Shown: positions 1-64,000 of the stretch, in pieces
How positions within the stretch are numbered: position 1 is the first letter of the stretch
Layout of the letters: every line of letters begins with the position of its first letter
Assembly (NCBI GenBank): GCA_026416845.1
Contig: JAOAEL010000002.1
Coordinates: 111,422 to 175,421 of the forward strand
Direction: 5' to 3'
Source of the DNA: Patescibacteria group bacterium
GTDB lineage: Bacteria > Patescibacteriota > Microgenomatia > UBA8517
DNA length: 64,000 nucleotides
Notes under the pieces: generated by a model
Databases searched by the model: none
What the model was told of the DNA's origin: nothing
The model's input: the letters and a program-made list of their open reading frames with translations, nothing else
Program-made: the position numbers and the translations under genes

Positions 1-1
1 T

Positions 2-199
2 GCTAATACAGAAAGAGGAATATTTTTAAGATATTCAGGAAATCTCGCAGAAAAATTTCATAACGAAATAAGACAAATTTTCCCTATGATAGACCATATA
101 GGACTAGTTCCTCAAAACACTCAAAATACTCAAGCAAATCAAAATAACAAAAATAAAAACGTATTTAACATTAAAAAAATAAATTTATCAACCAATTAA
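2..199 (+). CDS. C-terminal fragment of a hypothetical protein (gene starts upstream of window)
   Basis: Open frame from the window edge to TAA at 197-199 (…ANTERGIFLRYSGNLAEKFHNEIRQIF…NVFNIKKINLSTN*); no recognisable domain. Confidence 0.25.
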   Translation, partial: ANTERGIFLRYSGNLAEKFHNEIRQIFPMIDHIGLVPQNTQNTQANQNNKNKNVFNIKKINLSTN

Positions 200-211
200 C
201 TTTTAGATTGT

Positions 212-805
212 TCAAAAATCAATCGAAAAATCTAAATCAGGAGGCATAAATGCTTTCTCCCTAATGTTAGTAGAATCAATTTGTTTCACAAGAATGCTCA
301 ATTCCTCTTCCAACATTAAAATATTTTTATCATCTGCATAAATTGAATTCTGAATCGGTCTATACTCAAGCTGCATAGAAGTTGGAGTTTTTTCTAAAGA
401 AGTTAAAACATTCTGTTTTACATCAGATTTCAAAAATAAATTCAAAATTAAACCTGTGGTAAAAATAATAACAAATAAAGTTAACAATCCAATCAAAATT
501 TTTTTGACTAAAGTAAGTTTAAAAGAATTTTCAACTTTTGCAAACAACTGATTTACAACTTGGACAAAATCAAAACCGTTTTTCTTGTTTACATGCAATA
601 ATGCATGCCTTATTTTCTCTTCAACAAATGAAATAATTTTTTCCAGCACTTCTTTTACCTTTTTTATGTCAGAATTTATTGGATTATCCGCATCAGCAGA
701 CTTAATGTCTTCACTTTTGACACCATAAAATGTCTTTAAAGAAGATCCAGACTTACCCATTAACATATTAACCCAATCTGAAAAAAATTGTGATACTTTG
801 TCCAT
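212..805 (-). CDS. hypothetical protein with single predicted TM helix
   Basis: 197-aa ORF; hydrophobic stretch LIGLLTLFVIIFTTGLILNLFL; no recognisable motif. Confidence 0.45.
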   Translation of the reverse strand: MDKVSQFFSDWVNMLMGKSGSSLKTFYGVKSEDIKSADADNPINSDIKKVKEVLEKIISFVEEKIRHALLHVNKKNGFDFVQVVNQLFAKVENSFKLTLVKKILIGLLTLFVIIFTTGLILNLFLKSDVKQNVLTSLEKTPTSMQLEYRPIQNSIYADDKNILMLEEELSILVKQIDSTNIREKAFMPPDLDFSIDF

Positions 806-847
806 ATTATTTTATTAAATAACAACTATAAATCTAATATACTTTTA

Positions 848-1729
848 TTATCGACTCTTGATTTCTTTAATCACTTCTTTTAAAAACGAACCTACTTCCC
901 TAAAAAACTGTTGAGATTCTGCTAAATGAATCACCATTGAGTTGTACACACTTAATCCATCTTGAGATTTGGTCAATCTATCAACTTCTTCTCGTGCTTT
1001 TAATTGCAACGCACTTGCTCTTGTCATTCTATTTTCACTTTCAAGCAAAAATCTTTCTATATTTTTAATTTTTCGGGGATCTAATTGATACTCAGGTCTT
1101 TCCTCAGACTTTATAATACCTTTAAGATTCTTTAACTTATCTATAACACTATTTAGACTAAGCCTAAAACTTTCTATCTTCCCATCTGAAATATAATAAA
1201 AAACTTCATAGGATAAGAGTTTAGTTTGTCTATATCGCGCACCTGCCTTATTAGAATCATTTACCAAATTCTCAAGAGTCTCAGCGCTTGGCAAAATCTC
1301 AGTATGTTTCATGTACCAATCTTTCTCCAAGTTGATAGCAATGTCCAATCTATTTTTTGTCTCATAAGAAACACCCTCGGCCATAAACAATCTCTCCCTT
1401 AAAACATTTAAATAGTTAACAACAACATCGTTCCTTGCAATTAACATCTCTAAAGTAGCTTTATATGCTTCTTGTTGAGCAGTTAGAGTTTTAAACTTGA
1501 TATACTGACTTCTTCTCAACAAATATTCTTCATGAGCTTTTTTGTATTTTTCCAATGATAAGTTGTATTCTGTTAAAACCTGTTTATACAATGCATCGTT
1601 AACAGTCGAAACCGTTTCGGATAAACCGGTATCTGTAGGCGAAGTTTCATCCTGAGCACTAACAACATCAAACAAAACAAAACCAATCAAAAGCATAATA
1701 AAAATAGGCACAACCGTTAATTTAATCAT
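848..1729 (-). CDS. hypothetical secreted/anchored coiled-coil protein
   Basis: 293-aa ORF; N-terminal signal-like MIKLTVVPIFIMLLIGFVLFDVVSA; remainder charged/heptad-like. Confidence 0.45.
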   Translation of the reverse strand: MIKLTVVPIFIMLLIGFVLFDVVSAQDETSPTDTGLSETVSTVNDALYKQVLTEYNLSLEKYKKAHEEYLLRRSQYIKFKTLTAQQEAYKATLEMLIARNDVVVNYLNVLRERLFMAEGVSYETKNRLDIAINLEKDWYMKHTEILPSAETLENLVNDSNKAGARYRQTKLLSYEVFYYISDGKIESFRLSLNSVIDKLKNLKGIIKSEERPEYQLDPRKIKNIERFLLESENRMTRASALQLKAREEVDRLTKSQDGLSVYNSMVIHLAESQQFFREVGSFLKEVIKEIKSR

Positions 1730-1792
1730 TAAATTAATTTAACATCTTCACAAAAAATTTTCTTTAGTGGCAAAAATTTTCTATTCAAGTTG

Positions 1793-3214
1793 CTATTTTT
1801 TTCTAACCAAAGAACCTTCTTTTGCATCGTTGACAATATACCCTTTTATTTCTATCTCTTGTCTAATCTTATCAGCCTCTGAGAAATTCCCTGACTTTCT
1901 CAATTTATCCCGCTGTTTAAGTAACTCTAAAATTTCATCTGGTATTTCTTCTCTAATTCCTGCTCTGATTTCAGACAACCCTAATCCCAACACTTGATCA
2001 AATTCGCAAGTTAAATCGTATTTGTCTTCTGATGGTATATTGCTTTTAAGAACAGTCCACAAAACTGCTAATGCCCTAGGGATAGCTAAATCATCATTTA
2101 TCGCATCCCTAAATCTTCTTGCAAAATCTTCCCTTTTTGCATCCTTCTCGAAAGATAAAACAGTTCTTTGATTCTGACTATAAGCGGCAAAGACCTGAGA
2201 TCTTAAATTTGAGAGAGCGTTTTGGGCTGAAGACAAAGACCCCCAAGTGAAATTTAGAGGATCCCTGTAATGAGCTGTTAAATACAAATATCGTAATGCC
2301 AGAGGCTCAAACCCTTTATTAACAACATCGTCAATTGTGAAAAGATTACCCAAACTTTTACTCATTTTTTGACCATTAACCATCAAAAAAGCATGATGTA
2401 CCCAATATTTGACAAATGGACTTTTGCCTGTAGCTGCTTCCGATTGAGCAATTTCATTGGGATGGTGTACAGATAAATGATCTTCGCCTCCTGTATGAAT
2501 ATCAAATTGCTCTCCTAAGTATTTCATACTCATTGCAGAACATTCAATATGCCAACCGGGGAATCCATCTCCCCAAGGAGAATCCCAATGCATAATATGA
2601 TCTTTATGTATGCCAATTCTTTTTACCCATAAAACAAAGTCATAAGGACTTTTCTGGTACTTGCCTTTGATAACATTATCTCTTGCCGTTTTTTTATCAG
2701 TAAGCCTTTGCCCAAATAACTCTCCGTATTTATCAAATTTATCAGCCTCAAAATAAACAGCTTCAGGAGTATCATATGCAAATCCTTTATCTATCAATTT
2801 CTGTATTAATTGTATTTGTTCAGTAATATGCTCTGTGGCTCTACAAATAATGTCCGGGCGAATAATATTTAACTTGTCCATTGATTCATAGAAGTAATTT
2901 TCAAAAAATCTAGCTATCTCGTATGGATCTTTGCCATATTTTCTGGCACCTTTTTCCATTTTATCTTCTCCTTCATTCGCGTCAGAAACTAAATGGCCAA
3001 CATCTGTAACATTTTGCACATGAGTAACACTGTAACCATTATAAACAAGAACACGCTTAAGCAAATCATCCATTACATACTTTCTGCAACTTCCTATGTG
3101 CGCATAGTCATAAACAGTAAAGCCACAGGTGTACATTCCAACTCTAAGAGTGTTAATAGGCTCAAATTTTTCTTTTTTCTTAGTTAAAGAATTGTACAAA
3201 AAAATATCTGACAT
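1793..3214 (-). CDS. cysS: cysteine--tRNA ligase
   Basis: 473 aa; class I aaRS HIGH-like (YAHIGS) and KMSKS ([10 protein letters not shown]) motifs; overall CysRS-like sequence incl. WHIECS zinc site. Confidence 0.9.
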
Positions 3215-3253
3215 CTACCTGAAAGTAATGTTAACAAGAATCCGAAAACTTTT

Positions 3254-3751
3254 CTAACCTTTTGCTTGTCTTCCTGTCTCTGACTTAGTTAATTTTTGGC
3301 TAACAACCAAAGGCTGCCCTTTGTTTGTTTTTTTGCCTGGGATAGGCAATTGTGGACCTTTTTTAGGAGAAGGAGGCAGAATAACTTGCCCTTGAGCCTC
3401 GTTATCAGGTTTACGCATCAATTCGTCTTGTTGTTTCTGCCAATCAGCAATATTTTTTTGCCTTTGCATCCTAAGTCGTCTCAATTCTTCCTCAAGTCTT
3501 TGAATTTTTACCATATCTAATCTTTTTATTTCTTCTTCTTCAGACTGAGAAAGCAAAGCACCCTTTTCATGATCTTGTGTAAAAAAAAGATTTGCCAAAC
3601 TAGACTGTTCCACCTGCTGATGTCTTATTGCACGTTTTTGAGGTGTTTCAATTCCCAACTGCTGACCAGCTGATTTAGCAAAAGCAACAGCCTGTTGTTT
3701 GGCAGATTGCCCAACTTTATTCCCAATCTTGGAAAAAAATCGATAATTCAT
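3254..3751 (-). CDS. hypothetical charged coiled-coil protein
   Basis: 165-aa ORF rich in Q/E/K/R; no TM; no recognisable domain. Confidence 0.4.
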   Translation of the reverse strand: MNYRFFSKIGNKVGQSAKQQAVAFAKSAGQQLGIETPQKRAIRHQQVEQSSLANLFFTQDHEKGALLSQSEEEEIKRLDMVKIQRLEEELRRLRMQRQKNIADWQKQQDELMRKPDNEAQGQVILPPSPKKGPQLPIPGKKTNKGQPLVVSQKLTKSETGRQAKG

Positions 3752-3832
3752 AACTAAATTTTATCTTACTTGATTGTAATATTTTATAATTAAGGGAAGG
3801 ACTTTTCCAACAAAACCAACAAGTCAGATCTG

Positions 3833-4441
3833 TTACAACTCCCGCCTGCCATCTATTGCCTGACGCAATGTCAGCTCATCCGCATATTCCAAGTCAGCGC
3901 CAGTTGGTATACCTATACCCAATCTTGTAACTTTTGTCTTCATATCTAGTTTCTTAAGTTTATTTAGTATCACCATCGCAGTCGCCTCACCTTCCATTGT
4001 TGGATTTGTTGCAATTATCATCTCCTCTACTAAACCACTACCTTTTTGTAATCTCATTATAAGAGCATCAACAAAAATTTCATCAGGACCAATATTTTCA
4101 AGAGGATTAATCGCGCCGTGCAAGACATGATAAACACCATTAAAGCGTCCCGATTTTTCTATGGCAAGCAAATCCATGGGCTGTTCCACAACCATTAGAA
4201 CTTTTTTGTTGCGAGAACTATCACTGCAAATAGGACACAGGTCAGTTTCAGAAACATTTTTACATTCTTTACATAACATAGTCTTTCTTTTTAGATCTGA
4301 AAGTGCTACTGCAAAATTATCAAGTTCAACTTGCGGAACATGAAGCAAATAATAGGCAAGTTTCTGTGCAGATTTTGGCCCAATACCCGGCAGTTTTGAA
4401 AAGCAATCAATAACCCGCTGAACAGGTTTTGCAATTCTCAT
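3833..4441 (-). CDS. recR: recombination protein RecR
   Basis: HhH (GIGPKSAQKLAYYLL), C4 zinc finger (CKECKNVSETDLCPICSD), Toprim region; ORF extends to 4492 but RecR homology begins at MRIAKPV (start 4441). Confidence 0.85.
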   Translation of the reverse strand: MRIAKPVQRVIDCFSKLPGIGPKSAQKLAYYLLHVPQVELDNFAVALSDLKRKTMLCKECKNVSETDLCPICSDSSRNKKVLMVVEQPMDLLAIEKSGRFNGVYHVLHGAINPLENIGPDEIFVDALIMRLQKGSGLVEEMIIATNPTMEGEATAMVILNKLKKLDMKTKVTRLGIGIPTGADLEYADELTLRQAIDGRREL

Positions 4442-4564
4442 AAAAAAATACAACAAACTTATATTACACCAAAACAATGTGACACATAACAACTATAAGA
4501 GGCAAAAAAGATTTAATAAAAACAAAAATCGGGAAGGAAGCAAAACTAAAAAAGAAGCAAATCG

Positions 4565-4852
4565 CTATTTACCAATTCCACCTAAAAGCCCGCTTAGACC
4601 TCCACCTGCCTCCATCATCTTTTTTGCGGATTTTTTCTGGACTTCTTTCATCGCATTGTTTATGACAATTACCAAATCATTTCTTTCTTCTCCATTTATC
4701 TCTAAATACTTGATCTTTTGAGTGCCATCAACTTTTACTAAAATGCCATTTTTTTCTTCAGTATGCTCTACCTGCTCAAGTTGTTTTTGCAATTGCTGAG
4801 CTTGGTTGCGCAAATCCCACAACTGTTTTGCCTGTTGAAATTTATCAAACAT
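4565..4852 (-). CDS. ybaB: YbaB/EbfC nucleoid-associated protein
   Basis: 95 aa; conserved position between dnaX and recR; sequence pattern …QAQQLQKQLEQ…GGGLSGLLG typical of YbaB. Confidence 0.8.
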   Translation of the reverse strand: MFDKFQQAKQLWDLRNQAQQLQKQLEQVEHTEEKNGILVKVDGTQKIKYLEINGEERNDLVIVINNAMKEVQKKSAKKMMEAGGGLSGLLGGIGK

Positions 4853-4919
4853 AATTAATATAAACTAATATTCGTATTTACAACTATAATTAAGTATTAT
4901 GATAGATAATACAATAAAA

Positions 4920-6647
4920 CTAATCTTTAAACAACTCTTTAGCAACTTTAACTATATCATTATCACTAGCTTCAGTCAAAACCAAATCTTTACTGGACAT
5001 AAGACTACATTCAGTAGAAGAATGTTCTGCAATGGTCATAGATTGATGCTCAAAAACATTAATTGATGAATCTATTAAAACAAAATCAATTTTTCTTAAA
5101 AAAAACAAAATACCTCGCACAACATCATAAACAACATCAATATGTGGTCTGGATTCTAACCTCTCTTTGTGAAATTTATAATAAACACCAAGAACCAACT
5201 TATTACCATCATACGAAATTGGTTTTGCAGCTCGCAAAAGAGCTTCCGTAGAAGAATTCACTAAACGAATTTTTGCCAATATCATTTGCCATTGATCAGG
5301 TAGTAAATCTATACAATTTCTAGCCGTATCATCTTTTACTGGATTTAGTTTATGGTTTTGACGGTTTGTATTTTCTTGATTTTGACCATACTTAGCCATT
5401 TGCACCCGATCATCTAAACTGTAATTATTATTAACTTGTAAAAATGCATTTGAATCAAGCTTGGAATTTACATTCCTAAAACCCAATTTTTTCTGTAAAA
5501 CAGAATGAAAATTTGATGGAGATGTTCCCGAATTGACAGATTCATTTTCAAAGACATCTACGGATTCTTTTTTTCGCAATTTTGCAAAATTACCTTTATT
5601 TTCCGAAGATTTTACCTGTAAATTGCAAGCCTTGATTACAAAAATCTCAAGCGGCAATTGCTCTACACTAGATACTTCCATATCACGACTGGCATTCAAA
5701 AGCAAATTCACATAATCTGTTAAAATATCTGCATCTATACTCGGCAAAAGATCATCTTCTTCAATTATCTTTGATAAAATTAATTTTCTTAAGTAATTAA
5801 GCAAGCTTTCAATCATTATCTTTGCACTTACACCCAACTTAAGCGAATTTTCTATCAAATTTAAACTTTCTTTGATTTTTCCAGCATTAATCAACTCAAT
5901 AAGTTCGTTTGGGGAAAATTCTTTTGAGTGAAACAAATACTGATTTACTGATTCATTCTCAAGAGCAATATTTTCAACAATACATTGCTCTAACTTTTTT
6001 ACAGCATCTCGAAATGATCCATCTGCAAACTGCGCGATTAATCGAAGCGCTTCAATTTGATATTCTACATTCTCGTTTTTTGCAATCAACTCAAGCCTTG
6101 AAACAATCTCTTCTGTTGTAGCTTTTGTAAAATTTATAACTGTACATCTTGACAAAACAGTAGGTAACAATTTTTCCGGATTGGTAGTTGCCAATATAAA
6201 AATAACATGTCTAGGAGGCTCCTCCAATGTTTTTAAAAGAGCATTTGCCGCTTCAGTTGTTAACATATGACATTCATCAATAATGTAAACTTTATATTTA
6301 GATTTAAACGGGGCAAGTTTTATAGTTTCACGCAACAACCTAATATCATCAATTCCTCTATGACTTGCAGCATCTATTTCTATAACATCCAAATTTTCTC
6401 CTTTCGTTATAGACACACATGACTCACACTCGTTACACGGTAGATCACTTTCTTGTTCATTCGATTGGCAGTTAACATATTTTGCAACAATTCTTGCTGT
6501 TGAAGTTTTGCCAGTTCCCTTTGTTCCAATAAACAAAAATGCATGGGGAATTTTACCGGAGAGAAGAATCTTGCTAACAGACTCGCGCACAGATTTGATA
6601 TCAATATCTGATAATTTTTGAGGACGATACTTCAGATAAAGCGTCAT
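4920..6647 (-). CDS. dnaX: DNA polymerase III subunit gamma/tau
   Basis: LYLKYRPQKLSDI…GTKGTGKTSTARIVAKYVNC (Walker A) …zinc module CNECESC; likely start at MTLYLKYRPQ (6647) inside the 4920..6680 ORF. Confidence 0.85.
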   Translation of the reverse strand: MTLYLKYRPQKLSDIDIKSVRESVSKILLSGKIPHAFLFIGTKGTGKTSTARIVAKYVNCQSNEQESDLPCNECESCVSITKGENLDVIEIDAASHRGIDDIRLLRETIKLAPFKSKYKVYIIDECHMLTTEAANALLKTLEEPPRHVIFILATTNPEKLLPTVLSRCTVINFTKATTEEIVSRLELIAKNENVEYQIEALRLIAQFADGSFRDAVKKLEQCIVENIALENESVNQYLFHSKEFSPNELIELINAGKIKESLNLIENSLKLGVSAKIMIESLLNYLRKLILSKIIEEDDLLPSIDADILTDYVNLLLNASRDMEVSSVEQLPLEIFVIKACNLQVKSSENKGNFAKLRKKESVDVFENESVNSGTSPSNFHSVLQKKLGFRNVNSKLDSNAFLQVNNNYSLDDRVQMAKYGQNQENTNRQNHKLNPVKDDTARNCIDLLPDQWQMILAKIRLVNSSTEALLRAAKPISYDGNKLVLGVYYKFHKERLESRPHIDVVYDVVRGILFFLRKIDFVLIDSSINVFEHQSMTIAEHSSTECSLMSSKDLVLTEASDNDIVKVAKELFKD

Positions 6648-6777
6648 ATCTTCCTTTAAGAAGATATCACGAATAATCAACTAATGATATAGAACAAAAC
6701 CCAAAAACTGAAGCTATAATTATTTTGCTCCAAATAACAAATTGCCCCAATTTTCGTTAATATCAAAAATGACAAAT

Positions 6778-7161
6778 CTAATCATGGTGAATACCCAAAA
6801 GATGCTTTGCTCCATGCTCGATAAGGTAATATAACCACTCATCAAGTGATTTGTTTGCAGCTTTAGCTTCATCTTTGGCCTTCTCGTAACACACCACAAT
6901 ATCTCCTAATCTATTTATTCCATCCGGATCAGGTAAAAAGTCTCTCACTTCGGAATAAGCAAACGACAAAACATTGTGAAGATTGTTTGGCTCAAATAAA
7001 TATTTCCTCGCGAGATTTAACATCTCTGAATAACCAGTTATCCTAATAGAAACTTCACAATCATCCTGTACTTTATTTCTTAAAAAATTAGTTAAATTTC
7101 CAACTATTAAACGCTCATTTATAGGATACTTAAAAGGATTTGATATAAATATCTTTAGCAT
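6778..7161 (-). CDS. ybeY: endoribonuclease YbeY (rRNA maturation factor)
   Basis: 127 aa; C-terminal H..KHLLGIHHD matches YbeY HxxxHxxGxxH metal site. Confidence 0.65.
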   Translation of the reverse strand: MLKIFISNPFKYPINERLIVGNLTNFLRNKVQDDCEVSIRITGYSEMLNLARKYLFEPNNLHNVLSFAYSEVRDFLPDPDGINRLGDIVVCYEKAKDEAKAANKSLDEWLYYLIEHGAKHLLGIHHD

Positions 7162-7162
7162 A

Positions 7163-7708
7163 TCAAAGCTTTACAAAATACAAATTAGGAATATCCATTT
7201 TGTACATTTCTTCGAGAGACAAATTTTTATTTATTCTTAAAATATTCCTAATAACACTTCCACTGGTAATACATAAAACAACTTTTTCTTCATCTAAACA
7301 CAAAACATCGTTAATAAATTCATTAACTCTATTAGAAACTTCCTCATGCGATTCTCCTTTTGGCGGCTTCCTTTTGAACCTTAATTCATAATCTACAAAA
7401 TTATCACTAGAATCATACACTTCAGCATACAATTTACCTTCATTTTCCCCAAAATCACGTTCATTTAATCTTGGATCCATCAAAAGAACAGCATCTTTAT
7501 ATCTTTTCTTTATCTTCCAAGCCATATATTTTGTGCGATTACTTTCCGCATAATAAATTATATCTATTCTTTTTAATTGAAGATTTTTTACAAAATTAGA
7601 TGCTTCTTCTTCCCCTTTTTTGGTAATAGGACCTTCCTTTCTACCTTGAAACCTACCTTCAACATTCCAAACAGTTTCAGGATGTCTCAACAAATATATG
7701 TCAGTCAT
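7163..7708 (-). CDS. histidine phosphatase (PGAM-like) family protein
   Basis: N-terminal LLRHPETVWNVEGRFQGR resembles the RHG catalytic motif region of the histidine phosphatase superfamily. Confidence 0.55.
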   Translation of the reverse strand: MTDIYLLRHPETVWNVEGRFQGRKEGPITKKGEEEASNFVKNLQLKRIDIIYYAESNRTKYMAWKIKKRYKDAVLLMDPRLNERDFGENEGKLYAEVYDSSDNFVDYELRFKRKPPKGESHEEVSNRVNEFINDVLCLDEEKVVLCITSGSVIRNILRINKNLSLEEMYKMDIPNLYFVKL

Positions 7709-8687
7709 ATCTTTTCTTAATCTCTAGCAAATATTCTAATTGCTTTATCGCTTTAGAAGCGGTAGTAAATAAACCATCTTTAATCTTATCTTTAATATTA
7801 TCAATATTTTCTTTACGAAAATTGGAATATTCTAATATAGCATTAAAATACTTACCCCTCTTTATTAACGCTAATTCCCTTATACATCTAAAAAGAATAA
7901 CTCTCCAAAAATAAATTCTGGATTTTGGATCCTGAAACTTATCGTGACTAAATAATATGCTTAAAAATTTTTCTTGTTTCAACGAATCAAGAGACAATTG
8001 TACAAAAACTCTTCCTTCATCCCAACCGCGCCTTGCTAATCCCAAAGTTTCCATATCTATAACATTAATTACATCCTTACCATTAATATGAACTATACGC
8101 CAATTGCTAGGATTTGCATCTTTATGTTGCACAACTCTAGGCAAACATTCAATAACCTCTTGTGAATTTTCTATCAAAGTTTGAATTTTTTCGAAATTAA
8201 CACCTAAACCTTGAAAATCATCAACAACTTGCATCCAATCTAAAAAAAGTAAATTTAAAACATTCTTAAGCTCCTCTTCATCTTCTCCTTCAAAATCTTC
8301 TGTAGGCAATAGATATTCAAAAGCATCAAACATTTTAAGCAAAAGTCGAAAAGCTTTTTCACTGTCATTATTATTACCAGTTTTAAATTTTCCAAAACGC
8401 TCTAAAATGTTATAAGGGGTAAAAAGCGGAAACCTAAAAAAGGCTACATATTCTTGCCCAAGATCATCTTTCAAGTTTTTAGTTTTCAGCAAAAATGGAT
8501 AAAATACTCCCATTTCAGACAACACACTCCTATATTTTTGAAGAATAAAATAATTTTTCAATTCTTTCTCACTAGTAATTTTATACACGACTGCACCATC
8601 CGAACTTAGCCTAACTAAATTTCTACCTTCACTGTTAATTAATTGTGTGTCATTTAAACTTATATTTATTAATGAAAGTGTCTCCAT
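7701..8687 (-). CDS. phosphotransferase (APH/choline-kinase-like) family protein
   Basis: HKDANPSNWRI…VIDMETLGLARRGWDEG resembles HxDxxxxN catalytic loop and IDWE/D motif of the APH kinase fold; 8-bp overlap with downstream phosphatase gene. Confidence 0.45.
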   Translation of the reverse strand: METLSLINISLNDTQLINSEGRNLVRLSSDGAVVYKITSEKELKNYFILQKYRSVLSEMGVFYPFLLKTKNLKDDLGQEYVAFFRFPLFTPYNILERFGKFKTGNNNDSEKAFRLLLKMFDAFEYLLPTEDFEGEDEEELKNVLNLLFLDWMQVVDDFQGLGVNFEKIQTLIENSQEVIECLPRVVQHKDANPSNWRIVHINGKDVINVIDMETLGLARRGWDEGRVFVQLSLDSLKQEKFLSILFSHDKFQDPKSRIYFWRVILFRCIRELALIKRGKYFNAILEYSNFRKENIDNIKDKIKDGLFTTASKAIKQLEYLLEIKKRYD

Positions 8688-8716
8688 GTCGGTTAATTTC
8701 AGTCAAATTGGACAAA

Positions 8717-9187
8717 TCATTTTTGCTGTTCATGCATCAAGTAACCATTAAACAATATTTTTTTAACAACATTTGCTATCTCAGTGCCATCGGCAGAAAA
8801 TCCAACCTTTTCTTTGACTTTAGAAATTGCTTTGCCCATATCTTTGACTCCAGAAAAATTATTTTCTTGAATAACTTGTTTTGCAATTGAAAGCAACTCA
8901 GTATCACTTATTTCAGGCGGCAGGAATTCTTTTAGGATTTCAAGTTCTTGTTGTTCCCAAGAAGCTTTATCCAAAGCTCCAACTTTTTCATAAGCAACTA
9001 TTGCGTCTTTGCGCTTTTTTACCTCCCGTTTTACAACAGCTATCTCTTCTTCATAAGAAAGATCATGCTGTCTAGCTATCTTTTCATAATTGATCGCCGA
9101 AGAAAGCATACGAAGCACAGAAACCCTCACTTCATCCTTGTCCTTTATCGCTTTCATTAACAACTTGGTAACAGAATCTTGTAGCAT
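8717..9187 (-). CDS. GatB/YqeY domain protein
   Basis: 156 aa; N-terminal LMKAIKDKDEVRVSVLRMLSSAINYEKI typical of YqeY family. Confidence 0.7.
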   Translation of the reverse strand: MLQDSVTKLLMKAIKDKDEVRVSVLRMLSSAINYEKIARQHDLSYEEEIAVVKREVKKRKDAIVAYEKVGALDKASWEQQELEILKEFLPPEISDTELLSIAKQVIQENNFSGVKDMGKAISKVKEKVGFSADGTEIANVVKKILFNGYLMHEQQK

Positions 9188-9250
9188 AGATAGGATTATA
9201 TCAAATAACCTATTGTTTGGGGCCTTTGAATAAATCTATTCTTATAGAAA

Positions 9251-9571
9251 TCAAACTGCTCTATCAACGGAGATTTCACCAAGAAGATGAACGTGCATAT
9301 GCTTAATTGCAGCCGAATCGCCAGCGTTATTTACAATTCTAAAACCTGTCAAACCTTTTGACCTTGCTATCAAAATAGCAACATCTTTTATCTCTTGCCA
9401 CACTTGATTTTCGACTTCAGTAATGTCTTGATAGTGCTTTTTAGGCACTATCAAAAGATGAAGTGGAGCCTGAGGATGTATATCACGAAAAACTACCAAA
9501 TTTTCAGTCTCCTTCTCAAATTTTGTATCCAGCTCACCTGTGATAATTTTGCAAAAAACACAATCGGACAT
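9251..9571 (-). CDS. HIT (histidine triad) family hydrolase
   Basis: 106 aa; HMHVHLL histidine-triad motif; CVFCKI N-terminus typical of HINT proteins. Confidence 0.8.
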   Translation of the reverse strand: MSDCVFCKIITGELDTKFEKETENLVVFRDIHPQAPLHLLIVPKKHYQDITEVENQVWQEIKDVAILIARSKGLTGFRIVNNAGDSAAIKHMHVHLLGEISVDRAV

Positions 9572-9638
9572 TTTTATTTACAACTTAAGTCTAGCAAGAT
9601 AATATTAACTTCTCAACATTAAAATACCAAAATTCTAC

Positions 9639-11099
9639 CTAATACGCTTGAGCAAAATACCATCTAAATTTTGCAGATTTGCCGCAATATACACATTTGC
9701 CAATATCTTCTTTCTCATTAAGAAATCGACAACGCGTGGTTGCTTTTGTTTCTTCTTTTATTTTTTGCTCACAACCAACATCTTCGCACCAAAAAGACCT
9801 CAAAAAACCTTTACCAGCCAACATTCTTTCTTTAAATTCTTCATAATTATCAACCAAATGAGTATTTGCGCGCAAAACATTCTTAGCATTTTCAAACATT
9901 TTATTTTGAATTTGGCTTAAAAATTGTTCAACTCTATCGGGCAAGTCTTCAAATTTTGAAATTTTGTTATCCATATCAAACAATCTAAAAGAATAAGATA
10001 TTATCTTTTCTTGAACTTCCCTAATCCCTATAGCTATTTTTATTGGTATTCCTTTTAACTCCGCTTCGTTTACCCTCCAGCCAAAACTTTTTTCAAAATC
10101 ATCAAATATTTCTATTCTGCCTGGATAAGCACTTGTAGAATTTGTCAAAGTCTGTTTTATCTTTTCGCAATATTTAAGAACTTGATCATCTTTTTTGCCA
10201 AATATCGGAATGATAGCTACTTTTATAGGAGCAACTCTGGGGGGTAAAACTAAACCACTATCATCACCATGTGTCAAAAACAAAGCGCCCAAAGATCTTG
10301 TCGAGAAACCCCACGAATTTTGCCACACATATTGAGAAACTCCATTTTTATCCTGAAAAGATATATTTAGGGCTTTTGAGAAATTTTGACCCAAATCATG
10401 CGAAGTGCACGCTTGGAGAGCCTTGCCATCAGGCATTATCGCCTCTACAGTATATGTAAAATCCGCGCCAGCAAATTTCTCAGACTGGCTCTTAACTCCC
10501 AAAACAACAGGTATAGCATAAAAATCTTCATAAATCTGTCTATACCAATCAAGCGCTTTTAAAACCATTTCCAACGACTCTTCATGAGTGGCATGCGCAC
10601 AATGGCCTTCTTGCCATAAAAATTCAAGCGTACGTAAAAAAAGGTATGTTCTTTTTTCCCATCTTACGACATTGTTCCATTGATTGATCTTGACAGGCAA
10701 ATCGCGCCAGCTATGTATCCACTTAGCGTATTCTTGATACATTATCATCTCAGAAGTTGGACGAACAGCTAATGGTTCAGAAAGTTGCTCACCACCGCCA
10801 ATTGTCACCACCGCAAGTTCTGGAGAAAATCCTTCTATATGGCTTTTCTCTTTGTTAAAAAGAGACATAGGAATAAACATCGGAAAATAAGCATTTTCAA
10901 CTCCATCAATTTTAAACATAGCATCAAGCGCCTTTTGAACATTCTCCCACAGTGCATAACCATAAGGCTTTAGAATCATAGTCCCACGCACTGGACCATA
11001 ATCAGCAAGATCAGACTGAAGAACTACATCTGTATACCAATCAGATATGTTTTCTGATTTTTTGGTTATTAACTTTTTTTCAGTTTGTTTGTTTGTCAT
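9639..11099 (-). CDS. proS: proline--tRNA ligase (archaeal/eukaryotic-type class II, C-terminal zinc-binding domain)
   Basis: 486 aa; class II core motifs and C-terminal …CVYCGKSAKFRWYFAQAY characteristic of the ProRS C-terminal Zn domain ending in Tyr. Confidence 0.85.
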   Translation of the reverse strand: MTNKQTEKKLITKKSENISDWYTDVVLQSDLADYGPVRGTMILKPYGYALWENVQKALDAMFKIDGVENAYFPMFIPMSLFNKEKSHIEGFSPELAVVTIGGGEQLSEPLAVRPTSEMIMYQEYAKWIHSWRDLPVKINQWNNVVRWEKRTYLFLRTLEFLWQEGHCAHATHEESLEMVLKALDWYRQIYEDFYAIPVVLGVKSQSEKFAGADFTYTVEAIMPDGKALQACTSHDLGQNFSKALNISFQDKNGVSQYVWQNSWGFSTRSLGALFLTHGDDSGLVLPPRVAPIKVAIIPIFGKKDDQVLKYCEKIKQTLTNSTSAYPGRIEIFDDFEKSFGWRVNEAELKGIPIKIAIGIREVQEKIISYSFRLFDMDNKISKFEDLPDRVEQFLSQIQNKMFENAKNVLRANTHLVDNYEEFKERMLAGKGFLRSFWCEDVGCEQKIKEETKATTRCRFLNEKEDIGKCVYCGKSAKFRWYFAQAY

Positions 11100-11136
11100 A
11101 TTGAATTAACTAAATTTCTTCAATAACAAATATTCG

Positions 11137-12249
11137 CTAACGAGATTGAGAGATATCTTGAAAAAATTGTTCTATACTCCCAGCCGAAATTAGTCTTTGT
11201 ATATCATAAGCGGTAATTGCAAAAAGCAATGTTAAAAGCAAGGCCATTCCCACAGTATGCGCGATAGATTCTATCTTAGGTAAAAACTTTTTACCAAAAA
11301 CACTTTCGATTAAGATAAAAAGCAGTCTCCCACCATCCAAAGCAGGAAATGGCATTATATTAAGAATCGCCAGATTCACAGATAAAATAGCAATAAAATT
11401 GACAAAAGCCAAAACACCATAATTTGCCGCTTGAGAAGTTAAAGCATAAATACCAACAGGACCTGTAATGTCTCTAGGAACTATACCTAAAAAAAGCTCG
11501 GAAATCATCTTACCAAAACCAAAAACAACAACCATGCCCCAAAATACGGCTTCTTTGACACCATAGTAAATTCCATAAAAAGGCATTTGCCAAATAGGCG
11601 GAAAATAGTTCTCAGCCGAATTAATCAGAACACCCAAAGGCCCTTCATTCTCAGGCGGGTTAGCCCGAGCCATGACATTTTCTATTGTGACAATTTCTCC
11701 TGAAGGTTTTTTTACTTTTAAATCAATTTCTGAACCTTTTTTTGACTGCATTGTTTTTATAAACTCAGCATTTGTATAAACAGGCTGATTGTCTATCTCT
11801 AACAAAACATCATCTTTAGAAATACCGGCATAAGCGGCAGGAGATTCTTCTGCGACCTCTAAAACCTTGACTTCTCCAGTCTCCCTAGGCACTCCGGTAA
11901 AAGAATAAGTAATAGAAAAAAGAAAAACGGCAAGCAGAAAATTCATTACAACGCCTGCAATCACAATTGAAATCCTAGTCAACTTACCTTTATTAAGAAA
12001 AGACCTTTTAGGATCGATAACTTCATCTTCACTGGTTTCTCCATGAAGCCTTACAAAACCACCAAAAGGAAGCAAATTAATTGAATAAATTGTTTCGCCA
12101 ATTTTTTTGCCCCACACCCTAGGGGGAATTCCAAATCCAAATTCTTCAACCTTTACTCCAGATTTGATTGCGGCTAAAAAATGACCAAGTTCATGAATTA
12201 AAACCAGTATCGAAAGAACTAGTAAAAATAAAATTATTTGAGTTACCAT
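11137..12249 (-). CDS. rseP: RIP metalloprotease RseP (site-2 protease, M50 with PDZ)
   Basis: HELGHFLAA HExxH in first TM, PDZ-like middle region, C-terminal LDGG motif (MPFPALDGGRLL); probable start MVTQIIL at 12249. Confidence 0.8.
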   Translation of the reverse strand: MVTQIILFLLVLSILVLIHELGHFLAAIKSGVKVEEFGFGIPPRVWGKKIGETIYSINLLPFGGFVRLHGETSEDEVIDPKRSFLNKGKLTRISIVIAGVVMNFLLAVFLFSITYSFTGVPRETGEVKVLEVAEESPAAYAGISKDDVLLEIDNQPVYTNAEFIKTMQSKKGSEIDLKVKKPSGEIVTIENVMARANPPENEGPLGVLINSAENYFPPIWQMPFYGIYYGVKEAVFWGMVVVFGFGKMISELFLGIVPRDITGPVGIYALTSQAANYGVLAFVNFIAILSVNLAILNIMPFPALDGGRLLFILIESVFGKKFLPKIESIAHTVGMALLLTLLFAITAYDIQRLISAGSIEQFFQDISQSR

Positions 12250-12358
12250 GTTAAAACCAAATGCAGTAAAATTGTAAAACAAAACCAAAACACAAAAAAG
12301 ACCTAAACCGAAAATAATGACAAAGCAAGACTTAACGTATTTTTACATTATTCCAAAA

Positions 12359-12916
12359 TCAGATTTGAAGCAAATCTTGTTCCTTTAATCTGCCAATCTC
12401 TTCAATTTTTGCCGTAAATCTATCTGTAATATTCTGAAGTTCTTTTTCTTTTGCAAATCTTTGATCTTCAGATAGCTCTTTATTTTCAAAAGCTTGTTTT
12501 ATTTCTTTCATGAAATCACCTCTTACCTGACGAATAGCAACTTTTGCACTTTCAAGTCTAGTATGCAAAAGTTTAACATATTTTTCACGATCTTCCGATG
12601 TCAAAGGGGGAAAAGAAATTCGTATCAAATCACCATCTATGACCGGATTCATCCCAAGATTGGCTTCTAGAATTCCTTTTTTTATATCTCCAATAATTGA
12701 CTTGTCCCAAGGTGAGATTACCAGAGTTCGAGCGTCTTGGACAGTAATTGTCGCCAATTCCTGAACTTTCAGATTCTGTGTCCCGCCATAAGCAGGGCAA
12801 ACTATATTTTCAACTAAAGCGGAAGTGACGCGACTTGTCCGAAATGAACCCAAATCAGAAACCAATTCATCTATAACAAACTGCATTCTTGCATTTATCG
12901 CTGAAGAATCATTCAT
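12359..12916 (-). CDS. frr: ribosome recycling factor
   Basis: 185 aa; characteristic Frr sequence throughout (…LRTGRANP-like, …RLKEQDLLQI C-term region). Confidence 0.9.
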   Translation of the reverse strand: MNDSSAINARMQFVIDELVSDLGSFRTSRVTSALVENIVCPAYGGTQNLKVQELATITVQDARTLVISPWDKSIIGDIKKGILEANLGMNPVIDGDLIRISFPPLTSEDREKYVKLLHTRLESAKVAIRQVRGDFMKEIKQAFENKELSEDQRFAKEKELQNITDRFTAKIEEIGRLKEQDLLQI

Positions 12917-12952
12917 GGGTTAATTTAAAATTAATTCACCAAAAACAAAAAA

Positions 12953-13414
12953 TCAATCTCCTCCAAGTTCAATTCTCCAAATTCTGGAAACCCTGCAATT
13001 TTCACCTGTTTTTGCTATTACTTCTCGCACCAATTCTGAGACTTTTTTAGATGGATCTTTAATGTAATCTTGATTTAAAAAATCTTGAACACTTTTGGCA
13101 GGGAAAGAAGCTAGTTGTAAAGCAAGATTATGAGCCATTTCGCGAAAAATATCATTTTTTGCAACAAAATCAGTTTCACACAAAACTTCAACAACTGAAG
13201 CAATTTTACCAGAATGGTGAACATAAACTTCAATCAAACCTTCATGAGTTGCTCTATCTAATCTTTTCTCAGCTTTTTCAAAACCTTCTTTCCTCAAAAC
13301 TTGCTCTGCTTTTTCCACATCACCATTTAACTCATCTAAAACTTTTTTTACCCGCATAATAGGGGCACCAGTTTTTTCTCGTAAACTCAAAAGCTGATCG
13401 CGAGATACTTTCAT
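12953..13414 (-). CDS. tsf: translation elongation factor Ts (short form)
   Basis: 153 aa; N-terminal UBA-like LREKTGAPIMRVKKVLDELNGDVEKAEQVLRKEG; located between rpsB and frr as usual. Confidence 0.8.
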   Translation of the reverse strand: MKVSRDQLLSLREKTGAPIMRVKKVLDELNGDVEKAEQVLRKEGFEKAEKRLDRATHEGLIEVYVHHSGKIASVVEVLCETDFVAKNDIFREMAHNLALQLASFPAKSVQDFLNQDYIKDPSKKVSELVREVIAKTGENCRVSRIWRIELGGD

Positions 13415-13449
13415 ACTTAATTGTTAATTAAATTATCTGAAAAACGTTA

Positions 13450-14208
13450 TTAACTTTCAATTTTCAAATTTTGATTGCCAGATTGAAAAATTTCATTTTT
13501 TTGTTTTCCGAAATTTTTTTCTTCTGCTTGAACCTTAGCAAAAACTTCTTTAACTTTATCTAAAATAAATCCTAACGAACGAGTAGAATCATCGTTCATT
13601 GGTATCAAGTAATCACAATCTTCAGGATTGGAATTTGAATCAACAACACCAACAATAATCCTTCCCGATTCTTTAGCTTCCTTAACCGCACAGCTTTCTC
13701 TTTTTGTATCAACAATAAAAATTATATCTGGTAAAGATTCTATGCCTACTAAACCACCTAATGTTTTTTCCAACCTTGAAATTTCTTTTTCTATCAAAAG
13801 CTTTTCCTTTTTGGTACGATCCTTAAAAACTCCTTGCTTAAACTTTAACTTTAAATCAACAAGCCTGTTTGACGAACGTTTTATTTGCTCAAAATTAGTA
13901 AAAGTACCTCCTAACCAACGTTTGTTAACATAGAAGCTTTTAGTAAACTCTGCAACCTCTTTAATCTTATCCTGAACTTGCCTTTTTGTCCCCACAAACA
14001 AAACAGATTTACCTTTTTTATATGACTCTGCTAAAAAATCTAATGCTTCTTCAATTTTAGTTTTTGTTTTAGTCAAATCAAATATGTGCACACCATCTCT
14101 CACACCATACAAATAGGGAGCCATTTTAGGGTTCCACTTGCGTGCTTGGTGGCCAAAATGAGCCCCAGCTTTGACTAAATCTTCAAGTGTAATGTTTACA
14201 TTTATCAT
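13450..14208 (-). CDS. rpsB: 30S ribosomal protein S2
   Basis: LVKAGAHFGHQARKWNPKMAPYLYG… canonical S2 N-terminus; rpsB-tsf-frr order. Confidence 0.9.
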   Translation of the reverse strand: MINVNITLEDLVKAGAHFGHQARKWNPKMAPYLYGVRDGVHIFDLTKTKTKIEEALDFLAESYKKGKSVLFVGTKRQVQDKIKEVAEFTKSFYVNKRWLGGTFTNFEQIKRSSNRLVDLKLKFKQGVFKDRTKKEKLLIEKEISRLEKTLGGLVGIESLPDIIFIVDTKRESCAVKEAKESGRIIVGVVDSNSNPEDCDYLIPMNDDSTRSLGFILDKVKEVFAKVQAEEKNFGKQKNEIFQSGNQNLKIES

Positions 14209-14384
14209 AAAAAACCAATCACTGTATTTTACTCAAAAACACACATTACTTGCAACACCAAACAATCAACTATAAAAACACAAATCTAAAATAAATAATC
14301 ACACGTACACAAATAAAGAAACATCTGCCCAACTACCAAAGAAATGTCTCCAACAAAGAGTACAAAAGACTAATTTTTTCACCT

Positions 14385-15221
14385 TTATTTCCACCTTAAA
14401 CATGACTCCAGCAAATTTTCCATCAAACAAGCTATTGTAACCGGCCCAATGCCACCGGGAACTGGAGTGACAAAACTGCACCTCTCATAAGCATCCTTTT
14501 GCAAATTGCCAACAGGAGCGCCTACATCTATCACAATTGCCCCTTTTTTGATCATATCCTTTGAGATTATATTTGGTTTATTTGCGGCGCATATCAAAAT
14601 ATTTGCTCTTTTCGTAAAAAACTTTAAATCAAAATTGTCAAATTCTTGGAGATCAACATCCACCCCTACTACCTCGTAACCTTCCTTTTCTAAAACTCTT
14701 ACAATTTTTCTGCCTACAAATCCATTAGCGCCAACAAGAGTCAATTCTTTTGCAATGCCAGTTTTAGAAATTGTCGAATTGACATGTCTTGATTCATTTA
14801 AAGCAGTAATTATTGCCTTGACCACCGGCACCACATAAAAACTGTCATCACGCATGCCATCAACATCCTTTTGGGGCAAGATGCAATTTATAATCTCATC
14901 TCTATCACCCAGAGAAAAATTTGCTGGCAATGGCAGTTGCAACATAATACCATCAACCTCTTTGTTGCTATTTAATTTAACAATCAGCTCTTTGATAGTA
15001 TCTTTACTAATTCCTTCATCAAGGCTTTCAATGCTTAATTCGGCGCCTACCCTATCCGCAGCTTTTTGTTTCATGCGCTGGTACATTATTGCGTTCTCTT
15101 CATCGCCTACAACGATAGACACCAGCTTTGGAGTTTTTCCTGTCTTTTTAATTTTTTCAGCAACTTCTTGCTCTATTTCCCAAGCTTTTGCCTTTCCATC
15201 AAATATATTATTCATTTTCAA
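14385..15221 (-). CDS. folD: bifunctional methylenetetrahydrofolate dehydrogenase/cyclohydrolase
   Basis: 278 aa; FolD-like N-terminus (DGKAKAWEIEQEV…), …VGDEENAIMYQRMKQKAADRVG…, Rossmann-like C-terminal half. Confidence 0.85.
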   Translation of the reverse strand: MKMNNIFDGKAKAWEIEQEVAEKIKKTGKTPKLVSIVVGDEENAIMYQRMKQKAADRVGAELSIESLDEGISKDTIKELIVKLNSNKEVDGIMLQLPLPANFSLGDRDEIINCILPQKDVDGMRDDSFYVVPVVKAIITALNESRHVNSTISKTGIAKELTLVGANGFVGRKIVRVLEKEGYEVVGVDVDLQEFDNFDLKFFTKRANILICAANKPNIISKDMIKKGAIVIDVGAPVGNLQKDAYERCSFVTPVPGGIGPVTIACLMENLLESCLRWK

Positions 15222-15310
15222 ACAATAAACTCAGATATTTGTTGCATATGTTAGAAAATTAACTAAAATTTATTTTTTTGTTTATAATTCCCTTTAGGAA
15301 AGATAGAGAA

Positions 15311-16627
15311 TCAATCTTCGGGCAAAGGGTAATTTTTGCACAAATTCTCAACTTCTTTTCTAATGCTTAATAAAAACTTATCTTTTTGTATTTTGTTTTT
15401 AAAACTAACCAAAAATTCTGATCTTAAATTCGAATCAAGAGGCATTGTGTGTTCTTTCACATGGTCTATGATTTTTACTATCCATTCAGCAATCATTTTC
15501 ATTTGCAAATCCTTCATCCCTCTTGCTGTGATTGCCGGAGTTCCCAAACGAATTCCCGATGGATAAAAAGGAGATGCAGTTTCAAAAGGAACAGTATTTC
15601 TATTAACAATAATTCCAGCTATTTCAAGAGCGTTGGCAACAATCCACCCATTTGTGTTTCTGTTTCTTAAATCCACCAGCACTAAATGTTTATCCGTACC
15701 GCCACTTACAACATTCAATTCCTTGCCTATGAAATATTCAGCAAGCACCTGCGCATTTTTGATAACCTGATCGGCATATTTCCTAAAAGCGACCGACCTT
15801 GCCTTTTCAAGCGCGATGGCTACTCCCGCTATTGAATGCATATGTGGGCCACCCTGCAAACCCGGAAAAACGCCAAAGTCAATTTTTTCAGCAAGATGTT
15901 TTTTGCAAAATATCAAAGCCCCTTTTGGGCCACGAAGAGTTTTGTGCGTAGTCATAGTCACAACATCAGCATACTCAAACGGAGAATTGTTCACCCTAGC
16001 CGCTATCAATCCTGCTTCGTGAGACACATCTGCCAAATAATAAGCTCCCACTTTTTGGGCTATCGCGCCAAGATATTCATGGTTAATTTGCCTTGGATAA
16101 GCAGTGCCACCTGAAATTATCATTTTTGGTTTTATGATATTTGCCTGTTTCTCAATTGCTTCATAATTTAAAAGTTGCGTTTTTTCATCCACTTTGTAAA
16201 AACTCACGTCAAAAATCTTGGAGACTAGGGTTATCTTTCTATCAGAAGTATGCCAACCATGAGACAAATGACCTCCGTCTGGCAAAAACATAGACATTAT
16301 CTTGTCTCCAGTATCCAAAATCGCGTTATATACTGCTAAATTTGCTTCCGCTCCGGAATGAGCTTGAACATTTACATGCCAATTTGCATCAGATAAACCA
16401 AATGCCAAAAGCGCGTTTTGTTTGCAAACAAGCTCAATTTCATCAATTACCTGATTTCCCTGATAATAACGCTTTTTAGGCTGGCCCTCGGCGTACTTGT
16501 GCATTAGAAAGGAACCAACAGCTTTATAAACTGCAGAATAAGTATAATTCTCTGATGGAATCATCATCAAAGTATTTTGTTGTCTTATTTGTTCTTTTTT
16601 AATCAGATCAAGGATTCTATTTTTCAT
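15311..16627 (-). CDS. glyA: serine hydroxymethyltransferase
   Basis: 438 aa; MMIPSENYTYSAVYKAVGS…; PLP-lysine region TTHKTLRGPKGA. Confidence 0.9.
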   Translation of the reverse strand: MKNRILDLIKKEQIRQQNTLMMIPSENYTYSAVYKAVGSFLMHKYAEGQPKKRYYQGNQVIDEIELVCKQNALLAFGLSDANWHVNVQAHSGAEANLAVYNAILDTGDKIMSMFLPDGGHLSHGWHTSDRKITLVSKIFDVSFYKVDEKTQLLNYEAIEKQANIIKPKMIISGGTAYPRQINHEYLGAIAQKVGAYYLADVSHEAGLIAARVNNSPFEYADVVTMTTHKTLRGPKGALIFCKKHLAEKIDFGVFPGLQGGPHMHSIAGVAIALEKARSVAFRKYADQVIKNAQVLAEYFIGKELNVVSGGTDKHLVLVDLRNRNTNGWIVANALEIAGIIVNRNTVPFETASPFYPSGIRLGTPAITARGMKDLQMKMIAEWIVKIIDHVKEHTMPLDSNLRSEFLVSFKNKIQKDKFLLSIRKEVENLCKNYPLPED

Positions 16628-16648
16628 AATCAGCCGGTTTTTAGAATA

Positions 16649-16882
16649 TTATTCTACCAATTGCCCTCTGAAAATTTTTTTAATCTCCACATTTGATTTG
16701 CCATCTTGGTAAGCTCTATATGCTTTTTCTAGTCTATCAGAAGCATTTCTTCTGATTTTTGAATAAGTTCTTGGACATGCAACAACATCAATAAATATGC
16801 CATGCAAAAGATCGCCAAAATGGGAAAAGAAAAAGAAAGCTCTGCTTTTAACTTTCTTATTTCCTAAAATGCCAATCATCAA
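16649..16882 (-). CDS. small hypothetical protein (doubtful)
   Basis: 77-aa ORF between glyA and tdk, no motif; could be non-coding. Confidence 0.2.
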   Translation of the reverse strand: MMIGILGNKKVKSRAFFFFSHFGDLLHGIFIDVVACPRTYSKIRRNASDRLEKAYRAYQDGKSNVEIKKIFRGQLVE

Positions 16883-16907
16883 AGGTAATTATAATGCCAA
16901 AAATCCT

Positions 16908-17507
16908 CTACCACAATTTTTTATATGGAGAATTAAGCACAATATGATGATTTGCGCACCTTGGAGCATATGACTCGGAAGCACCAATTAAAATCACAGG
17001 TTCATCCCAACTAGGATATTGTCCGTTAATCAATCTTTGGGTCCTTGAGGCCTCCATACCACATACTTTTCCATCAAAATCATAAGTACAAACAGCATAC
17101 AGCACAGTAATCTTATCAGCCATGCCCAACAATGCGGGCATCGGGCCAAAACCTTCATGTCTAAAATCATTCTGTAATCCAGCTAAATAAACACGAATAC
17201 CATTTCTTAAAATTACTTTTACAACATCTGGCAAATCAGAACCGAAAAATTGGGCTTCGTCAATCAATATAGCAGATATACGCTCACTAAGATAATTAAA
17301 TATTTGTTCCGGTTGTTGAAAATCAATTTGAATCGCCTGCAATCTTTCTCCATTATGATTCATAATTTCTTTCGATCTTGTATCGTTGCTTGGCTTAAAA
17401 GCCATTACACTGTTACCTGCAAACTCTTCTCGCTTGCCAAGACGCATTAACTCCGTAGTTTTGCCTGCAAACATACATCCAGTAACAACATGAAGTCTTT
17501 CACTCAT
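16908..17507 (-). CDS. tdk: thymidine kinase
   Basis: Start at MSERLHVVTGCMFAGKTTELMRLGKRE (P-loop); C-terminal zinc ribbon-like region; ORF extends to 17525. Confidence 0.85.
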   Translation of the reverse strand: MSERLHVVTGCMFAGKTTELMRLGKREEFAGNSVMAFKPSNDTRSKEIMNHNGERLQAIQIDFQQPEQIFNYLSERISAILIDEAQFFGSDLPDVVKVILRNGIRVYLAGLQNDFRHEGFGPMPALLGMADKITVLYAVCTYDFDGKVCGMEASRTQRLINGQYPSWDEPVILIGASESYAPRCANHHIVLNSPYKKLW

Positions 17508-17635
17508 AAGATAAAATCTATTCAAAAAAAATCTACAAAAAGCAATATATCAATTTTGTAAATTTCTATCATCCAATTAACAATAACAACTTAAATCAAA
17601 ATTGCAATTTGTTTTTCCCAAACCTATTTTAAAGA

Positions 17636-19696
17636 TTAATTTGGTTCAGCTAGCTTATTCTCAACCTGTTGAGCCTCTAAAGGATTTTTCCAACTCGCAA
17701 AATCGCAATCAGGATATCTACTACACCCAAAAAAGTTTCTGCCTCTTTTTGTTTTCTTTGCCACAATTTCACCTATTGTACATTTTGGACATTTCATGTC
17801 AATTTTATTCATAAGCTTTTCCGTATATTTGCAATCAGGGAAGCGATTGCAAGAGATGAATTTGCCAAACCTGCCAGTTCTGATAACAAGCTTGCCTTCA
17901 AAACATGAAGGACACTGTCTTTCAAGCTCTTCAATCGCCACTTTAACTTTTTCTGCTTTTTCCTCAGCTTCAACAAGATTCTTGCTAAATGACTGCCAAA
18001 AAGATTGCATCATTTTATGCCATTCCACATTGCCCCTTGCTACATCATCTAAACCTTGCTCCATTTCAGCGGTAAACGAATATTCGAGTTCTTTGGGGAA
18101 ATTTTTCACCAAAAACTCGTTGGCTGCCACGCCAATAGCTGTAGGTTTAAACTTGCCTTCATCTTTCTCCACATATCCGCGCAATTGAATAGTGGTAATT
18201 ATAGGAGCATAGGTTGAAGGTCTGCCTATGCCTAATTTTTCTAGAGTTTTTATAAGTGAAGCCTCATTATATCTAGGTGGCGGTTGGGTAAACTTTTGGT
18301 TTGATACAACTTTAATTAATAAAAGCTCTTGCCCTTTTTCCAATTTTGGCAATTCTTGGTATTGATCTAACAAGTTTTGTTCATCTACAGAAAGTTGCCT
18401 TCCCTTGTTCAGTTTTTTATCAGGGTTTTCAACGGGAAAAAGTTTTCTCCATCCGTCAAATTTCATAATTTGTCCAGAAGCGCGCAAAAGGTAATTTGTT
18501 TTGGTATTATCTAATTTTTCAAACTTTGCCATAACATCAATCACTGTCTCGTCATAAATAGCATCCGTCATTTGCGAAGCGATAAATCTTTTCCAAATTA
18601 GATCATAAAGTTTTCTCTCTGAAACATCATTTATTTTTTGCGATTCCAATCTTACATCAGTTGGTCGAATTGCCTCATGAGCTTCTTGCGCAGACTTGGA
18701 CTTTGTTTTATAAAAGCGGAAACCCTCGGTTGGTAAATACTCATAACCATACTTATCCTGAATAAATTCTTTGGCGGAAGTCAATGCTGTCACTGAAAGG
18801 TTTGTAGAATCTGTGCGATGGTAAGTGATTAATCCTTGCTCATAAAGTTTCTGTGCAACGCTCATAGTCCTTTTAGCGCTCCAAGAAAACAAACGCGCCG
18901 CGGCTTGAGTCATTGTTGAGGTTGTAAATGGAGGATAAGGTTTTTTCCTAACCTCTTTTCTTTTCAAATCAAAAACTTCATATTTAGATTGTTCTAATTC
19001 AGAAACTATTTTTTCCGCATATTCGGCATTATCAATCTTAACTTTTTCATTGTTAACTTTGACCAATCGGACCACAAAATTTGAAAGCTCCGATTCTGAC
19101 TGCCTTGCTTGCACCAAAGCTCCTATTTCCCAGTATTCAACAGGTTTAAAATTCTCTATCTCTTTTTCTCTTTCGACTATCAAACGCACTGCGACAGACT
19201 GGACCCTGCCAGCAGAAAGTCCGCGACGAACTTTCTTCCAAAGAAGTGGAGAAAGTTTGTAACCCACAATTCTGTCCAAAACTCTTCTGGCAATTTGCGC
19301 GTTAACAAGGTTGTCATTAACTTTATTGGGACGTTTTATCGCTTCCTCAACCGCATTTTTTGTAATCTCGTGAAAAAGAATTCTTTCTGAAACTTTTTTT
19401 GCCTTGTCAACTATTTCTTTTACATGACTGGCAATTGCTTCTCCCTCTCGATCTGGATCTGTAGCGATATAAACTTTGTCTGCTTTTTTAACTGCTTTTT
19501 TTATCGCTTCTATCTCTTTTTTTTTGTTATTCATCCACTGATAATCAGGTTCAAAATTATTCTCTATATCTATAGCAAATTTGTTTTTGGGAAGATCTTT
19601 AATATGACCCTTTGTAGCTTGAATCAAGTAATCGCTTCCTAAAAACTTGGATAAAGTCTTGGATTTCGTTGGCGATTCAACAATTATAAGATTCAT
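17636..19696 (-). CDS. topA: DNA topoisomerase I
   Basis: Toprim N-terminus MNLIIVESPTKSKTLSKFLG (start 19696 inside the 19735 ORF, which removes overlap with dprA); multiple C-terminal C4 zinc ribbons (CPSC…C…C, CPKC…C…C). Confidence 0.9.
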   Translation of the reverse strand: MNLIIVESPTKSKTLSKFLGSDYLIQATKGHIKDLPKNKFAIDIENNFEPDYQWMNNKKKEIEAIKKAVKKADKVYIATDPDREGEAIASHVKEIVDKAKKVSERILFHEITKNAVEEAIKRPNKVNDNLVNAQIARRVLDRIVGYKLSPLLWKKVRRGLSAGRVQSVAVRLIVEREKEIENFKPVEYWEIGALVQARQSESELSNFVVRLVKVNNEKVKIDNAEYAEKIVSELEQSKYEVFDLKRKEVRKKPYPPFTTSTMTQAAARLFSWSAKRTMSVAQKLYEQGLITYHRTDSTNLSVTALTSAKEFIQDKYGYEYLPTEGFRFYKTKSKSAQEAHEAIRPTDVRLESQKINDVSERKLYDLIWKRFIASQMTDAIYDETVIDVMAKFEKLDNTKTNYLLRASGQIMKFDGWRKLFPVENPDKKLNKGRQLSVDEQNLLDQYQELPKLEKGQELLLIKVVSNQKFTQPPPRYNEASLIKTLEKLGIGRPSTYAPIITTIQLRGYVEKDEGKFKPTAIGVAANEFLVKNFPKELEYSFTAEMEQGLDDVARGNVEWHKMMQSFWQSFSKNLVEAEEKAEKVKVAIEELERQCPSCFEGKLVIRTGRFGKFISCNRFPDCKYTEKLMNKIDMKCPKCTIGEIVAKKTKRGRNFFGCSRYPDCDFASWKNPLEAQQVENKLAEPN

Positions 19697-19706
19697 AATT
19701 TTGATA

Positions 19707-20786
19707 TTAACATTTCCTATAAATCCCGTTTCCAATATGCTTCACAATACCCTTCAACTCCATAACAGTTAATTTTTGCGATACCTCAGAGACTCTCAGA
19801 CCAATTATTCTCGATAATTCATCTAAATGAAGTGAATCAGAAACCAAAAGCGAATATATTTTTTCTTCTATTTCATCAGTTGGCAAGACACTGTGCACCT
19901 CACAAGAAAGAACACTTGTCGCACCAATATCGGCTATTATATCATGCGGTGAAACAGCAATTTGAGCTCCATTTTGTATCAGGTAATGCGAAGCTTGCGA
20001 ATAAACTGAGAATATTGAACCGGGAACAGCGTAAACAGTCCTTCCTTGATCTGCCGCATGGCTCGCTGTAAGCAATGTTCCACTTCTTTTTTCTCCTTCA
20101 ACTACCAAAACACCTTTTGAAAGACCCGAGATAATTCTGTTTCTTGCGGCAAAATTGGATCTAAAAGCGGGATACCCTAAGGGATACTCAGACAAAATTG
20201 CTCCATTTTCTATTATTTTCTTAGCAAGATTCAAATTGCCGGCGGGATAAATCCTATCAAGCCCGCAACCAATTACTGCTATTGTTCTGCCTTTATGTAA
20301 AATCGCAGTCTCATGAGCAATACTGTCAACACCAAAAGCAAGCCCGGAAACTATTGTTACACCAAATTCAACAAGACTTTTAGTAAAATGTTCCGCAACA
20401 TCGCGTCCGTAGTTAGTCATTTTTCTAGTTCCAATAACCGCAATGGAAGTAGAATCGGAAGGCAAAATTTTTCCTTTGCAATATAAAACAAAAGGGGCGT
20501 TGCTAATACTTTTTAGATTAAATGGGTAATTTGGATCTGATTTCGTAATAACTTCAATCCGCAATTCTGCAAGTTTCCTCAAATAATCATCTAGATCAAA
20601 TTTGTCTCTATGTCCGCAAAACTCTTCAACCAGTCTCTCAGATAAACCAGTTTTTACTAACTCGGACTTGGATGCCTTCCAAATTCTCTCTGGACTCTCA
20701 AAGTAATTTATAAGCGCTTCAATTTTAACGCTTCCAAACTGAGTAAAGGTAGAAAGGGCAACAAAATATTTCTCGTCTTGTGTCAC
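19707..20786 (-). CDS. dprA: DNA processing protein DprA/Smf
   Basis: 359 aa; DprA Rossmann-like core (…VIGTRKMTNYGRDVAEHFTKSL…GLAFGVDSIAH…), conserved dprA-topA adjacency. Confidence 0.85.
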   Translation of the reverse strand: MTQDEKYFVALSTFTQFGSVKIEALINYFESPERIWKASKSELVKTGLSERLVEEFCGHRDKFDLDDYLRKLAELRIEVITKSDPNYPFNLKSISNAPFVLYCKGKILPSDSTSIAVIGTRKMTNYGRDVAEHFTKSLVEFGVTIVSGLAFGVDSIAHETAILHKGRTIAVIGCGLDRIYPAGNLNLAKKIIENGAILSEYPLGYPAFRSNFAARNRIISGLSKGVLVVEGEKRSGTLLTASHAADQGRTVYAVPGSIFSVYSQASHYLIQNGAQIAVSPHDIIADIGATSVLSCEVHSVLPTDEIEEKIYSLLVSDSLHLDELSRIIGLRVSEVSQKLTVMELKGIVKHIGNGIYRKC

Positions 20787-20791
20787 AATTT

Positions 20792-22420
20792 TTAATTAAT
20801 AAATTTATCCAAATATTCATCAAGAATTTTTCTGGCAACAGGAGCGGCTTCGCTAGAACCTCCACCGCCTTCTTCGACCAAAATAGTAATGATAATTTCA
20901 GGATTTACATCCGGATAAGCAACAACAAACCAAGCGTGCGTTACATTTTCTTTTAATGTTTCTGCTGTGCCTGTTTTGCACAACACTTTGGATCTAAAGT
21001 CAAAAAAAGGGAAAGCAGTGCCCCCACGTTCACATGCTCGTTTCATGCCTTCATGGACAATGGATAAATATTCAGGATTTATATGTAAGTTCTCACACTC
21101 ATCCACACCAACTATTTTCAAATCGCACAAATACCCTCCATTAACTATTGCAACAGTCATTTTCTGCACTGCCGCTGGAGTAATAGCCAAATCACCCTGT
21201 CCTATGGCATAATGATAAGTATTCCCTAAAAACCAATTTTCACCCTTGGTTCGCAACTTCCATTCAGGAGATGGCACTAAACCTTCAATTTCTCCGGGAA
21301 GCTCAATACCTGTCTTTTTATCCAATTCAAATTTCCTAGACCATTCTTCCAATTTTTTGACTCCTAAAAGTTCTCCAACCTTATAAAAATAAGTGTCTGT
21401 AGATCGCGCTAAGGCGCGAGCTAGTGAAATCAAGCCTTCTTTTCCACCATGTTGAGTAAAATACCAATTGCTATACGAAAATGACCCAAAAGCGCTATCA
21501 ACAGTAATCACTCCTTCATCGTTAAATTTAAAATCTTTTCCAATAACTTCCTCGGATAAAGCCGCCAAACCAACCAAGGGCTTATACACAGAACCAGGAT
21601 GAAATATTCCAGATATAACACGATTAAAAAGCGGCAAATTTTTATCTTGAAAATATAACTTTATTTTATCCAAGTCTCCCTTAATAAAATCGTTTGGATC
21701 GTAAGAGGGCGCAGAATAAATCGCCAAAACCCGCCCCATTTGATCTGTTGCTATTGCGGCACCTCTTTTACCTTGCATATGCTTGCTAACAAGGCGTTGC
21801 ATAAAAGCATCTATATTGGTGTTTATGTTTTCTCCATTTATCGGCATTTTTCTGCCCAAAGTCCTAACTTTTCTGCCCATTGAATCAACTTCAACAATTT
21901 CCTCGCCATCAAAACCAGACAAAACACAATCAAAATATTCTTCAAGCCCAGTTCTACCTATTAATTGCGATAATTTTCTTTGACCTTTTTCTGGACAATT
22001 TGGGCGAACCTTTCCAACTTCTTCTTTTGTGGTTTCGCTAAGATAACCACTGGCGTGTCCAAAATCGCTTCCTAAAAAATAAACTCTTTCACTTTCTAGA
22101 ATAATCTCTGATTCTTCAGCTAAAGAAGGATCATAAATTTCTTTTTTGAATCCTGAATCAAAACTAAATCTGACAAACTTTTTGACATCCCTATTGCCAA
22201 CCAAAATCTTGCCATTTTTATCCAGAATCAACCCACGAGAAGCTGAGATTGAAATTTTCCTTATTCTATTTTTATCAGCAAGTTCTCTAAAATAAGCGCC
22301 ACGTATAATCTGCAAATCAACTAATCTACCCAAAAATAAAAAGACAAAAACAACTACTAAAAATCTCCCAAACCACAAAAACCAATTTTTTTCCGGATAA
22401 TTACAAATTTCATCATGCAT
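20792..22420 (-). CDS. mrdA: penicillin-binding protein 2 (class B transpeptidase)
   Basis: N-terminal TM; SxxK (HPGSVYKP), KTG (KTGTAE) motifs; sits immediately downstream of mreB. Confidence 0.8.
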   Translation of the reverse strand: MHDEICNYPEKNWFLWFGRFLVVVFVFLFLGRLVDLQIIRGAYFRELADKNRIRKISISASRGLILDKNGKILVGNRDVKKFVRFSFDSGFKKEIYDPSLAEESEIILESERVYFLGSDFGHASGYLSETTKEEVGKVRPNCPEKGQRKLSQLIGRTGLEEYFDCVLSGFDGEEIVEVDSMGRKVRTLGRKMPINGENINTNIDAFMQRLVSKHMQGKRGAAIATDQMGRVLAIYSAPSYDPNDFIKGDLDKIKLYFQDKNLPLFNRVISGIFHPGSVYKPLVGLAALSEEVIGKDFKFNDEGVITVDSAFGSFSYSNWYFTQHGGKEGLISLARALARSTDTYFYKVGELLGVKKLEEWSRKFELDKKTGIELPGEIEGLVPSPEWKLRTKGENWFLGNTYHYAIGQGDLAITPAAVQKMTVAIVNGGYLCDLKIVGVDECENLHINPEYLSIVHEGMKRACERGGTAFPFFDFRSKVLCKTGTAETLKENVTHAWFVVAYPDVNPEIIITILVEEGGGGSSEAAPVARKILDEYLDKFIN

Positions 22421-22531
22421 ATAATGCCAAAAGTGACAAAGTTAACTAAATTCTTTTAGAAATTTAGAAATAAAGAAATCCCTTAAAAAAGCGCACAAGA
22501 CTTAGCATACAAATTTTCTAATAATTTACTT

Positions 22532-23626
22532 CTAAGCTCCTTTTGTTAATTTAATCTTTGACAAAAGATCAAAATCTTCAAGTACTTTTCCGCATCCGCG
22601 AACAACACAAGTCAACGGATCGTTTACTATTACAATTTTTATTTTTGTCGCTTCTGATATTATCTTGTCAATACCATGCAAAAGAGCTCCACCACCAGCC
22701 AAGTAAATTCCTTTCCCCATTATATCGCTCAAAAGTTCAGGAGGTGTTTCTTCCAGTGTTGATATAATTGCGTGATTAATTTCTGAAACTATGGGCAGTA
22801 ATGCCTCTCTTATTTCCTCGCTTGAAAGCTTTTCTGTTCTTGGCAAACCGGTTTCTAAATCACGCCCTCTTACAACAAAAAACCTCTCTTTATCAAAGGG
22901 AATACATGTACCAATTGCAATTTTCGCTTCTTCTGCTGTTGACTCACCCAACAAAAGAGAGTACTTTAAACGCACATAATTAACAATTGCTTCGTTCATT
23001 TCATCACCAGCCACACGTATAGATCTCCCGACTACAATTCCACCTAAGGAGATTACCGCTATTTCACTCGTCCCGCCTCCTATGTCAACAATAAAATTCC
23101 CATCAGCGCTATCCACAGACAAATCAGCACCAATTGCAGCTGCCATTGGCTCTTCAATTAGATGAACTTCTCGCGCTCCAGCAAAAACGGCAGCATCTGC
23201 AACAGCCTTTTTTTCTACTTCAGTAACTCCAGAAGGAATACCAATTACTACTTTTGGTCTTGGAATTTTAGGAACAACAGAATGATACTGGTGAATTTTC
23301 CTAATATAATGAGTCAACATAGCGCTAGTTGCATCAAAATCAGCAATTACACCATCTTTAAGCGGTCTTATAGCCTCAATTGTTTTAGGAGCTCTTCCTA
23401 ACATTCGTTTTGCAGCAGTTCCAATTGCAATAATTTGCTTTGTTTTTTTATGTCTGGCAACAGCCGAAGGCTCTCTAACAACCACTCCCTTGCCTTTAAT
23501 CCAAACTAAAGTATTTGCAGTCCCTAAATCAATTCCTACATCATAAGACAAAGATCCAAAAATCTTATTAAAAGAAACACCTTGTAAATACTTAAACAAT
23601 CGAATTATTTTTTTCATAATTTTCAA
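22532..23626 (-). CDS. mreB: rod shape-determining protein MreB
   Basis: DVGIDLGTANTLVW… actin-fold phosphate-1 motif; full-length MreB-like. Confidence 0.9.
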   Translation of the reverse strand: MKIMKKIIRLFKYLQGVSFNKIFGSLSYDVGIDLGTANTLVWIKGKGVVVREPSAVARHKKTKQIIAIGTAAKRMLGRAPKTIEAIRPLKDGVIADFDATSAMLTHYIRKIHQYHSVVPKIPRPKVVIGIPSGVTEVEKKAVADAAVFAGAREVHLIEEPMAAAIGADLSVDSADGNFIVDIGGGTSEIAVISLGGIVVGRSIRVAGDEMNEAIVNYVRLKYSLLLGESTAEEAKIAIGTCIPFDKERFFVVRGRDLETGLPRTEKLSSEEIREALLPIVSEINHAIISTLEETPPELLSDIMGKGIYLAGGGALLHGIDKIISEATKIKIVIVNDPLTCVVRGCGKVLEDFDLLSKIKLTKGA

Positions 23627-23719
23627 ATTTATTAGCGGCAGTATACTCCTATCTCATATCTATTCAATACCCGTCAGTTACCTGCTTGCTTTTGATTACG
23701 ACTCAAATTTGCTAAAGTA

Positions 23720-25831
23720 ATGACAATGTTAATTATTGAAAATATAGCTAAAAAAATATTTTTATTAATCATATTTTTTACCCCATTAATATTCTTCCCT
23801 AAAACTTCAGAAATTTTTGAATTCAACAAAACTGTTTTCTTGTATCTATCCACAACTTTGCTTATATCAATATGGATAACAAAAATGATCGTTCAAAAAA
23901 AACTCATATTCCAAAAAACAATATTGGATATCCCTATAATAATTTTCATAATTTCAATTTTCACTAGCACAATTTTTTCGATAGATTTGCATACATCAAT
24001 ATTTGGGCATTACACATCATTCAACGGCGGATTCCTATCCTATGTCTGCTTTGCGCTTATTTATTGGTTTGCCGTTTCAAATTTATCCAAAAAAGACTAT
24101 CTGGCAACACTAAAAGTACTTTTAGTAACAACGACAATAACAAGCTTAATTGCAGTGCTTGAACATTTTGACATAAGCGTTACATGTTCAATCATAAGTC
24201 TAATAAACCAAGAAGAAATTAATATATCAAATAGTTGTTGGGCAAACGATGTTCAAAACCGAGTATATAGCACCTTTGGACAACCAAATTGGCTAGCCGC
24301 ATGGCTCGTTGCGATAATGCCAATAAATTTATATTTCTACTTAAAAGCAAAAAACATACAAACAAAATTAACACACATTGTTTTATACCTTATATTCACG
24401 TCTGCTCTTTTATTCACCAAATCAAGATCAGGAATAATAGCATTTGTTCTTATTTCTTTTTTCTTCTGGTCATATTACCTAATCAAAAAATCAAAAACAA
24501 ATGTACAAGAAAAAATTAAAAAACTCGCTATTTACGCAATCCCTATCCTCACAATCGCACTTGCGATCGGCACGCCATGGTCGCCAAAACTAAATGATTT
24601 ACTACAAAATCAAAATGAAATAAATCTTGAAAAACCTCAAGATTTTGTACCAGCCTTGGAAAAAGGCGGCACAGAATCAGGAGATATCAGAAAAATAGTC
24701 TGGAAAGGAGCGTATGAGATCTGGAAAGCATATCCAATTTTTGGAAGCGGTTTGGAAACTTTTGCTTTTTCTTATTATAAGTTCCGCCCAATAGAGCATA
24801 ACTACACATCAGAATGGGAATATTTATACAACAAAGCGCATAATGAATATTTAAATTTCTTGGCAAACACAGGAATATTCGGAACTTTATCTTATATTTT
24901 ACTCATTATATTTATGTCCGTAAAAATACTAGGACTAAAAAGCTTAAAGAACTTTAGAGAAATAAATACCTTCAACTTATGCTTATTTTCCGGTTTTGCC
25001 AGCATATTAATCACAAATTTTTTTGGTTTCTCTGTCACAACAACAAACATGCTTTTTTTTGTTATACCAGCGCTAGCATACACAAAAAGCAATAATTTTA
25101 GAAATCAACTTGAAAACTCAAAAGAATTATCTACATCGCAAAAGATCACAATACTTTTTGTGATTGCAGGTTGCGCTTTTATTTTTTATAAAACAGCAAA
25201 TTACTGGCTGGCAAACTACTATTACCAACAAGGAAAGAACGAAATAGCAAACACGCAATATTTATCAGCCCTCAAATATCTGCAAAAATCAGTATCAATT
25301 TCTCCTAATGAATCAATCTATTGGAATGAACTTGCCAACGCAAATACACTAATTGCGCAAGTTTTATCAAATGAACTAGAACACAAAGCAAGAGCACAAC
25401 AATTTGTAGACAACGCAATTGAAACAAGCAAAAAAGCGATTCTTTTATCCCCAAATGATGTCAACCATTTAAGAACTCAAGCTTTGATGTATGTTAAGCT
25501 TGCAATTTACGATAATAAATATCTGTTAAATGCAAGGGATTCGTTGATAAAGGCAAATTCTCTCTCTCCAACTGATCCAAAGATAGTTTACAATCTAGCG
25601 CTTGCATACCTTAGGGCAAATGACACTGAAAACGCGTTAAAATACATCAAAAAGGCTATAGATCTGAAAACAGATTACAAAGACGCAAGATACGCTCTTG
25701 CTCTTATTTCAATTGATCTGGGCGATTACGAAACAGCAAAATCAGAACTTGAGTATATACTAAAATATATAGATCCTGATAACAAAGAAGCTGAAAAAGA
25801 GCTTGAGAGTCTGAAACAATTGCAAAATTAG
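23720..25831 (+). CDS. O-antigen ligase (Wzy_C)-like polytopic membrane protein with C-terminal TPR repeats
   Basis: 703 aa; ~10 TM segments in N-terminal 450 aa; C-terminal 250 aa with TPR-like repeats (…YQQGKNEIANTQYLSALKYLQKS…). Confidence 0.55.
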   Translation: MTMLIIENIAKKIFLLIIFFTPLIFFPKTSEIFEFNKTVFLYLSTTLLISIWITKMIVQKKLIFQKTILDIPIIIFIISIFTSTIFSIDLHTSIFGHYTSFNGGFLSYVCFALIYWFAVSNLSKKDYLATLKVLLVTTTITSLIAVLEHFDISVTCSIISLINQEEINISNSCWANDVQNRVYSTFGQPNWLAAWLVAIMPINLYFYLKAKNIQTKLTHIVLYLIFTSALLFTKSRSGIIAFVLISFFFWSYYLIKKSKTNVQEKIKKLAIYAIPILTIALAIGTPWSPKLNDLLQNQNEINLEKPQDFVPALEKGGTESGDIRKIVWKGAYEIWKAYPIFGSGLETFAFSYYKFRPIEHNYTSEWEYLYNKAHNEYLNFLANTGIFGTLSYILLIIFMSVKILGLKSLKNFREINTFNLCLFSGFASILITNFFGFSVTTTNMLFFVIPALAYTKSNNFRNQLENSKELSTSQKITILFVIAGCAFIFYKTANYWLANYYYQQGKNEIANTQYLSALKYLQKSVSISPNESIYWNELANANTLIAQVLSNELEHKARAQQFVDNAIETSKKAILLSPNDVNHLRTQALMYVKLAIYDNKYLLNARDSLIKANSLSPTDPKIVYNLALAYLRANDTENALKYIKKAIDLKTDYKDARYALALISIDLGDYETAKSELEYILKYIDPDNKEAEKELESLKQLQN

Positions 25832-25863
25832 TCAAAAAATAAAATTTGAATTATAATACCAAG

Positions 25864-26397
25864 ATGATTTGTGAAATTCTAAAATCCAACAATCCAAAAC
25901 TGCGTATAAAATCAAAGCCTGTGTCAAAGCTTGATAAAAAAACAAAAGAAATTATAAAAGATTTATACGATACACTGCTTGCGCAAAAAGATCCGGAGGG
26001 TATAGGACTTGCCGCTCCGCAAATAGGCAAAAATCTAAGAATATTTTTGATGAAAGACAAAGATACAATAAAAACAATTATCAACCCTGAAATTGTGGAA
26101 ATTAAAAAGGATTTAAAAAATAAGTCTAACAAAAAGAAACCCAAGCTCATGGAAGGATGCTTATCTTTACCACATTACTACTCGCCTCTTACAAGATACG
26201 AGTATGTAACCATAAAATACAAAGATGAAAACTGGGAAGACAAAGTTGAAACTTTTATCGGACTTTCAGCTCAAATAATTCAACACGAAATTGATCATTT
26301 AAACGGGATACTTTTTATAGATCATGTAGTTGGGCAACAACTTCCTTTGTATGAACACACCAAAGACGGCCAATGGCAAAAAGTGGAACTAACATGA
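25864..26397 (+). CDS. def: peptide deformylase
   Basis: GIGLAAPQIG, EGCLS, HEIDHLNG motifs (three canonical Def motifs); likely start MICEILK at 25864. Confidence 0.85.
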   Translation: MICEILKSNNPKLRIKSKPVSKLDKKTKEIIKDLYDTLLAQKDPEGIGLAAPQIGKNLRIFLMKDKDTIKTIINPEIVEIKKDLKNKSNKKKPKLMEGCLSLPHYYSPLTRYEYVTIKYKDENWEDKVETFIGLSAQIIQHEIDHLNGILFIDHVVGQQLPLYEHTKDGQWQKVELT

Positions 26398-27410
26398 AAA
26401 TTGTATTTTTCGGCACACCAGAATACGTGCTGTCTGTAATCGATCAAATCCACCGCAAGTGGAAAGACAGCAAAGGCAATTCTCCTATTGTGGCAGTAGT
26501 CACACAGCCACCCAAAATCACAGGTAGAAAAAAAATACTAACTTATTCTCCAGTTGACAATTGGGCGCACAAGCACAAAATTCCAATTTTCTTTGACACA
26601 AACAAACTTCTAGAAAGCAAATTGGAGTGGGACTTAGGTATTCTGGCGGCTTATGGACAAATCATCCCTCAGGATGTAATTAACGCTTTCCCAAAAGGCA
26701 TACTAAATATCCACCCATCTATCTTGCCAGAATTTCGCGGAGCATCCCCAATCCAGGCAATAATTGCTACAGAAAAGATTCCAGGTGTGACAATAATCAA
26801 GCTAGACAATCTGATGGATCATGGTCCTATTGTTAGTCAATTTGCCGACGAATTACTAGAATCAGATACACTAGATACATTAAGAACAAGGCTTTTTCAA
26901 AGGGCATCTCAAGTGCTAATAAATCTTATACCGGCTTATTTAAACAACAAAATAAATCTAAAAGAGCAAAATCACTCCCAAGCCACATATACAAAATTAA
27001 TCAAAAAAGAAGATGGTTACATTCCATTTGATATTTTGCAAAAAGCAATGAATAGGAAGAAATTCAAACTGCAAGTTGAATTCATTTACAAAAGATCAAA
27101 ATATAGGGAGAAAAGAATACCACTACACCAAATAAAAAATGGCAAGCAATTGCACAATCTGTTAAAAGCTTTTACTCCATGGCCCGGTCTATGGACAACT
27201 ATTAAAATTCCATCTAAATCAAAAGAGGAACAAAACAGAAACGAGAAAATTTTTAACACCGAAAAAAGGCTTAAAATTCTAACAGCTCACATTGAAGGCA
27301 AAAATGAAAAATTCTATAAATTTGTCCCAGATTTAGTCCAGCTTGAAGGCAAAAAGGCAGTCAGCTGGAATCAGTTTGAAAAAGCGTATTTAATAAAAAG
27401 CGACTTATAG
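26394..27410 (+). CDS. fmt: methionyl-tRNA formyltransferase
   Basis: MKIVFFGTPEY… N-terminus; formyltransferase core (…LNIHPSILPEFRGASPIQ…); def-fmt operon with 4-bp overlap. Confidence 0.85.
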   Translation: MKIVFFGTPEYVLSVIDQIHRKWKDSKGNSPIVAVVTQPPKITGRKKILTYSPVDNWAHKHKIPIFFDTNKLLESKLEWDLGILAAYGQIIPQDVINAFPKGILNIHPSILPEFRGASPIQAIIATEKIPGVTIIKLDNLMDHGPIVSQFADELLESDTLDTLRTRLFQRASQVLINLIPAYLNNKINLKEQNHSQATYTKLIKKEDGYIPFDILQKAMNRKKFKLQVEFIYKRSKYREKRIPLHQIKNGKQLHNLLKAFTPWPGLWTTIKIPSKSKEEQNRNEKIFNTEKRLKILTAHIEGKNEKFYKFVPDLVQLEGKKAVSWNQFEKAYLIKSDL

Positions 27411-28049
27411 CAACTACCCAAGATAGAAAAGATAAGATCGACAATCTCAATCTAACTAATTTACACTTCTCCCACGATTAATTAAACACAATAAATTACT
27501 AAACACGAGAGGAGTTGAGTTATTGGGAAGATTTGTCACCACCCGAATTATCATTAGGAATAGTTTTACCAGACATAGGAGAAGGTTCAAATCTTGCATT
27601 CTTTATATTATTCACTACATGCAGTTTTATCTCCTCAAGTATCCTGTTAATTTTTTCGGGAGTTAAACTTTCTATCGCCTCCAAAATCTGTCTAATTTGT
27701 TCTGGGGTTAAATCAAAATTAAATCCAGAATATGGAGTGTATAGAGATTATTTATTGATTTTTTTGCAAACCAAGTTTAAATTTTATTATTACAGATACC
27801 GGAATAAAGAAGACTAAGAAGAACATATCTTTCCACATTTTGCCTAAATTCTCCGCTAATCTGATTAGGATAACTTTCACCTCCACTAGCTTGAGTGGAT
27901 GAAGGATCGGTATTATTAGGTTGTTCACTTCTTTCTTGATTCATACTTTTTTTGATTAAACAGTTTAATTAACTTGATGAGAAAATTCTACCAGCTTTAT
28001 AAAACATTACCAAGCTCAAACATAATTTGGGCAATTTCACATCTACATC

Positions 28050-28301
28050 TCAAACCACGACAATGTTTTTTATATCACCAATTGATTTGTAATTTTTTAC
28101 TCTTTTTAAACATTTTGTACAAACCTTCATCTGCAAAACATTACCCTCAATTTTAAAGGATTTGGTTTGAATATTTGGCTTGAAAGTTCGCGGAGTTTCC
28201 TGCGCTCTTTTTTTCCATCTCCTACCTGCAACGCCACGCCCATGCTGTTGGCTTCTACCTATCTTGGTTGACTTGCCGCAAAAACTGCACATGTATGACA
28301 T
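28050..28301 (-). CDS. rpmB: 50S ribosomal protein L28
   Basis: 83 aa; MSYMCSFCGKSTKIGRSQQHGRGVAGRRWKKRAQ… matches L28 family pattern. Confidence 0.8.
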   Translation of the reverse strand: MSYMCSFCGKSTKIGRSQQHGRGVAGRRWKKRAQETPRTFKPNIQTKSFKIEGNVLQMKVCTKCLKRVKNYKSIGDIKNIVVV

Positions 28302-28387
28302 ATTTGGATTTTTTTATTTTACAAACAAAAACCTTCAATAAATCTTTTAATTTTAGTTTATTGACATTATACTTATAAGACAAACTT

Positions 28388-29062
28388 TTGGCAAGAAATT
28401 TTCATAAAATGTTTGAAATCTTCGCTTGGATACTAGCTTTTGTCGTCGCTATCACAATACACGAAGCCGCACATGCGTATATGGCAGACCGGTTGGGAGA
28501 TCCAACTCCTCGTCTTATGGGCAGATTGTCTCTAAATCCAATAGTCCATTACGATAAAATTGGAACAACACTTTTGATTCTACTAATCTTCATACGTGAG
28601 TTTTTGAAAATACCTGTAATTCCCTTTGGATGGGCAAAACCGGTGCAATTTGATCCTTACAATCTTGCAAACCCAAGACGCGATTCCGCCTTAATTTCAG
28701 TAGCAGGACCAGCTTCCAATTTCATTGTCACAATCATAGTATCAATAATCATAAATCTACTTATGTCTGCCAATTTAAACTTATACGCAGTTCTGCTCAT
28801 GCCAACTGTGACACTAAACATAATCTTGGGACTTTTTAATCTTCTTCCAATACACCCTTTGGACGGAGGGAAAATATTTGTGGGGCTTTTGCCCGAAAAT
28901 GAAGCCGAAGAAGCCGAACGTTTCTTGCAACAATATGGACTTATCATCCTACTTTTTTTGATACTTCCTCTAGCAAACGGGAATCCTGCCATCTCCTATA
29001 TTTTAGGACCAGTTGTCAGCTCGATTGTGAGCTTGCTCTTGCCAAATATGCCATCTTATTGA
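28388..29062 (+). CDS. M50-family (site-2 protease-like) zinc metalloprotease, membrane
   Basis: HEAAHAYMA HExxH in TM1; LLPIHPLDGGKIFV LDG motif; 5-6 TM helices; no PDZ. Confidence 0.7.
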   Translation: MARNFHKMFEIFAWILAFVVAITIHEAAHAYMADRLGDPTPRLMGRLSLNPIVHYDKIGTTLLILLIFIREFLKIPVIPFGWAKPVQFDPYNLANPRRDSALISVAGPASNFIVTIIVSIIINLLMSANLNLYAVLLMPTVTLNIILGLFNLLPIHPLDGGKIFVGLLPENEAEEAERFLQQYGLIILLFLILPLANGNPAISYILGPVVSSIVSLLLPNMPSY

Positions 29063-29314
29063 CATTTAATATCTCTTTACTTGTTTGGCACAGTCTGTTA
29101 GCATAAATTAGCCCTAGAGGTATTTAGAAAAACTTTTTCTCATCAATTTTTATTGATGGGGTTGCGGAAGTTCTTAATCTGGAAGAAGCTTTAGTAAAAT
29201 TTAGTTTCAACCATTTTAAGACAGCTCCCCCACCTGGTTTCGCCGGGAAAAAGCAATTTATTCTTTCTCTCTAGGGCTTTCTAATTTGTCTTAATAACAA
29301 ACTTCGCCACCATT

Positions 29315-29554
29315 TTAATTAACGATTTTTATAGCAAGTTTGGATTTGCCTTTATCTTCAACAATCATCATCTCTGTTGCTAAATACAAAATCAAGGAAG
29401 CCCAAATCACAAAATCCACACTCATGTTAAGATCCAAAAGACTACTTCTTTCCTCGACTGTCCAAAGATCTAAATTAAAAGCTTGAATTCCGTTACGACT
29501 ATAACTTTTTACATTAAGAGTGGTATCTTTTTGCAAATTCATAAACACGCACAA
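29315..29554 (-). CDS. hypothetical protein (possibly C-terminal part of split gene, TTG start in ORF track)
   Basis: In-frame continuation of 29597..29980 after a TGA; no independent ATG/SD. Confidence 0.25.
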   Translation of the reverse strand: MCVFMNLQKDTTLNVKSYSRNGIQAFNLDLWTVEERSSLLDLNMSVDFVIWASLILYLATEMMIVEDKGKSKLAIKIVN

Positions 29555-29596
29555 TTCAGCATGTTCTCCAAGTAAATCCTCTATCTCGCCTCCAAT

Positions 29597-29980
29597 TCAT
29601 TCAACCAAACTTACAATCTGCTCTCCAGTGATAAAAATTCTGTCAAGCGGATACATTTTCAGTTTCTCATAAGCAATATCAATTGCCCTATTAAAATCAG
29701 TGCCAACAAATTTATCCTTGTTTTTCATGTATACACCCGCTAATCTTTTTCTTATCTCATTTTCCTCAACTAATGCTTTCCTCAAAACATTAACTATCCC
29801 ATCACAAAAACCGCAATCACACTTCCCGTTTACAAGATCTTTGTGTGAACCCCTGTGCGCGCCGGGAATTATTTCATGTGACTTTAAAAACAAAACTTTC
29901 TCCCGAATTAACTCAGCATCAAAATTCTCATTTCTCCAAATAGCATAAAGCAAGATAGAATACACTACACCACCTAACAT
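29597..29980 (-). CDS. hypothetical protein with CxCGxC cluster (possibly N-terminal part of a split gene)
   Basis: 127 aa, …HRGSHKDLVNGKCDCGFCDG…; terminates at TGA (29597-29599) and the same frame continues open into ORF 29315..29554. Confidence 0.35.
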   Translation of the reverse strand: MLGGVVYSILLYAIWRNENFDAELIREKVLFLKSHEIIPGAHRGSHKDLVNGKCDCGFCDGIVNVLRKALVEENEIRKRLAGVYMKNKDKFVGTDFNRAIDIAYEKLKMYPLDRIFITGEQIVSLVE

Positions 29981-30270
29981 CTGGGGTCCCTTTTTTTATC
30001 AAAGCACGTTCTACCATCCACACACCAGTCTGGCTCAGATCCAGTTAATCTTATTTTCAAGTACCTAAGCACGGAAGCATCTTTTAATAAACTATTTCTA
30101 GTGTTATTGTGCTTATTTTGGAACATAAAAAAACCAAAATACCAAAATCAATCAAAATCAGACAAACAAAGCAGTGAAAATATTGTAAAAAAGCTAACAA
30201 ATACCAAATAAAACCTGCATTTTACTTTAATAATTGCAAGTAATTTATTGCTTTTACTACAAAAATCCAA

Positions 30271-31431
30271 CTATTTATTCTCTTCTACGCTTGATTTGGC
30301 AGTTAACCAAAACAAAACAACAAGTACCCCTGCGGCAAACACAATTCCCAACCAAGGCAAAAATTTATATCTTTCTGTTATTCTGCTATCAAGTAAGTCG
30401 CAAGCATCTCCCATACCATCCTCATCTGTATCAACTTGATTGGAATTGGCAACTTCAGCACAATTATCTTCGCTATTTACAACTCCATCCACATCAAAAT
30501 CTTCGCAAGCGTCACCTTTGCCATTCATATTAAGATCTTTTTGATCAGGATTATTGACAGATGGACAATTGTCGCCAGAATCAACTATACCATCACCATC
30601 AGCATCTAAAGGGCGATATTCTGGATTAGAAAAAGAAACTCCCAGTTGCATCACCTTCACATCCTGAGTCGAAGGAATGTTACCTAATTCACCACTAAAA
30701 GGAACTGAAATATACTTCTCCGAATCAAAATATATTTTATAATTGCGACCCGGTTGGGCCAAAAAACGCAGATAATTCACATTTGTAACACTTCCTTCTT
30801 GATTAAATTTTAATTCGGTAATGCGCAAAGGTTGACTGTAACCCAATCTAATAGTCCAAAATTTCGAGGAAACTTTTGGGAACAACACCTTTCCAGAAAC
30901 AAAAGCAGTTCGCGCCAATATGATTCTATTTTGTCCATCTACATCAGCAAATATTTCAATAGCGTGAGGCAAAGAAACATTCTCATCAAAAGTAAATACC
31001 AAAGAAGAAGCGGTAAATGGTTTATCAGAAATTGCGTTGATAACAACTTCTCCCAAACCAGATTGTGGTAATTCAAACGATTCATATGTAGCAGGATTAT
31101 TATCAGCAAGCTTATACAAAAAGGTGTTGCCTGATTTAAAACTTACAATCTCGATAATAGAACTGGTTTTTATTGAAAAGTAAGATGGAACTATAGTGTT
31201 TGAGGAAATATCCAAAACAGCTGGAGGATTATTCGCAACTGACAAATCTTCAAAAAGAACTTCCACCACAGTTGGAACATTTACCTCTGGTGACAATAAA
31301 GCATATTTGCGAAACGCAGAAAGTTCTGAATTAACTTCTTTAACTGGAATATCATCAAGAGCCAAAACCTGAAAAGGGAAAACAAAACAAAAAACAAACA
31401 AATATATTAGGATTGAAAACACTTGCTTCAT
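30271..31431 (-). CDS. secreted thrombospondin type-3 repeat (calcium-binding) protein with C-terminal TM anchor
   Basis: N-terminal signal peptide; tandem DxDxDG…D repeats (DADGDGIVDSGDNCPSVNNPDQKD…, EDFDVDGVVNSEDNC…, DTDEDGMGDACD); C-terminal hydrophobic anchor. Confidence 0.65.
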   Translation of the reverse strand: MKQVFSILIYLFVFCFVFPFQVLALDDIPVKEVNSELSAFRKYALLSPEVNVPTVVEVLFEDLSVANNPPAVLDISSNTIVPSYFSIKTSSIIEIVSFKSGNTFLYKLADNNPATYESFELPQSGLGEVVINAISDKPFTASSLVFTFDENVSLPHAIEIFADVDGQNRIILARTAFVSGKVLFPKVSSKFWTIRLGYSQPLRITELKFNQEGSVTNVNYLRFLAQPGRNYKIYFDSEKYISVPFSGELGNIPSTQDVKVMQLGVSFSNPEYRPLDADGDGIVDSGDNCPSVNNPDQKDLNMNGKGDACEDFDVDGVVNSEDNCAEVANSNQVDTDEDGMGDACDLLDSRITERYKFLPWLGIVFAAGVLVVLFWLTAKSSVEENK

Positions 31432-33164
31432 ACATCAGCCTTCCTTTGTGGTCTACCTATAAAAGCAGTAGCAACAAGCAAAATTCCAATCAAGAAAAAT
31501 GTAACTATTCTTCTGGCAAGCGCCATACCCCACACATCAACAAGCAAAAGTCTCAACACAACTCCTCCTAAAGTAATTCCACCATAAATCAAAAACACTC
31601 GCGAGTCTGTAAACTTTCCATAAAAATATTTTACTAATCCGGCAAGCGTATAAAAGACAAGTGCAGTAGCTGTTGCGGTGTCATCATTTTCGATAATAGC
31701 ATGCAAACAAAGCCAAACAAGAATGTAAAAATATACGCTTCCTGCAATAATTAATGTCCTATAAACATACCTATTTTGATCACCCAATTGCAAAATAATC
31801 TGCCTTAATTTAAAACCTAAAATTATTAAGGAAATTCCCAAAACAGCAATTACAAAAAAGTGTCCATGAAGTATACCTTTTAACCATTCATTTGCGGTAA
31901 TGCTGGGCAAGGAAAGAAATCCGGGCGCTAAAAGCAATAGGCACAACATCTTTGTAGTTTTTAAATCTTTTGTGATTGAATAATTTGCCAGTGGAACAAG
32001 AGCCATTTGCACTGTTAACGCAAGCGTTAATGAATAACCATTTAATTCAGCGGATATTGCCGCTGTCAACATAGCAAGACCAACCGACGCCATAGCATAA
32101 AATGATTCTTTTTTCTGATTCTTTTTATAAACCAAAAACGCGCCCGTCAAAAACACAATCATCCACGAAGATATAATTAAACTTCTCCACTCAACTGGAG
32201 CAACACTCATTATCCAAGCCAAAAGAAGCAAACCATTTCCCACTGACAAAACTAGATCTGAACGCGAAATTTGGGCATTGGTTTTTAACAAACCTAGAGT
32301 TGAGAAAACAAAAAATATTGCCGCAAAAAAATAAGCATACAAAAGCAAAATATTCTTATCTGGTGTAAGTCGCAAAAAATGCGGAACGCTATAAATAGCA
32401 AAAACTAAAAGTGATGCCACCAAAACTCCACGAATTTTTGAGACCAATGATACCCAAATAGAACCAAATATCACCACCGCAAGATACGTGAAAAGTCCAA
32501 CATAATCTTTAACTGGAGAATTAACACACAAAGGCAAAGCCGAAGATAAAAAAACACTAACATAAGCTAACCAACGAATATTATGTCTAATACTTGAAAA
32601 AGCTATGAAAACACATGTTAAAAACATTACTAAAAGAGCGCTTGTTGGAGTAAAGAAATTGTAAATAACTCTTGCGGCATAAAGAGTCATAATGACTACC
32701 GCTGATCCCAAAACCATAAACACACTGCCTTGTTGCAAATATTTTTTCGATCTTAAAAATCCAAACAACAAAAGAGCAGATCCCACTAAAACTCCAAAAG
32801 TGATTCTCCCCATTGGGCCAATCCAGTTATTCAAAAACGCATAAGAAACAAACCAACCAAAACCAATCAAAATCAAAAGGGACCCTAATTTAAGCAACCA
32901 ATCTTCTTTAAGCCATTGAGTAAATTTGTCAATAAAAACATCTTCCTGAAAATGCGGTTTTCTAGATTCAAAAACAGAGAATGTTGAAGCGTTTTTATCA
33001 ACCAAAGGTTTTTTATCAAAAGAAACCTCTTTTGAAGTTGATTTATCGCGATTTAAAGATTCATTTGTAAAAACTTTTTCTTCAAGTTTTTTTATTCTTT
33101 CACCTAAACTAATAATGTAAAAGACAAAAGCTACAAATACTACAAACCAAACAAAGGCAAACAT
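31428..33164 (-). CDS. large polytopic membrane protein (>=12 TM), hypothetical
   Basis: 578 aa almost entirely hydrophobic helices after an N-terminal coiled segment; 4-bp overlap with TSP3 gene suggests co-transcription. Confidence 0.5.
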   Translation of the reverse strand: MFAFVWFVVFVAFVFYIISLGERIKKLEEKVFTNESLNRDKSTSKEVSFDKKPLVDKNASTFSVFESRKPHFQEDVFIDKFTQWLKEDWLLKLGSLLILIGFGWFVSYAFLNNWIGPMGRITFGVLVGSALLLFGFLRSKKYLQQGSVFMVLGSAVVIMTLYAARVIYNFFTPTSALLVMFLTCVFIAFSSIRHNIRWLAYVSVFLSSALPLCVNSPVKDYVGLFTYLAVVIFGSIWVSLVSKIRGVLVASLLVFAIYSVPHFLRLTPDKNILLLYAYFFAAIFFVFSTLGLLKTNAQISRSDLVLSVGNGLLLLAWIMSVAPVEWRSLIISSWMIVFLTGAFLVYKKNQKKESFYAMASVGLAMLTAAISAELNGYSLTLALTVQMALVPLANYSITKDLKTTKMLCLLLLAPGFLSLPSITANEWLKGILHGHFFVIAVLGISLIILGFKLRQIILQLGDQNRYVYRTLIIAGSVYFYILVWLCLHAIIENDDTATATALVFYTLAGLVKYFYGKFTDSRVFLIYGGITLGGVVLRLLLVDVWGMALARRIVTFFLIGILLVATAFIGRPQRKADV

Positions 33165-33223
33165 AAATTAACAAACCAAATTAGATGCAACTACACTAAA
33201 TTTTATTTAAATAAAATCCCAAG

Positions 33224-33309
33224 TGTCAAGGATAGGATTCGAACCTATGTAGCCCGTACGGGCGCCAGATTTACAGTCTGGTGCGTTTGACCGCTCCGCC
33301 ACCTTGACA
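33224..33309 (-). tRNA. tRNA-Tyr (GTA) with long variable arm
   Basis: Cloverleaf readable: acceptor GTCAAGG/CCTTGAC, anticodon loop CTGTAAA, long variable arm CGCCCGTACGGGC, T-loop TTCGAAT. Confidence 0.85.
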
Positions 33310-33367
33310 TCAAACATTCAATTTGCCTTTTCCTTAGGCTAATTTGATCCAAAAAAAGGGAAATTTG

Positions 33368-33439
33368 AGCCGTCTCCGGGTATCGAACCCGGGACCCCCT
33401 GTTTACAAAACAGGTGCTCTACCGCTGAGCTAAGACGGC
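33368..33439 (-). tRNA. tRNA-Thr (TGT)
   Basis: Acceptor GCCGTCT/AGACGGC, D-arm TAGCTCAGCGGTAGAGC, anticodon loop TTTGTAA, T-loop TTCGATA. Confidence 0.85.
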
Positions 33440-33527
33440 TTAATTACTCGCACTAGAATTCAACAAAGTTTGCACAAATCTAGTCTTAGATTATATCAAA
33501 GTTGGAAAATGCATTCATTAGTTTAAA

Positions 33528-34523
33528 TTAGTTCAAAGTTGCATCAGAAACTATTATGGGCTGTCCAACTTTTTCGATGTAAGTATTATACTCCTTAATC
33601 CCAACAATTTGAGTATTTTCAAAAACAATTTTGACAAGTTTTCCTTTTTTCGTCTTTTCACTCCACATTTGATCAAAAACAAAATTCCCTAGAGAATAAA
33701 ATACAGGTACTCCTGCAATTTCCTCATAATCCTGCACAACATGCGGATGATGTCCTATTATGACATCTGCTCCCAAGTCAACAATCTCTTTCGCCAAATC
33801 TTTTTGCCCGCTATTTGCATAATCCTGATACTCCACACCCCAATGCATAGACACAATCAATACATCAACTTTTATGTTTGCCTCTGATATTAATTCCTTC
33901 TCCGCTTGAGTTAAAACCGGCTTTGGGATTTGCGACTTGTCAAATCCCAAAAAACCAAATTTAACACCATTTGACACTATAATCTCTATCTCGCCAACTC
34001 CGGTGTATCTTATCCCAGTTTCGTCAAGAATCTTTCTAGTTTCTGCCAAACCTTTCGTGCCATAATTCATGGTATGATTGTTGGCAAGACTTACAACATC
34101 TATCCCTGCTTCTTTAATCGCTTTTGCAAAATCTGCCTTAGCGCAAAAAATAAAACCTGTATTATGAATAGGACAATCAGAAATTATAGGATTCTCCAAA
34201 TTGACAAAAGTAATATCAGCTGAAGATAAAAATTCTCTAGTCTTTAAGAATGGATAATGAACGCTACCATTATTCAATGCTTGAGTTTGCACGCTCCTTC
34301 CAATCATAACATCGCCAGCGAATATTAAAGTATTATAATTAATAATAGTTAGGTAACTTCGATTAATCTTAACAGGCAATAATTCTTCAGTTTCAATTTT
34401 ATAATTGCGAGAATTATCTAAAAAAGAAGCGGCAAAGAAAGATAAAAGGAATACAAAAAAAAGAAAAACAGACAAAAGAAGCTTAAACACAAAATTACTT
34501 ATACTGCTGCATAGCAAAAGCAA
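33528..34523 (-). CDS. CapA/PgsA-family metallophosphatase (poly-gamma-glutamate/capsule synthesis-type)
   Basis: N-terminal TM; …VDVLIVSMHWGVEYQDYANSGQKDLAKEIVDLGADVIIGHHPHVVQ… matches CapA (PGA_cap) metallophosphoesterase motifs. Confidence 0.75.
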   Translation of the reverse strand: MLLLCSSISNFVFKLLLSVFLFFVFLLSFFAASFLDNSRNYKIETEELLPVKINRSYLTIINYNTLIFAGDVMIGRSVQTQALNNGSVHYPFLKTREFLSSADITFVNLENPIISDCPIHNTGFIFCAKADFAKAIKEAGIDVVSLANNHTMNYGTKGLAETRKILDETGIRYTGVGEIEIIVSNGVKFGFLGFDKSQIPKPVLTQAEKELISEANIKVDVLIVSMHWGVEYQDYANSGQKDLAKEIVDLGADVIIGHHPHVVQDYEEIAGVPVFYSLGNFVFDQMWSEKTKKGKLVKIVFENTQIVGIKEYNTYIEKVGQPIIVSDATLN

Positions 34524-34650
34524 TTACACCTAAAAAAAACACTGAAAAAATGAAACAAATTATCAACGAATGTAAAAATGTATAATCTTTTTTAATTTTT
34601 TTTGCCATACATTCCTTAAATTTTTTTATTTACTTTTATTTACATTGAAA

Positions 34651-35628
34651 TTATAATGCTAACGCAACTGCAAAAACAAGAACTAAAATTCCAAATACCA
34701 CACCTAAAACAGTCGGCATTGAAATGCCAGCATCAGGCAATTGAGATTTAGTTGGAGTAAAAGTTGGATCTTGATTATTAGTTGAACTAGTAGGAGTCAC
34801 TGTAAAACTGGGCACAGGCGTACTTGTTTTTGAAACTTTTTTGGTAAGTGTAACTGATGAAGTACTAGTCAAAACTGGAGTCGAAGTCAAAGTTAGAGTT
34901 GGGATATTAGTAGGTGAAACTGGAGAAGGGGTCACTGTAGATGTCATGCTCAAAGTAGGTGTAGCAGTTTCACTAGGATTATTGCTGGAAGAAAGTATAG
35001 TATATGTTCCCTGCGATTGAGGAATAAGCAAAATATCTTGATTATCAATTCTTCTAGTAATAACACTTTCACTAGGATCAAACCTTAATACAAAAGGGTT
35101 ATTAGATGGAACTCTATTAACTCTAAACTGGATAGTAGCTAATTTAAAATCTGAATTTGTACTAAACCCAGAAGAACTAGTATTTGCACAAGCAATATCT
35201 ATCAAGACATTACCACCTTGTTGTGTTGCATTTTGAGTAGGACAAGTCCAATCACCAGTAGACAAAAATTCTTGATCTATTTGAATACTAGTAACACTCA
35301 CTTCAGGGAAAACCCCTGTAAAAGGATAAACTAGCTTTACAGCAATTCCTGAGATTGGTATGCCTGAGGTATTAAACTTTATTTCAGTAGAAATTGTATC
35401 TCCCACATTAAAATTTCCTGTAGCAGGAGTTATATACACATTTGCCTGTCCTCTACTTACAGCTGCTTTTTCACGCAAATCTTGTTGCTCTTGAAGCAAA
35501 TACAAACCAGCAGCAAAACCAGAGACAGCTACAACTATCATCAAAGTTACAACCACTATCTTTTTTACAGACATAATAGGCAACCTACTTTGATTAAAAA
35601 GTACTAAAAAAAGTATTTCAAGTAGCAA
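34651..35628 (-). CDS. cell-surface protein: N-terminal anchor/signal, folded domain, Thr/Ser/Pro-rich stalk, C-terminal LPDAG + TM
   Basis: 325 aa; TPT/TST low-complexity region; terminal …SQLPDAGISMPTVLGVVFGILVLVFAVALAL. Confidence 0.55.
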   Translation of the reverse strand: MLLEILFLVLFNQSRLPIMSVKKIVVVTLMIVVAVSGFAAGLYLLQEQQDLREKAAVSRGQANVYITPATGNFNVGDTISTEIKFNTSGIPISGIAVKLVYPFTGVFPEVSVTSIQIDQEFLSTGDWTCPTQNATQQGGNVLIDIACANTSSSGFSTNSDFKLATIQFRVNRVPSNNPFVLRFDPSESVITRRIDNQDILLIPQSQGTYTILSSSNNPSETATPTLSMTSTVTPSPVSPTNIPTLTLTSTPVLTSTSSVTLTKKVSKTSTPVPSFTVTPTSSTNNQDPTFTPTKSQLPDAGISMPTVLGVVFGILVLVFAVALAL

Positions 35629-35726
35629 ATTAAACTAATAAGTTTTTAAAACTTACAAAATTGTAAAATAAATATTAGAATTAGAAGCTTAAGTTAAAGT
35701 ATTTTCAAATTAATACATAACAAAAA

Positions 35727-35798
35727 GCCTAAGTAGTTCAGTGGTAGAACGCTTTCTTGGTAAGAAAGAGGTCGCGGGTCCGATTCCCGCCTTAGGCT
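35727..35798 (+). tRNA. tRNA-Thr (GGT), atypical T-loop
   Basis: Acceptor GCCTAAG/CTTAGGC, D-arm GTTCAGTGGTAGAAC, anticodon loop TTGGTAA; T-loop reads TCCGATT (C at the normally invariant U55). Confidence 0.7.
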
Positions 35799-36116
35799 CT
35801 AACAAAAAACTAAAATTCAATTCAATTACAAAGTTAACTAAATCATTTACCAAGAGACTAATAATGCATCTTGTTCATTTCTTACTTTACTTTAATTATT
35901 TAAATTATTTAGAAGTATTTAATTTATTAGAATCCTAGGTCTGAAGAAAAAATTTTAGTTATTAGTTATAAAATCCTTAGCTATTAACTATAAAAAAATG
36001 AATTGCAAGATAAAAATTTCAAGGTAGATTTAATTTTAAGATCTGATATACTAAAAAAGTAAAAATATATAATTCAAAACCTAAAATTTCATTTAATAAA
36101 CTCAAATTTTATTACC

Positions 36117-36290
36117 ATGAGTAAAAAAGGCGGCAGAGAAATAATAGGATTAGTTTGCTCTGAATGCAAATCACAAAACTACGTCACCCAGCGTAATAAG
36201 GTAAATATTCAAAAAAAACTGGAAATTAACAAATTTTGTAAAAGGTGTCGCAATATAAAGCTCCACAAAGAAGTTACAAAGCTAAAATAA
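36117..36290 (+). CDS. rpmG: 50S ribosomal protein L33
   Basis: 57-aa ORF below the ORF-track cutoff: MSKKGGREIIGLVCSECKSQNYVTQRNKVNIQKKLEINKFCKRCRNIKLHKEVTKLK; CxxC…CxxC zinc ribbon and spacing typical of L33; lies between tRNA-Thr and tRNA-Trp. Confidence 0.8.
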   Translation: MSKKGGREIIGLVCSECKSQNYVTQRNKVNIQKKLEINKFCKRCRNIKLHKEVTKLK

Positions 36291-36712
36291 AACTTAAATT
36301 TAAATCAAGCTTCTATCTAAATCTAATCAGAATACCAAAATACCAACAATAAAATAAAAAGAAAAGTTTCAAATGCTAATACTCTACTATTTTTTTTAAT
36401 TCATACACAATTAACTTGTTTGTTACAAAAATAAGCTTGCCTGTCTGTCGTTCAAATCATCAAATACATATGAATAAAACAAAAAACACCAAAAACAATT
36501 TAGAAAATTTAGAGCAATTTATTAAAATTTTTTACCACAAATTGTTTAGTATAAAAAAATTTTAATTTGATATGTGTTATCCAATCACTAATTACTCTTT
36601 TTGGTTAGTAAAATTAATAAAACAAATAATAACATCAAACTCTAATGTATTATAATTGCAATATTATCAGCAAACTTTAAATTATTCTAAAAAATTTTAT
36701 TCAACTAAAAAT

Positions 36713-36783
36713 AGGGGTGTCGTTCAGTGGTAGGACAGCGGTCTCCAAAACCGCCAACGAGTGTTCGATTCACTCCACCCCTG
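36713..36783 (+). tRNA. tRNA-Trp (CCA)
   Basis: Acceptor AGGGGTG/CACCCCT, anticodon loop CTCCAAA, T-loop TTCGATT. Confidence 0.85.
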
Positions 36784-36795
36784 CAAATTTAGCAA

Positions 36796-36816
36796 AAAAC
36801 GAATTTTTCGTTTTTG
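36796..36816 (+). terminator. AT-rich hairpin following tRNA-Trp (weak terminator candidate)
   Basis: AAAACGAA-TTT-TTCGTTTT perfect 8-bp stem; no separate U-tract. Confidence 0.25.
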
Positions 36817-36855
36817 AGATGAATTATCAGAAAAAAACTGATAAAATTAGTTGCT

Positions 36856-39174
36856 ATGACTACAGAATCAACTCCAAACCAACTATCCTTGATAAAAGCT
36901 CTAGAAAATTTCTATCCTCCAATTGATAAACACACACAAGCTCCCACTTGGCATGGGTCTCAAGAGGTAGATCAAGCTATGATTGAATTCTATCAACGTT
37001 TTAGTGATTTTCTTGAGTCTCTCCCTGAAGCTAAACCTAATACCCCAGATGTACAAAACAATGAAAACAATATCAAAGTCGTATTATCGCCACGTATAGT
37101 TAATGATCTCAATAATCCCAATGAGCGAAAATGGACCATTATACCAACTTATAAACTGCCAGATGGAACCACAATCTCGTTTTTCGCCCAAACTGATCAC
37201 CTAAGGCCCGAGATAACACTTCCCGGAGATGTCATACCAATGGGATATGGTCACGAAGCTAATCGGGATAACATGTTATATGTTTTGACACAGATTGAAT
37301 CACACCCTGAATGGAGGCTGTCTACCCCAACCCTTGATACAAGAGGTCTCGAAGAAATCTTTCTGAGACAAGCGCTAGAAAACAATCTAGATATCATCAA
37401 ACCAGAAAGCCTAGAATTAGAAAAAGCAATCAGCGCAATTCCCGCATCTGTAAAAGATCATCTGCAAATACCAGCTGATGTTAATGCGCAATTATATCCC
37501 TCGGAAAGCTATCTTTTGTATGCCCTCAGAAATCGTCCAAGAGAAGTCGAAAAACTTGTAACAATATCTTTGACAGAAATTTCCGAAGAAAATACAAAAG
37601 CCTTGCCAATAGGATACAAAAACTACGGGGTTCAAGTAATAACCTCAAGACAAGCGGATCAAGTTACCCTACCTCTTGACACAAGCCAAAAAAGCTCGTT
37701 TGAGATACTGTCAGAAATAATGGAAAGGGATTCAGGGGAATTAAATTTAATAATTACTCAAGAATTCTACGAAAGTTACCAAACTAGGATTTCAAAAGAG
37801 ATAGAAGAAATACTTAGATTTTTAGCTATGAGCATTGATGTAAGCGATGGTATAAGGCAAAAGGCAATAACTTTAATCAAGCAAATCAGATCAATCAGAA
37901 AACCAGATTTGCAAACATCTGGTGTACATTACAGGGGTCCTGTTTATGAAATAGAACAAAAAGCTTCACAGAAAGCCAGAAAAGATTTGGGGGTTGTTAT
38001 GCAAGTAAAAGCATTTTTTGAAGACCATAAAGAGTTAGAACCTTTAATGGTATCCGGGCAAAATACCACAGCAGTCAGAGTAACCAACTATCTTAATGAG
38101 ATCGTATCAATAATGACTGATTTAGAGAGACAAGAAGTATCGGATAATTTAAAAAATCTTTTGAAAGGAAAAACCGCCACAGGAAATTTGGCGCAAGAAA
38201 CACCAACTACAATAAAAATTGAAGATTTTAGCGGAGGTTTAATAGCTCCAAGCTATAAAAGTCTATCAGCAGAAATAGCTTGCGCCAGCCTCGAATTAGT
38301 AATTGATATAAAAAGTAGCCAACCACGCTATTACTTGAGAATAGGGAGTAAAAAAACAATAATAAACAATCAAAAAGCTCGCGAACTAGCCAAATCCAAA
38401 GGTCTTGAAGAATTAGCAGAAGCTCACTTTGACGGACTTTTTGCCACATTGCCAAACGGTGAAACAATTTTGCTACCAAATGGCAGTTATTACCTGAATC
38501 CTAAAACTGGTCTTGCAATTTATTCAGAAAATGTCACTAAAAGAAACAAAGAAGAAGATAAAAGACTAGTATCGGAAGAATTATTGAAACTAAATCCGTC
38601 GCTTGATGAAACTAAAAAAGCCCAAGCGGCAGAACTCATAGTTGCTCGTTCTTACCAAACAGTTTCAGCCAATCCAGAAAGAATGATCAAACTAATTCGC
38701 GATCTAGCAGAAATAATCAATCAGAAAACGCCAACAGCATACGAAGAAGTTGACTTTACAGAATTGGCTACAGCTTTTGTCCCATATCATTCAAATCAAG
38801 AGGGACTAAATGAAGAAAAATTTTCGCTCTTTTGCTCCCTTTTTGGCATTGACGAAAATGAAATTTCCACATGGTGCTTGAACGGGCAAGGAATAACCTT
38901 TCGTCTGTATAAAATCAAAGGCTCAGACAATATGTACCTTGGTGTATCAATGTTAAAAACTGACTCGCCTAATCGAAACAATGTCATAGCATATAGTTAT
39001 ATTCATGGAAAAGATCTGGAGGCTTTGGTTGCAAATTCCAAACAACAAATGATTGCTATAGGCGTGCCAGAAAGAGATATAGAAGAAAGAAACCCAGAAG
39101 AAACCATTGGCATATCTGATCCTAATAAAGGGTATACTCTCAGAGAAGCAATCCAATCGATATTTGGTAAATAA
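36856..39174 (+). CDS. large orphan hypothetical protein (772 aa, soluble, acidic)
   Basis: Long uninterrupted ORF beginning 72 bp after tRNA-Trp; no TM, no signal peptide, no motif I can recognise. Confidence 0.6.
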   Translation: MTTESTPNQLSLIKALENFYPPIDKHTQAPTWHGSQEVDQAMIEFYQRFSDFLESLPEAKPNTPDVQNNENNIKVVLSPRIVNDLNNPNERKWTIIPTYKLPDGTTISFFAQTDHLRPEITLPGDVIPMGYGHEANRDNMLYVLTQIESHPEWRLSTPTLDTRGLEEIFLRQALENNLDIIKPESLELEKAISAIPASVKDHLQIPADVNAQLYPSESYLLYALRNRPREVEKLVTISLTEISEENTKALPIGYKNYGVQVITSRQADQVTLPLDTSQKSSFEILSEIMERDSGELNLIITQEFYESYQTRISKEIEEILRFLAMSIDVSDGIRQKAITLIKQIRSIRKPDLQTSGVHYRGPVYEIEQKASQKARKDLGVVMQVKAFFEDHKELEPLMVSGQNTTAVRVTNYLNEIVSIMTDLERQEVSDNLKNLLKGKTATGNLAQETPTTIKIEDFSGGLIAPSYKSLSAEIACASLELVIDIKSSQPRYYLRIGSKKTIINNQKARELAKSKGLEELAEAHFDGLFATLPNGETILLPNGSYYLNPKTGLAIYSENVTKRNKEEDKRLVSEELLKLNPSLDETKKAQAAELIVARSYQTVSANPERMIKLIRDLAEIINQKTPTAYEEVDFTELATAFVPYHSNQEGLNEEKFSLFCSLFGIDENEISTWCLNGQGITFRLYKIKGSDNMYLGVSMLKTDSPNRNNVIAYSYIHGKDLEALVANSKQQMIAIGVPERDIEERNPEETIGISDPNKGYTLREAIQSIFGK

Positions 39175-39675
39175 AGATCATCTTACAAAAGTCAGGTGGT
39201 GGCAAGGTATATCCCTAAGGTATATCCCTAAAGATTTTGTATTTACAGAGAACAAGAAGCAGTTCACGATGGATACTGAAAAGTGGTAATCCATAAAAAA
39301 AATTTATGCAAAAAGTCAAATCTTCACCATTCTAAAATAATATTCCTCTTACTAGCTCCAATCCAATTTCCCTTTTGGTTTTTTTGTATATCAATCTCTG
39401 TTTAAAGAGACATTAACGTCAAAAAATTATGTTTTTAATAATGGCAAAGATTTGCTTTTAGGATTTAACGATCCTCACGCGGGATATTTTAAAATTATTA
39501 TCAAAAAAGAAAATTGGGATAATTTTGGAAGTGATTTTGGCTCGGAAATTGGAAGAAATAAAGAGAGTTTATACAAAGAAGGAGATAATGTAACGGCAAA
39601 CGGGAAAATACAATGGTATCAAGGAGATCCTGTTATATACGTCTCTAATCCATCACAAATAAAAATTAAAAACAA

Positions 39676-41064
39676 CTAAACCAAATTCTTTAACTTGCCT
39701 TCTATAATTTTCCAAAAATTGTTTACACCATCATCAGAAAGTTCTGCCAAGTTACTATTTTTTTTATACAAAGACATTTGTTTAAACAATCCTGAATGTT
39801 TGTATCTTAATATGAACCTTGCCGCAAGTCCCCCCTTTCTTGGCAACATTATTCCTCTCCAAGATTTCGCTTTTTCACCAAACAAATTTAGGACTTTTCC
39901 ATATTCTTTACTTTCCAGCAAACTGTCTAAAACACATTGCTCTTCTTGACTAGGTATCAAACCATGCCTTCTCATAAAGGAAAGGTTGTCGTATTCCTGC
40001 CTGCCAACAGGCTCTGAAAATAACATTATGACTCCACCAACCTGATTAGGACCCAGCAAGACTTTAAAAGATTGTTCGGAAGGTTTAGTGATTTCAAGAC
40101 TAAAAACTTTTGAACACATCGCATTTTCATAACTTAACACAACATCACGATCTAAATGATCGGCTATCAAATTAACTCCATAATTTGCTTCGCAGAAAGA
40201 TAAAAAATCTTTCGTATATCCTGACTCACGGGAAACAACTGTTACAATTCCTCTTTGTTTTTTTGTAACATAAGAGATTATATCCTTGTAATAATCAAGG
40301 TTTACAGCGGCTCCAGAAACAGGAATCATAATGTTTAAAGGCTTTGACTTACTTGATAATTGTTCAATTCTTAATCTCAAACCATTTTCACTGAGTCTTG
40401 TACAAAACTTGCTTGAAAAAGGATATGCATTTACAATCAAGTCCGGGCGCTTATCGGAATCAAATTTTTTAATATAGCCTGAAAAATATTCACAAGTTTT
40501 TTGACTCGGCACAAAAATCAAATCCGCGCCTTTCACTGCCCAAATAATTAAAGGCGTATCATCTGTAACTACTACGGATAAAACAATTTTTGTTTTGGCT
40601 TTTAAAGAAAGTCTTTGTTTAATTTGAGCAATTTGATGTGCCAAACTAACATGTGTAGCCACAATAACAACAACTTTTGGGTTTGGATTTCTTCTTCTAA
40701 TCATTTTAAGCAAACGTAAATAAACTTCCTGAGGATACTTTCTAAGATAATAGACATAGAGTTTAGTAATGATTGACTCGGTATAGCAATTGGTTTGCAG
40801 AAACTCCATTATTTTCCGCAAGAATACTTTCTGCGACGTTATTCTGTGCATCATTTGAACTTTAGGATCATTAACACCCAAAATCTCGCTTCGCACATTT
40901 GAAGGCAATTCTCCGCGCAAAGCTTCCATCACCCTTATATGTCCAAGCCCCGCAGGCGACGTTGTAAATACAATCATCACATTTTCTTTAGTAATATTGT
41001 TAAACCTAATATCTTTTCTCATATTAGAATTAAAATAATTAAACGCCACATGTATCCCACACAA
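39676..41064 (-). CDS. GT-B fold glycosyltransferase (MurG/MGDG-synthase-like, GT28-type)
   Basis: N-terminal MIVFTTSPAGLGHIRVMEAL (glycine-rich GxGH loop of GT28 N-domain) and C-terminal EPVGRQEYDNLSFMRRHGL (P-x-GQEE-N…L…G donor-binding motif); true start probably Met15 or Met30 of the ORF. Confidence 0.5.
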   Translation of the reverse strand: MCGIHVAFNYFNSNMRKDIRFNNITKENVMIVFTTSPAGLGHIRVMEALRGELPSNVRSEILGVNDPKVQMMHRITSQKVFLRKIMEFLQTNCYTESIITKLYVYYLRKYPQEVYLRLLKMIRRRNPNPKVVVIVATHVSLAHQIAQIKQRLSLKAKTKIVLSVVVTDDTPLIIWAVKGADLIFVPSQKTCEYFSGYIKKFDSDKRPDLIVNAYPFSSKFCTRLSENGLRLRIEQLSSKSKPLNIMIPVSGAAVNLDYYKDIISYVTKKQRGIVTVVSRESGYTKDFLSFCEANYGVNLIADHLDRDVVLSYENAMCSKVFSLEITKPSEQSFKVLLGPNQVGGVIMLFSEPVGRQEYDNLSFMRRHGLIPSQEEQCVLDSLLESKEYGKVLNLFGEKAKSWRGIMLPRKGGLAARFILRYKHSGLFKQMSLYKKNSNLAELSDDGVNNFWKIIEGKLKNLV

Positions 41065-41105
41065 TTCCAGGAAAAATCAGTTCGTAACTTTTCAAAATTT
41101 AATAT

Positions 41106-42809
41106 TTGTATTATTATCATTATTACAAACGTAATAAATTTATACACATACATACCAAAAACAAAATGTTTGAAACAGACAACACAAGCTTAAAAGACCC
41201 TTCAGATTCGGGTGATAGCAATATAAAAAACCAATCTAGTTTAGACATTAACGCTAAATATAAAAACGATAGCAATGTTTTAATTAAGTCGTTAAAAGAA
41301 ATTATTCCTCCTAGAGAAAAAATAATTACAATACTTTCTTTAATGATTTTAATATGTATACTAATAATAACCATAAACACTGGATCTAACATTTTAAATT
41401 GGACAAAAAATAAAATAGATCTCAAAAATGTCGACAATAATCAGGCCACACTTGAAAAATTTACAAATCAAGATAGGAATTACGCTCAAGAAAGTGAATA
41501 TTTGATTAGAGATAAAAGTGAAATTATAGAATCCGTAATAGTAAAACAAATAAAAACTGAAAATAAAAATCTTGGTTACAAAATGCAAGGCTTTATAATT
41601 CCAACCTTTTCTGAAAATAACCTCTACTCTCTCATGTTTAGTAATATTCCTATAACATCAAACGGGAATATAATTCATACTCAAAGCGGAAACTTCGATG
41701 TAATCACAAACACGAATCTAATGGGTGGAATAAACTTTGATTTGAACAAGTTATCTGACAATATATTTTTCAGATTAAATTCCGTTCCGGAAGAAATTTT
41801 AAACATTTTGGGGATTAGAAAAGAAGACATAAAACCAATACTTAATGAATGGGTTTACATTTCGGATAAAAAAAATTTGCTTCAGAAAAAATCTACTGAC
41901 AGTGAAAAGCTAAACGAATTGGCACTCATAATCATAAATTCAATAAGCTTAGAGAAAATCAAAATTGAAAACGATAACATCGATAGCGAAAAAATAATCA
42001 AAATAAAAATAGAACAAGACTCGAATAACTTTGATGATTTAATAAGAAATACAAATAAATGGTACTTGGAAGAAACCGGGTCTTACATTTATTTCAAAGA
42101 TAAAAATATAAAATTCTCCGACGTATTTGAGAAACTCAAAGCAGATTTTTGGTTAGATGCAAACGACTACTCACCCAAAAGAGTTATGCTATCAGGAAAA
42201 TATAAACCAATACTAGACAAAGATATATCAAGTATAAACTTTCTTAACATAAAAGATTTTAATTTTGTAATTGATATAAAATTTACAGAAAATCAACAAA
42301 CATCCACTAATACTCCAAGAAATTTTCAAACCTATAAAGAATACATAAATAAAATAAACTCGGTTTTGACAAATATTATTATTGAAGGCAAAAGAGATAG
42401 TTTGTTTAATCAAATTATAAACAATTACTTTATGGACGAGAAAGGTAGAAAAGTTATATCTGAGAATCAAAAATTAATAGATTTTGTGAAAATTTTGCAA
42501 GCAATTTCAAGGTATGAATCTGACTGTAAAGATTTTCCTGATTCTTTAGATGAACTTATACAATCAGTTAAAGCATGCAATACAAAAAAAAGTTACTTTG
42601 ATAATCTAAACTTTAATCCTTTGGACCAAACTGCATTCTACTACCAAAAATACACAGACAGAAAAGCATTTAGTTTGTGTGTAAATTTTTCAGAAGAGCA
42701 AAGAAAAAATTTTGGTTACGCAAGTAGCGATCCTTGTCCTAATCCTTCGTTCAATACACATTTTTATCTTAACAGATATCCTTGGAATACGTCTACACTA
42801 AACAATTAA
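41106..42809 (+). CDS. membrane-anchored Asn/Ile/Lys-rich hypothetical protein
   Basis: 567 aa; single N-terminal TM (IITILSLMILICILIITI); extremely AT-rich coding sequence; likely start MFETD (41166). Confidence 0.5.
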   Translation: MYYYHYYKRNKFIHIHTKNKMFETDNTSLKDPSDSGDSNIKNQSSLDINAKYKNDSNVLIKSLKEIIPPREKIITILSLMILICILIITINTGSNILNWTKNKIDLKNVDNNQATLEKFTNQDRNYAQESEYLIRDKSEIIESVIVKQIKTENKNLGYKMQGFIIPTFSENNLYSLMFSNIPITSNGNIIHTQSGNFDVITNTNLMGGINFDLNKLSDNIFFRLNSVPEEILNILGIRKEDIKPILNEWVYISDKKNLLQKKSTDSEKLNELALIIINSISLEKIKIENDNIDSEKIIKIKIEQDSNNFDDLIRNTNKWYLEETGSYIYFKDKNIKFSDVFEKLKADFWLDANDYSPKRVMLSGKYKPILDKDISSINFLNIKDFNFVIDIKFTENQQTSTNTPRNFQTYKEYINKINSVLTNIIIEGKRDSLFNQIINNYFMDEKGRKVISENQKLIDFVKILQAISRYESDCKDFPDSLDELIQSVKACNTKKSYFDNLNFNPLDQTAFYYQKYTDRKAFSLCVNFSEEQRKNFGYASSDPCPNPSFNTHFYLNRYPWNTSTLNN

Positions 42810-42852
42810 AATCAAAAATTTAACAAAAAAAGTTTATAGATTATAATCGCAA

Positions 42853-43995
42853 ATGATGTCACCTGAGACAGTTACAATAAACGAAATTTGTGAAATTCCA
42901 GTTCATGAAGTGCCAGCTATTGCATCCTTGCCTAAATTAGAAAAAGTAATGCAAGGTACAATTACCATAGATCAATCCACAGATTTTTTTGCAAACAGTG
43001 TAACCTACTCATCAGACAAAGAAATAATCAATAGATTTACCCAAGAATGTTGTGGATTTATAAATGGCAACGCAATAGCAACTCCCGCAGTAAGAGCGCA
43101 TTCTGGGTTTCTTCATATCATGTTTACACAAGGAAATACTTTTGATCTTTTCCCTGAAACTACCAAACAGCTTAGTCAACTATACCCTGATACCATCACA
43201 GAAATTTTCAAATCTACATCAGAAGCCGCTTATTCTGGAATTAATAATCTTAGAATAGACCGAATTTCTGTAGGAGCCGCTTATGGAATTTGGAAATCGA
43301 TTAATCCATGGCATTTACAGTTCGCATGCTGGGATAATGAAACAATTAACAAGGCACGTCGTTTGCAGATTCAACATGCTCCAGAAAATTTGCAAGGGCT
43401 TTTGCGCGCAAACCAAAGAGGAATAGAAACAGCTATAATATTCTCGCAAAGAATAAATCCTGATCTACTTCAAACATTAGAAAAATGCGGCTTTGGTTTA
43501 AACAATTACACCATATATTCGTCAGGCACAATTTCATATTCAAGTAACCTGCCAATTTGGGAAATACTAAAATACGCAAGTGTATTTTGGCCACAAATTG
43601 AGCAATTATCTTTAGATGCTTGGAATATAAATTCATCACGCTACTGCTCTCCCGGAAACAACAGCGCATGGGTAAATGAACAAAAAAGAATAGGAATCGC
43701 AATATCTTTGGTATATGAAAAAAACCAAACTAGACTTAATATCATGTTCGGTCGCAAAATGGGAGGTTACGTTGAAGGCGGTATTCACGAAGGAGAAGAA
43801 AGAAAAACAATTGGTGGGCCTATTGAGGCTGGAGGACACGCAATTGAAAGAGATATGCATAAAAGCGAAAAATATATACGATACTGCCTCTCTTTTCATG
43901 AAAACTGCTTTAGAATATTAGAAAAAGTTTCAAACTGCCAAATAAATTTCCATAACTACCAAATATTGCTTAAACTAAAGGATCACTTTAAATAA
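42853..43995 (+). CDS. hypothetical protein (380 aa)
   Basis: Long ORF, no TM, no recognisable motif. Confidence 0.5.
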   Translation: MMSPETVTINEICEIPVHEVPAIASLPKLEKVMQGTITIDQSTDFFANSVTYSSDKEIINRFTQECCGFINGNAIATPAVRAHSGFLHIMFTQGNTFDLFPETTKQLSQLYPDTITEIFKSTSEAAYSGINNLRIDRISVGAAYGIWKSINPWHLQFACWDNETINKARRLQIQHAPENLQGLLRANQRGIETAIIFSQRINPDLLQTLEKCGFGLNNYTIYSSGTISYSSNLPIWEILKYASVFWPQIEQLSLDAWNINSSRYCSPGNNSAWVNEQKRIGIAISLVYEKNQTRLNIMFGRKMGGYVEGGIHEGEERKTIGGPIEAGGHAIERDMHKSEKYIRYCLSFHENCFRILEKVSNCQINFHNYQILLKLKDHFK

Positions 43996-44060
43996 CACTG
44001 AAAAATCAATTAAAAAACAATTTATTTAGAGGTAAACTAAGATTAGAATATAATAAGCAC

Positions 44061-44837
44061 ATGTACTATCCTCAAGATTATATTCCACCACCACCAAAAA
44101 TAAAAAATAAAAGCAAAATTAAATTGATTTTTATTATTGCTGCAATAATGCTCCTAACAAATTTAACTGCTGGTTTTTTAGGATTTACGTATGGAAGAAT
44201 AATTTCTCAAAACACAAATCAAAGCATGTCGCTAATCTCAAATACGCTAACAACCTCCATACCAACGCAAAATGTTACTTCTATATCAATTACTGTAAGT
44301 CCTACCTTTAACTTAACAAGAGAAAGATCTTTAATATTAAACATTGAAAACTCTCTCTCTGGAAACGTAGAAAGTTCAAGTTCAAGCGCAGACATTAAGA
44401 AAAACATCATTGTCGGAGAAACAGAATCAGGTTTCTCAAGAGGTTTCTTAACTTTTGATATCACAAAAATACCAGCCAAAGCAAAGGTAAATTCTGCTGT
44501 AATTAGATTTGATTTAGAATATAAAAGTTTACCTTCACAGTATGGCAAGTTATACATAGACCATCTCACATATGGAGACAGTCTTGATCCTTCAGATTAT
44601 GCATTAAGCTCGCTGGTTTCCAATATCTCTCAAGTTAAAATTGAGAAAAACAAAGCTGAAGCGGATATTACAAAAGTTTTAGCAAATGATGTAGATAATT
44701 CTCGAGCGAAAAGCCAGATTAGGATTCATTATGAAATTGAAAAAAAGTTTGCAAACTCTCTCTCCTCAAACTTGCAAATACCAAAACAAACTATATATCT
44801 TGAAGTGAAATACACATTGCCAAAAGTTTCAGAATAG
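44061..44837 (+). CDS. membrane-anchored Ser-rich hypothetical protein (258 aa)
   Basis: N-terminal TM LIFIIAAIMLLTNLTAGFLGF; beta-rich Ser/Thr-rich ectodomain. Confidence 0.5.
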   Translation: MYYPQDYIPPPPKIKNKSKIKLIFIIAAIMLLTNLTAGFLGFTYGRIISQNTNQSMSLISNTLTTSIPTQNVTSISITVSPTFNLTRERSLILNIENSLSGNVESSSSSADIKKNIIVGETESGFSRGFLTFDITKIPAKAKVNSAVIRFDLEYKSLPSQYGKLYIDHLTYGDSLDPSDYALSSLVSNISQVKIEKNKAEADITKVLANDVDNSRAKSQIRIHYEIEKKFANSLSSNLQIPKQTIYLEVKYTLPKVSE

Positions 44838-44848
44838 AAATAGAATAA

Positions 44849-44877
44849 TTGTCAATATTAACATATGTTGGTAAAAT
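44849..44877 (+). promoter_or_regulatory. sigma70-like promoter upstream of rpsU
   Basis: TTGTCA -17 nt- TAAAAT, followed by AAGGAGG Shine-Dalgarno 7 nt before the rpsU ATG. Confidence 0.5.
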
Positions 44878-44930
44878 ATCAGTTAAGAAATTAATTAAAT
44901 TAAAATTCAAAAAAAAGGAGGCGAAAATTA

Positions 44931-45125
44931 ATGGTGTTAGTAATTAAACAAAAAGGCGAATCAGAAGACAAATTGATTGCAAGGTTCAAAAAAAAGATTC
45001 TTGATTCTGGTCTCTTGGAAGAATTAAAAGAACGCCAAAGATTTAAATCTGCGGCAGAAAAAAGAAAAGAACGAAAAAAAAGAATCAAATACGCAATAGA
45101 ATTGGAAAAAAGAAGAAAGTATTAA
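44931..45125 (+). CDS. rpsU: 30S ribosomal protein S21
   Basis: 64 aa, MVLVIKQKGESEDKLIARFKKKILDSGLLEELKERQRFKSAAEKRKERKK… S21 pattern; strong SD. Confidence 0.8.
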   Translation: MVLVIKQKGESEDKLIARFKKKILDSGLLEELKERQRFKSAAEKRKERKKRIKYAIELEKRRKY

Positions 45126-45204
45126 ACATCAAATTTTTCTATCTTTCAACTAAAAAAATAAATTACTAAAGGAAAATCCTCGGCGCCCTCGCAAGTATTC
45201 TTTT

Positions 45205-46626
45205 ATGTTCAAAAAAATAAAAACATATCTTTTATTAACAATCAAACAAAGACCTTTGGCAATTTTTTTGTTGGCATTAATTTTGCTTGTTTCAATCTTA
45301 TTTATATCCAATAACTTTATTCCCAAAGAAAGTTCTCTAAAAAATTCTCCTTTATCAAATCCAAACAAAAAACAAGTTGAGATTTTTAATGTCAATGAAA
45401 ACTTTTTTTACACTATAAACGCTACAAACGATGAAACACAAGAAATACATATCTATCCTCAGGTGTCTGGAGTAATCAGTCATTTCTACAAAAAAGAAGG
45501 TGACCAAGTAAAAGTAAATGATCCCTTGTTTAAAATATCTAACAATTACTCTGGTGCAAATTCTGCAGAAATACAATTATCTATTGCCAAAAACTCCAAA
45601 GATTTATTTGAAAAAAACTATGAAAGTCAAATTAAAATTATAGAATTACAAAAAGAGCTGGCAGAAAAAACTGATAACCAATCAGACACGCTTAGAGAAA
45701 TATCCAGAGACACCTTAAAAAGATCAAAAGAAATTTTATCACTTAGCGAAGCTCTTTTAACCGATATTCAAAAATCAAAAGATACACTAATAAATACAAA
45801 CACAAACGGACAAAATGATACTCAAATAGTACAAATTAAACAATCAGAGATAAATTTGTTATCCTCAATAAGCGCTTTGAAAAGTTCAATTGATCAAAGC
45901 GAATTCTCTACTTCAGATAAAAACTCTCCGGCTCAAATATCCAACATAACAAAAGAATTAACAATCAAACAGCTTGATGTACAAAAAAACACTTTAGAAA
46001 ACACCAAAAAAATCAACGAACTAAACCTTTTATTGGCGCAAGTAAATCTAAATAATTTCGTTCCAAGCTCGCCTTGCAATGGAATATTAAATCAGATAAA
46101 TGTAAATAAATTTGACACAGTTAACCCAAACACCAAACTTGGAACCGTTATATGCAGTGACAACAATAAATTAAAAGCATCTGCCAATATACCTGCCGAA
46201 ATAGCAAAGAAAATAAACTTAAAAATACCAACAACCGCGGAATATAACGAAGGGAAAGAAACCAAAGCTAAAATATTATACATCTCCAAATATACAATAA
46301 ACGAATATCAAAACAAAATAAAATTCTTAATTGATAAACCTGAAACAATATCATTGCCAAAAAACATAAAAATTAAATTGCCAATAGGCAACAATGATAT
46401 TACAAACTTAATTGTTCCAATAGATTCAATTCATCAAACTGAAGGCGGTGCAAGCCTGTATATTCCCACAAATATAGATGGTACAGAAAATTACATTGCC
46501 CAGTCTGTAAAAATAAAAATCAAAAAAGTTATTGGTTACTACGCTGTTGTTGAACCAGAACAAAAAATTGAAAAAGTTATTGTCACAAGAGGAATATCAA
46601 ACAATGATCCAATTATTCTTCGCTAA
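45205..46626 (+). CDS. efflux periplasmic adaptor (membrane fusion protein, HlyD/AcrA-like)
   Basis: N-terminal TM; lipoyl-like beta domain (IYPQVSGVISHFYKKEGDQVKVNDPLFKI), long coiled coil; immediately upstream of RND pump. Confidence 0.6.
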   Translation: MFKKIKTYLLLTIKQRPLAIFLLALILLVSILFISNNFIPKESSLKNSPLSNPNKKQVEIFNVNENFFYTINATNDETQEIHIYPQVSGVISHFYKKEGDQVKVNDPLFKISNNYSGANSAEIQLSIAKNSKDLFEKNYESQIKIIELQKELAEKTDNQSDTLREISRDTLKRSKEILSLSEALLTDIQKSKDTLINTNTNGQNDTQIVQIKQSEINLLSSISALKSSIDQSEFSTSDKNSPAQISNITKELTIKQLDVQKNTLENTKKINELNLLLAQVNLNNFVPSSPCNGILNQINVNKFDTVNPNTKLGTVICSDNNKLKASANIPAEIAKKINLKIPTTAEYNEGKETKAKILYISKYTINEYQNKIKFLIDKPETISLPKNIKIKLPIGNNDITNLIVPIDSIHQTEGGASLYIPTNIDGTENYIAQSVKIKIKKVIGYYAVVEPEQKIEKVIVTRGISNNDPIILR

Positions 46627-46631
46627 CAAAA

Positions 46632-49600
46632 ATGTCTATTTCTTATCTTAAAAAAATAAAATTTGACAAAAGATTAGCGAATACTTTTTTGGAAAAGTAC
46701 ATATCAAACATAAGAATAGTTGTTCTTTTGTTGTTGCTAATAATTGCTGGCGGTTTGTATTCATACTTTGAATTACCTCGAAAACTCAATCCGGAAGTTG
46801 AAATCCCAATAATAAATGTGGTAACAGCTTTACCTCAAGCTTCGACAAGCGACATTGAAACCTTAATTACCATACCGCTTGAAAAAAAACTGTCAAATCT
46901 AGCGGGGCTAAAAGAAATAAACTCAATATCCCAAGAAGGAGTTTCGATAATCAATCTTGAATTTAGCTCAAACACAAACCCTCAATTAGCAAAATCCGAG
47001 GTGGAAGAAATTGTTGACAGTGTAGTTTTGCCAGACAGTGCAAATGATCCAGATGTATCATTGCTGGATTTTGAAAACACACCAATATGGACATTTGCGA
47101 TTAGGTCAAGGCTCGAAGATGAAAACAGTTTAAATATTTTTGTCAAAGAATTAAAAGACAGTTTAGAAAAACTAAGTTCTATAGACAAAATCAATTTAAT
47201 CGGGCATCAAGAAAACGAAATAGAAATTAAACTAAAAGAGTCTTTTTATAGTCAAAATGAAATAAACCCCATACAACTTTCGCAAATAATAAAAAATGGT
47301 CTGGCAAGTTATCCAATAGGTAAAATCAAAACAGACAATTATTCTTTTAATTTAAGCATCAACCCCCAAATTAATGACATAATAGACATAAGAGAAATAA
47401 TAATTAACATAAATAACAAAAATTATTACCTGTATGAAATAGCTGATATCTCGGAAAAACAAATAAAAAAATCTTCTCAAGTTTTTTTGGCCAACAAGAA
47501 TTTGAATCCAGCAAATGCTATCTTAGTTGAAGTTTACAAAACTAAATCAGCAAAAATTGATAATGCTCAAAAACAAGCAAGCCAAATTGTTTATCAGAAA
47601 ATAACAGAAAGATATGGACAATTTCAAATATTTGAAATCTCAAATAACGCTCAAGAAATAACAGATCAGTTTAATGATTTGGTAAAGGAATTTAGAACAA
47701 CCATAATTCTTGTTTTTGCTACTATATCAATCTTCCTTGGGATAAAACAAGGATTGATATCTCTACTAACTGTCCCACTTACATACTTAAGCGCATTTTT
47801 TTTCATGAATGTTTTTGGAATATCCATAAATTTTTTATCTTTGTTTTCTTTGCTTTTAGCGCTTGGACTTTTGGTGGACGACACCATAGTTGTGGTCTCC
47901 GCAATGACTGCTTATTACAAAACAGGAAAATTTAGCCCAGTGCAAACAGGATTAATGGTTTGGAGAGACACAATCAAGCCAATATGGTCTACCACTCTAA
48001 CAACAATTTGGTCATTCGTTCCTTTGCTTTTAGCAATTGGAATTATTGGCGAATTCATAAAACCAATACCTGTTGTGGTAACAGTAACAATGATCTCATC
48101 AACGGCTATTGCTGTACTTATAACATTGCCATTAATGATTATCTTTTTAAAACCAAAAATACCAAAAAGAGTAATTGTTTTTATTCAAATTATTACAGCT
48201 ATGGCAATAATTGCGCTTTTGTATTTATTTTCTGGCAAAAGCATAATATTTCCACTTATTGTTGTAACTTATCTAGCAACAATTGCAATTTTTATATTAG
48301 TCAAAAAAGACATACTCAATTACTTCAAAAAAAGAAAATTGCCAAACATAATATTAAAAAATATAGACAAAGGTATTGTTAATCTTCAGAAACTATCAAT
48401 TCATTACAATAAATTGATAAAAAAAGTTTTAGCAAGCAAAAATGCTCCTTTAAAAATAATAATTGCAATTGCATTATATTCAATAATAGGGTTTTTACTT
48501 ATTCCACTCGGATTGGTTAAGTCAGAATTTTTCCCAAAATCACCTTCTGATCAAATATTTATCAACTTAAAATTTGCAAGTGGAACAAATTTAGAAAAAA
48601 ATAATGAAGCAACAAGGAATTTTATAAATCAAATAAGAGAAATAGAAGGCATAAATACAATAACAGCCATCACAGGCAAAAATTTTGCCACAACCAGAAG
48701 TTCAAGAGAATCTGAAAACTATTCTTACATAACATTGACCTTGCCCCAAGAGAAAGAACAGAAAATAAATTCAATTCAGATAGCAAATCAAATTCGCGAT
48801 AAATTTTCAAACATCAGCGATTTTAAAGTTGATGTAATAGAAATATCAGGCGGACCGCCTGTGGGGGCTGATATTGAATTCACAATATTAGGAGATAATT
48901 TAGCTGAACTCGAAAGAATCTCAGAAAATTTAGTCACACAATTAAAAAATGACAACCAACTCGCAAACATTCAAACTTCATTTAAAGAAAGTGCTAGCAG
49001 AATCACATACTTGCCAAATTATCAAAAATTAAACGATTATGGATTAAACACAACACAAATTGCATTGGCTCTAAAAACATTCATTTCAGGATATGAATTA
49101 GCAAAAACAAGTTTTGGTGGCACTTTGTCTAAAGAAATCGCTATAAACTTAAAAACAGGATCTGAAACTGAAATAGAATATTTATCAAATATAAGAGTAT
49201 TCTCTAGAAATAATTCCTACACCTTGGGAGAAATTGGCGAATTTACTTCTAATCCCAGCTTGAGTGAAATTCTAAGAGAAAACGGCAAAAGAAAATTCAC
49301 TATAACTGCAAGTGTGGTTCAAGGAGTTTCTGCCACAGAAAAAGGCGCTGAAATAAAAAGAATACTCGAATCAACAAAGTTGCCAAACGGATATTCATAT
49401 AAGATAGGTGGTGTTAATGAAGAAAATGAAGCCTCAGTAAGATCAATCATTCTGGCAATGGGAGTGGCATTTACACTAATACTAATAACTATGGTTATAC
49501 AGTTTAACTCTTTCCGTCAAGCCATAGTTGTTTTAATTGTAATACCACTTGCGGTTTCAAGTGTATTTTGGGCTTTTTCTTTCCTAAAAATACCCCTTTC

Positions 49601-49922
49601 ATTCCCTGCGCTGATAGGGATTTTATCGCTTTTTGGAATTGTAGTCACCAACTCCATGTTTATAGTAGATAAAATAAATATCAACCTCAAAGAAAAGATG
49701 AAATTCAAAGACGCTATAGCAGACGCCGGATCAAGCAGACTAGAGCCAATTATTCTGACTAAATTATCAACAGTATTAGGCTTATTGCCAATAACTTTGT
49801 CTGATCCTCTATGGAGAGGGCTTGGCGGCGCAATAATATCAGGACTTTTATTGGCAAGCACAATAATGCTTTTATTTATACCTTGCGTTTATTATTTATT
49901 ATTTAAACCTCAAAAAGGCTAA
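46632..49922 (+). CDS. RND-superfamily efflux transporter permease (AcrB-like)
   Basis: 1096 aa; two 6-TM bundles each preceded by a large periplasmic loop; conserved TM4-like LALGLLVDDTIVV. Confidence 0.7.
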   Translation: MSISYLKKIKFDKRLANTFLEKYISNIRIVVLLLLLIIAGGLYSYFELPRKLNPEVEIPIINVVTALPQASTSDIETLITIPLEKKLSNLAGLKEINSISQEGVSIINLEFSSNTNPQLAKSEVEEIVDSVVLPDSANDPDVSLLDFENTPIWTFAIRSRLEDENSLNIFVKELKDSLEKLSSIDKINLIGHQENEIEIKLKESFYSQNEINPIQLSQIIKNGLASYPIGKIKTDNYSFNLSINPQINDIIDIREIIININNKNYYLYEIADISEKQIKKSSQVFLANKNLNPANAILVEVYKTKSAKIDNAQKQASQIVYQKITERYGQFQIFEISNNAQEITDQFNDLVKEFRTTIILVFATISIFLGIKQGLISLLTVPLTYLSAFFFMNVFGISINFLSLFSLLLALGLLVDDTIVVVSAMTAYYKTGKFSPVQTGLMVWRDTIKPIWSTTLTTIWSFVPLLLAIGIIGEFIKPIPVVVTVTMISSTAIAVLITLPLMIIFLKPKIPKRVIVFIQIITAMAIIALLYLFSGKSIIFPLIVVTYLATIAIFILVKKDILNYFKKRKLPNIILKNIDKGIVNLQKLSIHYNKLIKKVLASKNAPLKIIIAIALYSIIGFLLIPLGLVKSEFFPKSPSDQIFINLKFASGTNLEKNNEATRNFINQIREIEGINTITAITGKNFATTRSSRESENYSYITLTLPQEKEQKINSIQIANQIRDKFSNISDFKVDVIEISGGPPVGADIEFTILGDNLAELERISENLVTQLKNDNQLANIQTSFKESASRITYLPNYQKLNDYGLNTTQIALALKTFISGYELAKTSFGGTLSKEIAINLKTGSETEIEYLSNIRVFSRNNSYTLGEIGEFTSNPSLSEILRENGKRKFTITASVVQGVSATEKGAEIKRILESTKLPNGYSYKIGGVNEENEASVRSIILAMGVAFTLILITMVIQFNSFRQAIVVLIVIPLAVSSVFWAFSFLKIPLSFPALIGILSLFGIVVTNSMFIVDKININLKEKMKFKDAIADAGSSRLEPIILTKLSTVLGLLPITLSDPLWRGLGGAIISGLLLASTIMLLFIPCVYYLLFKPQKG

Positions 49923-50601
49923 ATTGACCTGAATTTGTCAAGGTTTTGCTAATGAATAATCTTCTATGAAACTTAGTTGGTCCATAGTTCAAAATTGCTT
50001 CGCGATGCTTTCGAGTTCCATAACCTTTATTTTCCTGCCAAAAGTATTTCATATATAAACTTCTCCTGCCTAAATTTTGCATATACTCATCTCTATAAAC
50101 TTTTGCAATGATTGAAGCTGATGCAATAGAAATTGATCTCATATCCCCTTTCACTATGGGAACTTGTTTCTTTTTGCTTACACCCTTCGCGTAAGAGATA
50201 TAAAAAGCGTCAACCAACAAACGATCTATAAGACCAACCCCCAACTTTTTAAGGTTCAAATTTGCCAATTTAATCGCTCTTCTGAATGACTTGTTTGTCG
50301 CTTCTTTGATCCCAAATTTATTAATTTCATAAACGCTACCAAAGCCAATTCCCCAACATAGAGCATTTTTTTTAATCCAATCAGCGCTTAGTTTTCTCTG
50401 ACTAGCAGTCATTTTCTTTGAATCTTTTATGATAATTTTCTCCCCCATATTTTTAATTTTTGCTCTGATACTAGGATGAAAAACACAAACTGCCGTAACA
50501 ACTGGTCCAGCCAAACAACCTCTACCCACTTCGTCAGCTCCCGCAACAATCAAATTTTTACCCCACCAAATAGACTCGTAGTAAAAATCAGGATTAATCA
50601 T
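49903..50601 (-). CDS. rnhB: ribonuclease HII
   Basis: LIVAGADEVGRGCLAGPVVTAV… catalytic DE-D region; 232 aa. Confidence 0.85.
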   Translation of the reverse strand: MINPDFYYESIWWGKNLIVAGADEVGRGCLAGPVVTAVCVFHPSIRAKIKNMGEKIIIKDSKKMTASQRKLSADWIKKNALCWGIGFGSVYEINKFGIKEATNKSFRRAIKLANLNLKKLGVGLIDRLLVDAFYISYAKGVSKKKQVPIVKGDMRSISIASASIIAKVYRDEYMQNLGRRSLYMKYFWQENKGYGTRKHREAILNYGPTKFHRRLFISKTLTNSGQFSLFEV

Positions 50602-50642
50602 AAAAAAAACAAACTACATATCTCCTTGCAATTATATGATAT

Positions 50643-51734
50643 TTGCTGATACCCTTAACATTGGATATGAAATGTAGAAAGTGCAGTTTCGAAAACATAA
50701 AAGAAAACAAATTTTGCAGTAATTGTGGCGCCGAAATCTACCCAGTTCCTTTTTATAAAAAGCATCCCATCAAACTTGTTCTAAGCTTAATTAGCATTTT
50801 CTTTTTTATCCTATTTTTCTATTCTTTTATATCCTTCATTAATCAAATTGGAAATGATTTATCTCTAACTCAAAAATCACAAGGATACATAAGCGGCAAA
50901 GGGGAAAACAAAATTGCCGTTATAAATATAGACGGAATAATAGTAGAAACATTTGAATCTGATGGTATATCTTCATTATCTGACAATTACACTTCGGCAA
51001 GAGAAATAAAAAGGATCCTGGAAGAAATCCGCAATGATAACTCAGTAAAAGCTTTAATACTTCGTATCAATAGCCCCGGCGGATCAGCGGCTGCTTCTGA
51101 TGAAATCTTAAGTGAAATCAGAAGATACAAATCTGACACTAATTTACCAATAATTGCTTACATGTCGGATGTTGCAGCTTCAGGAGGATATTATGTCGCA
51201 ATGGGAGCAGATAAAATAGTCGCCAATCCTGCAACAATTACAGGAAGCATAGGAGTAATAATTTCGTATCTCTCTTTCAAAGAATTGGCAAATAAATACG
51301 GCGTAAAACAAATAGTATACAAAAGTGGCGAACTTAAAAATCTAGCAGACTCATTTTCAACGCCAACAGCACAAGAAACTCAAGTTCTGCAATCGATTAT
51401 AGATGAAATGTATAAAACCTTTATCAAGGTGGTCGCAGAAGGAAGAAAACTTGAAGAATCCTACGTTCAAGAAATAGCAGATGGAAGAGTATATTCAGCT
51501 AATCAAGCTATAAAATTAAAACTAATCGACGAAATAGGAAATTTCGAAAACAGCATATCAACTGCCAAAAAGCTCGCAAATCTCCAAGATGCTTCAGTAT
51601 TTGAATATGGTAAAAAAAGTTTACTTGATGAAATACTTAAAATAAATCTGAGCAAACTTGGAATAATAAATTTTGATCAAAATTTAGTTTCACAATTACG
51701 CAAACCCTCAATTATGTACTTAACAAACTTCTGA
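50643..51734 (+). CDS. sppA: signal peptide peptidase SppA (36K type) with N-terminal zinc-ribbon
   Basis: N-terminal CxxC…CxxC, TM, ClpP/crotonase fold with SPGGS…, …GIISYLSFKELANKYGV…. Confidence 0.75.
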   Translation: MLIPLTLDMKCRKCSFENIKENKFCSNCGAEIYPVPFYKKHPIKLVLSLISIFFFILFFYSFISFINQIGNDLSLTQKSQGYISGKGENKIAVINIDGIIVETFESDGISSLSDNYTSAREIKRILEEIRNDNSVKALILRINSPGGSAAASDEILSEIRRYKSDTNLPIIAYMSDVAASGGYYVAMGADKIVANPATITGSIGVIISYLSFKELANKYGVKQIVYKSGELKNLADSFSTPTAQETQVLQSIIDEMYKTFIKVVAEGRKLEESYVQEIADGRVYSANQAIKLKLIDEIGNFENSISTAKKLANLQDASVFEYGKKSLLDEILKINLSKLGIINFDQNLVSQLRKPSIMYLTNF

Positions 51735-51799
51735 ATTGTAAAATCAAGGTTTAAATTAGCTTGTTATTTTTAAATTTGATGTGTACAATTATGCTTGGA

Positions 51800-51985
51800 A
51801 TGAAATTAATTAACTATTTTCACGAAGTTAAAACAGAGTTAAAAAATGTAACTTGGCCAAATAAAGAAAATGTTGTAAAATTAACTATTACAATCTTGAT
51901 TTTTTCGGCTATTGTTGGGCTATATGTAGGCTTGCTTGATCTTGGACTTACTAAGCTTCTTGAAATGTTAATTTCAAGCAAATAA
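51800..51985 (+). CDS. secE: preprotein translocase subunit SecE
   Basis: MKLINYFHEVKTELKNVTWPNKEN… then single TM; start inside 51761 ORF. Confidence 0.75.
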   Translation: MKLINYFHEVKTELKNVTWPNKENVVKLTITILIFSAIVGLYVGLLDLGLTKLLEMLISSK

Positions 51986-52078
51986 TTGAAATTATGATGT
52001 ACTATAAAAAAAATGATCTAATATAAAACATTAATACAAAAAGTATTTTTTTATTTTTTTACAGTAAAGAATCAACAT

Positions 52079-52693
52079 ATGTCCAAAAACAAAAAAAATC
52101 TTAGTTCAAACCAAGAGAAAAAAAATCATCAAAAAATTGGTCATATAGTAATAAATCAAAGCGAAAATAAAGAAGCTAAATGGTATGTAGTTCACACCAC
52201 AAGCGGTCATGAATTAAGGGTCGCAGAAACATTAAAGCAAAGAATAGAAACAATGCATTTAAAAGATACTATATTTGAAATTTTGGTACCAACACAAGAT
52301 AGAGTCGTAATACGTAGTGGTAAAAAATCCACAATGAAAGAAAAAATTTTTCCTGGCTATATGTTAGTTAAAATGGTACTAGATGATCCAACTTGGTTCG
52401 CCGTCAGAACAACACCCGGAGTAACTGGTTTTGTTGGAACTGGCAAAAATCCAACACCACTATCCTCAGAAGAAGTCATAAACATACAAAAATTCATATC
52501 CTCTCCTGCTAAGAGGTTCAAAACACGCTTCGTCACCGGCGAGGCTGTAAAAATAACAGATGGACCATTTACAGACTTTCTTGGAACAATCAGCTCAATA
52601 GATGAAGAAAAAGGAAAAGTCTCAGTTCTTGTATCCATATTTGGCAGAGAAACCCCGGTTGAACTCGACTTGCTACAAATAGCAAAAGTGTAA
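52079..52693 (+). CDS. nusG: transcription termination/antitermination factor NusG
   Basis: NGN domain (WYVVHTTSGHELRVAETLKQR) and KOW (GEAVKITDGPFTDFLGTISSIDEEKGKVSVLVSIFGRETPVELD). Confidence 0.9.
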   Translation: MSKNKKNLSSNQEKKNHQKIGHIVINQSENKEAKWYVVHTTSGHELRVAETLKQRIETMHLKDTIFEILVPTQDRVVIRSGKKSTMKEKIFPGYMLVKMVLDDPTWFAVRTTPGVTGFVGTGKNPTPLSSEEVINIQKFISSPAKRFKTRFVTGEAVKITDGPFTDFLGTISSIDEEKGKVSVLVSIFGRETPVELDLLQIAKV

Positions 52694-52732
52694 AAAGCAG
52701 GAGTAAAATTTAAAACTGCTAGGAATAATTCT

Positions 52733-53357
52733 GTGCAAATAACTTCCAGAAACATAAAAAACATAGAGCAAGAACTTAGGTTTGAAGTTGATGATATAGA
52801 TAATGCTTTACAAAAAAAAGCTAAATAGTTTTGCAACATTCCAAGGAGTAGAATACATTTTAGACACAATATATGGTTCAGAAAATCAAAAAGAGAAAAT
52901 AAGATATAGAATATCAAACACATTTAGCCAAAGGTTGATAGAAGTAACCTCAAAAAACAAGGTTGAAAACGAGAATAAAAACTCAAAAATAAAAACAGAA
53001 ATAGAAGAAATACTCTATAAAGGAGATGATGAAAATCATGCCATTAGCGCGATAAGTGAAAAAGGCAACTATAAAAAAGAAAACTCTTACGAAAAAATCA
53101 GAATAAACTATTTCTATAAAAACAACCTAAAAATAAGCTTAGATATATATCCTTTTGGCGCATATCTGGAAATAGAGGGAGATCCTGCTGATTTTCAAGA
53201 AGTGGTTGATCTGCTAGGCATGTCAGTTCAAAATTCAACCACCTCAAATGCGGACCAATGCTACCTTAAACTGATAAATATGAAACAAAACAATAGTTTG
53301 AAATATCAAAATTTTCATTGTAAAATCTACTTACCTCGTAATTATAAAAACGATTAA
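52733..53357 (+). pseudogene. CYTH-like (triphosphate tunnel metalloenzyme/class IV adenylate cyclase-like) gene, probably frameshifted at an A8 run
   Basis: Frame A (52733-52828) encodes …NIEQELRFEVDDIDNALQKKAK* resembling the CYTH N-terminal ExExK/F strand; frame B from ATG 52803 encodes 184 aa ending …ISLDIYPFGAYLEIEGD… resembling the CYTH C-terminal motif; frames meet at caaaaaaaag (52811-52820). Confidence 0.35.
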
Positions 53358-53515
53358 TTGTTTTCTTTTTAAATTAAAGCGAGGGAGATACAAAAAGTGT
53401 CGAAATAAGTTTTAAGTAGATTTATTTACTCCTAAGCTTGCTTCGAGACTAAAATTTTTGTATCTCAAATATACTTAATTCAAGAAAAATCAATTTAACC
53501 AGTACAAAAACAAAG

Positions 53516-53941
53516 ATGGCAAAAAAAGTTAAAACAGTCATAAAAGTAAACATAAAAGGTGGCGAAGCCTCTCCCGCGCCACCACTTGGCACTGCGCTGG
53601 GTCCTCATGGGGTGGCAATAATGGATTTTGTCAAAGCGTACAACGAAAAAACTGCAAACATGAAAGGGCAAGTTGTTCCTGCAGTAATTACCATTTACGA
53701 AGATCGATCATTTAGCTTTGAACTCAAAAAAGCGCCAGTTTCAGAAATGATAAAAAAAGAACTCGGACTAGAAAAAGGATCAGGAACACCAAACAGACAA
53801 ATTGTCGGCACACTTTCAAAATCTCAAGCTGAAAAAATCGCCCAAGAAAAAATGTCAGATCTTAATTGCGAGTCTTTGGAAGCCGCAGTAAAAATAGTTC
53901 AAGGCACGGCTCGTAGTATGGGAGTAAAAGTAGAAAATTAA
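53516..53941 (+). CDS. rplK: 50S ribosomal protein L11
   Basis: MAKKVKTVIKVNIKGGEASPAPPLGTALGPHGVAIMDFVKAYN… canonical L11. Confidence 0.9.
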   Translation: MAKKVKTVIKVNIKGGEASPAPPLGTALGPHGVAIMDFVKAYNEKTANMKGQVVPAVITIYEDRSFSFELKKAPVSEMIKKELGLEKGSGTPNRQIVGTLSKSQAEKIAQEKMSDLNCESLEAAVKIVQGTARSMGVKVEN

Positions 53942-54007
53942 TGTTTGAATCTTTAGAGAATACTGTAAACATTCTCTAAAAATCTAACAAATACAACTAA
54001 AAAATTT

Positions 54008-54808
54008 ATGGGAAAAACAAAAACAGCATTCGTATCCGGAATTGACAACCAACCAGTCAAACCTTCTTATGACAAAGCTGCAAAGATGGCAAAAAGAATG
54101 GCAAAGATGGGTTTGGCAAACGCCGACAAACCAATTGTTGCGCAACCAGATACAACATTAACAAATAAAGATGTCGCTAAGGATCTAACAACAGACAAAA
54201 AACCAAGTACCAAAAAAAGTGTTAAAAAACAAAGAAGCGTTAAATACCAACAAGCATCTTCAAAAATTAACAAAAACAATATTTATTCTCTTTCCGAAGC
54301 AATAAGTCTTGTAAAAGAAATTTCATTTACGAAATTTGACAGCACTGTTGAACTTCATTTGGTAGTCAAAAAACAAGGAACAAACGCAAATGTAACTCTT
54401 CCCCACTCATCAGGAAGACAAAAGAAAGTTGAGATTGCAAGCGATGCAACTATAGAAAAATTAAAAGCAGGGAAAATTGACTTTGACATCCTTCTAGCAA
54501 CAGCAGAAATGATGCCTAAACTAGTTCCATTTGCAAAACTGCTAGGGCCTCGCGGTCTTATGCCAAATCCCAAGAATGGCACTATCATAAAATCTGAAAA
54601 AGACGCCGCAAAGTTTGACAGCAATACTCTTTCTGTAAAAACTGAAAAATCAGCGCCTGTAATTCATACAATTTGCGGAAAAGTCAGCCAATCTGAAAAA
54701 GAACTGGAAGAAAATATAAAAGCCATAATTAATGCGATAGGAGTCAAACAAATTGCTAAAGCTTATATCAAATCAACAATGAGTCCTTCTCTGAAGTTTC
54801 AAGTTTGA
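54008..54808 (+). CDS. rplA: 50S ribosomal protein L1 (with Lys-rich N-terminal extension)
   Basis: Core from ~residue 70 (…YSLSEAISLVKEISFTKFDSTVELHLVV…LPHSSGRQKKV…LLGPRGLMPNPKNGT…); ~40-70 aa extra N-terminal Lys-rich sequence. Confidence 0.85.
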   Translation: MGKTKTAFVSGIDNQPVKPSYDKAAKMAKRMAKMGLANADKPIVAQPDTTLTNKDVAKDLTTDKKPSTKKSVKKQRSVKYQQASSKINKNNIYSLSEAISLVKEISFTKFDSTVELHLVVKKQGTNANVTLPHSSGRQKKVEIASDATIEKLKAGKIDFDILLATAEMMPKLVPFAKLLGPRGLMPNPKNGTIIKSEKDAAKFDSNTLSVKTEKSAPVIHTICGKVSQSEKELEENIKAIINAIGVKQIAKAYIKSTMSPSLKFQV

Positions 54809-54828
54809 GAAGATAAAACCCCGAATTC

Positions 54829-55887
54829 TTACTTTGTCATCCTTCTTTGAGCAATTATTTTACCATGCTTCCTCAATGCAAATTCTAGTTGCCTAACTAA
54901 AAGCTTTTGACTTTCAGGATCTAGACCCGACTTAAAAACTGTTTTAAGAGCTGAAAATTCTGGATCTGCTAAAATTCCTACCTTTAAATTTTGTGTCTCT
55001 GAAGCAAATTGTTCATAAAGCTTTTTACCCTTATCTGTCACCAATTCTTTCCTAACTTTTTCTACACTCATATCAGGAGACTTAAAAACATCTTCTAAAC
55101 CTTGAATCTCACTCATCCCCTGCAATCCAAGATTTGCCGATATAAGAACAATTTTAGCATAACCACCCAAATTAAATTTTCTATCTTGAAAAAACCCAAC
55201 TTGCACCATAGAAAGCTGATCTCCATCATGACAGGCTTGAGAAAACTCGCTACTTCCTGGCTTTCTAACCACAGCAGCTATTTCTTCATCCGAAAACCCA
55301 TTTCTTTCTGCTACTCCTTTATAATAACCTTCAAAATGATGCTCCAAGATTGCAGTTTTAACTTCTTCTTTTACTTCTTCAGGCAAAGCTCCTAATTTAT
55401 TCTCATCCATACAATCTGTCACCCAAAGAATGGCACTATACATATGGTGAGCTAGATCTTTTAAAGCAGGAGAACCATTCTTAGCTTTTTCAAGTATAGA
55501 ACGCTCAGCAGAACTTAAACCTAAAGTTTGGGCAACTTGTTCCCATTTGTCAGATGACATGATTTCCTCCGCTCGCTTTTGATCCCATTTGCCTCTATCA
55601 TGTCCATATTCAAAAAGTTTAATTTTTAAGATCTCTTCTTCTGTCAATCTACGTCCATACAAATCACTTAATATTTCGCTTGAATTTCTTAAAACAGCAT
55701 TCAAATGATCTTTTTGAGACTGACAATCAAATCTTTCCTCTAACAACCGATCAACATCTTTTTTCAAAAAATCTACTGCTTGCCTAAGCATTTCTACTCT
55801 ACTTTCTGAGGATTCAGTTGGCTGTACTTTTTGTTCTTGTTGGTCTTTGCCAGAAAAGTAAAGCTCGCCCGATGATCCTTCTAACAT
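54829..55887 (-). CDS. hypothetical acidic protein (352 aa) encoded antisense between rplA and rplJ
   Basis: Long ORF, Glu/Asp/Lys-rich, no TM; possible His-rich metal site (HHFEGY, GHDRG) but no confident family. Confidence 0.5.
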   Translation of the reverse strand: MLEGSSGELYFSGKDQQEQKVQPTESSESRVEMLRQAVDFLKKDVDRLLEERFDCQSQKDHLNAVLRNSSEILSDLYGRRLTEEEILKIKLFEYGHDRGKWDQKRAEEIMSSDKWEQVAQTLGLSSAERSILEKAKNGSPALKDLAHHMYSAILWVTDCMDENKLGALPEEVKEEVKTAILEHHFEGYYKGVAERNGFSDEEIAAVVRKPGSSEFSQACHDGDQLSMVQVGFFQDRKFNLGGYAKIVLISANLGLQGMSEIQGLEDVFKSPDMSVEKVRKELVTDKGKKLYEQFASETQNLKVGILADPEFSALKTVFKSGLDPESQKLLVRQLEFALRKHGKIIAQRRMTK

Positions 55888-55989
55888 AAATGAAAAGTTA
55901 ATTTTTCACTAAGAGAATAAAAATTAAAAGATAATTTGAACTCTGCATATAATATGCTAAATAAGCATGAACCTACTTGTCAACATTAA

Positions 55990-56140
55990 AATTATAAGTT
56001 AAAATTTAGTGGTTTCCCTAAGACAGCGCGCAAGCTAGATCAAAAATCAAACTGTAAGTCGCGCCGAGGAGAAAAATCAAAAATTATTGCGTCAATTTTT
56101 GGCAAGGCTCCTCGTTGGGAGTCTTTTTTATTTGAAAAAT
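55990..56140 (+). promoter_or_regulatory. candidate rplJ (L10) leader region
   Basis: Untranslated GC-richer segment (…gacagcgcgcaagctagat…gtcgcgccgaggag…ggctcctcgttgggagtc…) immediately upstream of rplJ with imperfect stem potential; position matches the L10 autoregulatory leader. Confidence 0.25.
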
Positions 56141-56674
56141 ATGACAAGCGCAAACAGACAAAAAAAAGAAATCAAAGTTGCGGAAATAACAAAAAGTTTT
56201 GAAAGTGCAACCTCAATTGTTTTGGTAAATTACACTGGACTAACGGTCAAAAAGCAACAAGAACTCAAAAAAATGCTAAAGGCCATAAGCGCTTCAATGT
56301 TTGTGGCTAAAAACAATCTCGTGCAAATCGCTAGTAATAACGCAAAATTGCCAAGCGAAGCATTCACAGACGAAGTACTGGCAGGGCCAACAGCATTGGT
56401 AATAACAAAAGAAGATCCCATTGCTCCACTTCAAGTTTTGGCTAGGTTTGCCAAAGAGAATGAAATTCCTCAATTCAAAGTTGGGATTATAGAAGGAACT
56501 TTCTATGACAAATCAGGACTTATCACACTTGCTTCTCTTCCCTCAAAAGAGATTCTATTTGGACAAGCTGTCGGCGCAATTGCCGCGCCAATTTATGGTT
56601 TAGTTAACACAATGCAAGCCAATTTGCAAAAACTGCTTTATATCCTAGACACAAAAGCAAAACAAAAAGCTTAA
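56141..56674 (+). CDS. rplJ: 50S ribosomal protein L10
   Basis: Start MTSANRQKKEIKVAEITKSF… aligns with L10 N-terminus; ORF-track start at 56087 is probably upstream read-through. Confidence 0.85.
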   Translation: MTSANRQKKEIKVAEITKSFESATSIVLVNYTGLTVKKQQELKKMLKAISASMFVAKNNLVQIASNNAKLPSEAFTDEVLAGPTALVITKEDPIAPLQVLARFAKENEIPQFKVGIIEGTFYDKSGLITLASLPSKEILFGQAVGAIAAPIYGLVNTMQANLQKLLYILDTKAKQKA

Positions 56675-56702
56675 GTGAGATTTTGAAAGGTGGTGAACTA
56701 AA

Positions 56703-57137
56703 ATGACAGATGAAACAAAAAAAGAAAAGGAATTATCAAAAAATTTAGCCAAACTTGTTGATGAAATCGCTAGTCTTTCCGTACTTGAGTTATCCGAATT
56801 GGTAAATGCTCTACAGGACAAACTCGGAGTAACAGCTCAAGCTCCGATGATGGCAATGCCAACAACGGCAACCACAACAGCGGCAACTCCAGCAGGAGAC
56901 ACCGCCACTTCCGAACAAAGCGCGGGGGGCGGCACAGTTGTAATGACCAACGCCGGTGCGAACAAAATCGCTGTTATCAAAGCTTTGAGAGAAATAAATC
57001 AAAATTGGGGATTAAAAGAAGCCAAAGATATGACTGAAAACGTCCCAGCCGAAATTTTGAAAAACGCAAAACCTGAAGAAGTCAAAGTCGCAGTCGAGAA
57101 ACTCAAAGCAGCTGGAGCTACTGTGGAAATCAAGTAA
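56703..57137 (+). CDS. rplL: 50S ribosomal protein L7/L12
   Basis: N-terminal dimerisation helix, Ala/Thr/Pro hinge, C-terminal …KALREINQNWGLKEAKDMTENVPAEILKNAKPEEVKVAVEKLKAAGATVEIK. Confidence 0.9.
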   Translation: MTDETKKEKELSKNLAKLVDEIASLSVLELSELVNALQDKLGVTAQAPMMAMPTTATTTAATPAGDTATSEQSAGGGTVVMTNAGANKIAVIKALREINQNWGLKEAKDMTENVPAEILKNAKPEEVKVAVEKLKAAGATVEIK

Positions 57138-57160
57138 TTCAAAAACAAACTTAATTCAAA

Positions 57161-57187
57161 AAAACCTCACGAAAGTGAGGTTTTTTA
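57161..57187 (+). terminator. bidirectional rho-independent terminator (rplL / convergent sigma gene)
   Basis: AAAAACCTCAC-GAAA-GTGAGGTTTTTT: 8-bp GC-containing stem, GNRA loop, T-run; A-run on the other side serves the minus-strand gene. Confidence 0.8.
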
Positions 57188-57252
57188 ATTTCATCAAACC
57201 TGAAAGTATAAGTATAATTGAAAAAATTTAAAATTGCTTAAGTTTCAATTTC

Positions 57253-57945
57253 TTAATCATTTGAAAAAGCTTCTCTTACACTCCTTCTTATTCTATGAAT
57301 AACAGATTTAATTTTAGAAACAGACATGCCCATATAATTGGCTATTTCTTCATAAGAATAGCCGCAGGCTAACAAATTAAAAATTAAGCTATTCTCTTTA
57401 CCTAAAAATAAAAACAAATCTTTCACCTTTTCAGCATTTTTTATTTTTTCACCAATTGGTTCAGTTGAACTAGGAATAAAATTTTGTAAATCAAAATTTT
57501 CATCATTATCTCTTGATACATCAAAATAAATCTGCCTTGCCCAAACTCTCTTTTTTCTCCTCAAATAATCTAAGCAAGTATTTCTAATCACCTTAATTAA
57601 CCAAGCTGCAAAACTCGTGCCACATGCTTGCTGTTGACAAGGACTTTTAGTTGATAATAGTTTGTAACATACATCTTGAAATATATCTTCAAAATCTGTA
57701 GGATCAAGCTGATCCTTAAAATTACTAGCAACTCTAATTGTTAATCTAAAAGCAAGACCATAGAAATTTTCCCAAACTTCACTATCGCCTTCTTGTAATT
57801 TTTTAAAACTAATTTGATCAATTAAGCAATATAAACCATCATTTAAAATTTCTTCATTCTGAGGAACCTGATCTCGAATCCGATCGTAAATATCATTCAA
57901 TTCATCAAAAACTGAAATAAATCTTTGGCCAAAAATTTCACACAT
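57253..57945 (-). CDS. sigma-70 family (ECF-like) RNA polymerase sigma factor
   Basis: Region 2-like FAAWLIKVIRNTCLDYLRRKKR and region 4 HTH GYSYEEIANYMGMSVSKIKSVIHRIRRSVREAF; 230 aa. Confidence 0.65.
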   Translation of the reverse strand: MCEIFGQRFISVFDELNDIYDRIRDQVPQNEEILNDGLYCLIDQISFKKLQEGDSEVWENFYGLAFRLTIRVASNFKDQLDPTDFEDIFQDVCYKLLSTKSPCQQQACGTSFAAWLIKVIRNTCLDYLRRKKRVWARQIYFDVSRDNDENFDLQNFIPSSTEPIGEKIKNAEKVKDLFLFLGKENSLIFNLLACGYSYEEIANYMGMSVSKIKSVIHRIRRSVREAFSND

Positions 57946-58098
57946 GTCAATTAATTTCCTTTATTTTAGCAAAATTTTGCAACTTTTGTTTTTTTCAAAA
58001 AAAATAAGCATTTAACTTTATTTTAATTAATGGTAAAATTGGCAAATTATTCAATATCACTAATTAAAAAATACAATAAAAATTAAATATATAACAAA

Positions 58099-59760
58099 AT
58101 GTCAATAGAAACAAAAAATGTACTTTTCCCTTTGCGAACTGCTGACTATGCGAATTACCTTGCGACGCAAGAGAAACCACAACCAATTGAACTCTCTGAG
58201 GAAGAACGCAAACAAATCATTGCATACGAGGCCAAGCTTTACGAAGAGCTCTCCCCAACACTCAAAAAAATGGTTGGCATACACACAATATTTCCTGAAT
58301 ATTTAACTACCAATGAGGGCTGGCAAATGGCACAAAGCATATACTCAGCAAAAAATCCTGAAATTGTCAACATGCCAAAACCACAAAGCCTGGAAGAAGC
58401 AATAAATATTTTCAATAAATTGCGTATTTACAGTATAGACAAAGAATTAAGATCAGAAATCGAAGCAAAATCTCTAAGATACGCACGAGAAAAATTTATA
58501 GCAGGAATAGATAAGAATACAAATCCTGATGATTTAGAAGATCCAATTACTGCATCAAGGGTTTACAATCCCAAAACACTAATTCAAAAAACGCAAGAGC
58601 TAAGAGAATTCAAAAGAAAGTTAAAAGCAAGACGCGAAGGAAACACTCATAACAAAACTCAAACCAATTTGGAAATAGCAAAAGAAATAATTGACAGAAT
58701 ATATCAAAGATACATTAACGTCAGGTTGGCGGTGCTATATGAGGATGCTTTTGTGGCTTTAAACGATCCAGCAATTTCAGAAGAAGACAAAGAGAAAATA
58801 CGCAAACTATTCCCAGGACATAACACCAATGACAAAGACAGAAGAATTCAAACTCTTGGAAGAATTGAAAAATTTTACCAAGGAGCTGACAGAAAAGAAG
58901 GATCTTCCTACTTCCCAACAATATCCGAATCTATCGCATCAGCTATTGAGCAAAAAATGAGAATTGAAAATCAAGAAGGAAATGAATTATACCAAGAACA
59001 CCAAAAAATAAAAATTGACGCCAATAAATACCAAGAAATTGCAAACGCTGTCTTAGACCGCATGGGAGCAACTCAAGCTGGTTGGAAAACTAAAATACGT
59101 GAAAAACCTGGTGTGGCTACAGATCCCAAAGAAAAAATATACTACATACCAAAAGATTATAGTAGAAGTTTGCCCGCAACTATACAAAGTATTGCGCACG
59201 AAGCAGAAGGCCATATCTTGCGTGATTTAAACAAATCTAAACTCCCACTTAAATTACTAAAATATGGAAACACAGGACGGATTCAACAAACCGCAGAAGC
59301 CGCCGCTGTTTTTGTTGAGGAAGAAACAATACGGCGGGTATATGGACGAGAGAGACAAATGACAGGAACTTACTATATAATTATGAGAGAACGGGAAAAA
59401 GGAGGAAGCTTTAAGCATTGTGTTATAGCACTTGTAAGAAAAGGTAAAGATCCCAAAACAGCATTTACTAGTACTTTAAGAATCTTCAATAATGGCAGAA
59501 TCCCTCTTAATGATCCATCGCACCACATAGTAAATACAGAAGAACTTGCTTACCATGAACCAGTGGCAGAAAGGCTGGCAAAACTTGGTCTTAGTAAACT
59601 TCTTTTTGTCTCAGCAGTTGATATTTATACATACCAAGACTTGGTTAGAATTGGGATGTTACAACTTGATAAAATTCAAGAACCTCAATTTATAACAGCT
59701 GAAGTTGCGCTTGAAGTTTTAAGCAGATATTCTTCAGAATCAGAAAAGACAGTTAACTGA
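58099..59760 (+). CDS. HExxH zinc metallopeptidase-like protein (candidate DUF1704/MATCAP-type carboxypeptidase)
   Basis: 553 aa; single HExxH (IAHEAEGHILR) in C-terminal half; divergent from sigma gene; adjacent to three RimK-like ligases, the genomic context reported for DUF1704. Confidence 0.5.
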   Translation: MSIETKNVLFPLRTADYANYLATQEKPQPIELSEEERKQIIAYEAKLYEELSPTLKKMVGIHTIFPEYLTTNEGWQMAQSIYSAKNPEIVNMPKPQSLEEAINIFNKLRIYSIDKELRSEIEAKSLRYAREKFIAGIDKNTNPDDLEDPITASRVYNPKTLIQKTQELREFKRKLKARREGNTHNKTQTNLEIAKEIIDRIYQRYINVRLAVLYEDAFVALNDPAISEEDKEKIRKLFPGHNTNDKDRRIQTLGRIEKFYQGADRKEGSSYFPTISESIASAIEQKMRIENQEGNELYQEHQKIKIDANKYQEIANAVLDRMGATQAGWKTKIREKPGVATDPKEKIYYIPKDYSRSLPATIQSIAHEAEGHILRDLNKSKLPLKLLKYGNTGRIQQTAEAAAVFVEEETIRRVYGRERQMTGTYYIIMREREKGGSFKHCVIALVRKGKDPKTAFTSTLRIFNNGRIPLNDPSHHIVNTEELAYHEPVAERLAKLGLSKLLFVSAVDIYTYQDLVRIGMLQLDKIQEPQFITAEVALEVLSRYSSESEKTVN

Positions 59761-59775
59761 ATAATTCATTCAAAC

Positions 59776-60441
59776 TTATTCACTTTCTTCAGGTTCCCTG
59801 CCAGTCATTACAAGCCAAACCACCTCAACTAACTTAGGATCTATAAAAGGAGTTTGGTCATCCGGTCTTGGAACCCCTGCATCCTTAAAAAGTTCATCCA
59901 AATCTTGCAAAGCCGTTTGTAAATCTTCTTCTCTTTCACCAAACAATCTTTCAATTTCTAGTCTTGCACTTTTCCATAAGCTTTGGTTTAACCTATCAAC
60001 AAAAATACCAATCTCTTCATCAGTTTCCCCAAGCGCAATACCAAGAAGAATGACTACCAACTTCCTCAAACCTTCTGAGCGGAGATTGCCATCTTTTTCT
60101 TGAGATCTTGACTCACTGAACTCCAAATTTTTTACAAAATCTTCGATTTTCCTAAATCTTTCTTCGCTCAACACTCTTTCTCCCTCTAGCCACTGTAAAT
60201 CACTTATAATTTTATCATAAACGTCGCCAGCGTCCCCGTCGTCAACGTTATCAATAGAAACTAGTGCTCCAGAAAGCTCTAGAGCGCGTCTCATTACTTC
60301 TCTTTGGTCATCACTAAACATCAAAACAACAGGTTCATTTACAATATCTTCTAATGAAGCAAACTTACAATCAAGCTCTTTTAATCCTGGAACTTTTTCC
60401 GTTAAAGGGACCTGACCAGGCTGTTGTTCATAATTTGGCAT
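59776..60441 (-). CDS. acidic hypothetical protein ending in …TGREPEESE
   Basis: 221 aa, strongly acidic, no TM; C-terminus Glu-rich like the RimK substrate S6. Confidence 0.5.
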   Translation of the reverse strand: MPNYEQQPGQVPLTEKVPGLKELDCKFASLEDIVNEPVVLMFSDDQREVMRRALELSGALVSIDNVDDGDAGDVYDKIISDLQWLEGERVLSEERFRKIEDFVKNLEFSESRSQEKDGNLRSEGLRKLVVILLGIALGETDEEIGIFVDRLNQSLWKSARLEIERLFGEREEDLQTALQDLDELFKDAGVPRPDDQTPFIDPKLVEVVWLVMTGREPEESE

Positions 60442-60446
60442 AAATA

Positions 60447-60494
60447 TTAACGATATTATACAACATTAAACGATATTATACAACATTACTTGTA
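60447..60494 (-). promoter_or_regulatory. tandem 20-bp direct repeats each carrying an extended -10 (TGTTGTATAAT) plus an inverted third copy; candidate promoter/operator for the acidic-protein gene
   Basis: aacgatattatacaacatta x2 (60447-60486) followed by cttgtataatacaa; reverse complement reads TGTTGTATAATATCG twice, 5-45 bp upstream of the 60441 start. Confidence 0.4.
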
Positions 60495-61384
60495 TAATAC
60501 AATTTCTCAAAATACTCCACAATCGCTTTTGCCACATTAATTCCAGTTGACTCAATTCCTTCAATTTGCGGACCGGGGTTTACTTCCAAAACATAAGGCT
60601 CGCCTGTTTTTGCATGAACCATCACATCAACTCCTGCTATTTCAGTTTGCATAATTTTAGCCGCCAGTTCAGCTACCTCTTGAACCTTTTTGTTTTTGGA
60701 AAGATCAAATCTTGCCACACTGCCCCCTTGGCTTACATTGCTTCTGAAATCGCCTTTCTTGGGAGTGCGTTTGATTGCTCCAACTGCCTTGTACCCAACG
60801 CAAAACACGCGAATGTCTCCATCATTTGGTATAAATTCTCTGACAACACAAGATTTGACATTTTCTGTCAACAAGGAAACCATTTTTTCAAGCTCTATTT
60901 CATCTTTGACAAGATACACATCCTCTCCTCGATGTCCTTGGCTTGCTTTGACTATAAGTGGGAAGGTAAATTGTTTTTTTATACTCTCAACCGATCTATC
61001 AGAGAATAAAATCGCACTTTTCGGATAATTTATTTTTGCTTCTGTTTGTTTCAAATAATCAATCGCTGGAGTTTGGTAATAATTGTACGCAGGATCAATG
61101 GATTTTTTATTCACTATTATGGTTTTATAGTTTTTGTGAAGATACAAAGCCGCTGTAAACCACTCCCATAGTCTACTGCCAACAATCATATATATAAGAT
61201 CATATTCTTCAAGCTTTTTGCCACTTGAAAGCATTGGCTTGAAATTATTTTTGTCCGCCAAAATTACAAGTTCAGATGCCAAACATCCATCAACACTATG
61301 ACCCTTTTTTTCTGCTTCTTCCTTTATACGAAGGAATTGAGGCTTTTTGGTAAGACCAGCTATTAGTATTTTCATTTTTTTCAC
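60476..61384 (-). CDS. RimK-like ATP-grasp ligase (alpha-L-glutamate ligase family) paralog 1
   Basis: 302 aa; ATP-grasp core …FPLIVKASQGHRGEDVYLV…REFIPNDGDIRVFCVGYKAVGAIKRTPKKGDFRSNVSQGG…GVDVMVHAKTGEPYVLEVNPGPQIEGIE. Confidence 0.8.
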   Translation of the reverse strand: MKKMKILIAGLTKKPQFLRIKEEAEKKGHSVDGCLASELVILADKNNFKPMLSSGKKLEEYDLIYMIVGSRLWEWFTAALYLHKNYKTIIVNKKSIDPAYNYYQTPAIDYLKQTEAKINYPKSAILFSDRSVESIKKQFTFPLIVKASQGHRGEDVYLVKDEIELEKMVSLLTENVKSCVVREFIPNDGDIRVFCVGYKAVGAIKRTPKKGDFRSNVSQGGSVARFDLSKNKKVQEVAELAAKIMQTEIAGVDVMVHAKTGEPYVLEVNPGPQIEGIESTGINVAKAIVEYFEKLYYTSNVV

Positions 61385-61389
61385 AAAAT

Positions 61390-62310
61390 CTATCTTGCGT
61401 TTGCTATTGCATATTGCAAATATTCCTTTGTTATATTTTCGCCAGTCGCCTCCTCCATACCAAGCATGCCGGGCGTATGATTGGCTTCAAGCACATACCT
61501 TCTGCCATCTTGTGTGATTAAAATATCTACCCCCCCAATTGTCAGTCCTACAGCGTCAAGGGCTTTTCTTGCGAGATCAATATCTTTTTGATCTGGAGCA
61601 AACAATTCAACTGAACCACCAAGCGAAAAGTTTGCTCTGAAATCACCTTCTTTGGGAATTCGTTTCATACAATAAACTTTTTCTCCAATCACTAAAATTC
61701 TAAGATCATGAATATAAGGAATAAATTCCTGAATCACAAATCGCTCTGCTTCCTTTTTTAATTTAAATTCCTTTTCATTCGGATCAAGACCCAAACTATC
61801 AATTAAACTTTCTCTTTCTTTTATAAACAAGTCAAGCTCTTCCTTGCTAGCTACTTTGTAAATCCCTTTACCCCTTCCTGTTTTAGTTAGCTTGATAATT
61901 GCAGGATAGCCAACATTATTCACAACTTCTTCATACATGCTAAAATAGGACACATGGTAAGTCTTGGGCATTGGTATGTTGTAAGTTGCCAACTTTATAA
62001 AATCGGTTAATTTATTAATAGAATATTTGTGATTAAGAAGATTATTGTCAAAAACTTTTACTCCCTTTGTTTTGTAATAAGAAACCAAAGCGGTAATTGC
62101 GTGAAGTAATTTGAAAATCGCACGAGTGATAATTATATCTCCCTTTCTAGGCTCGTAACCTTCAACCTTTATTTCGCCATTTACTATCGAATAATTAAAA
62201 TCTTTGAGGCTAAGCAAACAAAAATCATAACCTAAAGCCTGCGCCTCTTGCGCAATTCTTCCTTGCTCTCCCATCTCAGGGCTTGTGGTGATAACAACTA
62301 TTCTTGCCAC
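61390..62310 (-). CDS. RimK-like ATP-grasp ligase paralog 2
   Basis: 306 aa; …YPAIIKLTKTGRGKGIYKV…QEFIPYIHDLRILVIGEKVYCMKRIPKEGDFRANFSLGG…GVDILITQDGRRYVLEANHTPGMLGME. Confidence 0.8.
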   Translation of the reverse strand: MARIVVITTSPEMGEQGRIAQEAQALGYDFCLLSLKDFNYSIVNGEIKVEGYEPRKGDIIITRAIFKLLHAITALVSYYKTKGVKVFDNNLLNHKYSINKLTDFIKLATYNIPMPKTYHVSYFSMYEEVVNNVGYPAIIKLTKTGRGKGIYKVASKEELDLFIKERESLIDSLGLDPNEKEFKLKKEAERFVIQEFIPYIHDLRILVIGEKVYCMKRIPKEGDFRANFSLGGSVELFAPDQKDIDLARKALDAVGLTIGGVDILITQDGRRYVLEANHTPGMLGMEEATGENITKEYLQYAIANAR

Positions 62311-62332
62311 AACAACGATTTTATCACAAATC

Positions 62333-63649
62333 TTATTCTTTTTTCTTATCTACATCTATCCGTGGTTTCACCAGAAAACCAGCCAAATCTTTTCTGCCAA
62401 TAATCACTTTCCTTTTAAGATTTTTGCGATCTGTAACACCAGCCATCGTGGTAATTTTTTTGCCTTTTAGCCAATATGTAAAAACAATTATAGGTCGATC
62501 TTCCTGCACTCCAAGAGCGCTTTGAACAGTTCTTTTTTTGATAATATTTTCAGGTCTGATTAAATTTAATTCTTTCGCAAGCTTAACATCTATAGAAGTT
62601 CTCCACGCGCCAGTGTCAATTTTTGCCAAGACTTTCACTTTCTTCCGCTTTGACGATTTAATGGCAATCTCTTCCAAAGCTGATATGACTTCCTTATCCT
62701 TTTTCAAAACTTTTTCTGAGAAGTATTCTGAAAAAAGCGCTTTTGCTATATTTACCCCATGTTCAGCATTTCTCACTTTTAATTCATCAACTCTATCAAG
62801 CCTGCGTTTCAGCCCCGCTTGATTGGCAAGCTGTATTGCCAAGCCAGGCATGCTATTTAATTCAAGCACCATTGGTCCTTTTTCGGGATGAATCACAATA
62901 TCCGCTCCTAAATATCCAAGTTTGCTTACTTCTTGGCATTTGACTGCTATATCCAAAATTTTGTCCCAGTAAGGAATTTTAATTCCATGAAGCTTCCTTT
63001 TAGTGCCTGGTTTAAACTTAATAGGTTGACCATACATCACAGCTTTTGTGGTAATTCCAGTTGCTATATCAATACCCACCCCTATTGCTCCCTGATGAAG
63101 ATTAGCGCGCCCACCTGAATCTTTAGTGGGAAGCCTAAGCATTGCCATAACAGGCACTTTGTTAAAAACAATTATTCTAATATCCGGTGTCCCACGATAA
63201 GCATACTTGCGAAACGCTTTGTCCCGACCAACATATTCTTGAATAAAAGCAACATCAGGAATATTCCCGTAAGAAAAAGCTCCTTCAAGAATATCCATTA
63301 CATGAAGCTGAAAATCAGAAACAATCATCCTTTTCCTCTGTGTTGTCACCCAATATACACTACCATCTTTAGTTTTCACCTTTTTTTTGATAACGATAAT
63401 GCCCTCACCTCCAAAACCTTTTGAAGGCTTTATAGCAAAAGCCCCTGGTATACTTTCCCAATCAAAAGAAAATACATCGGAGGGAGATTTAAACTTGGCA
63501 TAAATTGTTGGAGTCGGTATTTCAGCTTTTTTTAGAACTTTAGCAGTCAAAAGTTTTGACGCTGCAATACGTTTACCCTTTTTTGTGTTGTAGGGATAAG
63601 AATAAAGCTTGGTGCGAGCATTAAGTCCTAAAATAGAAGATAGTTTCAT
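62333..63649 (-). CDS. RimK-related ATP-grasp ligase fused to C-terminal retropepsin-like (DTGA) protease domain
   Basis: 438 aa; N-terminal ~300 aa ATP-grasp (…IKPSKGFGGEGIIVI…FIQEYVGRDKAFRKYAYRG…DIRIIVFNKVPVMAMLRL…GGRANLHQGA…GADIVIHPEKGPMVLELNSMPG); C-terminal ~120 aa with VLAKIDTGAWRTSID aspartyl-protease signature (the so-called ATP-dependent zinc protease domain that accompanies RimK). Confidence 0.75.
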   Translation of the reverse strand: MKLSSILGLNARTKLYSYPYNTKKGKRIAASKLLTAKVLKKAEIPTPTIYAKFKSPSDVFSFDWESIPGAFAIKPSKGFGGEGIIVIKKKVKTKDGSVYWVTTQRKRMIVSDFQLHVMDILEGAFSYGNIPDVAFIQEYVGRDKAFRKYAYRGTPDIRIIVFNKVPVMAMLRLPTKDSGGRANLHQGAIGVGIDIATGITTKAVMYGQPIKFKPGTKRKLHGIKIPYWDKILDIAVKCQEVSKLGYLGADIVIHPEKGPMVLELNSMPGLAIQLANQAGLKRRLDRVDELKVRNAEHGVNIAKALFSEYFSEKVLKKDKEVISALEEIAIKSSKRKKVKVLAKIDTGAWRTSIDVKLAKELNLIRPENIIKKRTVQSALGVQEDRPIIVFTYWLKGKKITTMAGVTDRKNLKRKVIIGRKDLAGFLVKPRIDVDKKKE

Positions 63650-63655
63650 TTTACT

Positions 63656-64000
63656 TTAACTTTTTATTAATTTTCTAAACCTCCAAAGTTCAAGTAATCT
63701 AAGACCAACATACTGCCCAAGCAAAATGTTCGCGACAAATACACCAATCATCAGCACCTCCGGGTTCAAAAGTGCAAAAACTTGAATTGGTTCAAGAGTT
63801 AAAAACAAATATGAAACAAGAGCAAGCAAAAGAGTTTCTGTTGTTATTCCAACAGCGTAACGAGCGCTTTTGCCAAGCTGAGCTTTTGTAAAATCTTCAG
63901 CCAATAAAACTAATATAAGAATAGGGAAAATAGATACATTTGCAATGGCAGAAACAGAAAAATACGGGGCAAAAAACAAAAGACACAAAACGCCAAGCAC
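63656..64000 (-). CDS. C-terminal multi-TM fragment of an upstream-starting gene (candidate 7TM partner of the RimK/protease system)
   Basis: 114 aa open to window edge, 3-4 hydrophobic helices; 6 bp upstream of the ATP-grasp-protease fusion, consistent with co-transcription. Confidence 0.4.
   Translation of the reverse strand: MLGVLCLLFFAPYFSVSAIANVSIFPILILVLLAEDFTKAQLGKSARYAVGITTETLLLALVSYLFLTLEPIQVFALLNPEVLMIGVFVANILLGQYVGLRLLELWRFRKLIKS

Follow-up and report, generated by a model that had tools for sequence, protein, structure and literature searches.

The rloABC operon of Pseudomonas aeruginosa encodes a retropepsin (RloA), an inactive-transglutaminase 7TM protein (RloB) and an ATP-grasp protein (RloC) (mBio 2025, PMC12239564). 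RloA cuts polyglutamate substrates in vitro, and the defects of an rloA1-3 triple mutant are suppressed by loss of rloB or rloC (PMC12239564). In RimABK and RimBK systems, the alpha-L-glutamate ligase RimK is paired with the retropepsin RimB, the target being ribosomal protein S6; RimK polyglutamylates RpsF and makes poly-alpha-Glu, while RimB takes glutamates off (PMC11957791). The tubulin carboxypeptidases MATCAP/TMCP (KIAA0895L) counteract TTL/TTLL ATP-grasp ligases, acting through an HExxxH site, and remove polyglutamylation too (PMC10499314). Finally, a Photobacterium QEGLA protein and a GshB-type ATP-grasp protein at the adjoining locus tag are both up-regulated at low salinity (PMC10308900).

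Here we describe a locus at the end of the window (the whole 64,000-nucleotide stretch analysed) which we read, with a probability of about 0.6, as the form that an Rlo/Rim-type system for writing and erasing peptide tails takes in CPR bacteria. Its features are as follows.

57160-57186, no strand: A5-stem-loop-T6 hairpin (sequence reading)
57253-57945, minus strand: ECF-type sigma-70 family factor, 230 aa (Pfam and NCBIfam profile matches)
57946-58098, no strand: AT-rich intergenic region of 153 bp, from which the sigma and DUF1704-like genes diverge (sequence)
58099-59760, plus strand: long-form DUF1704/MATCAP-like gluzincin metallopeptidase, 553 aa (PF08014 match)
59776-60441, minus strand: p221, an acidic lineage-specific protein, 221 aa (open reading frame; homologs in loci L003 and L005)
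60449-60488, no strand: perfect 20-bp tandem duplication that takes in the stop codon of the gene for the 302-aa RimK and sequence upstream of p221
60476-61384, minus strand: RimK-like ATP-grasp paralog B, 302 aa (PF08443, TIGR00768)
61390-62310, minus strand: RimK-like ATP-grasp paralog A, 306 aa (PF08443)
62333-63649, minus strand: RloC-type (ATPgrasp_ST) ligase with a C-terminal retropepsin fusion, 438 aa (PF14397, TIGR02291)
63656-64000, minus strand: RloB-like 7TM membrane protein, C-terminal 114 residues, the gene running beyond the window edge (PF14402)

All of the open reading frames called in the initial annotation were found where it had placed them. The minus-strand operon runs from the 7TM gene through the fusion gene, RimK paralog A and RimK paralog B to p221. 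Of the spacing of 6-22 bp originally given for it, the 22 and 6 bp gaps stand, but one further gap is 5 bp and 34 bp lie ahead of the 221-aa gene. Both copies of the 20-bp duplication include TGTATAAT on the minus strand. In this genome the MATCAP-like gene lies inverted between the p221 and sigma genes, at the rplL-proximal end of the cluster; the ancestral layout, in which the ECF-like sigma gene directly follows p221, is retained in L003. The hairpin is flanked by the stop codons of rplL (57137) and the sigma gene (57253), is among the few short blastn matches kept in L001, and from its sequence is probably a bidirectional terminator. The divergent region carries a sigma-70-like TTAACT-16-TAAAAT with TG upstream (58012-58039, plus strand; a consensus match only), and a TATAAT-type -10 box is present in the region upstream of the minus-strand operon.

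The likeness to rloABC, for which a classical locus (L013) was recovered for comparison, lies in the ligase, the retropepsin and the membrane protein. The fusion protein falls in the ligase family PF14397/TIGR02291 (230.8 and 265 bits) and its ligase is 40% identical to Legionella RloC over residues 1-283. Thus, of the three RimK proteins initially proposed, two are RimK paralogs, while the third ligase is RloC/ATPgrasp_ST rather than RimK proper. Pfam describes ATPgrasp_ST as linked to sugar transfer and surface polysaccharide, which speaks against the peptide-tail reading. The ATP-grasp domain occupies residues ∼1-300 and the retropepsin residues ∼325-438 (62336-62677), with the predicted catalytic D345 coded at 62615-62617. 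The retropepsin domain was also part of the original reading; the window protein scores 23 bits on PF05618 (Zn_protease), below the cut-off of 27, yet most fusion homologs carry PF05618 and, across 128 homologous fusion proteins, conservation of K-x-D-T-G and G-R-x-x-L is 95% or higher. As in rloABC, the retropepsin family has the DTG motif, the 7TM family is PF14402, and the ligase gene is directly preceded by the 7TM gene. A homology search with the fusion gave over 7,000 sequences at E≤1e-10, the best 120 of which are all full-length fusions with 61-90% identity. Identity to the L003 ortholog is 90% for the fusion and 77%, 82% and 73% for the ribosomal proteins L10, L12 and L1; the fusion is as conserved as L10 and L12.

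The 7TM fragment in the window matches PF14402 (7TM_transglut) with 44.9 bits. Its ortholog in L014 is full-length, with 295 aa (95% identity over the part present in the window; 81.8 bits on PF14402): one TM segment at the N-terminus is joined to the 7TM bundle by a linker of ∼65 aa, and a profile search of this protein gave no match to the transglutaminase domain PF14400 (Transglut_i_TM). The expected 7TM/transglutaminase-type membrane gene is therefore a 7TM gene without Transglut_i_TM. The differences from rloABC are that the CPR retropepsin, rather than being a separate secreted protein, forms the C-terminal part of the ligase polypeptide and, because it has no signal peptide, is cytoplasmic; that the CPR RloB-like protein is ∼295 aa rather than 508 aa and lacks the periplasmic transglutaminase-like domain; that CPR clusters add one to four RimK paralogs and often a MATCAP-like peptidase; and that the host is a CPR bacterium, whereas 96% of RloB matches are in Proteobacteria (PMC12239564).

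With RimBK the locus shares a predicted cytoplasmic ATP-grasp glutamate ligase and a cytoplasmic retropepsin that would remove glutamate runs, and RimBK offers a precedent for a natural ligase-protease hybrid. In that hybrid, however, the protease is N-terminal to a true RimK, while in the window it is C-terminal to an RloC-type ligase, so that the fusion is an independent one. As in RimABK there are RimK-family proteins, here two paralogs, of which B exceeds the TIGR00768 cut-off of 143.4 (146.1 bits; PF08443 117.3 bits) and A falls under it (117.7 bits; PF08443 80.6 bits). Against the S6-ligase equivalog they reach 96 and 64.5 bits, the cut-off being 331; RimA is absent from the window, and a 7TM partner and a putative metallocarboxypeptidase are present. 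Orthologs of B are 84% (L003) and 72% (L005) identical and those of A 80% and 65%, and at these identities (65-84%) both paralogs are old and individually conserved. Since A and B are only 27-31% identical to one another, this pattern fits distinct roles for the two.

The 553-aa protein had been assigned to DUF1704/MATCAP, and its HMM match to PF08014 lies above the cut-off, if narrowly (31.5 bits against 27). The HExxH motif ascribed to it is not there: the motif is HExxxH (H367-E-A-E-G-H372, coded at 59197-59214; E400 at 59296-59298), and in this corrected form the catalytic site is conserved, HExxxH...E...Y being kept across 85 MATCAP-like family members. The protein structurally matches MATCAP. 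A PDB search with a profile of the MATCAP-like family retrieved no MATCAP sequence. Only 3 of 12 close family members match PF08014 at E≤0.01, and the CPR proteins, ∼600 aa long, make up a family of their own, with about 383 cluster representatives. With the proteobacterial QEGLA protein (TIGR02421) they share PF08014, HExxxH and an associated ATP-grasp gene. They differ in length (the TIGR02421 model has 368 positions), in the score of the window peptidase (31.5 bits against a cut-off of 338.65), and in that its match ends before the C-terminal part of the model, the site of the QEGLA motif. An ATP-grasp neighbour was found at 9 of 14 informative MATCAP-like loci. Because the other five have none (L032 has no ATP-grasp gene nearby, and in L021 the gene lies inside a glycosyltransferase/flippase cluster), the peptidase is not strictly tied to ligases. 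L003, conversely, has no MATCAP-like gene at its locus.

The ECF-type identity proposed for the sigma factor is upheld by significant matches to PF04542 (Sigma70_r2, 41.9 bits), PF08281 (r4_2, 27.6 bits) and TIGR02937 (65.3 bits against a cut-off of 42.9); the protein consists of regions 2 and 4, without region 3. It is present only in the three closest genomes, and is 31-33% identical to the sigma factors at the same position in L001 and L003, where flanking genes are 73-97% identical. The sigma factor is a lineage-specific add-on, outside the conserved system. Its control of the cluster, suggested at first, is doubtful, the operon having a TATAAT-type -10 box upstream. As originally described, p221 is acidic (pI 4.3; 52 D+E against 26 K+R). 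It has no match in Pfam or NCBIfam, and a database search returned only p221 itself, but L003 and L005 have homologs in the corresponding place (30% and 33% identical). All three have the conserved motif W-x-x-[MI]-T-G-R-E near the C-terminus and then an acidic tail, which ends -PEESE in the window and -IVED and -IVEED in L003 and L005. An HMM built from these three sequences found no further homologs in any fetched locus; being confined to three loci, p221 cannot be a general substrate, but it is the best candidate for a protein acceptor in this sub-lineage.

A neighbourhood survey, which the initial annotation had proposed, showed the gene set to recur in many distant genomes. L003 and L005 have the order 7TM-fusion-RimK-RimK-p221; L015, L023, L024 and L026 carry 7TM-fusion-RimK(-RimK)-MATCAP-like on a single strand (with gaps of 1-5 bp in L015); L019 has fusion-MATCAP-like-RimK-RimK; and L016 and L020 have RimK then MATCAP-like. 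The recurrence of the same partners in operons of distant relatives (L015, L019, L023, L024, L026) bears out the earlier interpretation of a functionally linked ligase/peptidase system with a membrane component. Two other parts of that interpretation do not survive. The locus was thought to be undescribed, but its core is of the Rlo/Rim kind (PMC12239564, PMC11957791), and NCBIfam models exist for RloB, RloA3 and QEGLA/DUF1704. It was also thought to be an accessory insertion at the rplL/rpoB site, yet its adjacency to rplJ-rplL is kept in Dojkabacteria, Saccharibacteria, another Patescibacterium and the window's own lineage, and the fusion is conserved on a par with ribosomal proteins.

By analogy with the characterised families, the three cytoplasmic ATP-grasp enzymes would use ATP to attach amino acids, most probably alpha-linked L-glutamate, one by one to a free carboxylate. 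That carboxylate may belong to the C-terminus of a protein or peptide, or to free glutamate, and an acidic tail or poly-alpha-glutamate would accordingly result. Two hydrolases would restrain or undo this ligation: the fused retropepsin as an endopeptidase on glutamate runs, like RimB and RloA, and the MATCAP-like enzyme as a C-terminal exopeptidase, as MATCAP/TMCP is on acidic tubulin tails. The 7TM partner may keep the enzymes' activity, or what they produce, at the membrane.

This explanation can be narrowed by giving it another target: the cytoplasmic ligases would make a peptide, possibly on a precursor, for export or anchoring by the 7TM protein, so that the cell wall or surface is what is modified, and the peptidases would serve quality control. 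We regard this as possible but rather doubtful. The 7TM protein, the only membrane component, adjoins the fusion gene in every CPR locus but L012 (no 7TM match by tblastn), and the defects of Pseudomonas rlo mutants affect their cell shape, biofilm formation, sensitivity to beta-lactams and tolerance of hypo-osmotic conditions (PMC12239564). Envelope genes also occur nearby: a class A PBP gene directly after the cluster in L006 and L019, YdjC and polysaccharide pyruvyl transferase in or beside those of L006 and L011, and the polysaccharide biosynthesis cluster around the L021 MATCAP-like gene. However, the PBP adjacency is limited to two loci, the extracytoplasmic domain of RloB is missing, and both CPR peptidases are cytoplasmic without signal peptides, one of them fused to the ligase, whereas Pseudomonas RloA is secreted. 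That the tails are instead added to and removed from a ribosomal protein or translation factor, as by RimK and RimB on S6 (PMC11957791), is unlikely, although it would account for the cluster staying beside the L10/L12 stalk operon. The cluster is within ∼2 kb of rplJ/rplL in the window, L001, L002, L003, L007, L008, L009, L011, L016, L024 and L026, and ∼6 kb away in L005, in several CPR classes and whether the genes run co-directionally, convergently or divergently; L002 has its MATCAP-like gene 45 bp after rplL, on the same strand, and in L012 a RimJ/RimL-type GNAT domain follows the RimK genes. Such synteny may be merely inherited, and rplJ/rplL are not near the cluster in L004, L006, L010, L012 and L015. 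Furthermore, neither L10 (ending in ...KQKA) nor L12 (...VEIK) of the window has an acidic tail, the S6 gene is absent from all fetched loci, and a 7TM partner would be unexpected.

Just as improbable is a role in buffering glutamate, the main anionic osmolyte: in response to osmotic shifts sensed by the 7TM protein, the ligases would polymerise free glutamate to poly-alpha-glutamate and the peptidases would release it again, so tuning its pool. This is consistent with the hypo-osmotic sensitivity of Rlo mutants (PMC12239564) and the strong induction of RimK (52-fold) and the QEGLA/DUF1704 protein (27-fold) by low salinity in Photobacterium (PMC10308900), but the CPR loci have no direct bearing on it, and it leaves unexplained both the need for at least two distinct, individually conserved RimK paralogs and the conserved acidic tail of p221. 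We give less credence still to the sigma factor and p221 forming a fast-evolving regulatory pair (e.g. sigma/anti-sigma-like), in which the ligases and peptidases edit the p221 tail and the output is transcriptional. The two genes are adjacent on the same strand in L003, both proteins are only 30-33% identical between genomes with 73-97% identical neighbours, and the terminal motif of p221 is conserved; against this, the sample is three genomes only, L005 has p221 but no sigma factor, p221 matches no known anti-sigma family, and the -10 box upstream of the operon is not ECF-type. Chance neighbours, or an island newly inserted downstream of rplL, would be a most improbable explanation and one contradicted by the neighbourhood survey. 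L001, though ∼90% identical to the window, does depart from it between rplL and the MATCAP-like gene and again downstream of that gene (a different sigma factor, an extra RimK, a nucleotidyltransferase-like ORF), and L003 lacks the MATCAP-like gene. Yet the same set recurs with gaps of 1-22 bp, its rplJL adjacency spans several CPR classes, its GC content is no different from the rest of the window, and flanking repeats and mobility genes were looked for and none found.

The system is not universal in CPR, since the annotation of the cultured Saccharibacterium S. epibionticum contains neither 7TM_transglut nor DUF1704. Our conclusion is that the gene cluster, with its domain content, conserved catalytic motifs, operon context and position adjoining rplJ-rplL, is real and conserved in many ultra-small CPR/Patescibacteria bacteria, in which it would write and erase peptide tails in the manner of the Rlo and Rim systems.

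All seven open reading frames (ORFs) that the initial annotation had listed were found, in DNA that is AT-rich (GC 0.29–0.38 in the window) and whose composition shows no break at the locus. The genes are as follows.

57253–57945, minus strand: ECF-type sigma factor
58099–59760, plus strand: MATCAP-like (DUF1704-like) protein, 553 aa
59776–60441, minus strand: acidic 221-aa protein, p221
60476–61384, minus strand: RimK paralog, 302 aa
61390–62310, minus strand: RimK paralog, 306 aa
62333–63649, minus strand: RloC-type ligase with C-terminal retropepsin domain, 438 aa (the fusion protein)
63656–64000, minus strand: RloB-like seven-transmembrane (7TM) protein, gene cut by the window edge

Pfam and NCBIfam searches confirmed the ECF sigma, DUF1704/MATCAP, 7TM and two RimK domains. 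Of the "triple RimK" that had been proposed, these two ligases are indeed RimK-type, while the third belongs to the RloC/ATPgrasp_ST family rather than to RimK proper. The minus-strand genes are closely spaced, although one gap is narrower than the 6–22 bp claimed (measured gaps 5, 22 and 6 bp). The MATCAP-like and p221 genes are convergent, with stops 15 bp apart (59760–59776) and no terminator hairpin; transcripts of both strands would overlap.

The fusion protein scores 230.8 bits against PF14397 (cut-off 31.4) and 265.4 bits against TIGR02291, under the equivalog cut-off of 314.2, and is 40% identical to RloC of the classical rloABC locus of Legionella (L013; L001–L032 denote the related loci retrieved for neighbourhood comparison), a protein that has no retropepsin domain. 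The match to PF05618 sought in the C-terminal part reaches 23 bits, under the cut-off of 27; the retropepsin motifs K-x-D-T-G and G-R-x-x-L are at least 95% conserved across 128 sequences that include Moraniibacteria, Saccharibacteria and Dojkabacteria. More than 7,000 proteins match the fusion protein at E≤1e-10; the best 120 are all full-length (425–468 aa, 61–90% identical), most of these 120 carry PF05618, and several are named Woesebacteria or Patescibacteria. A phmmer search of the PDB with the retropepsin domain alone gave no significant match; one insignificant alignment (E 1.4) lays the DTGA motif onto 9g59_A, a 'putative ATP-dependent zinc protease'. No separate secreted retropepsin of the RloA type, with a signal peptide, was found in the window region. 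The fusion protein and its L003 counterpart share 90% identity, as against 77% for L10, 82% for L12 and 73% for L1, a difference which indicates strong purifying selection on the fusion protein. In the known RimB–RimK hybrid the protease lies N-terminal to a true RimK (PMC11957791); since in the fusion of the Patescibacteria (CPR) it lies C-terminal to an RloC-type ligase, we take the two fusions to be independent. The joining of ligase and retropepsin in one cytoplasmic protein argues that both act on the same product.

Adjacent to the fusion gene and co-oriented with it, across a 6-bp gap, lies the 7TM gene, and the same order, 7TM then ligase, is seen in 14 related loci (L003–L011, L013–L015, L023, L024 and L026). 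The fragment within the window scores 44.9 bits against PF14402, with RloB as its best NCBIfam match; the part beyond the window edge was inferred from the orthologs in L014 and L003. That of L014 (295 aa, 95% identical across the window fragment, PF14402 81.8 bits) begins with a single TM segment, which a low-complexity linker of about 65 aa joins to the 7TM bundle. The Transglut_i_TM domain (PF14400) was not found in the 7TM orthologs of 292–306 aa, and the transglutaminase part envisaged for the membrane protein is absent from the full-length L014 ortholog.

The 302-aa RimK paralog passes the TIGR00768 cut-off of 143.4 bits (146.1 bits) and the 306-aa paralog misses it (117.7 bits); PF08443 is matched at 117 bits by the former and at 81 bits by the latter (80.6, cut-off 21). 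Against the S6--L-glutamate ligase model NF007764 they reach 96.1 and 64.5 bits (cut-off 331), and thus, in contrast to RimK sensu stricto, neither is at equivalog level. No S6 gene (rpsF) was found in the window or any fetched locus with an E. coli S6 query. Because each paralog is conserved among its own orthologs (65–84% identical) and yet the two are only 27–31% identical to each other, they look like old, non-redundant enzymes; distinct roles, for example initiation and elongation or the addition of different residues, would fit, which is not proof. The 306-aa paralog also matches TIGR04187 and TIGR04184 weakly. We rejected the graspetide/RiPP reading that these matches raise, given that p221, at 221 aa, has no repeated core and that the RimK-family scores are far stronger, and likewise cyanophycin and glutathione synthetase readings, for which matches are far under the cut-offs.

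At the 3′ end of the 302-aa paralog gene, a perfect 20-bp tandem duplication at 60449–60488 (AACGATATTATACAACATTA, twice) overlaps its last codons and stop and the 34-bp spacer before the p221 gene. On the minus strand each 20-bp copy has TGTATAAT, an extended −10-like box that could be a candidate internal promoter for the p221 gene.

Turning to the peptidase, PF08014 is matched by the 553-aa protein at 31.5 bits (threshold 27), with profile positions 104–276 of 365 aligned, and at E≤0.01 by only 3 of 12 close relatives, which marks it as a peripheral subfamily. Its score against the QEGLA model TIGR02421 is also 31.5 bits (cut-off 338.65), the match stopping at profile position 292 of 368, and its conserved C-terminal block reads ...TEELAYHEP..., so that it differs from the QEGLA-motif protein in both score and motif. 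A word-indexed search returned three relatives only; an exhaustive HMMER search with the profile of these three raised the number to 383 cluster representatives at E≤1e-3, of which 231 reach E≤1e-10; with few exceptions they are about 560–700 aa long. Across 85 of them in alignment, which share 19–39% identity with the 553-aa protein, there is no variation at E368, H372, E400 or Y485, and H367 is kept in at least 90%. The motif had been misread as HExxH: the metal motif is H-E-A-E-G-H, or HExxxH, the form described for MATCAP/TMCP (PMC10499314). Poor conservation of the metal site among homologs had been set beforehand as a possible refutation; the zinc site is conserved across the 85 sequences, and the 553-aa protein has a MATCAP-like catalytic fold. 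Foldseek against the PDB gave weak gluzincin matches only, MATCAP not among them, and a sequence profile against PDB chains gave nothing relevant; no signal peptide was found. Given the PF08014 result among relatives, obtained with a 12-sequence alignment that also served for the locus scan in place of the 85-sequence one, and a TIGR02421 score far below cut-off, we conclude that the protein belongs to the MATCAP/DUF1704 superfamily, of which it is a divergent, long form carrying an additional helical region at the N-terminus.

The sigma factor is of ECF type by its matches to region 2 (41.9 bits), region 4_2 (27.6 bits) and TIGR02937 (65.3 bits against 42.9), with no match to region 3; no recognisable anti-sigma domain lies near its gene. 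In L014 and L003 the sequences that precede the 7TM gene have a TATAAT-type −10 box in common, in which we see no support for ECF control of the operon; the promoter scan covered sigma-70 consensus sites only. As for p221 (pI 4.3), it has no family match in Pfam or NCBIfam, its homologs, 30–38% identical overall, are in L003 and L005 only, and an HMM built from it found no others in the fetched loci. Near the C-terminus, p221 and these homologs are almost identical over W-x-x-[MI]-T-G-R-E, after which each closes with an acidic end (-PEESE, -IVED, -IVEED) that resembles the acidic S6 termini modified by RimK (...DNADE, ...GDSEE) (PMC11957791). In pairwise comparison of the window, L001 and L003, the sigma factors are only 31–33% identical. 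When the window is set against L001, L003 and L005, sigma and p221 are 30–33% identical between genomes whose neighbouring genes are 73–97% identical, which points to very fast divergence or repeated replacement of these two genes alone. Between the convergent rplL and sigma genes, a hairpin at 57160–57186 (A5-CCTCAC-GAAA-GTGAGG-T6), missed by the pattern scan, looks like a bidirectional intrinsic terminator; L001 retains only a few short pieces of the spacer, the hairpin among them.

Gene orders at related loci are listed here.

Gene order at loci related to the window cluster
L001 (flanks about 90% nucleotide identity): rplL, sigma (minus), RimK (minus), MATCAP-like (plus)
L002: MATCAP-like (39% identical protein) 45 bp past rplL, same strand; contig ends just downstream
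L003 (fusion 90% identical): 7TM, fusion, RimK, RimK, 221-aa protein, sigma, on one strand, converging on rplL-rplJ; MATCAP-like gene absent
L005 (fusion 66% identical): 7TM, fusion, RimK, RimK, 220-aa protein, RimK, RimK; rplL-rplJ about 6 kb away
L015: 7TM, fusion, RimK, MATCAP-like, gaps 1–5 bp
L016 and L020: RimK then MATCAP-like; L016 adjoins rplKAJL
L019: fusion, MATCAP-like, RimK, RimK, penicillin-binding protein (PBP)
L023: 7TM, fusion, RimK, RimK, MATCAP-like
L024 and L026: 7TM, fusion, RimK, MATCAP-like, converging on rplL-rplJ; methyltransferase before MATCAP-like in L026

The MATCAP-like genes of L015, L016, L019, L020, L023, L024 and L026 encode more distant members of the family and lie in the same operon. 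Among the informative MATCAP-like loci, 9 of 14 have an ATP-grasp neighbour, 6 of 14 the fusion gene, and 6 of 14 lie within 2 kb of rplJ/rplL, figures that are small-sample counts and not statistics (genome-contig scan, n = 9; metagenome scan, n = 12). Those lacking an ATP-grasp neighbour are L002, L017, L021 (in a glycosyltransferase/flippase cluster), L022 and L032.

The initial annotation regarded the cluster as an accessory insertion at the rplL/rpoB site, a view that the wider comparison overturns. In Dojkabacteria (L008, L009) and a Patescibacterium (L011) the order is rplA-rplJ-rplL, 7TM, fusion on one strand, and in a Saccharibacterium (L007) rplJ-rplL lies about 1 kb upstream on the opposite strand; no rpoB-size ORF was found in these flanks. 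The position beside the L10/L12 stalk operon is old and widespread in CPR, which excludes a recent accessory insertion as an account of the cluster. Variation among close relatives is confined to the rplL-proximal end and concerns the MATCAP-like gene (whether it is there and which way it points), the sigma factor, an extra RimK and, in L001, a nucleotidyltransferase-like ORF. On either side of the MATCAP-like gene, which is inverted in the window, a search for inverted repeats gave none that was convincing. Nor do all CPR carry the system: in the cultured Saccharibacterium S. epibionticum, which lacks the fusion, there is only a pair of RimB and RimK, neither of them essential by Tn-seq, and neither PF14402 nor PF08014 is annotated.

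Several further features were recorded in passing. The L001 ORF (11664–12081, plus strand) lies downstream of the MATCAP-like gene, where the window has the p221 gene, and is cut by the contig end; a GS...DxD-type motif (...IGSINRGNADASVSDIDIVF...) suggests a nucleotidyltransferase. In two loci that are unrelated (L006 13870–16377, L019 5192–7885), the gene immediately after the ligase cluster encodes a class A PBP, with transglycosylase and transpeptidase, and L006 also has a YdjC-like gene between its two RimK genes. In a Saccharibacteria locus (L012 13375–14646), the fusion and two RimK genes are followed by a gene for a 423-aa protein whose GNAT domain is of the RimJ/RimL type (PF13302), and in the Dojkabacteria locus L009 (6771–7469) L1 ends ...FEMDSEE, an acidic tail resembling the RimK-modified S6 C-terminus. 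The window L1 (54008–54808, plus strand, 266 aa) is lengthened at its N-terminus by about 85 aa rich in Lys, a feature kept in L001 and L003; alignments of the window L1 to L1 of other CPR classes begin only at residues 76–92. The rplA and rplJ genes are separated by a 352-aa ORF on the other strand (54829–55887, minus strand), for which no family match was significant; it recurs at the same place in L001 (69% identical) and L003 (62%), and is thus a conserved interruption of rplKAJL in this lineage.

Compared with the Legionella locus, in which RloA (PF05618 78.7 bits), RloB (508 aa, PF14400 and PF14402) and RloC (316 aa) are encoded, the window cluster shares the RloC-type ligase and the adjacent, co-oriented 7TM and ligase genes. 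It differs in that its type of 7TM protein is without the PF14400 domain at the N-terminus of RloB, and in that its retropepsin is fused to a cytoplasmic ligase, whereas RloA is separate and secreted, with a signal peptide. The neighbourhood predictions behind the initial annotation are said to come from Iyer et al. 2009. The claim that such a system was undescribed is not supported as regards its core: all the domain families are known, NCBIfam already models Rlo and QEGLA/DUF1704 proteins, and the Rlo and Rim systems and a ligase–protease hybrid were published in 2025 (PMC12239564, PMC11957791). Searches of a paper library turned up nothing to connect these genes with CPR, and the CPR architecture therefore appears undescribed, comprising the RloC::retropepsin fusion, a transglutaminase-less 7TM protein, several RimK paralogs, a long MATCAP-like peptidase and adjacency to rplJL.

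RimK adds alpha-linked glutamates to the C-terminus of S6 and also makes poly-alpha-Glu; RimB, an endopeptidase of the retropepsin type, requires a run of about 5–6 glutamates (PMC11957791). RloA cleaves polyglutamate substrates in vitro, and the defects of an rloA1-3 triple mutant are suppressed by loss of rloB or rloC (PMC12239564). On tubulin, TMCP/MATCAP acts at the acidic tails, taking off both their C-terminal residues and their polyglutamylation (PMC10499314). The RimK ligases and the MATCAP-type carboxypeptidase of the cluster both point to a chemistry of acidic C-terminal tails or polyglutamate. This knowledge of the RimK/RimB, RloA and TMCP/MATCAP families makes one scheme the most likely, with a probability that we put at roughly 0.6: the three ATP-grasp enzymes would assemble a tail or polymer that is acidic and probably made of glutamate, its trimming would fall to the fused retropepsin, acting as endopeptidase, and to the MATCAP-like enzyme, acting as exopeptidase, and the 7TM protein would couple this writing and erasing to the membrane.

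Candidates for the target differ in the evidence that speaks for them. An envelope component would agree with the PBP that follows the cluster in L006 and L019, and with Rlo phenotypes that are envelope-related, the genetics of P. aeruginosa linking Rlo to hypo-osmotic tolerance, cell shape and antibiotic tolerance (PMC12239564). Synteny with rplJL would favour a translation-related protein. Free polyglutamate, as an osmolyte buffer, is a further candidate, and here the parallel is Photobacterium, in which low salinity raises the expression of RimK and of a QEGLA protein (PMC10308900); in the lineage of the window, p221 may itself be the target. More ambitious than the writer/eraser scheme, and in our estimation improbable, is a compact, strongly conserved C-terminal polyglutamylation code of CPR, with three differentiated ATP-grasp writers and with retropepsin endopeptidase and MATCAP-type exopeptidase erasers, whose target would be a protein with a link to the L10/L12 stalk operon or to the membrane. 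If true, it would be a prokaryotic counterpart, and possibly the evolutionary source, of the eukaryotic TTL/TTLL–MATCAP tubulin-tail cycle, and would reveal the biochemistry of the Rlo system.

In genomes that are very small, a fusion protein about as conserved as the adjoining ribosomal proteins, and an adjacency to the stalk operon that has been kept, suggest an important housekeeping role of the cluster in CPR. The locus offers a bacterial setting that ties a MATCAP-like enzyme genetically to ATP-grasp ligases, which is relevant to how the tubulin-tail-modifying enzymes arose. In Pseudomonas the Rlo system affects stress tolerance, antibiotic susceptibility and biofilm formation, and the CPR form gives leads to its biochemistry. 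The cluster is a solid, testable lead for both Rlo biochemistry and the biology of CPR.

Follow-up and report, generated by a model that had tools for sequence, protein, structure and literature searches.

A MATCAP-like metallopeptidase gene faces a RimK-type ligase operon

A plus-strand gene at positions 58099–59760 of the 64,000-nucleotide stretch of DNA that we analysed (the window) is predicted to encode a long-form MATCAP/DUF1704-like gluzincin metallopeptidase of 553 aa. The source organism is an ultra-small CPR/Patescibacteria bacterium. Based on homology, conservation of the catalytic residues and linkage of the gene to RimK-type ligases, we consider it probable, at about 60%, that the protein is a metal-dependent, exo-acting carboxypeptidase that trims tails built by the co-encoded ligases, the residues removed being most plausibly glutamates.

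We confirmed the open reading frame, which runs from ATG to TGA and whose translation contains the peptide SIAHEAEGHILRD. The start of the protein (M1, S2) is kept in relatives at 85% and 39% identity. The original prediction described an "HExxH protein"; the metal-binding motif on which it rested, HEAEGH, is present, but it spans six residues and is HExxxH rather than HExxH (H367, E368 and H372; aa 367–372; positions 59197–59214, plus strand). As had been claimed, this is the only classical metal-binding signature of the protein, there being no second HExxH or HExxxH motif. The corrected spacing strengthens the MATCAP idea, because human MATCAP/TMCP enzymes are unusual gluzincins that share exactly this extended HExxxH spacing (PMC10499314).

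The predicted absence of a transmembrane segment was borne out by a maximum 19-residue Kyte-Doolittle hydropathy of only 1.21. Inspection of the N-terminus revealed no signal peptide, and the two analyses together suggest that the protein is cytoplasmic. Counts of promoters and terminators around the gene were no higher than expected by chance, and an Rfam search of its surroundings returned only four tRNAs, all distant. PADLOC gave no match, and we therefore rejected a reading of the locus as an anti-phage defence system.

Profile comparisons place the protein in the MATCAP/DUF1704 superfamily

The MATCAP-like family assignment made in the original prediction is supported by Pfam, by profile-profile homology and by conserved active-site residues. 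Only one Pfam family was significant, PF08014 MATCAP (known earlier as DUF1704), which scored 31.5 bits where its gathering cutoff is 27 (E 1.2e-7). Just part of the model is matched, over aa 292–466 (HMM positions 104–276 of 365; positions 58972–59496, plus strand), a region that contains a small beta-sheet, the active-site helix and a glutamate helix in an AF2 model. An identical protein in NCBI, from a Patescibacteria MAG, is named "DUF1704 domain-containing protein"; the family label was already public, and from these comparisons the assignment is sound.

Membership of three related groups was rejected. NCBIfam TIGR02421 (QEGLA-motif protein) covers the same region at 31.5 bits, far under its equivalog cutoff of 338.65; the protein has TAEAAA instead of QEGLA, and hhalign against the Shinella member alone gave a probability of only 9.6%. 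For Peptidase M32 (carboxypeptidase Taq), PF02074 had no match at E ≤ 1, and the TM-score to the M32 structure 5wvu was 0.28–0.30. DPP III (M49), the other HExxxH peptidase family, was absent from Pfam and NCBIfam matches at E ≤ 1 and gave no PDB sequence match.

Sequence searches of the PDB with phmmer and hmmsearch, using the protein, a 3-sequence profile or a 134-sequence family profile, gave no MATCAP match, and no chain was matched. We therefore drew the link to human MATCAP transitively, via canonical paralogs. Canonical PF08014 paralogs adjoin the long-form gene at loci L011 (361 aa, 122.8 bits) and L013 (457 aa, 71.4 bits), although none is encoded within the window. Using hhalign, the 134-sequence family profile matched the L013 protein with a probability of 98.4% (E 6.4e-15, 385 columns) and the L011 paralog with a probability of 92.6%; the latter also finds human MATCAP (7z5g) without an intermediate, at E 2.6e-8. 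The family profile matched Tetrahymena TMCP, an experimentally validated deglutamylase (PMC10499314) whose sequence we translated from that paper's methods, with a probability of 79% (E 1.5e-5). Against A5, a five-sequence canonical profile from CPR, Vibrio, Shinella and Tetrahymena, the family profile reached 98.5% (E 2.2e-15, 221 columns), and A5 in turn matches human MATCAP 7z5g at E 7e-45. By this chain of homology, the 553-aa protein is predicted to belong to one superfamily with human MATCAP1/TMCP1 (KIAA0895L; 7Z5G/7Z5H/7Z6S), TMCP2 and Tetrahymena TMCP.

The metal active site appears intact

In all alignments to canonical MATCAPs, the catalytic residues are in register: H367, E368 and H372 correspond to human H280, E281 and H285, with HEAEGH aligned to human HEIGTH (280–285), and E400 corresponds to E316 of the EEGLA motif. 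R461 and Y485 likewise align with human R373 and Y393, the numbers of the latter two being counted from the alignment of the 361-aa paralog with 7z5g. The protein thus has in common with MATCAP/TMCP the unusual HExxxH motif, the catalytic Glu, the Glu of the third ligand, the Arg and the Tyr. The substitutions E281A and E316A abolish TMCP1 activity (PMC10499314).

We examined conservation across 134 relatives, a family with a mean column identity of only 17%. E368, H372 and Y485 are present in all 134; E400 is kept in 133, R461 in 131, E487 in 130 and H367 in 128. HEAEGH is not a chance motif: when the protein is shuffled, HExxxH arises in no more than 1.7% of cases, and its E368 and H372 are invariant, with H367 nearly so. 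The original prediction had staked the assignment on conservation of the motif Glu and of a downstream third zinc ligand, and on the best HMM match; both glutamates (E368 and E400) are conserved among homologues, and the only significant Pfam model is MATCAP.

The predicted third metal ligand, E400 (positions 59296–59298, plus strand), lies in a motif aligned to EEGLA/QEGLA and is matched to the invariant EG of A5. In MATCAPs this ligand is expected some 30–35 residues beyond HExxxH. The motif around E400 is degenerate, reading AEAAA here and xE[AG]GA in the family consensus, in contrast to the EEGLA of MATCAP. R461 (positions 59479–59481, plus strand) is aligned to the R of the canonical R..RG motif and is a candidate contact for the substrate carboxylate; Y485 (positions 59551–59553, plus strand) is aligned to the Y of the canonical KD..Y motif and is a candidate catalytic or transition-state residue. 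Both are invariant in A5. Of the canonical C-terminal R..RG and KD..Y..G motifs, R461 and Y485 are kept, whereas the RG and KD positions are not (K481 in 55/134 and D482 in 49/134). Overall, the alignments suggest an intact metal active site.

An AF2 model of the protein had a pLDDT of 94.6 (an earlier model from a 3-sequence alignment, with a pLDDT of 46.7, was discarded). It contains 61% helix and 5% strand, in agreement with the prediction of a largely alpha-helical protein, and has the order beta-sheet, HExxxH helix, Glu helix. Compared with canonical bacterial domains, the protein is ~200 aa longer and has extra N-terminal helices. The best Foldseek match in the PDB was the Thermus M32 metallocarboxypeptidase 5wvu (probability 0.93, E 6e-3), with ACE and neurolysin as lower matches; MATCAP structures were absent among the top 50. 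The M32 (Taq/Thermus) metallocarboxypeptidases resemble the 553-aa protein, itself a predicted carboxypeptidase, in being all-helical gluzincins of ~500 aa whose metal motif falls in the second half of the chain, but the TM-score to 5wvu is low, as given above. M32 enzymes use HExxH.

The opposite strand encodes ligases and Rlo-like components

The original prediction placed the gene beside RimK ligases. This is accurate: two RimK-family genes lie on the minus strand, convergent with the 553-aa gene and separated from it by one orphan gene. The first gene of this minus-strand operon, cut by the window end, encodes the C-terminal part of a 7TM_transglut-family, RloB-like membrane protein (positions 63656–64000; PF14402, 44.9 bits, HMM positions 150–247 of 248). 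It is followed by a 438-aa fusion (positions 62333–63649) of an RloC-like ATP-grasp domain, of the ATPgrasp_ST/TIGR02291 type (PF14397, 230.8 bits; TIGR02291, 265 bits), to a C-terminal RimB/RloA-like retropepsin domain. The retropepsin domain has weak matches to PF05618 and to retropepsin (RloA3), and carries DTGA at aa 345–348 (positions 62606–62617); DTGA and (I/V)GR are conserved in four orthologs of the fusion, which is 39–50% identical across loci L010, L011 and L012. The two RimK-family ATP-grasp ligases come next, paralog 2 at positions 61390–62310 (PF08443, 80.6 bits; TIGR00768, 117.7 bits, under the cutoff) and paralog 1, an alpha-L-glutamate ligase by its profile match, at positions 60476–61384 (PF08443, 117 bits; TIGR00768, 146.1 bits, above the cutoff of 143.4).

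The last gene of the operon (positions 59776–60441, minus strand) encodes a very acidic 221-aa protein of no family, with a net charge of −26 and a C-terminus ending in EPEESE. It resembles a RimK acceptor tail. Among 5.8 billion proteins it had no homologue but itself, and it is missing from every other locus; we therefore rejected it as a conserved substrate, and regard it as a local and speculative candidate for a glutamylation acceptor. No other predicted protein of the window has an acidic C-terminal tail; apart from the orphan, a C-terminal Glu occurs only in the ATP-grasp-retropepsin fusion (DKKKE).

The pairing of an ATP-grasp ligase with a dedicated peptidase is an already known kind of system. 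RimK extends the C-terminus of S6 with glutamates and also synthesises free poly-alpha-glutamate, the RimB and RloA retropepsins cleave the polyE tails made by RimK, and deletion of either RloB, a 7TM protein, or RloC, an ATP-grasp protein, suppresses the phenotypes that loss of RloA causes (PMC11957051). As is likely in the window, the RimK-RimB system of Pseudomonas and RloABC oppose a RimK-type glutamate ligase with a dedicated polyE-cleaving peptidase, and the window operon has counterparts of the Rlo components in its RloB-like 7TM protein, RloC/TIGR02291-like ATP-grasp domain and RimB/RloA-like retropepsin domain. By contrast, the retropepsin domain of the window forms the C-terminal part of the ATP-grasp protein and has no signal peptide, rather than being a separate secreted protein. 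RloB carries an inactive transglutaminase domain, whereas complete CPR orthologs of the 7TM protein, at only 215–234 aa, are too short for one. Relative to the Pseudomonas systems as described, CPR modules add one to three RimK paralogs and the MATCAP-like metallopeptidase.

Linkage to ATP-grasp ligases recurs across lineages

We located related loci with a hand-designed DNA pattern for HEIEGHVL, and removed many unrelated or canonical-type matches with local HMMs. A RimK or ATPgrasp_ST gene lies ≤1 kb from the long-form gene in 12 of the 18 informative loci, defined as independent loci with ≥1.5 kb visible upstream; the other six (L002, L009, L013, L056, L062 and L072) have no nearby ATP-grasp gene. 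The linked ligase gene usually comes immediately before the long-form gene, in the same orientation and with its stop codon overlapping the start codon that follows; at L003, L025, L026 and L065, among others, the gene in this overlapping position is RimK. The full module, in the order 7TM, ATP-grasp-retropepsin, one to three RimK genes and long-form MATCAP, lies on one strand at L010, L011, L091 and L101, and in convergent form at L012 and in the window. Its location right after the ribosomal genes rplJ-rplL was seen repeatedly, and this placement after rplL is new. Given the recurrent arrangement, the long-form gene of the window is probably functionally coupled to the ligase module on the opposite strand.

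Canonical bacterial DUF1704/TIGR02421 proteins ("flavohemoglobin expression-modulating QEGLA motif protein") have the same catalytic domain and are also found with ATP-grasp ligases. In Shinella, an operon encodes an N-formylglutamate amidohydrolase (FGase), the QEGLA protein and a GSH-synthase-like ATP-grasp protein, in that order, and Vibrio has an FGase-MATCAP fusion. The canonical QEGLA proteins thus occur with FGase, whereas the 553-aa protein has no N-formylglutamate amidohydrolase domain or neighbour. We found no literature that ties bacterial DUF1704/MATCAP to RimK; an older comparative-genomics study, that of Iyer et al. in 2009 on amidoligases, may describe this linkage. Nor did we find in the literature a demonstrated function for bacterial DUF1704/QEGLA proteins. 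That MATCAP itself is an enzyme has been known only since 2022.

The protein probably trims ligase-built tails

In the mechanism that we favour, H367 and H372 of the HExxxH motif would hold a metal together with E400, E368 would act as the general base, and the invariant Y485 and conserved R461 would line the substrate site. The RimK-type ligases would build a peptide tail, or free poly- or oligo-glutamate, and the peptidase would shorten either product from its C-terminus, taking off what are most plausibly glutamates. Its exo activity would complement the endo-acting retropepsin domain and so set tail length. The same writer/eraser logic would apply as for the TTL(L)s and MATCAP/TMCP on tubulin, or for RimK and RimB on ribosomal protein S6. 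Consistent with such a pairing, TMCP1/2 and Tetrahymena TMCP take off C-terminal residues singly and shorten polyglutamate chains (PMC10499314), and the residues trimmed by eukaryotic TMCPs include polyglutamate added by the TTLL ATP-grasp ligases. The substrate would have to differ from that of MATCAP, because the host, as a bacterium, is expected to lack microtubules.

It is unlikely that the peptidase instead prepares substrates for the RimK-type ligases, stripping the encoded C-terminal residue or residues to expose an acceptor in the way that detyrosination of alpha-tubulin exposes a Glu. This rests on the same homology and linkage as the trimming of tails, and no sequence feature tells the two roles apart. 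Removal of the encoded terminal Tyr is the primary activity of human MATCAP (PMC10499314), and a second eraser could be redundant in a module that already has a retropepsin domain of polyE-cleaving type with a conserved DTGA; however, TMCPs also deglutamylate, indicating that the family is not limited to priming, and we found no conserved candidate target encoded in the module. We also think it improbable that the protein is a housekeeping carboxypeptidase of M32/Taq-like oligopeptide turnover, its proximity to ligases being inherited synteny without coupling. The best fold match in the PDB is the Thermus M32 enzyme, with ACE and neurolysin further down, one family member matches Pfam Peptidase_M32 weakly (6e-5), a third of the informative loci lack a nearby ligase, and the window gene is convergent with the ligase operon. 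By contrast, the window protein itself has no Pfam M32 match and reaches MATCAP by hhalign at E 2e-15, and the proteobacterial canonical MATCAP genes are likewise paired with ATP-grasp genes. Moreover, the stop/start overlaps with RimK recur in lineages as distant as Saccharibacteria, Microgenomates and a Bdellovibrionales-labelled MAG, a pattern more characteristic of translational coupling than of drift.

Release of a product from a carrier protein is very improbable. By the logic of LysW/LysX/LysK, in which the metallopeptidase LysK releases lysine from LysW, a ligase would load a metabolite onto an acidic carrier at its C-terminal Glu, from which the peptidase would later free the product. 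Both RimK paralogs have LysX matches (98 and 90 bits), and the ligase operon closes with the gene of a highly acidic protein whose final residue is Glu; but the LysX scores are far under the cutoff of 275.6, the acidic protein is an orphan confined to this locus and is not LysW-like, and tailoring enzymes of the LysZ/LysY/LysJ type are absent from the cluster. A non-catalytic or regulatory MATCAP-like protein, a pseudo-enzyme or scaffold that binds acidic tails or the ligases, is likewise very improbable. The family lies at the margin of what the Pfam model detects and has degraded RG and KD motifs, and the canonical paralog beside some members (L011, L013) could supply the activity; that paralog, however, is absent from the window, and retention of the four metal and catalytic residues and of the invariant Tyr, in a family of such low column identity, argues for selection on catalysis.

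If the peptidase does trim ligase-built tails, a testable function follows for bacterial DUF1704 proteins. The locus and the CPR family to which it belongs tie a MATCAP-type active site genetically to RimK-type glutamate ligases, and suggest a prokaryotic precedent, as a linked gene pair, for the eukaryotic ligase/carboxypeptidase pair of the tubulin code. A broader and more doubtful proposal is that the CPR module, with its RimK-type writers, endo-acting retropepsin and exo-acting MATCAP-like eraser, forms a "C-terminal tail code" that modifies a ribosomal or translation-associated protein, and that the TTL(L)/MATCAP cycle descends from the prokaryotic ligase-MATCAP pair. If this were true, the original job of MATCAP would have been to reverse ATP-grasp peptide tailing, and eukaryotes would later have applied it to tubulin.

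The long-form family is a divergent clade of CPR bacteria

A homologue search with the family alignment returned only three close relatives. In a profile search of 1.84 billion representative proteins, 383 clusters matched at E ≤ 0.001, mostly proteins of 550–700 aa with end-to-end matches. Those members that are named, from Parcubacteria and Dojkabacteria, are called "hypothetical protein", and only 5 of 67 sampled members reached Pfam MATCAP at E ≤ 0.01. The family is therefore a separate clade that the Pfam MATCAP model barely reaches, and the window protein happens to pass the threshold. Our genome scan found hosts in Saccharibacteria, Moranbacteria, Microgenomates, Shapirobacteria, Peribacteria, Paceibacterota, Parcubacteria, Abawacabacteria and Dojkabacteria; the hosts without a CPR label were two "Bdellovibrionales" MAGs and one labelled only "bacterium". 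These comparisons suggest that the long-form clade is divergent, paralogous to canonical DUF1704 and almost exclusive to CPR/Patescibacteria. Its description as a large, mostly unannotated and CPR-restricted clade is new, as is its setting in an Rlo-like module whose ATP-grasp and retropepsin are fused. Most members carry the "hypothetical protein" label and are missed by Pfam, and a dedicated profile would improve the annotation of CPR genomes.

About half of the wider long-form family has HExxH in place of HExxxH. The spacing of the zinc motif thus appears to flip between the two forms inside a single clade, which is also new.

Motif spacing varies within the long-form family

We compared the metal-binding motifs of the long-form MATCAP-like peptidases in an alignment of 134 sequences (A2). 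The motif, which lies at window positions 59197-59214, is variable in its spacing at the alignment column of residue 370: HExxxH, mostly as HEIEGH, is present in 69 of the 134 sequences, and classical HExxH in the remaining 65. For 29 of the 134, the nearest neighbour has the opposite spacing type, suggesting that one-residue indels arose repeatedly within the zinc-binding helix of this family. All five of the canonical MATCAP domains examined have HExxxH.

The sequence HEIEGH(V)L, as found in the CPR long-form clade, also occurs in shorter, canonical-type MATCAP-like proteins of ~25 genomes from Myxococcota/Polyangiaceae, 'Deltaproteobacteria' and Gammaproteobacteria (loci L019, L027-L030, L037, L039, L040, L055, L066, L073, L075, L080, L084, L093, L095, L096, L100 and L116, among others). 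Against a profile of canonical PF08014 proteins, these non-CPR proteins score 30-121 bits; none of them matches the profile of the long-form clade. A Peregrinibacteria protein (L110 2879-4351, PFDS01000056.1) matches both profiles weakly and almost equally (long-form, 62 bits; canonical, 47 bits), and may thus be intermediate between the long-form and canonical clades.

Canonical MATCAP paralogs and their gene partners

At two loci, a canonical PF08014 paralog immediately adjoins the long-form gene: a 361-aa protein at L011 9838-10923 on the plus strand (122.8 bits) and a 457-aa protein at L013 9829-11202 on the minus strand (71.4 bits). Such adjacency suggests either that two carboxypeptidases share out the work or that they form a heteromer. 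The L011 operon also includes a gene for a GNAT acetyltransferase.

In Proteobacteria, N-formylglutamate amidohydrolase is paired with the 'QEGLA motif' MATCAP, as a separate upstream gene in Shinella (L015 4397-8139, plasmid CP069302.1) and as an N-terminal fusion in Vibrio (L014 5116-7107, plasmid NZ_CP049914.1). The Shinella locus has a glutathione-synthase-like ATP-grasp as an additional partner. These pairings suggest that the substrates of this proteobacterial clade are small peptides or metabolites that contain Glu.

An Rlo-like module and an acidic orphan in the ligase operon

The minus-strand gene at 62333-63649 encodes an RloC/TIGR02291-like ATP-grasp with a C-terminal RimB/RloA-like retropepsin domain (DTGA at 62606-62617), and the same fusion is found at L010 5824-7128, L011 3488-4822 and L012 9449-10900. 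The DTGA and (I/V)GR motifs of the retropepsin domain are conserved. Being part of a fusion with a cytoplasmic enzyme, the domain lacks a signal peptide. The fusion gene adjoins a gene for a short 7TM_transglut protein, and CPR bacteria thus have an Rlo-like module, whereas RloB of the Rlo systems is reported to be 96% restricted to Proteobacteria (PMC11957051).

The ligase operon closes with a gene (59776-60441, minus strand) for a very acidic 221-aa orphan protein with 30 E, 22 D, a net charge of -26 and the C-terminus ...GREPEESE, which resembles the acidic tail of S6 that is lengthened by RimK. A database search with this protein matched only itself, and the gene is absent from all related loci.

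Placement of the family gene and ligase module after rplL

The gene that usually follows rplL is rpoB. In five loci, the family gene or the entire ligase module lies directly after rplL, which encodes L7/L12 (window 56087-57137, containing rplJ and rplL, with 58099-64000; the sister MAG, L001; L002 2483-4612; L012 4403-12746; L059 5160-8000). These loci span at least three distant CPR lineages, namely the clade of the window, Dojkabacteria and Microgenomates. The adjacency could reflect inherited synteny or hint at a ribosome-related target; neither L10 nor L7/L12 has acidic C-terminal residues here.

Between rplL and the MATCAP-like gene, on the opposite strand, is an inserted ECF-type sigma-70 factor gene (57253-57945, minus strand; TIGR02937, 65 bits). 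The sister MAG has one with an identity of only 31%, and the remaining loci next to rplL lack a sigma gene here. Between nusG and rplK, a 184-aa plus-strand ORF without a family match (52803-53357) shares ~93% identity with its sister MAG version, called there as 203 aa (L001 3714-4325). The L11-L1-L10-L12 cluster is itself interrupted, between rplA and rplJ, by an antisense gene (54829-55887, minus strand) for a 352-aa protein without a family match, which is 69% identical to its sister MAG counterpart (L001 5817-6899). In a Dojkabacteria genome, an opposite-strand, family-less gene (L012 13072-13686) lies at the equivalent place, a correspondence of position.

Follow-up and report, generated by a model that had tools for sequence, protein, structure and literature searches.

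Does a bacterial operon of ATP-grasp ligases encode the protein that its ligases modify? The question is raised by a stretch of 64,000 nucleotides from a Patescibacteria contig (the window), in which three ATP-grasp genes are followed by a gene for an acidic protein, here called X221. The 2025 Rlo study names RpsF and Legionella SdeA as the sole polyglutamylated proteins known in bacteria and states the physiological substrate of Rlo-type ligase/protease operons as unknown (PMC11957051). A sequence-only reading of the window had proposed X221 as a RimK substrate. From comparisons among related loci, we tentatively prefer the view that X221 is a dedicated partner of the RimK-type ligase encoded upstream of it, and most probably its acceptor. 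The genes and elements concerned are the following:

57253..57945, minus strand: ECF-like sigma-70 factor, downstream of the cluster, ending ...FSND
58099..59760, plus strand: M553, metallopeptidase of the MATCAP/DUF1704 family, 553 aa, convergent with X221, with the motif HEAEGH
59776..60441, minus strand: X221, ATG-started open reading frame of 221 aa, ending ...LVMTGREPEESE
59779..59817, minus strand: C-terminal motif of X221, W209-x3-T213-G214-R215-E216-x2-E219-x-E221 (WLVMTGREPEESE), proposed as the place of ligation and conserved more strongly than any other segment in the family
60449..60488, no strand: perfect 20-nt tandem duplication (AACGATATTATACAACATTA twice), spanning the stop codon of G302
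60476..61384, minus strand: G302, RimK-family ATP-grasp ligase, 302 aa, recognized by Pfam RimK (PF08443) and TIGR00768
61390..62310, minus strand: G306, second RimK-like ATP-grasp ligase, 306 aa, a paralog about 29% identical to G302
62333..63649, minus strand: G438, RloC-like ATP-grasp ligase (ATPgrasp_ST) with a C-terminal RimB/RloA-like retropepsin, 438 aa
63656..64000, minus strand: RloB-like 7TM membrane protein (PF14402, 44.9 bits), its gene cut by the end of the window

The acidic 221-aa frame ending in ...TGREPEESE that the sequence-only reading had described is present, and so is the gene order that it gave, with X221 lying 3' of the three ATP-grasp genes and convergent with the peptidase. 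On the minus strand, the operon runs from the 7TM_transglut protein through G438, G306 and G302 to X221. Among the 50 open reading frames of the window with 150 aa or more, that of X221 has the most acidic product, with a pI of 4.31, 23.5% Asp plus Glu and a net charge of -26 (the runner-up has 17% Asp plus Glu); the G+C content of the window is 33.8%. An identical protein is annotated at NCBI as a hypothetical protein of a Patescibacteria metagenome-assembled genome. Four homologs of 210 to 232 aa, together with a dN/dS of 0.40 in the closest pair, indicate that the gene is real.

Three of these homologs (210 to 221 aa, 30 to 36% identity) came from a HMMER scan of 1.84 billion cluster representatives, and a profile search added the fifth member of the family, of 232 aa. 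All four (P0005 to P0008) belong to Patescibacteria, and no fusion protein was found. A word-indexed protein search with X221 returned only the protein itself, a look-up of gene context by its exact sequence had no entry, and neither the scans of genome and metagenome contigs with the X alignment nor a tblastn search of plasmids gave a match. X221 matched no family in Pfam, NCBIfam, PHROG or PADLOC; a PDB sequence search with the X profile gave no meaningful match, and a Foldseek search of the X221 model against the PDB returned nothing significant. The family remains unclassified, and no relative of its fold was detected. Nothing in the PHROG, PADLOC and plasmid comparisons supports the locus being a defence system or a mobile element.

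The AlphaFold2 model of X221, built from the five-sequence alignment, is all-alpha and globular (pLDDT 75.4, pTM 0.76), with low confidence only at residues 1-8, 62-76 and 108-120 and at the last three residues, which have pLDDT <50 and are probably flexible. The block 211-220, which holds the TGRE sequence, is modelled with moderate confidence (mean pLDDT 72). X221 is a predicted cytoplasmic, all-helical protein of a new five-member family. Other invariant motifs are kept in the family, for example R150...W156-K157-x-A159, and imply that X does more than carry a tail.

X evolves much faster than the enzymes beside it. The overall identity of X is 28 to 44% (mean pairwise identity 0.378), and between the window and locus L005 the X proteins are 30% identical and the ligases 80 to 90%. 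Comparing L005 with L006, dN/dS is 0.40 for X, 0.05 to 0.11 for the ligases, 0.08 to 0.13 for ribosomal proteins and 0.61 for the sigma factor.

G302 scores above the cut-offs of the RimK family (117.3 bits versus 21 for PF08443 and 146.1 versus 143.4 for TIGR00768), its closest PDB relatives are the RimK structures 7qys, 5zct and 4iwx (E of about 1e-23), and its GDFRSN, GG, GVD and EVN motifs align with those of solved RimK (7qys, 5zct). Its orthologs are 72 to 84% identical. Against the S6--L-glutamate ligase equivalog PRK10446, however, it reaches 96.1 bits, far under the cut-off of 331, and it scores 98 bits against LysX (cut-off 275.6) and 104.7 bits against MptN (cut-off 350), with a match to ArgX (3vpb) at an E value of 2.6e-16. 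Since the RimK, LysX and MptN equivalogs are about equally distant (96 to 105 bits), the substrate and amino-acid specificity of G302 is not assignable from these scores. G306 (PF08443, 80.6 bits, cut-off 21; TIGR00768, 117.7 bits, under the cut-off of 143.4) has orthologs that are 65 to 80% identical.

In G438, the ligase part matches PF14397 with 230.8 bits (cut-off 31.4) and TIGR02291 ("alpha-L-glutamate ligase-like") with 265.4 bits, under the equivalog cut-off of 314.2. Its retropepsin-like domain carries DTGA in the translation, with weak matches to PF05618 (23 bits, below 27) and to RloA3 (NF052264). Fused as it is to the C-terminus of the ligase, this retropepsin would be cytoplasmic and lack a signal peptide. 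The Asp, Glu and Asn metal-binding positions are kept in all three enzymes (GVD...EVN in G302, GVD...LEAN in G306, GAD...LELN in G438), and the TTL Pfam matches of the ligases are marginal. The full-length 7TM orthologs have 292 to 305 aa and score 85 to 86 bits with PF14402; no transglutaminase-like domain was found in the fragment of the window, in the full-length orthologs or in the upstream open reading frames. The ligase block is an Rlo-like core, made up of the RloB-like 7TM protein and the RloC-like ligase-retropepsin, plus two RimK paralogs.

X is present in the window and in four related loci, L003 to L006. The sequence-only reading had suggested looking for homologs away from RimK genes, and there were none: all five members, which belong to one lineage, lie directly 3' of the same RimK orthogroup, that of G302. 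Outside the window, ligase and X genes are separated by -4, +1, -11 and -4 nt, and the start and stop codons that overlap or abut in these four of the five loci indicate that X is translationally coupled to the G302-type ligase. The spacer of 34 nt in the window is due to the 20-nt tandem duplication across the ligase stop codon; a promoter of its own for X in this spacer was considered and rejected, its TATAAT-like stretch being 3'-terminal ligase sequence that the duplication has repeated.

Upstream of the G302 orthologs, those of G306, G438 and the 7TM protein are found wherever the contig extends that far; the 7TM gene at the start of the operon and the peptidase domain are kept in the window, L003, L005 and L006, and the L004 contig is cut upstream. 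The rest of the surroundings varies. Two further ATP-grasp orthogroups lie 3' of X in L003 and L004. The number of ATP-grasp genes per locus ranges from three, as in the window, to five, as in L003. The window has an inserted MATCAP gene, and L003 lacks a sigma gene across 17.8 kb. The single invariant across the X loci is the junction from the G302-type ligase to X. Nevertheless, the five loci are not independent observations, since they come from one lineage of Patescibacteria with a common wider synteny (secE-nusG-rplKAJL). The co-occurrence of X and ligase is therefore in part phylogenetic inertia, the adjacent ribosomal-protein genes being equally conserved.

Within this fast-evolving protein, the last residues stand out. 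The C-termini of the five members are:

X221 (window): WLVMTGREPEESE, ending ...EESE
P0005: WMAITGREIVEED
P0006: WMAITGREIVENE
P0007: WMAMTGREIVED
P0008: WMAITGREIVEIDKKVN, ending ...EIDKKVN

W209, T213, G214, R215, E216 and E219 are invariant in the alignment, and the 13-residue segment 207-219 has a mean pairwise identity of 0.75, versus 0.378 overall, ranking first among 209 such segments. This conservation does not come from overlap with the downstream gene, as 3'-end overlaps are at most 8 nt. The family ends in ...EESE, ...VEED, ...VENE, ...IVED and ...EIDKKVN, that is, in Asp or Glu in four of five cases, compared with 15.7% of the background genes (127 crude gene calls from the window and related loci). 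At least three Asp or Glu among the last five residues were found in only four of these 127 calls, and three of the four are X members.

The expectation that homologs would keep an acidic C-terminus is thus borne out for four members and by the first rank of the tail, and not by P0008. Set against P0007, a sister sequence with 76% identity, P0008 has AAG in place of the stop codon TAG and one inserted Ile codon, and it reads on into the former 3' untranslated region to its non-acidic end. This stop loss indicates that the family does not keep a free acidic end in every case. Neither is overall acidity a family trait: the richness in Asp and Glu stressed by the sequence-only reading holds for X221 (pI 4.3) and P0005 (4.8), and the other members have pI values of 6.1, 6.9 and 6.3. 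The likeness that it drew to the Glu-Glu end of S6 does not stand, since the tail of X221 ends in Ser-Glu and a Glu-Glu end is found in none of the five members. In the X221 model about three to five residues extend beyond the structured TGRE region, which is a short handle when set beside the tail of S6.

The convergent neighbor of X221, M553, has its stop codon 15 nt from that of X221. It scores 31.5 bits with PF08014 (cut-off 27) and is named a DUF1704 protein at NCBI. Its motif is HEAEGH, and so HExxxH instead of the HExxH first assigned to it; three homologs, the most distant of them at 39% identity, all keep H367-E-A-E-G-H372 and E400. HExxxH with a downstream Glu is the motif of the tubulin carboxypeptidases MATCAP/TMCP, which trim acidic tubulin tails and deglutamylate them (PMC10499314). 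M553 is on this evidence a member of the MATCAP/DUF1704 family, with predicted carboxypeptidase activity on acidic C-terminal tails, and PDB sequence searches with the protein and its profile found no match to the solved MATCAP chains. Its association with X is confined to the window: in L003 to L006 X occurs without a MATCAP gene, and L001 and L002 have a MATCAP gene without visible X.

How could X221 serve the ligases? The G302-type ligase would phosphorylate the alpha-carboxylate that ends the W-x3-TGRE-x2-E-x-[DE] tail and then add an amino acid to it, by default glutamate, as a RimK relative. The paralogs G306 and G438 may start or lengthen the extension, and the retropepsin fused to G438, with the MATCAP-like carboxypeptidase where present, would trim it. 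The comparisons establish the gene order, the translational coupling, the conservation of the tail and the intact metal-binding motifs of the enzymes, whereas the ligation of the tail, the amino acid that would be added and the effect on X are inferred. Circumstantial support comes from the contrast within X, which evolves fast and yet appears most constrained at its extreme C-terminus. In addition, there are two peptidases at the locus whose families cut off C-terminal or poly-Glu residues, and for X no match to a family, an enzyme motif or a fold points to another role. The original proposal of a RimK substrate retains its neighbors and its conserved tail, and neither of the two comparative checks that it had named refutes it; the missing Glu-Glu end, P0008, the variable acidity of the family, the presence of MATCAP in one of five loci, the short handle, the other invariant motifs of X and the Glu-Glu ends of the neighboring sigma factor in three of five loci count against it. 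A bolder version, in which three to five ligases write a possibly heteropolymeric tail on X that retropepsin and MATCAP edit or release, seems unlikely to us. If it were true, the system would amount to a bacterial version of the tubulin tail code or else to non-ribosomal peptide synthesis primed by a protein, in the latter case with a product exiting via the RloB-like 7TM protein, and a kind of substrate for Rlo-type systems would have been identified.

Translational coupling also fits a stoichiometric non-substrate subunit, and it is possible, if rather less probable, that X is a regulator, specificity adaptor or scaffold of the ligase complex whose C-terminal motif is a docking or structural element. 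Co-production in a fixed ratio is what the coupling to the G302-type ligase in four of five loci suggests, X is a globular helical protein of 220 aa with several invariant internal positions, TGRE falls where the model is of moderate confidence (211-220, mean pLDDT 72), and P0008 tolerates a non-acidic extension. There is also an analogy with RimA and RimB, which bind and tune RimK, whose activity is under the control of partner proteins (Little et al. and Grenga et al., cited in PMC11957051). However, docking on a ligase conserved at 72 to 84% should put a larger part of X under constraint than the final 13 residues, and it leaves the enrichment of terminal Asp and Glu unexplained. That X is instead a lineage-specific gene functionally unlinked to the ligases and held in place by synteny alone strikes us as very improbable. 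The relaxed constraint on X and the gene order common to all loci (secE-nusG-rplKAJL, sigma), from which the linkage could be inherited, agree with it, but the neighbors of X change while the junction with the G302-type ligase never does, and overlapping start and stop codons are present as well.

The remaining alternatives place the acceptor or the product elsewhere. The adjacent sigma factor is formally an acceptor candidate equal to X, since three of five loci have orthologs that end in Glu-Glu, as canonical for RimK acceptors (...SVEE in L004, ...LLEEE in L005, ...SFEE in L006). We consider it improbable that this sigma factor, or an unlinked S6, is the true acceptor and X an anti-sigma-like partner or an adaptor. 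S6 was not found in the window by a tblastn search with Escherichia coli and Bacillus subtilis S6 queries. In L005 and L006 X immediately precedes sigma, at distances of 35 and 38 nt, and both genes evolve fast within a conserved block (dN/dS of 0.40 and 0.61), as a co-evolving regulatory pair might. On the other hand, these two are the only loci of five in which sigma is directly adjacent; in L003 X is flanked by ligases with no sigma gene across 17.8 kb, L001 has sigma and RimK genes and no X across 12 kb, the sigma factors of the window and of L001 end in ...FSND and ...KDFQ, and X matches no anti-sigma family in Pfam or fold in the PDB. A role as a LysW-like carrier or primer, on whose C-terminal carboxylate the ligases would build a peptide or metabolite for release by the peptidase and export by the 7TM protein, is just as doubtful. 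LysW is a zinc-finger protein of about 54 aa with an EDWGE end, and ligation to it takes place on the gamma-carboxyl of the last Glu. Like LysW beside LysX or ArgX, X is a small acidic protein that has a conserved acidic tail at its C-terminus and a RimK-family ligase as its neighbor (ligation being only proposed for X), and G302, which matches ArgX 3vpb, is about equally close to LysX, ArgX, MptN and RimK (96 to 105 bits). The several non-redundant, individually conserved ligase orthogroups per locus (three in the window, five in L003) would suit such a role, as would the 7TM gene and peptidase domain conserved wherever the contig extends (window, L003, L005, L006). Unlike LysW, X has 221 aa, four times the size, is all-helical in the model, ends in TGRE-x2-E-x-[DE] and lacks zinc-finger cysteines and an EDWGE tail. 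No lysine or arginine pathway enzymes of the LysZ/Y/J/K type were found at the X locus, and tailoring enzymes such as a kinase, reductase or aminotransferase are missing from all X loci, where X has only ligases, peptidases, a 7TM protein and a sigma factor as neighbors, which argues against a carrier, as does the alternation of terminal Glu and Asp against side-chain (gamma-carboxyl) chemistry. In favor of a carrier, the product of Pseudomonas RloB/RloC has been placed genetically upstream of polyGlu-cleaving proteases (PMC11957051).

Returning to X221 as the preferred acceptor, the enzyme components of the operon are of known kinds (RimK, RloB/C, RimB/RloA and MATCAP). With the poly-alpha-glutamylation of S6 (RpsF) by RimK and its eraser RimB, the locus shares a RimK-family ligase with aligned catalytic motifs, a RimB-like retropepsin domain and the proposed chemistry, the addition of an amino acid to the C-terminal alpha-carboxylate of an acidic tail. 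However, S6 is encoded away from rimK, and the candidate acceptor X within the ligase operon itself. X shows no relation to S6 and lacks its Glu-Glu end, the loci have three to five ligase paralogs where RimK stands alone, and no ligase here reaches the score of the S6-ligase equivalog (96 versus 331 bits). RloABC of Pseudomonas aeruginosa is similar in its 7TM_transglut protein, ATPgrasp_ST ligase and RloA/RimB-like retropepsin, the RimB/RloA proteases being known to cleave polyglutamate (PMC11957051). It differs in that RloA is separate and secreted, while the retropepsin here is on the C-terminus of the cytoplasmic G438; the 7TM protein here is without the inactive transglutaminase domain, two or more extra RimK paralogs and X are present, and the host is a patescibacterium, RloB having been reported as 96% proteobacterial (PMC11957051). 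The cycle of tubulin TTL/TTLL and MATCAP/TMCP likewise combines ATP-grasp ligases, an HExxxH peptidase of the MATCAP family and an acidic-tailed protein, but X is unrelated to tubulin or FtsZ, the ligases are of the RimK and not the TTL type, and a MATCAP homolog is beside X in one locus of five.

In the literature searched, we found no description of this architecture, which joins an Rlo-like core, a ligase-retropepsin fusion, a 7TM protein without transglutaminase, extra RimKs and an operon-encoded candidate acceptor. A ligase operon with its own candidate acceptor makes the question of the Rlo substrate directly testable, and if X is the acceptor, the combination of ATP-grasp ligase, MATCAP-family peptidase and acidic tail would not be confined to eukaryotic tubulin. 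The reach of the proposal is limited to the five known X members, from uncultured Patescibacteria only, and the evidence is all comparative.

A scan of genome contigs with the G302-ligase alignment, seeking positional orthologs of X, gave no matches, and the same scan of metagenome contigs found two distant loci. One of them, L008, has a RimK-retropepsin fusion in an unrelated context. The other, L007, is a related locus with the order 7TM, ATPgrasp_ST-retropepsin, RimK and RimK, on a contig that stops before the position of X, and its ligase-retropepsin fusion is like that of G438, as are those of L003, L005 and L006.

The outlier of the X family is the window's own copy, the 221-aa protein X221 (59776-60441), compared in alignment A3 with its homologs P0005-P0008. 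Its identity to these homologs is 28-33%, against 80-90% between the ligases flanking it and those of L005 and L006, two loci carrying X homologs. The F-R-x-[IL]-x-x-G-R-G motif common to P0005-P0008 has been lost from X221, whose net charge is -26. The outlier status of this copy coincides with the presence of a convergent MATCAP-like metallopeptidase gene at the window locus.

The junction with the upstream RimK-family ligase G302 also differs: the two genes are separated by 34 nt in the window, due to a perfect tandem duplication, whereas ligase and X genes overlap or abut in all four other loci.

Window 60449-60488: 20-nt unit, AACGATATTATACAACATTA, present twice in tandem across the G302 stop codon

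The ligase cluster is adjoined by a sigma factor gene with orthologs at three other X-bearing loci.

Window 57253-57945, minus strand: ECF-like sigma factor
L004:5272-5937, L005:4885-5601, L006:10738-11478: orthologs

Its dN/dS of 0.61 is the highest in the block, and three of the five orthologs end in Glu-Glu (...SVEE, ...LLEEE and ...SFEE), the canonical RimK acceptor motif. The sigma factor could itself be a target of the ligases.

Other proteins are encoded nearby.

Window 54829-55887, minus strand; L001:5817-6899; L005:6932-8020; L006:12800-13885: conserved 352-362-aa protein
L003:3024-5742, L003:12929-14206, L006:2220-5860: large ORFs (289-815 aa) flanking the ligase operons

The former, encoded between rplA and rplJ on the opposite strand, within the ribosomal-protein cluster of the lineage, had no significant Pfam match; the window and L001 copies are 69% identical. 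None of the large ORFs had a Pfam match above the cut-off, the sole hit being a subthreshold SurA_N_3 in the 289-aa ORF of L003. L3_615 and L6_815 share 27% identity, and these ORFs may be part of the same system.

Orthologs of the MATCAP-like peptidase were found at two loci with no visible X, and more distant ligase loci came from metagenomes.

L001:9001-12081 region: peptidase ortholog (85% identical), divergent from a lone RimK gene, followed by a nucleotidyltransferase-like ORF
L002:2954-4615: peptidase ortholog (39% identical), directly after rplL
L007:2514-6652: metagenomic counterpart of the module, more distantly related, in the order 7TM (RloB-like membrane protein), ATPgrasp_ST-retropepsin (RloC-like fusion), two RimK genes
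L008:432-1865: single 477-aa fusion of RimK with a retropepsin-like domain (DTGN), on a separate marine contig

The settings in L001 and L002, beside a single RimK and after rplL, show that the peptidase is associated with RimK-type ligases and with this chromosomal position more widely than with X. The arrangements in L007 and L008 show that ligase-retropepsin fusions recur beyond the X-bearing lineage.
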